A stretch of 24,000 bases of DNA from Neiella marina (GTDB lineage: Bacteria > Pseudomonadota > Gammaproteobacteria > Enterobacterales > Neiellaceae), in the NCBI RefSeq assembly GCF_002165625.1, contig NZ_NGNS01000024.1:27869-51868 (forward strand). Reading direction: 5' to 3'. Within the stretch, counting starts at the first letter, position 1; every line of letters starts with the position of its first letter. The translations under genes were made by a program, and so were the position numbers. Shown here in pieces: positions 1 through 24,000 of this stretch. A model generated the notes under the pieces. The model saw only the letters and a list, made by a program, of their open reading frames with translations, was not told the DNA's origin and searched no databases.

Positions 1-9
1 GTACATGAA

Positions 10-240
10 TTATCCTCCGGCCGGGCCTTTGTATTTTGCTGCATCGACGATACACCAAATATAGACAATAGGGACTAATAGCCAACCGACCGCAATGATC
101 ACTAACCCCCAAGAAATGGCCATACCGACAAAAAATAGAATGGCTGGAAGTATCCGGCCTTGCACCAATTGCCCTAAACCGGGAATAAAGAAACTGCACA
201 ATGCCGCAACGACATTACCACCTGAGCCTTGACCTGCCAT
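10..240 (-). CDS. small integral membrane protein, 76 aa, two predicted TM helices (FIPGLGQ motif)
   Basis: ATG ORF with AAGGAAGGA Shine-Dalgarno about 8 nt upstream on the - strand. Two long hydrophobic stretches. Family not recognised. Confidence 0.6.
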   Translation of the reverse strand: MAGQGSGGNVVAALCSFFIPGLGQLVQGRILPAILFFVGMAISWGLVIIAVGWLLVPIVYIWCIVDAAKYKGPAGG

Positions 241-363
241 GTTGTTTTTCCTTCCTTCTTTAAATGACTTTGGTTAGCTTAACCTGAATTGGCAGTGACG
301 CAAAAGCAACTGAATTGTTACTATTTTTGCAGATGTTTCAGACATACCGAGTTGAGACCCACG

Positions 364-1236
364 ATGAGCGCGTTTAAGCAGATAGATCAGCGAAAAATAT
401 TCCAGCATTTTGTCCACGTTGGTCAGCGGACGTTGGATGTACTGAAGCACTTTTTCCAGCGCTGTAGTGCCGATCAGGTGTCAATCACTGCCGGCCATTT
501 AGCTTATGTCACTTTGTTATCACTAGTGCCTATGATTGCAGTGTCATTTGCCATGTTCTCAGCCTTCCCTGTGTTTGAGGAGCTACGCGGGGAAATCGAA
601 GCGTTTGTTTACGAGAACTTTGTGCCGACGGCGAGTGAGGTGGTGTCGCAGTACATGAATGACTTCGTTAACAATGCCTCGAAAGCAACCTCCATTGGTA
701 TTCTGGCCTTGGTATTCGTGGCATTTATGTTGATGTCAGCAATCGATACCGCGCTTAATCGGATTTGGCGGGTCAAACAAAAGCGACGTTTGGTGATGTC
801 GCTATCGATTTACTGGATGGTACTGACTCTAGGGCCAATCCTCGCCAGTGTTAGCTTGGCAGCGACGTCATACCTGGTCAGCTTAAACGTCATGGAAGAT
901 GTTAGCTGGTTGAAAACACAGATGCTCAAAGTACTGCCGTTCGTGCTATCAACGCTTATTTTTATGTTGTTGTATTTGTTAGTGCCGAACAAGGATGTGA
1001 AGTGGAAGCATGGCCTTTACGGGGCGTTGTTGACTGCTTTTCTGTTTGAAGTTGGTAAGCGTGGCTTTGCTTTGTATATCGCTCACTTTGCATCTTATCA
1101 GGCTATCTATGGCGCTTTAGCCGCCGTTCCCATTATCTTTGTTTGGGTTTATGTGTCTTGGTACATCGTCCTTCTGGGCGCAGAATTTACTGCCACATTG
1201 GGCGAACGGGCAGAACAAGAGGAAGTCACAGAGTGA
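364..1236 (+). CDS. yihY: YihY/BrkB family inner membrane protein (formerly annotated rbn)
   Basis: 290 aa from the ATG at 364 (MSAFKQ...). The [15 protein letters not shown]...FSAFPVF block resembles E. coli YihY, which is the same length. Multiple TM segments. Synteny with dtd immediately downstream as in E. coli. The TTG at 289 in the ORF track looks like an upstream extension. Confidence 0.85.
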
Positions 1237-1667
1237 TTGCATTAATTCAGCGAGTGCAACATGCACAAGTGGTCGTTGAGGGGCAGGTGGTTGGACAAAT
1301 TGATGCGGGCCTACTGATTTTCCTTGGCGTTGAAAAGACTGACGATGAAGCCAAAGCAAAGCGTTTGGCTGAGCGAGTTTGCAACTACCGCGTATTCGAA
1401 GATGAGCAAGGCAAGATGAATTTGAACCTCCAGCAAGCTGGCGGCTCGGCACTGGTGGTGTCGCAATTTACCTTGCCCGCAGATACTCGAAAGGGTAACC
1501 GGCCGAGCTTCTCATCAGCCGCATCAGGCGAATTTGCCAATGATTTGTACCAGAAGTTTGCTAACGCTTGCGGCGAGCGAGTCCCCACAGAAACCGGCCA
1601 GTTCGCTGCAGACATGAAAGTCTCCTTGCTTAACGATGGCCCAGTCACATTCTGGTTACAGATTTAA
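1233..1667 (+). CDS. dtd: D-aminoacyl-tRNA deacylase (D-Tyr-tRNA(Tyr) deacylase)
   Basis: GTG start at 1233 overlaps the yihY TGA stop (GTGA). AGAGGAAG SD upstream. (V)IALIQRV...SQFTL.ADT..G.RPSF...[11 protein letters not shown] is nearly colinear with E. coli Dtd (145 aa). Confidence 0.93.
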
Positions 1668-2341
1668 TTCGTTTCTGGCTCGGAAACAACCAGCATGTTG
1701 AGGTGGTTGGGAATTTGGATCCAGCCCAGTGGCACACTTAGAATTGCTCGCATCAGGTCGGTAACCCGCAGCCATTCTTGTTCGTCTTTGGGGATCAGGT
1801 TGACTGCAACGGTTGGGTTGGGCGCCAACACGCGCTCCACCTCTAACCAGAAGTAGCGATCTGATAGAAACTCTGGCAGCCCTTCGTCGGTACAAATATC
1901 AATAATTAGGCCATTCACTGAGTTGTCATCAAAGCGCGTAATAATGCGCTCAGCGCGCTCCAAAATTGACTTGTTATTGGATTGCTGCGGGGCAAAGTGT
2001 TCGCGGAACAGCTCCAAGATCAGTGGATCGATTTCAACTGAAGTAAGTTGCCAGTTGGGGCGGTGGCGGGCAAAGTAGCGTTGCATAGTGCCGCCTCCCA
2101 GACCCAACTCCAGTGCCACGCCCGAGCCTTGTGTTGGCGGAAATATTTGACTAATGGCTTGATGCGGGGGCAGGGGCGGAGAAGCAGGTTCATTTAACTT
2201 CATCAAACTTTGCATGATCCCGTTAATTTCCAACCAACGATATTGATCGTTTTCCTTAACCTTAATACAGTGGTCACCCTGCCGAACTAAGCGGACAATG
2301 CTGCCGTGGCGGGTAACTTCTTGCCAATTGATTGAAGGCAT
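1664..2341 (-). CDS. class I SAM-dependent methyltransferase, spermidine-synthase-like fold
   Basis: 225 aa. Glycine-rich SAM motif [16 protein letters not shown] 8 nt before the ATG. Specific substrate unknown. Confidence 0.65.
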
Positions 2342-2389
2342 TGGATTTTCCTAACGTTAAACGGTTGAGTGAACCGGAGTATTTGTTGC

Positions 2390-3343
2390 ATGTACAAGGT
2401 CATCGAGCCGGTCTCAGAAACAGATTTCGAAAAATACTATCAGTTCCGTTGGGAGCAGCTTCGGGCGCCATTTAATCTACCTAAGGGCTCGGAAAAAGAC
2501 GAGTATGACCAGTACAGCCAACACCGCATGATACTGGATCGCAAAGGTAATCCGGTAGCCGTTGGCCGACTGTACCAAATCAGTGCCGATGAGGGCCAAA
2601 TTCGCTATATGGCGGTGTGTGAAAAACATCGCGGTAAAGGCATTGGGTCGAGCATGATTGCTACTCTTGAAGAGCTGGCAAGAGCATGTTCAATCAAGCG
2701 TGTAATGATGAACGCGCGCTTGGGGGCGGTGCCGTTTTACCAGAAGAACGGTTATCACGCCGTGGGCGAGGGCCCTACCCACTTTGGCAAAATCAAACAT
2801 CAGCAGATGCAAAAAGATGTCACCCCGAAATCAACCAATTCCAAGTATGGAGAATGGTGCGACGAGTTGGCTACCATTTGGCGTGAACAAATTCCGCTGA
2901 CAGCTCAAATGGGCATCTCAGTGGAAGACTACACTGGGGACAACCTTCGCGTGACGGCGCCATCGTCCCCTAATGCTAATCTTCATGGCGGCATGTTTGC
3001 GGGGAGTATGTACGCCTTGGGTAGCCTCACGGGCTGGGGCTTACTGTATTTGATGCTGAAAGAGCGAAATATCGCTGCACGTATTATGCTGGTCCACGGT
3101 GATATTCGCTACCTCAACTCAGTTGAAGGTGACGCAGCTGCAGAATCAAATAGGAAGCAGATTGGCGGCAGCATTTGGCCTTTGATTCGCGATAAAAAAG
3201 TGGTCCTGACCGTCCCTGTTTCCTTGTACTCTGGCAGTCAGTTAGCGGCTGAGTTCACTGGCAAATTTATCTTGTATCCCGAACAAGATAATCCACATGC
3301 TGATTCACTCTCTACACCGCAGGGGTCGCTGCCATTTGATTAG
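2390..3343 (+). CDS. yiiD: bifunctional GNAT acetyltransferase / hotdog thioesterase, YiiD (FabY)-like
   Basis: From the ATG at 2390 (MYKVIEP...), FEKYYQFRWEQLR..L..PKGSE.D matches the E. coli YiiD N-terminus. The C-terminal half (IPLT..MGI....YTG..., LHGGMFAGS...L.TLTGWGL) matches the YiiD thioesterase domain. Position downstream of dtd is as in E. coli. Confidence 0.85.
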   Translation: MYKVIEPVSETDFEKYYQFRWEQLRAPFNLPKGSEKDEYDQYSQHRMILDRKGNPVAVGRLYQISADEGQIRYMAVCEKHRGKGIGSSMIATLEELARACSIKRVMMNARLGAVPFYQKNGYHAVGEGPTHFGKIKHQQMQKDVTPKSTNSKYGEWCDELATIWREQIPLTAQMGISVEDYTGDNLRVTAPSSPNANLHGGMFAGSMYALGSLTGWGLLYLMLKERNIAARIMLVHGDIRYLNSVEGDAAAESNRKQIGGSIWPLIRDKKVVLTVPVSLYSGSQLAAEFTGKFILYPEQDNPHADSLSTPQGSLPFD

Positions 3344-3396
3344 TGCTAAAGGCCAACTACACTCAATTGCTATGACGACTTGAGTGAGTAAAGCCT

Positions 3397-4131
3397 GTGT
3401 GGACAAGGACTTATTGGGCTGCTAAAGGACTGATTCTAGCTTTTTGTTTGAATGTAGTGAGTGCATGGGGCAATCAGGCTGCAATTGAACATAGCATGCT
3501 GATGATTGATGAGGTGGAGTTACACCGTTGGTCATTCGACCGAGAACTTATCTCAGACGATCAAACCCGTGTTATTCACCACGAACCAAGGCAGCATCAT
3601 TACAATGGTTGGAGTCTCATTGCTGTTGACGGCGTGACACCGACTATTGATGAGCAGTGGGCTTTTTTACAGAACTTTGAGTCAGCTCAGCAGCAAACTG
3701 AGCAGCGTAATCTTGTCGAGAACCGACTTACTCGCCTGATACAGCCAGCAACGCTTGTGTTGGTGGCACAAACTGAGAGTGCTGCGCACTATCGTTTCAA
3801 ACCAACTTTACAGAGTTTTTTGGCAGAATCTCAGCGCCATTTGGAAGGTGAGTTGTGGTTTGATGTGAAGCATCAGCACATTTACCGGGTGATGATCAAG
3901 TCCGCCGCTCCACTTGAAAGCAAAGCAGGTGTGACCTTTCCCTACTTCAATTTGGAGTTATCATTTGTCAGAGAGAAGGGTTTTGTTTTGCCGGAGCTCG
4001 TCAAAATGCGCTTTGGTGGTCAAGTCAATGGCCTTAATGTTTTTGCTCAAAACACAGTTCAACACTATAAAAACTATCACTTAGTGTTCCCTCCGCCTTC
4101 CTATGCTGAGCGACAAGAGAACGCAAAATAG
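3397..4131 (+). CDS. hypothetical secreted/periplasmic protein
   Basis: 244-aa ORF with a GTG start. N-terminal signal-peptide-like segment (GLILAFCLNVVSAWG/NQ). No family recognised and the SD is weak. Confidence 0.5.
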   Translation: MWTRTYWAAKGLILAFCLNVVSAWGNQAAIEHSMLMIDEVELHRWSFDRELISDDQTRVIHHEPRQHHYNGWSLIAVDGVTPTIDEQWAFLQNFESAQQQTEQRNLVENRLTRLIQPATLVLVAQTESAAHYRFKPTLQSFLAESQRHLEGELWFDVKHQHIYRVMIKSAAPLESKAGVTFPYFNLELSFVREKGFVLPELVKMRFGGQVNGLNVFAQNTVQHYKNYHLVFPPPSYAERQENAK

Positions 4132-4172
4132 CCTATTAATGTAATTTAATTACACTTTTAAGTTGAAATAAA

Positions 4173-4188
4173 TGTGATCAACCTCAAA
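4173..4188 (+). promoter_or_regulatory. CRP-like dyad TGTGA-tcaacc-TCAAA upstream of small ORF 1
   Basis: 9/10 match to the CRP core consensus TGTGA-N6-TCACA. The same motif sits at the same register (86-87 nt before the ATG) in copy 2. Confidence 0.4.
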
Positions 4189-4195
4189 TAAATTC

Positions 4196-4223
4196 TTGAT
4201 CTATTGGTTTTGTGTAATATACT
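4196..4223 (+). promoter_or_regulatory. putative sigma70 promoter of small ORF 1 (-35 TTGATC, 16-nt spacer, -10 TATACT)
   Basis: Hexamers read directly from the sequence. Equivalent elements are in the same place in copy 2. TSS not determined. Confidence 0.4.
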
Positions 4224-4258
4224 TACACCCGTAAGTTAAAAAACAGGAGAGAAAAGAG

Positions 4259-4348
4259 ATGAATATATTTGGTGTTAAAGGTAGCTACAGTGTTGGTCGT
4301 TCTGGTCGTAGCCGTCGTCGTAGCCAAGCTCTTCGCAACGATGCATAA
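4259..4348 (+). CDS. small arginine-rich basic peptide, 29 aa (MNIFGVKGSYSVGRSGRSRRRSQALRNDA)
   Basis: ATG preceded by AGGAGA (8-nt spacer). TAA stop, with an intrinsic terminator 34 nt downstream. Paralog at 4666..4755 with 28/29 identical residues and 11 of 12 nucleotide differences synonymous. CGT/GGT-rich codon choice. Confidence 0.65.
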   Translation: MNIFGVKGSYSVGRSGRSRRRSQALRNDA

Positions 4349-4381
4349 GTTACAAAAGAAAGCCCAGAATCCAACTTAATA

Positions 4382-4408
4382 GCCTCGATTTAATCGGGGC
4401 TTTTTATT
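4382..4408 (+). terminator. rho-independent terminator after small ORF 1
   Basis: GCCTCGAT-tta-ATCGGGGC, an 8-bp stem with one G-U pair, followed by TTTTTATT. Confidence 0.7.
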
Positions 4409-4578
4409 GCCTCAATTTTGACCTTCCGTAGCGACCTCTAAAAACTAGGCTGAAGCTAATCTAGTTTAACGTTTTTAATTAAAGTATTGTTTTAATTGGA
4501 TTATTTAAATTTTTCTCAGTGTTTTTGTTAGGTGATCTATCTCTCGTTTTTATTAATTTTTAATTAAAATAAAAAAAG

Positions 4579-4594
4579 TGTGATTTAGTTCAAA
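4579..4594 (+). promoter_or_regulatory. CRP-like dyad TGTGA-tttagt-TCAAA upstream of small ORF 2
   Basis: 9/10 match to TGTGA-N6-TCACA. Same half-sites as 4173..4188. Confidence 0.4.
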
Positions 4595-4600
4595 AAAATC

Positions 4601-4628
4601 TGTTCATTTTTAGAAATTGGTGTATATT
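4601..4628 (+). promoter_or_regulatory. putative sigma70 promoter of small ORF 2 (-35 TGTTCA, 16-nt spacer, -10 TATATT)
   Basis: Hexamers read directly from the sequence. Register matches copy 1 within 1 bp. Confidence 0.35.
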
Positions 4629-4665
4629 TAAGTTGTCACTTAAAACAAACCACAGGAGAGACAAT

Positions 4666-4755
4666 ATGAATATCTTCGGCGTAAAAGGTAGCTACAGCGT
4701 AGGTCGCACTGGCCGTAGCCGTCGTCGCAGTCAAGCTCTTCGCAACGATGCCTAA
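4666..4755 (+). CDS. small arginine-rich basic peptide, 29 aa (MNIFGVKGSYSVGRTGRSRRRSQALRNDA), paralog of 4259..4348
   Basis: ATG preceded by AGGAGA (6-nt spacer). TAA stop, with a perfect terminator downstream. Single Ser-to-Thr difference from copy 1. Confidence 0.65.
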   Translation: MNIFGVKGSYSVGRTGRSRRRSQALRNDA

Positions 4756-4785
4756 TTATCATCATTGCAAGACCTCACCAAAGTA

Positions 4786-4814
4786 AAAGCCTCGATAAAA
4801 TCGAGGCTTTTTTT
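4786..4814. terminator. bidirectional rho-independent terminator shared by small ORF 2 (+) and recG (-)
   Basis: AAAGCCTCGA-taaaa-TCGAGGCTTT, a perfect 10-bp stem with a T-run on the + side and an A-run (a U-run for the - transcript) on the other. Lies between the convergent stops at 4755 and 4890. Confidence 0.8.
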
Positions 4815-4889
4815 ATGCATAAAGAAAACCGACCCCCTTTGGAACTGCCAAGCTCAGTTTGGCTCTCGCTAAGTGATTGCCTGTTTGCT

Positions 4890-6974
4890 TTAAGCTGATC
4901 CAAATTGGCTGCGGCCAGCCATCCAACGATCGATCAGCGGTTGGATCCGCTGCGGATGTTGTTGATGGAGCTGATTAGCAAGCTCATGAATCAGTGGTAG
5001 CAAATGTTGATCACGAATTAGGTCGGCAATTTTTAGATCGGCCAAGCCGGTTTGCTTGGTACCTAAGATTTCACCGGGGCCACGGATTTCAAGATCGCGC
5101 TGCGCAATTACAAAGCCATCATTGGAATCGCGAAGTACTCCAAGGCGTTTGGTTGCTGTTTTGGATAGTGGCGCTTTGTAAAGCAGCACGCAGTGACTAG
5201 CGACTGAGCCCCGTCCCACGCGGCCGCGTAACTGATGCAGCTGTGCTAAACCCAAGCGCTCAGGATTCTCAATCACCATTAAACTGGCATTGGGCACATC
5301 GACACCCACTTCAATGACAGTTGTTGCCACTAACAGATCCAGTTCGCCAGCTTTAAAACTAGCCATTACTTGCTGCTTTTCCGCAGCCTTCATCCGGCCA
5401 TGGACCAAACCAATGCGTAATTCAGGTAAATGCTCTGTGAGCACTGCTTGGGTATCTTCGGCGGCCTGCGCTTCAAGTACTTCCGACTCTTCAATCAGGG
5501 TGCAAACCCAATAAACCTGGCGCTTGTCGTTAATACAAGCGGAGCGAACTCGTTCTAACACTTGCTCTCGGCGAGTATCAGGTAGCGCAACCGTTGTTAC
5601 CGGCGTTCGGCCTGGTGGCAGCTCATCAATCACTGACGTGTCTAAGTCGGCATAGGCGGTCATCGCCAGCGTCCTTGGGATCGGAGTGGCTGTCATGATC
5701 AGCTGATGTGGGGTGAATCCTTCGGTCGCGCCTTTCTCACGCAGTGTTAATCGCTGATGAACGCCAAAACGATGCTGCTCGTCGATGATCACCAAGGCCA
5801 ATTTGGCAAAGCTGACTTGATCCTGAAAGAGCGCATGAGTGCCAACAATCATTTGGCCATTGCCATTGGCTATGTCATCTAGTGCTTGTTGCCGTTGTTT
5901 ACCTTTGGTCTTGCCCGCCAACCACACCACCGAGATACCGAGGGGTTCGAGCCAATTACTAAAATTGGCTGCATGCTGTTCGGCTAATAACTCAGTGGGT
6001 GCCATTAATGCCACTTGATAGCCGTGCCCGATCACTGATAGCGCTGCGAGTACCGCAACCAACGTTTTACCCGAGCCAACATCGCCCTGTACTAGCCGCA
6101 TCATGGCCTGCGGTTTGGCTAAATCAGCTTGGATCTCCTGCACCACACGTTGCTGGGCTTTGGTTGGCGCAAACGGCAAGGTGCTCAGTAATTGTTGTTG
6201 CAGCTGGGGCTGCGCCGTTAGTGCTGGCGCCGCGATTTGCTGTTGTTGCAGCCTGAGTTGCTGCATGCTGAGGTTGTGGGCCAACAATTCTTCGATGATC
6301 AGGCGCTGCTGAGCAGGATGCTCGCCCTCAGCTAGCATTGAAGCAGAGACGTCAGCTCCGGGTCGGTGCAGCAGGGCAATGGCATCGTTTAATGCGATCT
6401 GGCTTTGATACAGGCCATCAGGCATTAACTCCGGCAATGGGTGGCGTCTGAGCATTTGCAGAGCTTGCTCGGTCAAACCGCGCAAACTGGCTTGGCGCAC
6501 GCCTTCCGTGGTGGGATAGACCGGTGTGAGGGTTTCTTCCACCTGCGGCGGTTCGTCAAGGTTATCGCTAATTTTATATTCGGGATGAACGATTTCAGGT
6601 CCGTTCGGACCGCGTTTGACCTCACCAAAACAACGGATTTGCTTGCCGATGATAAAGCCGTTTTTCTGACTGGCGCTAAAGCTAAAAAAGCGCAGGGTTA
6701 AGCTACCGGTGCCATCACTTACGCGAACCACTAGCATGCGGCGTCGGCCGAATTTTATGTCACATGAGAGAATTTCACCGATGACGGTGCCGGTTTGATT
6801 GGGTAATAGATCGTCAATAGCAAAAACGCGGGTACGGTCCTCGTATCGCAAAGGCAGGTGATAGAGCAGATCCTGAACCGATACCAAGCTAATTTTGGCA
6901 AGTTTCGCCGCAAGGCTTTTGCCGACGCCCTTTAAGTCGGTCAGTGGTAGCTTGGCAAGTGTATGAGCAGACAA
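4890..6974 (-). CDS. recG: ATP-dependent DNA helicase RecG
   Basis: 694 aa. N-terminus ...LKGVG..LA.KLAKI.L..VQDLL.HLPLRYEDRT resembles E. coli RecG. Walker A GDVGSGKT, DEQHRFG box, helicase C motifs. TTG start codon. Confidence 0.95.
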   Translation of the reverse strand: MSAHTLAKLPLTDLKGVGKSLAAKLAKISLVSVQDLLYHLPLRYEDRTRVFAIDDLLPNQTGTVIGEILSCDIKFGRRRMLVVRVSDGTGSLTLRFFSFSASQKNGFIIGKQIRCFGEVKRGPNGPEIVHPEYKISDNLDEPPQVEETLTPVYPTTEGVRQASLRGLTEQALQMLRRHPLPELMPDGLYQSQIALNDAIALLHRPGADVSASMLAEGEHPAQQRLIIEELLAHNLSMQQLRLQQQQIAAPALTAQPQLQQQLLSTLPFAPTKAQQRVVQEIQADLAKPQAMMRLVQGDVGSGKTLVAVLAALSVIGHGYQVALMAPTELLAEQHAANFSNWLEPLGISVVWLAGKTKGKQRQQALDDIANGNGQMIVGTHALFQDQVSFAKLALVIIDEQHRFGVHQRLTLREKGATEGFTPHQLIMTATPIPRTLAMTAYADLDTSVIDELPPGRTPVTTVALPDTRREQVLERVRSACINDKRQVYWVCTLIEESEVLEAQAAEDTQAVLTEHLPELRIGLVHGRMKAAEKQQVMASFKAGELDLLVATTVIEVGVDVPNASLMVIENPERLGLAQLHQLRGRVGRGSVASHCVLLYKAPLSKTATKRLGVLRDSNDGFVIAQRDLEIRGPGEILGTKQTGLADLKIADLIRDQHLLPLIHELANQLHQQHPQRIQPLIDRWMAGRSQFGSA

Positions 6975-7082
6975 GCCTTTATCTCACTATGACAATGGAT
7001 AACGCTCAGTGTACTGGATATACAACCAGTACATCAAGGGACAACCATCAATAGTTGATTATCGATTCGGCTGACCGAGTAG

Positions 7083-7775
7083 CTACTTACTCGGTGAGCG
7101 CATAACTCGCCACCACTCGTCACTGGCTTGCACATCACCTTTGTCATCCACTCGAGGGTAGGGCAGCCCTTTCTGGCGACAGCGTTTAGCCAAGATCTCG
7201 TGGCAGCCTTCAAACAATAGGCGTTGCTTTTCTTCCGGCTCAACGCCTTGAGACGCTTCGTACATGCCAGCCAAGGCGCGTTGGCGCTGTGCTTCATACA
7301 AAATGATGGCGCTGGCTACTGATACATTCAATGACTGCACCATGCCCATCATCGGCACCACGATGTGTTGGTCGGCCAGTTCGAGTGCTCGCTCGGAGAT
7401 GCCGAATCGCTCAGTGCCCAAAACAATCGCCGTCGGTTTGGTGTAATCGACGTCACGAAAATCAATCGCTGTATCGCTTAAATGAGTGGCGAGGATTTGC
7501 ATGCCGCTCTGTTTAAGTTGGTTGACCGCAGTATCGACATCGGGTTGGCGATGGACGCGAGTCCAGTTGTTGCTACCGGAGCTGTAAAAGTTAGAACGCT
7601 CCAACTCAGAGTCTTCCCAAATGGCGTGGAGATCATGAACACCGACGGCATCGGCTGTGCGAACTATGGCCGATAGGTTATGCGGTTTGTTGACGTGCTC
7701 CATCAGCACAGTCAGGTCCATCTGACGACAATCTAAAACAGAATTAATGCGTTCAAAACGGGCATCAGTGGCCAT
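7083..7775 (-). CDS. trmH: tRNA (guanosine(18)-2'-O)-methyltransferase (SpoU)
   Basis: 230 aa. DLTV.ME.V.KPHN.SAI.RTADAVGVH motif block resembles E. coli TrmH. Position between spoT and recG. Confidence 0.92.
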   Translation of the reverse strand: MATDARFERINSVLDCRQMDLTVLMEHVNKPHNLSAIVRTADAVGVHDLHAIWEDSELERSNFYSSGSNNWTRVHRQPDVDTAVNQLKQSGMQILATHLSDTAIDFRDVDYTKPTAIVLGTERFGISERALELADQHIVVPMMGMVQSLNVSVASAIILYEAQRQRALAGMYEASQGVEPEEKQRLLFEGCHEILAKRCRQKGLPYPRVDDKGDVQASDEWWRVMRSPSK

Positions 7776-7792
7776 GGTGTTTCTCTATCTAT

Positions 7793-7828
7793 TCGCAAAC
7801 AAAAACACGCAGCCTGAGCTGCGTGTTT
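7793..7828 (-). terminator. rho-independent terminator downstream of ridA, just upstream of trmH
   Basis: On the - strand: AAACACGCAGC-ucag-GCUGCGUGUUU, a perfect 11-bp stem followed by UUGUUUG. Confidence 0.8.
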
Positions 7829-7849
7829 CAAGGTGGCTGTCAAGCACGG

Positions 7850-8230
7850 TTAAACGACGGCAACACCGTCAATTTCAACTTGCGCGCCGCGTGGCAATTG
7901 ATTGATACCAATCGCAGCACGGGCAGGGTATGGTTGGTCAAAGTAGCGCGCCATCACTTCGTTTACTTTGGCAAAATTGCTCAAATCAGTCAGGTAAATT
8001 TGTACTTTGACCATGTCGTTGAGGGTACCACCGGCTGCTGCCAGAACTGCTTTCAGGTTTTCGAACACCTGAACTGTTTGCTCTTCAAAATCATCACTCA
8101 CTAATTCCATGGTTGCTGGAACCAACGGAATTTGGCCAGACAGATAAACGGTACCATTGTGATTGATTGCTTGTGAGTAGGTGCCGATAGCTGCTGGTGC
8201 AGCGTCGGTAGAAATAACAGTTTTGCTCAT
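7850..8230 (-). CDS. ridA: RidA/YjgF family reactive-intermediate (enamine/imine) deaminase
   Basis: 126 aa. MSKT...APAAIG.YSQ..., ...SGQIP..., C-terminal ...R....LP.GA.VEI. pattern resembles E. coli RidA. AGGAAG SD. Confidence 0.9.
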
Positions 8231-8250
8231 GATGCTTCCTGATCTGAGGG

Positions 8251-10365
8251 TTAGTTGCGATTGCGAACGACTTTAACCACCTCTGGCATAACGCGAATTC
8301 GGCGCATGACATTGGCCAGTTGGATCCTGCTGGTGGTGGTGAGTACTAAATTAACACTGTAGAGCCGACCATCTTTTTCGTCGCTGCTGATGCCTTGAAT
8401 GTTGGAGCCACAGTTGGCAACAATCGAGGTCAATGTCGCCAGTGCGCCTTGGTGATTCATCATTTCAACACGCAGCTCGGTAAGATACTCGTCACCCTGA
8501 TCGTGCGCATCGTCCCAACGGACGGCAATGTATTTGTCCGGCTCATTCTGATAGCCACGAACATTGGCACATTGGTCGTGGTGAATAACCAGACCTCGAT
8601 CTTTACTCATATAAGCGATAATCGGATCGCCAGGGATTGGTCGGCAACATTTACCAAACGTGGTCAGCACACCTTCGGCCCCAATAATTGGTAGCCGTTT
8701 GCGCTTTTTGGTGCTGAGTTTGAGGTCGCCAGCGAGACGCTTAGCGATCACTGGGCTCATGATTTTACCCAGGCCAATGTCGATCAACAGCTCATCACCA
8801 TGCTCGAACTTATATTCTTGCAGTAACTGTTGCACGATTTCTGGTTCAAAGTCTTGTAGCGACTTTTGACCACCTAGCGCATGGGTAAGTAATCGCTTAC
8901 CAAGCTTGAGTGCTTCTTCAGACTTGAGGTTCTTCAGGTACTGACGAATTTTAATGCGGGCGCGACTGGTAACGACAAAGTTAAGCCAAGCGGCATTGGG
9001 TCGCGCGCCTTTAGCGGTAATGATCTCGACTGTTTGACCGGTGGCCAGAGGCTGACTAATTGGGTGAGGCTGACGGTCGACCCGGGCACCAACGCAAGCG
9101 TTGCCGACGTCGGTGTGAACCGCGTAGGCAAAATCAACCGCGGTTGCGCCTTCTGGTAATTCGAGAATGCGACCATCCGGGGTAAAGCAGTAAATCTCGT
9201 CGGGGAACAGATCGGATTTAACGCTTTCAATAAATTCGAATGATGAGCCGGCGCTTTGTTGCAGCTCTAGCAGGCTTTGCATCCATCGGCGGGCCCGAAC
9301 TTGCGCCGTTGTGCCGGCGGTCTCGCTTTCATCTTTATACAGCCAGTGAGCAGCAACACCTCGGTCGGCCATTTGATCCATGTGCTCAGTACGAATTTGA
9401 ACTTCAACTGGCACACCATGAGGGCCCATCAGCGAGGTGTGAAGACTCTGATAGCCATTGGCTTTGGGGATCGCAATGTAATCTTTGAAGCGGCCGAGTT
9501 TGGGCTTAAACAAACTGTGCACCAAGCCCAACACGCGGTAGCAGGTATCAACATCATCAACAATCACCCGAAAGGCGTAGATGTCCATGACTTCAGTAAA
9601 CGGCAATTCTTTATTGCGCATTTTCTGATAGATACTGAATAAGTGCTTTTCGCGGCCTTTAACTTTTGCAGGGATCCCCGCCTCGCTAATGCGGCCAGCA
9701 ATATCCTGGGCGATAGCCTCGGTAATTTGCTTGCGATTGCCGCGCTCACGTTTTACCACGTTGCCCAGTACCCGATGACGCATGGGGTACATGGCTTCGA
9801 AACCGAGGTCTTCCAGTTCGTTGCGAATGTCATGAATACCAAGGCGATTGGCAATCGGCGCGTAGATTTCCAGCGTTTCGCGGGCAATGCGGCGACGTTT
9901 ATCAGGCCGTAAAGCGAAAATGGTGCGCATGTTGTGAGTGCGGTCGGCAAGCTTGATCAATATCACTCGAATATCGACTACCATGGCCATGACCATTTTC
10001 TGGAAGTTTTCGGCTTGTGCTTCTTCTTTCGAATCAAACTGGATTTTATCCAGTTTTGACACACCTTCGACCAACTCAGCGACAGTCTCGTTAAACTGTT
10101 CGGCTAAATCTTCTTTGGTTAGGTGGGTGTCTTCGATGACATCATGAAGTAGGGCTGCCATCAGCGCTTCATGATCGAGGCGCATGTCAGCGAGAATGCG
10201 AGTGACGGCCACAGGGTGAGTCACATAGGGCTCACCGCTGGACCGAGTCTGCCCTTCGTGGGCATCGCGGCTGGCAATATAGGCCTGTTGTACCAGCTCG
10301 ACCTGGGCGGGATCTAGATACTCTGCTATCTGTTGTTTCAGACCTTCAAACAATTTCAAGCGCAA
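8251..10365 (-). CDS. spoT: bifunctional (p)ppGpp synthetase/hydrolase SpoT
   Basis: 704 aa. [19 protein letters not shown] and HDVIEDT (HD hydrolase) motifs, synthetase, TGS and ACT regions. Directly downstream of rpoZ. TTG start. Three in-frame TTGs (10365, 10359, 10353) are possible, and 10359 has the best spacing to the GGGG SD. Confidence 0.95.
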
Positions 10366-10383
10366 ACCCCGCGATAATTTGGT

Positions 10384-10659
10384 TTAGAAACCTGGTTGAG
10401 TGATGGAAGCAACAGATGCCATTTCAGCAGCTTCTTGCTCTTGTTGCTCACGGGCTTCTTCGGCGTCTAGTGACTCAGCAGTCACATAGCCTTCTTCAAT
10501 TTCACGCAATGCCAAAACAGTTGGCTTGTCGTTGTTTTCGTCGACCAAAGGATCTTTGCCTTGAACGGCCAATTGACGGGCACGGCGGGCCGCTACCAAC
10601 ACCAAATCAAAACGGTTGCCGATCTTATCAACGGCATCTTCTACTGTAACGCGAGCCAT
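10384..10659 (-). CDS. rpoZ: DNA-directed RNA polymerase subunit omega
   Basis: 91 aa. [10 protein letters not shown]....NRFDLVL.AARRARQ is the canonical RpoZ N-terminus. AGGAGG SD. Confidence 0.96.
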
Positions 10660-10703
10660 GACGGCCTCCTGTTGTTCAAAAAAGGGACGAAATTCTACCC
10701 AAA

Positions 10704-11336
10704 TCAGGCGCCTTCCGCCAGTAGTTCGTTGAGCATAGCTTTGTGGCGCAAAGATTGTCCAGCGCGACGCAGTCTGCTGGACACCACAATTGCGGTTAGT
10801 TCTTCCAGTGCTTGGTCAAAATCATCGTTAACGATGACATAGTCATACTCATGAACGTGGGACATTTCTGCCACTGCTTTTGCCATCCGACCCGCAATGA
10901 CATCCTCTGAATCGGTGCCGCGTTTGCGCAAGCGTTGCTCGAGCTCGGCGCGGCTGGGCGGCAAGATGAACACGCTGATGGCGTCTGGTTCGTGCTTGCG
11001 GATCTGCTGAGCACCTTGCCAGTCAATATCAAACATGACATCAACGCCTTTAGCTTGCTGCGCTTCGACCGCATGGCGACTGGTGCCATAGAAGTTGCCA
11101 AACACCCCGGCCCACTCAAAAAACGCATGATCATCAATCAATTGCATGAAATCTTTTTGTGAGACGAAGTGATAGTGTTCGCCATTCACTTCGCCAGGAC
11201 GCGGTGCTCGAGTGGTATGGGAAATCGAAACCTGAACCTTGTCGCGGCCGCGAGCTTCGATCATGGCTGCAATAAGGCTAGATTTTCCGGCGCCACTTGG
11301 CGCTGAGATTATAATGAGAGAACCGCGGTCGGCCAT
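10704..11336 (-). CDS. gmk: guanylate kinase
   Basis: [22 protein letters not shown]... aligns with the E. coli Gmk N-terminus. HTTR.PRPGE..G.HY.F motif. The ORF track's alternative GTG start at 11348 would add 4 residues. Confidence 0.93.
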
Positions 11337-11495
11337 GGTTTGATTCACTTTCCGGCTGTTTCAGAAAGCGCCTTAAATTAACACTGATTGCTGTGATGAT
11401 CTAGCAACGCTTTTTGTTCAGCAGCCGTTCAAGTTGGCTGGGATTAAATAGTTCACGACATCATTTGGTTTAGTCTAACTGAGATGACAGGCCAA

Positions 11496-11509
11496 ATTGA
11501 TATAGATCA
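11496..11509. promoter_or_regulatory. perfect FNR-type box TTGAT-atag-ATCAA
   Basis: 10/10 match to the FNR consensus TTGAT-N4-ATCAA, within the extended palindrome AAATTGAT....ATCAAATTT. Nearly identical to the box at 14856..14869. Lies in the gmk upstream region. A TAGACT -10-like hexamer sits on the - strand 19 bp from the box. Confidence 0.55.
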
Positions 11510-11576
11510 AATTTAGATTTAATACGGCTCTGAACCAATTAAAACTAAGTATATCTAATGAGTGACCCACAAAATT

Positions 11577-11841
11577 TATAATCGAACTCTGGAAGATCAC
11601 ACATGCATTCAAGTTGGCAAATAAATGTTTATTCACCACGCATGGCATGCGTCCGCATCAGTGGTGATTGCAAAAGTTACGAAATGCTGATCCCTGATCA
11701 GCGACCCTACATGGCCAGTCGCAGTAAACCGCAAGGGAAATGGCGGATGTCAGTTCCTTATTCGGCAACGAAGCGTAAGACTCAAAACGCCTGACAGAAG
11801 TTTCTATGCTAAAAGGCCTGCCTAAGTGGCAGGCCTTTTTT
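11577..11841 (+). other. candidate orphan transcription unit (63-aa ORF 11603..11794 or a structured RNA)
   Basis: Consensus TATAAT at 11577..11582. GGAAGA 6 nt before the ATG at 11603. Several hairpins (CACCAC..GTGGTG 11634..11666; GCTGATC-cct-GATCAGC 11686..11702). Terminator at 11811..11841. The ORF's composition and rare codons are not convincing for a protein. Confidence 0.3.
11811..11841. terminator. bidirectional rho-independent terminator (ends cioB on the - strand; could end a + strand transcript)
   Basis: AAAA-GGCCTGCC-taagt-GGCAGGCC-TTTTTT. Perfect 8-bp GC-rich stem flanked by A and T runs, about 30 nt from the cioB stop. Confidence 0.85.
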
Positions 11842-11871
11842 GTTGCTGGGTTTGCTGGTGGGGTAACAGCG

Positions 11872-12870
11872 CTAATAGTACTTTAGTTCCGTCGCTTTAC
11901 CCCAAAATACGCGATAAGAGAACACTGTATAGGCGAGGATAACCGGCACCACGATGACTGCGCCATAGAGAATAAACATCAGCGATTCTGGCGCGCTAGC
12001 GGCCTGCCAGATATCGATTTTGCCGGGTACGATATATGGATAGAAGCTGAACGCTAGGCCTTGGAAACACAGCACGAAAATAATCACCGCACACACAAAC
12101 GGCAGCCAGCAACCAAAGTCATCCGGCAATGGTACTTTTTTCAACACCCGATCGACGATGGCGAACATGGCAAAGCAGGTGATTGGGATCATTCCCATGG
12201 CGACGACAAATGGGAAGGTAAACCACTTTTCGAATACTGCCGGATTGACCAGTGGATTGACCGCACACACTGCGATAATCCCAGCTAAGCAGGTCCAACC
12301 GCAGCGTCGCCCCCATGTTGCTGCTCGTACTTGAAGTTCACCTTCGGTTTTCATCACCAGCCATGCTGCTCCGATGTAGGCATAAGCAGCGGTCACACCA
12401 AGCGCACTGAGAATTGAGAAGCCAATCGATTGCGCGGTGTATTCAAAGCCCATGACGTACATACCGAGCATGTAACCTTGAGACAAACTGGTGATCAGTG
12501 AGCCAATGCGGAAGATATGATCCCAGGTTCGCTTATTTTCCAGCGCGACTTTAGCTCTAAAGTCAAAAGCGACGCCGCGCAGGATTAAGCCCGCTAGCAT
12601 GATCGCCGTTGGTAAATAGAGCTCGCGCATGACCTCGCTATGGGCTTCGGGAAAGGCAATCAGTAACAAACCAATGGCCAACACTAGCCAGGTTTCGTTG
12701 GCATCCCAAAATGGACCGATAGATGCGATCATGGTGTCACGTTGCTGCTCATTGTCGTTGGGCAGTAAAATACCAACGCCCAAATCGTAGCCATCCAAAA
12801 TGGCGTACAGCAATACAGCTAGCCCCATCAAGCCAACAAAAACGATTGGTAACCATTGTGCTTCACTCAT
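11872..12870 (-). CDS. cytochrome bd-type ubiquinol oxidase subunit II, short (CioB-like) form
   Basis: 332 aa polytopic membrane protein. The N-terminus ...LYAILDGYDLGVGIL is typical of CydB. The ATG overlaps the subunit I stop (ATGA), suggesting translational coupling. Shorter than the E. coli CydB length I recall (379 aa). Confidence 0.88.
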   Translation of the reverse strand: MSEAQWLPIVFVGLMGLAVLLYAILDGYDLGVGILLPNDNEQQRDTMIASIGPFWDANETWLVLAIGLLLIAFPEAHSEVMRELYLPTAIMLAGLILRGVAFDFRAKVALENKRTWDHIFRIGSLITSLSQGYMLGMYVMGFEYTAQSIGFSILSALGVTAAYAYIGAAWLVMKTEGELQVRAATWGRRCGWTCLAGIIAVCAVNPLVNPAVFEKWFTFPFVVAMGMIPITCFAMFAIVDRVLKKVPLPDDFGCWLPFVCAVIIFVLCFQGLAFSFYPYIVPGKIDIWQAASAPESLMFILYGAVIVVPVILAYTVFSYRVFWGKATELKYY

Positions 12871-14234
12871 GCTTTTGCCTCCGCTTTCATTACTGGCGAT
12901 TGAATGGCTGTTGCCGTTGGGCTTTGGTATTCCTCCAGCTCAATGGCACGGTTTGACATCACCAATAGCGTTCTCAGATAGGCGATGATCAGTACCGTAT
13001 ATAGTGTCAGGTAAAGCGCCAGCGACGTCGCAACTGACGTGTTCGGAACTGTGGTCACGGCATCGGCAGTAGTTAGCACGCCAGTCACCAGCCAAGGCTG
13101 GCGACCGATTTCGGTTACGTACCAACCCGCTAATGTGGCGATCCAACCAGAAAACGTCATTGCAATGAGGCCGCGATACATCCAAGTCGGCAACTCGCGC
13201 TTGCGCCACCAGAACCAACAGCCCAGCCAAGATGCGGCAATCATCAACATGCCGACTCCAACCATGATTCGGAAGCCGTAAAACAACGGCGCAACCGGCG
13301 GGTGGTTGCCTTCGAACTCATTCAATCCTTGTAGCTCGCCATCCCACTCATGGGTAAGGATCAGTGATGCTACTTTGGGGATTTCGATGGCGTAATGAGT
13401 GGTTTGCTGTTCTTCATCTGGGATGCCAAACAACACCAGAGGTGCGCCTTTTTCGGTATGCCAAACACCCTCAATGGCGGCAATTTTTTGAGGTTGATGT
13501 TGCAACGTGTTCAAGCCATGGAGATCGCCGACGAATGCTTGGGTGGGCGCCAATATGGCAGCGACGATCAACGCTGTTTTGAGCGCTACTCGAGGGGCTT
13601 TTTTCTCATCCCCTTTAAGCAAGCGGTAAGCACTCAAGCCTGCGATAAAGAACGCCGCCGTCAAGCCCGATGCGATCAGCATGTGAGTCAGCCGATAGGG
13701 AAATGATGGATTAAAGATGATTGCCCACCAGTCAGTGGCATGTGCCACGCCATCGCGCATTTCGAATCCCGTTGGGGTTTGCATCCAGCTGTTGAGTGCC
13801 AGAATCCAAAATGCTGACAGACTCGTGCCGATGGCGACCATAAAGGTGGAAAAAGTGTGGACCTTGTTGGGCACTCGGCCCATACCAAACAGCATGACAC
13901 CGAGGAAGGTCGCCTCTAAGAAGAAGGCGGTTAGGACTTCATAGCCCAGCAGTGGGCCGGCAATATTACCAACGGTTTCCATAAAACCGGGCCAGTTGGT
14001 GCCAAACTGGAACGACATCGTAATGCCGGATACCACGCCTAGTGCAAAGGTTAAGGCAAACACCTTGACCCAAAAGCGGTATGCTCGCATCCACATTGGA
14101 TGGCCGGAGAGGTCAAATCGCACTTTGAAATAGCAAAGAAACCAACACATGGCGATAGTGATGGTAGGGAACAGAATGTGAAAGCTGATGTTCGCGGCAA
14201 ACTGGATCCGCGACAGCATGAAGGTATCGAGCAC
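12867..14234 (-). CDS. cytochrome bd-type ubiquinol oxidase subunit I, short Q-loop (CioA-like) form
   Basis: 455 aa. (M)LD...LSR.QFA....FH.LF..T..M N-terminus resembles CydA. GTG start with GGAGAG SD. About 65-70 aa shorter than E. coli CydA, consistent with the cyanide-insensitive-oxidase subgroup. Confidence 0.88.
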   Translation of the reverse strand: MLDTFMLSRIQFAANISFHILFPTITIAMCWFLCYFKVRFDLSGHPMWMRAYRFWVKVFALTFALGVVSGITMSFQFGTNWPGFMETVGNIAGPLLGYEVLTAFFLEATFLGVMLFGMGRVPNKVHTFSTFMVAIGTSLSAFWILALNSWMQTPTGFEMRDGVAHATDWWAIIFNPSFPYRLTHMLIASGLTAAFFIAGLSAYRLLKGDEKKAPRVALKTALIVAAILAPTQAFVGDLHGLNTLQHQPQKIAAIEGVWHTEKGAPLVLFGIPDEEQQTTHYAIEIPKVASLILTHEWDGELQGLNEFEGNHPPVAPLFYGFRIMVGVGMLMIAASWLGCWFWWRKRELPTWMYRGLIAMTFSGWIATLAGWYVTEIGRQPWLVTGVLTTADAVTTVPNTSVATSLALYLTLYTVLIIAYLRTLLVMSNRAIELEEYQSPTATAIQSPVMKAEAKA

Positions 14235-14259
14235 AGGTCTCTCCTCTATGCCTGACTGA

Positions 14260-14805
14260 TCAGGACTTGTTAACTAATTTATCTTTTAGCTCAAGCACTT
14301 TGCTGAATCCTGATCCGAGTTTTACCAGCTTGTGCAAGGTTTCCGGTGACATATTGTGTAGCTCCGTAGACCACTGAGTAACGCCTTCAAGCAAGTCATG
14401 AATCTCGCGCATGCGTTGCTGAGCAAAGGCCTCAGTTTCGTTTGCCGGAGCATCGAGCAATTGATCACGCAACAGTGTCAATGTTGGGTCAATTTCTCGT
14501 TTACGCCTTTCTTCAAATACGCGCTTTGCCATGGTCCAGATGTCGCCAGCGGCCGTGTAGTAGTCTTTGCGGTCACCGGGTTGATGCTGAACTTGGACTA
14601 ACTGCCATGACTGCAACTCCTTTAATCCCATACTGACATTGCCTCGGCTGATGCTCAGCGCTGTGGCAATATCATTGGCGGTCAATGGTTTTTCGTTAAT
14701 CACCAGCAGGGCATACATTTGGCCAACGGTGCGATTAAATCCCCAGCGGCTACCCATCTCGCCAAAATGCATGACAAAGGCTTCAATTTTTGGACTTAAA
14801 TTCAT
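14260..14805 (-). CDS. GbsR/MarR-family winged-helix transcriptional regulator
   Basis: 181 aa. FGEMGSRWGFNRTVGQMYALL......LTANDIA..L.ISRGNVSMGLKEL..W.LV pattern is typical of the GbsR/OpcR-like family. 25 nt upstream of and co-oriented with cioA. No obvious SD. Confidence 0.75.
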   Translation of the reverse strand: MNLSPKIEAFVMHFGEMGSRWGFNRTVGQMYALLVINEKPLTANDIATALSISRGNVSMGLKELQSWQLVQVQHQPGDRKDYYTAAGDIWTMAKRVFEERRKREIDPTLTLLRDQLLDAPANETEAFAQQRMREIHDLLEGVTQWSTELHNMSPETLHKLVKLGSGFSKVLELKDKLVNKS

Positions 14806-14855
14806 TTATTGCATGTTTTGAACTTTCAGAAATTATTGAAAGCTTATGGCGAAAA

Positions 14856-14869
14856 TTGATTTAGATCAA
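14856..14869. promoter_or_regulatory. perfect FNR-type box TTGAT-ttag-ATCAA upstream of gbsR-cioAB
   Basis: 10/10 match to TTGAT-N4-ATCAA. An ATAATT -10-like hexamer (14836..14831, - strand) sits 19 bp from the box, giving class II-like geometry. 51 bp upstream of the regulator's ATG. Confidence 0.6.
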
Positions 14870-15024
14870 GAATTGTATGTGGCAGTATTTGCCTCTCGGG
14901 TACACGAATGCGCCGAGGCGCTAACATAACCGATTGTGTCTGTTGCAGTTTACTGATCTTGAAAGTGATTTTTGCAGTAGGCAATTAGGGCTATCGCTCG
15001 CCAAGATCTGACAGGGTGAACATC

Positions 15025-16113
15025 ATGAAAAAAATCGTCCAACTAACCGCATTCGCTATGGCATTGGTGGCAAACGCTGTTGCTGCACAATCGTGGCAGG
15101 CAGAGATTATTGCGGAGGGCCTAGGAATCCCTTGGGGCTTGGAGCAGGTTGACGCCAACACCGTCATGGTCAGCGAGCGACAAGGCCAAATCGGCTTGTT
15201 GGATTTAAGCTCTGGCAAGTATCAGCCGATTTTTCAGGTCCCGGACGTTGAACAAGTGCGTCAAGGTGGTTCATTGGACATTGCCAAGTCACCGTTTAAG
15301 GCCGATGAATACTATTTTACCTACAGCAAGGATGTTGGCACGGGGATTGAAACGGTGCTTGCCGTGGCCACATTGCAGCAGCAGAAGCTGACCGGCTGGC
15401 GCGATATCATGGTGACAAAATCAGGCTCGGAGAAAGGCGTTCATTTTGGCAGCCGGATCACCTTCGATGACAAGCATTTGTATTTTTCGATTGGTGATCG
15501 AGGGCATAAAGACAACGGCCAGAACACGCAAACACATGCCGGTACTATTTTACGATTAAACCCGGATGGTTCGGTACCGAAAGACAATCCATTCGTTGCC
15601 GATGATGACGTGCTGGATGAGATTTGGAGCTATGGTCACCGCAACCCTCAGGGCATGTTCTTTGATGAACCGAGTCAAGTTCTTTGGTCCATTGAGCATG
15701 GCCCTAGAGGTGGCGATGAGATCAACCTGATCAAAGCAGGTCATAACTATGGTTGGCCGAAAACCTCTCACGGTAAAGAGTATTGGGGACCAGTAGACGC
15801 TGGCGAAGCACAAGAACTACCTGGCATTGAGTCGCCGCGCTATGTGTATACGCCATCGATTGCCCCGAGTTCGTTGGTACTATACCGCCATTCGCGTTAC
15901 CCAGAGTTGACCGGTAAATTGCTCGCTGGTGCCCTTAAACTGGCCCATATCAATGTCCTGACGCTCGATGAAAACAATCAGATCGTCAATGAGGAGCGGA
16001 TTGTGGAGGATTTAATGGAACGCGTTCGAGATATTGAGGTGTTATCCGATGGCACGATTGTTTTTAGTGCAGATACTGGGCGGATATATCGCTTAATCGG
16101 TTTGAAGCCATAA
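15025..16113 (+). CDS. yliI: PQQ-dependent soluble aldose sugar dehydrogenase (YliI/Asd family), periplasmic
   Basis: MKKIVQLTAFAMALVANAVAAQ signal peptide from the ATG at 15025 (GGG SD-like run 8 nt upstream). IWSYGHRNPQG, EHGPRGGDEIN and NYGWP motifs resemble E. coli YliI. Confidence 0.85.
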   Translation: MKKIVQLTAFAMALVANAVAAQSWQAEIIAEGLGIPWGLEQVDANTVMVSERQGQIGLLDLSSGKYQPIFQVPDVEQVRQGGSLDIAKSPFKADEYYFTYSKDVGTGIETVLAVATLQQQKLTGWRDIMVTKSGSEKGVHFGSRITFDDKHLYFSIGDRGHKDNGQNTQTHAGTILRLNPDGSVPKDNPFVADDDVLDEIWSYGHRNPQGMFFDEPSQVLWSIEHGPRGGDEINLIKAGHNYGWPKTSHGKEYWGPVDAGEAQELPGIESPRYVYTPSIAPSSLVLYRHSRYPELTGKLLAGALKLAHINVLTLDENNQIVNEERIVEDLMERVRDIEVLSDGTIVFSADTGRIYRLIGLKP

Positions 16114-16130
16114 TTCAATTTTTGAGCCGA

Positions 16131-16511
16131 TTACTCAAAGCTTTCAAACCAGCGTTTCGCAGCGTCGACATTGTCAAAATAGGCGACTCGCTGGGATGAG
16201 TGTTCCCTCACGCGTGACTCGTTAATCTGTTGAAATAAAACCGATTTAGTTATCAGAGCTTTGGCAACCAAGTTTTGCTGATCAAGCCATAGGTTGAACT
16301 CTGCGCTGGCTTCATAGGCCTCAGGGGTACCGCCATCGACATGGCGAATATCAATTAGCATGTAAAAAGGTCGATTTTCTAGACCGACAATGGCCTGTTC
16401 AATCAGTTTCGAAATGGCTTCAATGGTGTATTCGTTGAATGAGCCAGCCATGACAATGTGAATGATGTTACCTTCCACTGAAACGTCAAATTCGCCATGA
16501 ACTAGAGTCAT
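16131..16511 (-). CDS. hypothetical protein, possibly SpoIIAA/STAS-like fold
   Basis: 126-aa ORF with a GGGGG SD 6 nt upstream. The alternating beta/alpha pattern and C-terminal ...F.NVDAAKRWF resemble STAS/DUF-type sensor-partner proteins. The assignment is weak. Confidence 0.5.
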   Translation of the reverse strand: MTLVHGEFDVSVEGNIIHIVMAGSFNEYTIEAISKLIEQAIVGLENRPFYMLIDIRHVDGGTPEAYEASAEFNLWLDQQNLVAKALITKSVLFQQINESRVREHSSQRVAYFDNVDAAKRWFESFE

Positions 16512-16725
16512 TGCAGCCCCCTTGCCATCAACTGATGCACCTTCATATTATGAAAACCATTGGCAAAGTAAATAGCAGCTTTGGCTAAAGCTGATTCAGC
16601 GTAAGATTTGTCATCGCAGCAGTCCTTGTTGGGATATGGCTGGCCAATAACGAGCGATGTTGTGACTGTTAATAACTGCCTAATCGACCTTCAGTGTCAT
16701 CAATTGTTACCGTTATCATAATAAT

Positions 16726-16739
16726 GTGATTGTAATCAA
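16726..16739. promoter_or_regulatory. FNR/CRP-family-like box GTGAT-tgta-ATCAA upstream of the GH26-like gene
   Basis: 9/10 match to TTGAT-N4-ATCAA. A TACACT -10-like hexamer at 16761..16766 sits 21 bp downstream, roughly a class II position. Confidence 0.35.
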
Positions 16740-16808
16740 GGTTCAGCTGATACTGATTGCTACACTGCCGGCAGTCCATTGTTGCAAAGTCCCTCGAAAG
16801 GTCACTCT

Positions 16809-17978
16809 ATGAATACCATGCTCCGTTTGGCTCTCGCTTTAGCGCCACTGTTCGTAGTGTTGCTTGGTGGCTGTCAGCCGCAAGTCAAAGAAAACCAAAC
16901 TTCAGCCCCAACGCCGGTGGTGACGAACAAACCTGATCTGCTGGCAAAACTGAAGGGGCAACCATTACTACTATTTATTGGTCAAGATGTCGCAACCATC
17001 GATGCCTACAAAGCATCGGGTTTGTTTGTGGAGCCTGCTGGGGTGGTGACCTATACCAATGCCTACAACAGTCATGGTTTAGCAAATGACGCTGATTGGG
17101 GGGCCGGACCGGTGAACGGTGTTACGACCCACAAGCGCTCACCAAATTCGGCATTGATGATCGGCCTCGCAATGATGGAAAGTGAAGCATACAAGGGGGC
17201 GGTCGCAGATATTGCAACGGGCAAGTTCGATGACAACTTGAAGCAATTTGCGGCGGTGATTCGTGACATGAAAGTGCCGGTGTTCGTGCGTATCGGCCAT
17301 GAATTCGAAGGCCCTTGGTATGGTTATGAACCAGAGAGTTATAAAGCGGCATATCGGCACATTGTTGAGGTAATGCGACCCCTTGCCCCCAATTTCATTA
17401 GTGTTTGGCATTCGGTCGCTTACAGTGAAGAACACAAACCCGCCAACGTGTTGCAGGCCGAGTGGCGTAAGTGGTATCCCGGCGATGATGTTGTTGACTG
17501 GACGGGTATCACTTGGTTTAACGCTGACAACGAACCTGTGGCACAAGCGTTTGTTGATTTGTCGCGAAAACTGAATAAGCCGTTGATGATGGCTGAGACT
17601 GCGCCGATGGGCTATGACTTAGGGCGGGGAACGCTAGGTCATGTGGTCAATGGTGACGATTTTAAAGCGGGCGATGTCATTAAGAACATCAATGGTGATG
17701 AAATTTGGCAAGCTTGGTTTGAGCCAACGCTGGCATTCATCGAAAAGAACCGCGATGTTATCTACTCCCTTTGCTACATCAACACGCACTGGGATTTACA
17801 GCCGATGTGGCGAGCAGATACCGAAACAGGTCAGTATCAAGGACTCTATTGGGGCGATTCCCGCGCCGAAGCAAACTCACAAATCGCCGCTCGTTGGGCG
17901 GCAGAAATCAAGACCGACAAATGGCTACAAGTTCCGTTAACTGATTGGCACGCTTGGATGCCAATGCACGGCAACTAA
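16809..17978 (+). CDS. lipoprotein, glycoside hydrolase family 26-like (beta-mannanase-like TIM barrel)
   Basis: From the ATG at 16809: MNTMLRLALALAPLFVVLLGGC lipobox. VRIGHEFEGPWYGY resembles the GH26 acid/base motif (R.HE.NG.WFWWG). MMAETAP is a candidate nucleophile strand. AAAGG SD. The TTG at 16779 in the track looks like an extension. Confidence 0.6.
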   Translation: MNTMLRLALALAPLFVVLLGGCQPQVKENQTSAPTPVVTNKPDLLAKLKGQPLLLFIGQDVATIDAYKASGLFVEPAGVVTYTNAYNSHGLANDADWGAGPVNGVTTHKRSPNSALMIGLAMMESEAYKGAVADIATGKFDDNLKQFAAVIRDMKVPVFVRIGHEFEGPWYGYEPESYKAAYRHIVEVMRPLAPNFISVWHSVAYSEEHKPANVLQAEWRKWYPGDDVVDWTGITWFNADNEPVAQAFVDLSRKLNKPLMMAETAPMGYDLGRGTLGHVVNGDDFKAGDVIKNINGDEIWQAWFEPTLAFIEKNRDVIYSLCYINTHWDLQPMWRADTETGQYQGLYWGDSRAEANSQIAARWAAEIKTDKWLQVPLTDWHAWMPMHGN

Positions 17979-18213
17979 TTCGCTGACTGATTCCTCCATG
18001 TAACCGCCGTATTCTGCGGCGGTGCTCCCGATTATTGCTGCCTAGCTAAATTCATCGGAGGTCAACCTTGAGGCCTCGCTGAGCTGTGCTACTTTCTTAG
18101 GGCAACTATTAATCGTGGTTACTCCATTTCTTCGTTGTTTTGAGCCCGCAATGGATGCGGCGGATGGTCTTTTGTTGCTGAGTAACCAATTGTTTGCCAT
18201 GGATCTGGACACT

Positions 18214-18654
18214 ATGTCACTAAAATATCGTATTAATGCCCCTGTTTCCGTTGGGCAGTTTCTTCATGTTCTCCATCAATCTGGGTTAGCCAGTAGGCGG
18301 CCTGTCAACGATCTTGAATGCCTCAAAGGAATGCTTCAAAACAGCAATTTGATTATCACCGCTTGGGATCAAGATGAGCTCATCGGCATCGCTCGTTCGA
18401 TGACCGACTTTCACCACGCCTGCTACTTGTCAGACTTGGCTGTTAGCCAAGCTTATCAAGGTCTTTCGGTGGGCTTTAATCTGCAGGTACTCACCCAGCA
18501 ACAGTTGGGAGAGCACTGTAAATTGATCTTGTTGTCGGCACCAAACTCCAACGAGTATTACCCCAAACTTGGTTATCAAGCGCACGATCGGTGCTGGGTG
18601 TTGTCGCGAGATGAAGTGTTGAGTAAGCGCGCTTACAGTAATGCCATGTCTTGA
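18214..18654 (+). CDS. GNAT family N-acetyltransferase
   Basis: About 146 aa from the ATG at 18214 (MSLKYRI...). The IGIARSMTD....YLSDLAV...YQG..VG core and C-terminal YYPKLGY are typical GNAT. The start is uncertain (also ATG 18199, GTG 18115). Confidence 0.7.
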   Translation: MSLKYRINAPVSVGQFLHVLHQSGLASRRPVNDLECLKGMLQNSNLIITAWDQDELIGIARSMTDFHHACYLSDLAVSQAYQGLSVGFNLQVLTQQQLGEHCKLILLSAPNSNEYYPKLGYQAHDRCWVLSRDEVLSKRAYSNAMS

Positions 18655-20381
18655 TAGCAACAGATTTGGTCTCTCCCCAACTTCTTTGCTTGATACAGCG
18701 CCGAATCGGCTGCTGTTACCAGTTCTTGCACCTGGCTCATCTCGGGGCTCAAGCTGGCGACACCCGCACTAAGTGTGATCGGTTGTTGCGCCGGACAATG
18801 ACAGTGGATTTGTTTTAACAGCCGTTCGGTCATGGCGACCGCTTCATGTTCTTTGGTGCGCGGCACAATAATGGCAAACTCTTCACCACCAAAGCGGCAT
18901 ACCATCGCTGGTTGACGGATGTGGTAGAGCAATTGTCTGCCGAGCTCGCGCAGCACATCGTCACCGGCGCTATGCCCGTATTCGTCGTTTACTTTCTTGA
19001 ACCAATCAATATCCAACATGACCATCGACAGCGCTTGTTTACGTTGCTTTGCACGACGGAACTCGTCGCCAATCCGCTCATCGAATTGGCGCCGGTTTAA
19101 CAAATTGGTCAACGGGTCAATCTCAGACTTGAGCTTGAAGGTGTTGATTCTGCTGCCCAGTGCTAGAGAGAGCAGTACCATTTCAACTAACGCGCCAATT
19201 TGAAAGGCATTCTGGGTAAAGCCGTTGTGTGGTAGGTAACCGAAGCTCTTCGCCATGTAGATCAGTACGCCAATGAGCAACGCTAGCCAAGCGAGCATAA
19301 AGTATCGGGCGATCGGGTGGCGTTTAAATAGCGCCCAGCTACCCATTACTAAAATAAGCCCGGTAACTACTGTGGTTAGTGTTGCTTGGATGAGTACCAT
19401 CATATCGTAGGGCAGCAGAATACAGCCAACGAGCGCCAGGCTGCAGGCCGTCGCTAGCCATTCGGAACTTCGATCAAGCCATATCGAAAAGGATCGCATT
19501 TGCAGAATATGGCGGCTGAACTTCAAGGCAAATACTAATGTTAGGGCAAGCAGTACCAGTAGACTTTGATTGGCGAGAGCGGGAGAGTCGGGCCACAAAA
19601 ATTGAAATGTCAGACCGTTGTGAGTGGCCATGTAAAGTCCATAGCTCACTACATAAGCCAAGTAGTAAAACAGCGCACGATCAATAATTGTCAGAAACAG
19701 TAGTAAGTTATAAATCACCAATACGGCAAATCCACCGTAGTAGAGGCCATAGGCTAGTTGCTCGACAGCAATGGTTTCAAGCAATGGCAGGATCGGGGCC
19801 AACCATAAGCCGATATTCAATGAACCTTGAGTTTGATAGCGAAATAGATAGGTTTTTGTTTCGCCGCCCGCTAGAGATATCGGGAAGATAAAATCGCGAT
19901 GTTTGACAAGTCGTGAATCGAACGGCGTGAAGTCACCGGTTATGCTCAGCGGAATTGGCTGCAATTGGGTCAGCTGCCAAACCGACAAGTGGTCAATGAG
20001 TGGATAATCTTGCCGAAAGACCAATTGCCGTTGTTTTGATTCATTGTTCTGAACCGTGACACGGACCCACCAAGCCGATTTGCTAAAACCAAAGTTCGCT
20101 GATTGTTGTTGCCACGGCTCAAAGTCATTGCGTTTGACGACGTCATTGACGGTGAGCACGCCGCTGACATCCTCATACAGCTCTGCGACCGGCAATATAT
20201 TGGTTACGGTCGTTACATCCAAGGTGGCGATCGCTGGGGCAATTTCGGCGACTGCTAACTCGCTACGTTTAGCATTTTGGCTACTGACAAACAGCAAAGA
20301 GATGACCACGACCACAAGCGCAATGACGGGCAACCAGGACACAGCTCCTCGACTTGAAGGCTGAGCTAAATCAGTGAACAC
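18633..20381 (-). CDS. diguanylate cyclase with 7TMR-DISM extracellular and 7-TM sensor module (GGEEF)
   Basis: 582 aa. N-terminal TM helix plus a periplasmic domain, then seven hydrophobic helices, then a GGDEF domain (DPLT.L.NRR.F, RFGGEEFAII). GTG start with AAAGG SD 7 nt upstream. The I-site position reads RQPA instead of RxxD. Confidence 0.88.
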   Translation of the reverse strand: MFTDLAQPSSRGAVSWLPVIALVVVVISLLFVSSQNAKRSELAVAEIAPAIATLDVTTVTNILPVAELYEDVSGVLTVNDVVKRNDFEPWQQQSANFGFSKSAWWVRVTVQNNESKQRQLVFRQDYPLIDHLSVWQLTQLQPIPLSITGDFTPFDSRLVKHRDFIFPISLAGGETKTYLFRYQTQGSLNIGLWLAPILPLLETIAVEQLAYGLYYGGFAVLVIYNLLLFLTIIDRALFYYLAYVVSYGLYMATHNGLTFQFLWPDSPALANQSLLVLLALTLVFALKFSRHILQMRSFSIWLDRSSEWLATACSLALVGCILLPYDMMVLIQATLTTVVTGLILVMGSWALFKRHPIARYFMLAWLALLIGVLIYMAKSFGYLPHNGFTQNAFQIGALVEMVLLSLALGSRINTFKLKSEIDPLTNLLNRRQFDERIGDEFRRAKQRKQALSMVMLDIDWFKKVNDEYGHSAGDDVLRELGRQLLYHIRQPAMVCRFGGEEFAIIVPRTKEHEAVAMTERLLKQIHCHCPAQQPITLSAGVASLSPEMSQVQELVTAADSALYQAKKLGRDQICCYQDMALL

Positions 20382-20554
20382 AGTACGACCTTTAATGTGA
20401 ATAATTCTTGTTATCGAGGTCGATTGTTACGTTATGAGACGGCGCGGTTCAAGGGCTTTGTTGCAATTGTGTTAACGTTATCCTTACTGTCATTTTGACC
20501 GTAACTCAATACTTTTTAGTTAATGCTCTGTTTTTGTTGATAATGTATTGGCGA

Positions 20555-21151
20555 TTAGGATTTGCCTGCTGCATCGGCAGTAATCACAGCTTTGACCAGT
20601 TGTTGCGTCAACGCTGACAACAATTCGTTGTGAACCCGGACAAGGTCGTCGTAATCACTGGTTGTGGTTGGAATCTGTTGATTGAACAGTCCCTGAGCGA
20701 CAACCAAATGGTCAACTCGGTTGTACAGCTGCCAACTGGCCGTTAGCCGAACCTGTCCGCCTAACTCACCATCAAAATGCAGCACTTCGACCATCAATTG
20801 ATGGCTACTGGTATTCGCAATCGGCAAGGCTTGAGAGAAATCACTGAGTTGGGCATTCGGTAGTTGCTGTTGCAACGATTGGCGGATAATTACTGGCAAT
20901 TGTTGCGGTAGTGCTGAAGCCCAAAGTTGAGCGCTGGAATAATTCAGTTCATGGGCTGAACGGCGATCGATAATGCCTCGGCGCTGCAGGTGGTTGGCAA
21001 CTTGGACGGGGCCGACAACGAGCGCCATATCGACGCTGTTATCGCTTGCCGAAGACGTCATTGGGTTAAGTAAGTAATAGCGAGTTGGCGCACTGGAAGA
21101 ACTGCATGCGACCAGTTGAATGACGGCGATCAAACAGATAATTAAGCGCAT
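20555..21151 (-). CDS. ABC-type transport auxiliary lipoprotein (DUF330 / PqiC-YmbA-like)
   Basis: MRLIICLIAVIQLVAC lipobox followed by ..TRYYLL, typical of the family. 3 nt after the MCE gene. Confidence 0.75.
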   Translation of the reverse strand: MRLIICLIAVIQLVACSSSSAPTRYYLLNPMTSSASDNSVDMALVVGPVQVANHLQRRGIIDRRSAHELNYSSAQLWASALPQQLPVIIRQSLQQQLPNAQLSDFSQALPIANTSSHQLMVEVLHFDGELGGQVRLTASWQLYNRVDHLVVAQGLFNQQIPTTTSDYDDLVRVHNELLSALTQQLVKAVITADAAGKS

Positions 21152-21154
21152 GGG

Positions 21155-22150
21155 TTACTCCGATTTTCCGAATATCATCGATTCAGGTTGCCGCTGCAGA
21201 TTCTCAAGTAATTCATTCATTGATTGCAGCGTTTGATTCATTTGATTGAGGTTTTGCTGGGCTTGGTAGCGCAGATTGGATTCCGAGTTTGCTAGCCCAT
21301 CATAGGTTTTCAACGTTGCCTCTGTTTGCGCTAGGGTTTGATTGAGTTGGCTGAGGGTCTGTTCGACCTGCGGCATCAATTCAATACCGCGATTACTGAA
21401 TTGTCGGAAGCGTTCGGAAGACGCTTTGACTGACGCCATGCTGGCGTGAAATTTGGCCACCGTTTGGGGAAATTCAGCATTAAGGTTTTTTAGCAGTATT
21501 GTCACTTCTCGGCTTGCGGTAGCCATTTCTTCACGGAATGTAAGCAACGACTCGGATTCCAGCTGCTGGTTGATATTGTTGACTAAACGCCGCAGGTCGG
21601 TGCCAATCGCTGCAAAATCAACGGCACTAATATCTTGCAGGATACCCTCAATGGCAGCTCCTGCCTCATCAAACTGGGAGGGTAGCAAAGGGAGTTGGGT
21701 GACATCTGTTTGAACCCTGATGGTCCGCCCGACTTGCGCTTGATTCACTTCCAGTTCAATTTCGAGCTGGCCGGTGACCAAACTGCGAGGAACCAAGCGG
21801 GCCTGAATGTTGTTGATGATGGCATCGTGTTCTTCGGTCATGGTCAACGCCACGCCGCGCGATGTTTTCAAGCCAATGTCTTTAACCTCTAGGTATACCG
21901 GCAAGACAATTTTCTGCAGCGATTCTGAGTACACCACTTGGATCTCAACAACTTGACCAATCGGTACCCCCTGAGCAGTGACTGTGGAGCCAATATTCAA
22001 GCCTTTAATTGAGCGGTCGAATACCACCACGAAGCGATCAGTTTTTTTGAACAACGAGCCGGAGCTAAGCAGCGCGACGCCGACAACGAGCACTAGCAGT
22101 GCTGTTGATACGAAGATGCCGATAGAGCGGGCTTTGGCATGTTCATTCAT
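21155..22150 (-). CDS. MlaD/MCE-domain protein with long C-terminal coiled-coil-like Q/N/L-rich region
   Basis: N-terminal TM anchor. MCE core ...GLNIGSTVTAQGVPIGQVVEI... 4-nt overlap with the ATPase gene. Confidence 0.85.
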   Translation of the reverse strand: MNEHAKARSIGIFVSTALLVLVVGVALLSSGSLFKKTDRFVVVFDRSIKGLNIGSTVTAQGVPIGQVVEIQVVYSESLQKIVLPVYLEVKDIGLKTSRGVALTMTEEHDAIINNIQARLVPRSLVTGQLEIELEVNQAQVGRTIRVQTDVTQLPLLPSQFDEAGAAIEGILQDISAVDFAAIGTDLRRLVNNINQQLESESLLTFREEMATASREVTILLKNLNAEFPQTVAKFHASMASVKASSERFRQFSNRGIELMPQVEQTLSQLNQTLAQTEATLKTYDGLANSESNLRYQAQQNLNQMNQTLQSMNELLENLQRQPESMIFGKSE

Positions 22151-22926
22151 GAGGTTGACGTCTCCTTTGGTGAGGTGCGCTCGCCACGGGTTAGGAAGCG
22201 TTGAATTTTAGGGTCTTCACAATGTGCCAATAGCTGCTTGGGGTCGCCAGTTGCAATTTGTGTTTTGGTTTCTGGATCGAGGAATACAGAGTTATTGCCA
22301 ATGGCAAAGATACTCGCCAGTTCGTGAGTCACGATAACAACCGTGGCGCCAAGGCTGTCTCTTAACTCTAGAATTAAATCATCCAATAGTCTGGCGCTAA
22401 CCGGATCTAACCCAGCAGAAGGCTCATCAAAAAACAGCACTTCTGGGTCTAAGGCAATGGCGCGGGCTAATGAAGCGCGCTTTCTCATCCCGCCACTAAT
22501 TTCCGACGGCATGAAATGCTGATATGGCTCTAGGCCAACGAGCGCGAGTTTGTAGCGGACCAGATCATCGATTTCGGCAGCGCTTAATTGGGTAAATTGC
22601 TGCAAGGGCAAAGCGACGTTTTCGCCCAGTGTTAGCGAGCTAAGCAAAGCGCCTGCTTGGTAAGTAATGCCAAACCGACGCAATAGTTCGCGCTGCTGCT
22701 GGGTACTGACCTGCCACAAGCTTTGACCGCTAAAAAGCACTTCACCCTGGGCGGGCCGATTGAGGCCAATTAAATGCTTCATCAGGGTGCTTTTCCCGCA
22801 ACCACTGCCACCCATAATGACGAAGATGTCACCGCGTTTGATGGCGAAAGATAAGTCGCGCTGAACCACCAAACTGCCATAGGCCATGGTCAAGTTATTG
22901 ACTTCAATGTGAGTTGCTTGGGTCAT
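22147..22926 (-). CDS. ABC transporter ATP-binding protein (MlaF-like)
   Basis: Walker A GGSGCGKST, signature ISGGMRKRASLARA, Walker B VLFFDEPSAGLD. 4-nt overlaps with both neighbouring genes. Confidence 0.92.
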   Translation of the reverse strand: MTQATHIEVNNLTMAYGSLVVQRDLSFAIKRGDIFVIMGGSGCGKSTLMKHLIGLNRPAQGEVLFSGQSLWQVSTQQQRELLRRFGITYQAGALLSSLTLGENVALPLQQFTQLSAAEIDDLVRYKLALVGLEPYQHFMPSEISGGMRKRASLARAIALDPEVLFFDEPSAGLDPVSARLLDDLILELRDSLGATVVIVTHELASIFAIGNNSVFLDPETKTQIATGDPKQLLAHCEDPKIQRFLTRGERTSPKETSTS

Positions 22927-24000
22927 AGGCCGAGTACCGTCAGCAGGACTGTCACCAGCGAGTCGACTACGATGATGGCGACGATGGAATGAACCACGGC
23001 CAATGTCGTTGCTTTACCAACTGCTGTTGCACTGCGACCACAGTTCAAACCATGGATACAACCAGCCATAACAATGACGACGGCAAACAGAATCGATTTC
23101 ACTAGACCGATGGCGTAGTGATACAAGGCCACGGTGTCTGACATTTGTTTGATGTAAAGTTGCCAGCTGATATCGAGCATTAACGACGAGACCAAAGCGC
23201 CGCCTAGGATGCCCATGGCAATGGAGAAGACGGTGAGCAGCGGTAGCATGATTAACATGGCCGTGACCCGCGGCAACACCAGAAATTCAACATCAGACAG
23301 GCCCATGGTTTTGAGCGCGTCAATCTCTTCATTGACTTGCATGCTGCCAATTTGCGCAGCATAGGCGGCGCCAGTTCGGCCGGCCATAATGATGGCGGTC
23401 ATCATCGCGCCCATTTCCCGGCCCATACCCAAGCCGACCAAGCTCGCAACATAGATTTCGGCGCCAAATTGGCGCAACTGAACGGCACCGACGAACGCCA
23501 GTATGACACCAACAAGTAAACTGATCAGAGCGACAATTTTAAACGAGCCAGGGCCTGCATCGAGCATAAATAACCGCACGTCTTCGGCTCGATAACGTGC
23601 TTGACCTTTGAGCAATCGCCAAATGGCCATGGTCAGGTGGCCGAGAAAATCGAGGGTAAAGTCAAACCGTCGAAAGGCTCGGCGGGTACGAATACCGATT
23701 CGTTCGAAAAACGGCAGTTGCGGGGATTCTTCGGTGGTGACCTGACGCCGTGGATAACTATCGGCTAGGTTGAGCAGCCGAGTGACGCCTTGTGGCAGCT
23801 CATTGAGTTCAAGTGCAATATTGAGTTCGTCAGTTAATGCTTTGAGTTCGCGTAGAGCGGCCATCAACGATGAATCCCAGCGGCCAAGCTGCTGGCCATC
23901 AACAGTTACACTGCGCCAAGTTGACTTGGGATTAAGCTGCTGGCGAAGTTGCTCTTTGCTCAATAGGCCATCTTCTAGGCGCCAATCGCCCTGCAGGGAC
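22923..24000 (-). CDS. MlaE-family ABC permease with N-terminal extension (possibly STAS/MlaB-like); 5' end lies beyond the window
   Basis: The C-terminal 250 aa or so is a typical MlaE core (FGAEIYVA..VG....RE.GA..TAI..AGR.G.A..A.IG.M..NEEIDAL..MG). The frame stays open upstream of the TTG at 23963 to the window edge (...SLQGDWRLEDGL), so the gene is probably partial here. Confidence 0.85.
   Translation of the reverse strand, partial: SLQGDWRLEDGLLSKEQLRQQLNPKSTWRSVTVDGQQLGRWDSSLMAALRELKALTDELNIALELNELPQGVTRLLNLADSYPRRQVTTEESPQLPFFERIGIRTRRAFRRFDFTLDFLGHLTMAIWRLLKGQARYRAEDVRLFMLDAGPGSFKIVALISLLVGVILAFVGAVQLRQFGAEIYVASLVGLGMGREMGAMMTAIIMAGRTGAAYAAQIGSMQVNEEIDALKTMGLSDVEFLVLPRVTAMLIMLPLLTVFSIAMGILGGALVSSLMLDISWQLYIKQMSDTVALYHYAIGLVKSILFAVVIVMAGCIHGLNCGRSATAVGKATTLAVVHSIVAIIVVDSLVTVLLTVLGL

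Follow-up and report, generated by a model that had tools for sequence, protein, structure and literature searches.

Tandem mini-genes for a small basic peptide beside recG in Neiella marina, with predicted CRP-type control

Two 90-nt ORFs in the intergenic region next to recG of Neiella marina are, on comparison with their copies in related genomes, genuine translated small-protein genes under purifying selection on the peptide. On the same comparative grounds, each belongs to an autonomous, independently transcribed unit. Our best explanation for the locus as a whole, in which these autonomous translated genes constitute a new family, are placed under CRP-type control and produce a basic peptide that acts in trans, is given about an even chance of being right in all its parts.

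Two translated mini-genes in tandem

The ORFs (4259..4348 and 4666..4755) encode MNIFGVKGSYSVGR(S/T)GRSRRRSQALRNDA, and positions refer to the window, the whole stretch of 24,000 nt of N. marina DNA that was analysed. They lie in a gap of 758 bp (4132..4889) with a GC content of 0.25-0.40, vs ~0.49 across the window. Re-reading of the DNA agreed with the preliminary description on the coordinates of both ORFs and on the length and AT-richness of the gap. A unit extends over ~180 nt and comprises a sigma-70 promoter, a 5′ UTR of ~30 nt with a Shine-Dalgarno (SD) sequence, an ORF of 25-30 codons and an intrinsic terminator. Transcription starts, inferred solely from promoter hexamers, would lie near 4230 and 4635. 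The features of both units are as follows.

4140..4154, no strand: perfect palindrome TGTAATTTAATTACA, preceding unit 1 only; candidate binding site, factor unspecified
4173..4188, plus strand: CRP-type box of unit 1, TGTGATCAACCTCAAA, centred ~49.5 bp upstream of the inferred transcription start
4196..4223, plus strand: sigma-70 promoter of unit 1, TTGATC, 16-bp spacer, TATACT, from promoter scan
4245..4250, plus strand: SD sequence AGGAGA of ORF 1, with ATG 8 nt further on, read from the sequence
4259..4348, plus strand: mini-gene 1, 29 aa, MNIFGVKGSYSVGRSGRSRRRSQALRNDA
4381..4406, plus strand: intrinsic terminator of unit 1, from terminator scan, hairpin 4381-4401 and then a T-run
4579..4594, plus strand: CRP-type box of unit 2, TGTGATTTAGTTCAAA, centred ~48.5 bp upstream of the inferred transcription start
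4601..4628, plus strand: promoter of unit 2, weak -35 TGTTCA, 16-bp spacer, -10 TATATT, read by eye
4654..4659, plus strand: SD sequence AGGAGA of ORF 2, with ATG 6 nt further on, read from the sequence
4666..4755, plus strand: mini-gene 2, 29 aa, MNIFGVKGSYSVGRTGRSRRRSQALRNDA, nucleotides 100% identical to the N. litorisoli orthologue
4756..4784, plus strand: 3′ UTR of unit 2, holding the conserved, predicted-unpaired CCUCACCAA
4785..4814 (approximate), plus strand: intrinsic terminator of unit 2, missed by the terminator scan; its hairpin dominates the fold

A direct repeat with a period of 407 bp spans both units. Identity is 82% between the blocks of SD and ORF (4240-4348 vs 4647-4755) and 83% between the terminator blocks, and the spacer that separates the two N. 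marina units is not alignable. Each unit is regarded as autonomous because promoter, UTR and terminator are conserved among relatives, whereas the inter-unit spacer is 45-54% identical. The promoter hexamers of unit 1 are conserved or even improved among orthologues (e.g. TTGATA/TATAAT), and the promoter of unit 2 is conserved in N. litorisoli, N. holothuriorum and contig L009. Across 14 copies, -10 hexamers match TATAAT at 4-6 of 6 positions, with a -35-like hexamer 16-17 bp upstream. Compensatory changes between species back terminator 2, which points towards the 3′ end of recG and may therefore be bidirectional. Scans, folding, reading by eye and orthologue conservation together bear out the earlier proposal that every copy possesses its own SD, promoter and terminator. 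In addition, N. litorisoli, N. holothuriorum and Echinimonas agarilytica all have the identical 15-mer palindrome 5′ of copy 1, where neighbouring DNA has diverged.

The evidence for translation comes from the pattern of substitutions. Counted codon by codon, the two N. marina copies differ at 12 nucleotides, 11 of which are synonymous third-position changes and one a first-position change (TCT/ACT, Ser/Thr), exactly as had been described before. The corresponding dN of 0.015 and dS of 0.96 give a dN/dS of ~0.02. In contig L009 the copy pair differs at 10 nucleotides, all of them synonymous and in third position, and the peptides are identical. Variation is likewise concentrated at third codon positions among nine Neiella-type copies (7/6/23 variable columns by codon position) and among the three Echinimonas copies (1/1/5). 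Frame, ATG and SD are intact in 14 of 14 copies from seven genomes or contigs, with the SD 5-8 nt upstream. dN/dS, and orthologue frame and synteny beside recG, had been put forward as checks in the preliminary description, and both came out in favour of a coding sequence. The antisense frame is also open, but its amino acids change at nearly all variable sites and it is not conserved as a protein; in-frame upstream extensions showed no conservation across copies.

Codon choice differs from that of the 20 long ORFs of the window in the direction claimed earlier, i.e. towards that of highly expressed genes. Arg is encoded by CGT in 8 of 12 cases and by CGC in 4 of 12, with a CGT background of 0.18, and Gly by GGT in 6 of 8 cases, with a GGT background of 0.32. 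Moreover, pS of the mini-genes is 0-0.25, vs 0.45-0.77 in flanking genes.

The 14 copies, all intact, are distributed over N. marina, N. litorisoli, N. holothuriorum, three uncultured relatives and E. agarilytica. They occur in tandem, in numbers from one to three per genome, with three in E. agarilytica. The position of the locus is constant, between a lineage-specific hypothetical gene and recG, on the downstream side of recG, and in every genome recG and the last unit are transcribed towards each other; neighbouring genes are yihY-dtd-yiiD and gmk-spoT-trmH-recG. Residues M1, N2, F4, G5, V6 and R19-R21 are invariant and at fixed spacing, in a peptide with a conserved N-terminus and a variable C-terminal tail, so that 4 to 9 codons separate RRR from the stop codon. 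The peptide has 7 basic residues of 29, many Ser and Gly, no Cys and no membrane helix, and is hydrophilic overall with a hydrophobic N-terminus.

Searches of Pfam (E up to 10), NCBIfam and PHROGs gave no match to the peptide, and a PDB profile search (E up to 10), ribosomal chains included, gave no ribosome-related match. No homologues were found by tblastn in plasmids and phages, Rfam returned sub-threshold terminator-like matches only (E 0.15-0.6), and a full-text literature search with the peptide sequence found nothing. An HMM search of 1.84 billion representative proteins recovered family members only, and two JGI metagenome pattern scans gave no match or chance matches only. By these sequence searches the peptide is a previously undescribed small-protein family, so far found only in Echinimonadaceae (Neiella, Echinimonas and uncultured relatives), a range to be read with the fact that the pattern scans missed E. 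agarilytica. The preliminary description had guessed a host in Vibrionaceae, which was wrong, as N. marina belongs to Alteromonadales, Echinimonadaceae.

CRP-type boxes and proposed mechanism

A TGTGA-N6-TCA-type box is located at 14 of 14 promoters, and the pattern TGTGA-N6-TCA has only 3 matches in the 24-kb window. The box of unit 1 agrees with the 22-bp CRP consensus in 16 positions, and boxes of eight scored copies, from the window and from relatives, match at 14-16 of 22. In Neiella and in contigs L010 and L013, box centres are at about -48.5/-49.5. In both L013 copies the -10 hexamer coincides with the centre (-10.5) of an additional near-perfect box (TGTGACTATCATCACA and TGTGATTATGATCACG), and all three Echinimonas copies have a single box which overlaps the -35 element (centre -28.5). 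From these patterns we infer that the boxes are bound by cAMP-CRP or a close CRP-family factor, which would then control transcription of the units.

The geometry of the boxes (-49, -28.5 and -10.5) most likely corresponds to repression by cAMP-CRP, which it fits better than activation, since the boxes abut or overlap near-consensus -35 and -10 elements. CRP activates from positions such as -41.5 and -61.5, and a CRP box centred at -49 has no well-known precedent. An alternative, weaker -10 element 13 nt downstream would bring the boxes to -41.5 and -61.5, i.e. to activating positions. This alternative was rejected because a TATACT/TATAAT-like -10 is present in 14 of 14 copies and the L013 boxes lie exactly on it.

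According to the repression model, the peptide would be produced at low cAMP, in cells that grow on a preferred carbon source with glucose plentiful. Induction in starvation or stationary phase, two conditions singled out in the preliminary description for deletion phenotypes, may be the reverse of the actual response, as the box geometry fits CRP repression better. Maintenance of several copies, codon choice (CGT, GGT, GTA/GTT) and slow synonymous evolution suggest high expression and a dosage-dependent, stoichiometric role of the peptide. The weakest step of the mechanism is its last one. The peptide would act in trans, with specificity provided by the invariant N-terminal MN(I/V)FGV, and the RRR cluster at residues 19-21 would bind a partner that is polyanionic or acidic; candidates are RNA or the ribosome, DNA, and acidic or phosphate-binding surfaces of proteins.

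Constraint on unit 2 and alternative readings

Aligned over 236 nt, unit 2 of N. marina and unit 2 of N. litorisoli are 97.9% identical (95% in the 5′ region, 100% in the ORF and 98% in the 3′ UTR), compared with 87% for unit 1, 54% for the spacer and 82-88% for flanking genes. In ORF 2, 0 of ~20 synonymous sites have changed. These comparisons suggest that unit 2 is under extra nucleotide-level constraint. Hence, of the earlier claim that selection acts on the protein and "not on an RNA", the first part is upheld by the 14 copies, and the exclusion of RNA was too strong for copy 2.

One reading of this constraint is that the ~180-nt transcript, at least that of unit 2 in Neiella, also works as a base-pairing sRNA. 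The extreme conservation of unit 2 relative to flanking genes, synonymous sites included, is in accordance with this reading. Moreover, all Neiella copy-2 units have a conserved, predicted-unpaired CCUCA(C/U)CAA that is directly followed by a strong terminator and its 7-U tail. The CRP-repressed Spot 42/SpfP, AzuCR/AzuC and VcdRP/VcdP would offer a parallel, as CRP-repressed transcripts already described are 109-306 nt long and code for proteins of 15-29 aa. The 3′ UTR element CCUCACCAA, found in Neiella copy 2 only, is a possible RNA-level element. However, no non-coding motif is common to the units of Neiella, Echinimonas and L013, and conservation across genera is confined to the peptide and the promoter architecture. 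RNAalifold of nine units gave a covariation term of -1.07, with compensatory pairs confined to the terminator and covariation absent outside it; the z-score of the single-sequence fold was -0.28 for unit 1, and that of unit 2, -2.74, stems largely from the terminator. There is no Rfam match, and the conservation could result from strong codon bias in the more highly expressed copy, coupled with constraint on its promoter and UTRs. We therefore consider a dual function of the RNA rather unlikely. A more specific combination, in which the peptide is an abundant CRP-repressed cofactor of the translation or transcription machinery, acting via MNIFGV...RRR, and the Neiella unit-2 transcript is an sRNA as well, is held to be clearly less probable still. 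If it were true, the locus would define a new dual-function RNA family kept as tandem "sibling" genes.

Other readings give the peptide a different role, and all of them are much less likely than the dual-function one. Invariant R19-R21, as a run of Arg codons, and a terminator shortly 3′ of the stop codon would suit a cis-acting leader or arrest peptide that senses arginine by attenuation, the progress of the ribosome over the Arg codons deciding whether transcription ends at the hairpin 31-34 nt further on. There is, however, no downstream gene to regulate, as unit 2 has its own promoter and recG is convergent. Arg is encoded by CGT and CGC, both common codons, the six N-terminal residues are invariant as amino acids despite synonymous change, RRR lies at a variable distance from the stop codon, and neither the 3′ UTR nor an alternative anti-terminator helix is conserved, which makes attenuation highly improbable. 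An ArfA/ArfT-like ribosome factor is about as improbable. The VKGSYSVGRSGRSRRR of the Neiella peptide recalls the KGKGS(Y) motif and basic tail of ArfA, a tail that binds the mRNA channel, and is the only likeness to a ribosome-related protein that was found; ArfT is likewise tiny (40 aa), lineage-restricted and formerly unannotated. But a BLASTP comparison with the ArfA sequence of E. coli gave E = 1, the PDB profile search gave no ribosome-related match, ArfA included, and the Pfam search no match at all (both at E up to 10), and KGSY is restricted to Neiella and Echinimonas, with SKAG and SSVG in its place in the L013 copies. The peptide also has no counterpart of the N-terminal segment of ArfA (residues 15-31), which contacts RF2, and in all copies the stop codon is normal and the terminator lies outside the ORF, starting ~20-36 nt past the stop.

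The lowest probability is assigned to a locus for a type I toxin, a bacteriocin or a RiPP precursor. Tandem small-peptide genes are typical of such loci, and the intergenic tandem repeats of ~400 bp, as well as the conserved N-terminus and variable C-terminal tail, recall them; against this, the peptide is hydrophilic and has neither a membrane helix nor Cys, the 5′ UTR is short, the promoter scan found no antisense (minus-strand) promoter, no modification, export or immunity genes lie nearby, and plasmid or phage homologues were not found. Identity with VcdP was considered for its equal length and marine gammaproteobacterial host, and was ruled out, because only "MN" is shared with its N-terminus, MNKGLSSAMFWNQ, as reconstructed from the published oligonucleotides KPO-2090 and KPO-2330.

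Significance and relation to known systems

The locus adds a new micro-protein family with comparative support (14 copies, dN/dS ~0.02), and illustrates that genes of fewer than 30 codons are still missed or unnamed in marine Gammaproteobacteria. Tandem autonomous copies, predicted CRP-type operators and frozen synonymous sites resemble the few known CRP-repressed small-protein or dual-function RNAs that tune carbon metabolism. Thus, the locus may serve as a test case for carbon control outside enterics and vibrios; the narrow taxonomic range limits its general impact for now.

Small transcripts repressed by CRP include Spot 42/SpfP (15 aa) and AzuCR/AzuC (28 aa) in E. coli and VcdRP/VcdP (29 aa) in Vibrio cholerae. 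Like the units described here, these are stand-alone short transcripts with their own promoter and Rho-independent terminator, with an ORF of 15-29 codons and a CRP-type operator at the promoter, which is predicted in our case. They differ in that copies are in tandem here and the peptide is strongly cationic, whereas theirs are amphipathic or hydrophobic. VcdP has the same length as the Neiella peptide (29 aa) but is hydrophobic and shows no sequence similarity, and its gene lies at vc2278/79 and not at recG. Moreover, VcdRP measures 306 nt, its ORF occupying 104-193 and its four-cytosine seed lying at 223-232, whereas units here are ~180 nt and neither 3′ UTR contains CCCC.

Among tiny basic proteins, ArfA (PF03889) and ArfT share with our peptide a very small size, basic character, lineage restriction and ease of being overlooked in annotation, as well as, for Neiella, KGSY followed by a basic tail; significant similarity, a conserved motif, a release-factor-binding segment and the non-stop mRNA design are lacking here. 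Sra/bS22-type proteins, Thx and bL36 are tiny basic proteins associated with the ribosome. The peptide resembles them in the size class of 25-45 aa, in positive charge and in an abundance suggested here by codon use and copy number, and is unlike them in its lower charge density (7/29), its hydrophobic N-terminus and the lack of a PDB chain match. Tandem "sibling" small genes are known from the sRNAs OmrA/OmrB and PrrF1/PrrF2 and from the ldr and ibs type I toxin repeats. As in these systems, tandem units of ~400 bp, all with a promoter and terminator of their own, have been maintained for long; in contrast to them, selection acts on the peptide, which is neither hydrophobic nor toxin-like, and the analysis detected no antisense partner.

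Layout and coding character of the mini-genes

The interval between a hypothetical gene and recG holds exactly the two ORFs for an arginine-rich peptide that the preliminary description had reported.

Features of the locus
3397..4131, hypothetical gene (244 aa), 5′ neighbour of the gap
4259..4348, + strand, mini-gene 1 ORF, product MNIFGVKGSYSVGR(S/T)GRSRRRSQALRNDA
4666..4755, + strand, mini-gene 2 ORF, product MNIFGVKGSYSVGR(S/T)GRSRRRSQALRNDA
4890..6974, minus strand, recG

The further details of that description also held. GC-content falls to 25–40% in the 758 bp that separate recG from the hypothetical gene, against 49% overall; the AGGAGA SD lies 8 nt (ORF 1) and 6 nt (ORF 2) ahead of the ATG; each copy has its own terminator, the first found by scan and the second as the dominant hairpin in the fold; and the 12 nucleotide differences between the ORFs are 11 synonymous third-position changes and one TCT/ACT (Ser/Thr) exchange. 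The duplicated units repeat at a 407-bp period, with 82% identity in the SD and ORF block and 83% in the terminator block, and the DNA separating the two repeat blocks is not alignable. Upstream neighbours are yihY, dtd, a methyltransferase gene and yiiD; downstream lies the gmk-spoT-ridA-trmH-recG block, convergent with the mini-genes.

The hypothetical protein and its homologues (L002, L005, L006 and L011; 200–256 aa) have an apparent N-terminal signal sequence by inspection and gave no family match. Homologues so far come from Neiella and Echinimonas only, and adjoin mini-genes wherever the context is complete.

Comparison of 14 copies from Neiella, Echinimonas agarilytica and related loci indicates with high confidence that the mini-genes are protein-coding, and not only confirms but considerably strengthens the earlier proposal of a translated peptide under purifying selection. 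ATG, SD and open frame are retained in 14/14 copies. Split by codon position, variable columns number 5/2/19 for the six copies from named species; nine Neiella-type copies give 7/6/23 and the Echinimonas triplet 1/1/5. Between the two N. marina ORFs dN is 0.015 and dS 0.96 (Nei–Gojobori), and the pair at locus L009 differs at 10 nt, all third-position (10/10), with an identical peptide. The antisense frame in the same register is open, but its translation is altered at each sense-silent change; conservation of in-frame extensions upstream of the ORFs was looked for and none was found. M1, N2, F4, G5, V6 and R19–R21 are invariant across the family. Residues 1–21 align without gaps, and hence the spacing of the N-terminal motif to the arginine cluster is fixed; after RRR, 4 to 9 residues follow, depending on the copy. 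Autonomous and conserved, the multi-copy genes encode a cationic peptide of 25–30 aa whose MN(I/V)FGV...RRR layout is fixed.

Distribution of the family

The host is Neiella marina (Alteromonadales, Echinimonadaceae) and not a Vibrio, contrary to the Vibrionaceae setting first supposed; the 244-aa product of the neighbouring gene matches a hypothetical protein of N. marina at 100% identity. One genome for each of 185,579 species was scanned with a degenerate DNA pattern encoding MNIFGVKGxY; true matches came from N. litorisoli and N. holothuriorum only, each with two tandem copies in the same locus, besides 3 chance matches. A 38-aa ORF of a Vulcanimicrobiota MAG (L001, 1123-1239) starts MNIFGVKGSY, but its remainder is unrelated and it was judged a chance match. 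Further loci were reached outwards through the closest RecG proteins.

Mini-gene copies at loci reached through RecG
L009, RecG 85% identical: two copies
L010, RecG 80%: one copy, beside an IS insertion
L011, Echinimonas agarilytica (L006 is the same species), RecG 75%: three tandem 30-aa copies, MNIFGVKGSYSSGYGRRSRRRHTVVVQQE(G/S)
L013, RecG 74%: two divergent copies, MNVFGVSSVGSSYSRGSRRRRSVAR and MNIFGVSKAGAGYTRSSRRRRGHIVRSDV

E. agarilytica fits the pattern and yet was missed by the scan, so the scanned collection is not exhaustive and absence there is no proof of absence. The mini-gene is not present on contigs L014, L015 and L017 (RecG ~70%), where synteny differs; contig L016 (RecG 74%) stops ~70 nt past recG and is uninformative on presence. 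Among 1.84 billion representative proteins, a profile search recovered family members alone. Searches of JGI metagenomes gave no real match, searches of plasmids and phages no homologue, and the peptide sequence was not found in indexed papers.

Several of these loci have features of their own. The three tandem copies of E. agarilytica (L011, 5166-6055) are not annotated as genes on the NCBI contig. At 3980-5175 of the metagenomic relative L010, the hypothetical gene and mini-gene copy 1 have given way to an IS (DDE_Tnp_1 transposase) and a gene fragment of 55 aa, by eye like the C-terminus of an ABC-transporter ATPase; one mini-gene copy is left. In L017, the place of the hypothetical/mini-gene pair between recG and yiiD is taken by a dksA/traR-like gene and a ferritin/Dps-like gene (PF00210).

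Conservation of the second unit and alternative identities

Between N. marina and N. litorisoli, flanking genes including recG have pS of 0.45–0.77 and nucleotide identity of 82–88%; identity is 87% over unit 1, taken from its CRP-type box through the terminator, and 54% in the spacer between the units. Unit 2 (window 4567-4817) is 97.9% identical (5′ region 95%, ORF 90/90, 3′ UTR 98%), far above the flanking genes and including synonymous sites; 0 changes at ~20 such sites is not what selection on the protein alone would lead one to expect. In the comparison with N. holothuriorum, too, the best-conserved local DNA is unit 2 (84% versus ~76%). The Neiella unit 2 transcript may therefore have an RNA-level role besides the peptide, and CCUCA(C/U)CAA, predicted to be unpaired and directly 5′ of the terminator, is kept in all Neiella copy-2 units. 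However, no non-coding motif common to the genera was found, compensatory changes in RNAalifold were confined to the terminator, and an Rfam search gave no match. On this balance we keep a dual-function RNA as a rival or addition for Neiella unit 2, and not as the core function.

The product differs from each known peptide or class considered. VcdP has the same length of 29 aa, but its N-terminus, MNKGLSSAMFWNQ... according to oligonucleotides in the VcdRP paper, is unlike the Neiella peptide, and VcdRP differs in its own locus, 306-nt transcript and four-cytosine seed. ArfA/ArfT was suggested by KGSY, which is not kept in L013; the mini-gene stop codon is normal, and BLASTP against ArfA reached only E = 1. 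At E up to 10, Pfam gave no match for the peptide and PDB nothing ribosome-related. A leader peptide is rejected because there is no gene downstream to regulate and the RRR-to-stop distance is variable. Nor does the locus fit a bacteriocin, a RiPP or a type I toxin: the peptide is hydrophilic, a promoter scan found no antisense promoter, and no processing or export genes occur among the neighbours.

Promoters, CRP-type boxes and possible mode of action

In 14/14 copies a −10 hexamer matches TATAAT at 4–6/6 positions (TATACT, TATAAT, TATATT, TATAGT, TATCAT, TATGAT), with a −35-like hexamer 16–17 bp upstream (TTGATC, TTGATA, TTGAAA, GTGACG; weak TGTTCA in Neiella unit 2). Every promoter of the 14 copies has AA(A/G)TGTGA-N6-TC(A/T/G)(A/C)(A/T), a CRP consensus with perfect left half. 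The 8 scored copies match 14–16/22 consensus positions, comparable with the lac site (15/22 by our own count). TGTGA-N6-TCA has three matches in the 24-kb window, two of which are the mini-gene boxes. The third (16725-16738, TGTGATTGTAATCA) lies ~40 nt upstream of ORF 16779..17978 (399 aa; no NCBIfam match), possibly a further gene preceded by such a box.

With the −10 hexamer as reference, boxes are centred at about −48.5/−49.5 in Neiella, L010 and L013. The L013 copies (5247-5330 and 5560-5650, minus strand) have two boxes each, 38–39 bp apart; the proximal ones, TGTGACTATCATCACA and TGTGATTATGATCACG, are near-perfect and centred at −10.5, with the −10 hexamer within the box spacer. The three Echinimonas copies have a single box centred at −28.5, whose left half also serves as −35, a shift of 21 bp or two helical turns from Neiella. 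Canonical CRP activation occurs from −41.5, −61.5 and so on, an operator on the −10 or −35 is in a repressor position, and near-consensus core promoter elements do not require an activator. From boxes on −10/−35 together with such elements, we infer with moderate-to-low confidence that cAMP-CRP, or else a close paralogue, acts as a repressor here. The starvation link suggested earlier may then be inverted.

A perfect palindrome, TGTAATTTAATTACA (4140-4154), is a candidate factor-binding site. It precedes unit 1 but not unit 2 and lies just past the hypothetical gene's stop codon; this 15-mer is identical in N. litorisoli, N. holothuriorum and E. agarilytica, where adjoining DNA has diverged. 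A related TGTAA-N5-TTACA (4213-4227) overlaps the unit 1 −10.

Codon choice (CGT, GGT, GTA/GTT; background CGT 0.18, GGT 0.32) leans in the proposed direction of highly expressed genes, and one to three copies have been retained since before the Neiella/Echinimonas split. Because of this codon choice, slow synonymous change and copy retention, expression is predicted to be high, which would suit a stoichiometric, dosage-dependent role of the peptide, with the CRP-type operators as a switch that responds to carbon status. Most plausibly, the arginine cluster would contact a polyanion (DNA, RNA or the ribosome) or a site on a protein that is acidic or binds phosphate, and the invariant hydrophobic N-terminus may give specificity. 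Two features make the system worth experiment: the repressor positions of its CRP-type operators, and a second copy that is unusually frozen.

Stand-alone genes for bacterial micro-proteins are a known class, to which the mini-genes add a new sequence family of narrow distribution. Their predicted repression would follow the same logic as that of the CRP-repressed transcripts Spot 42/SpfP, AzuCR/AzuC and VcdRP/VcdP.
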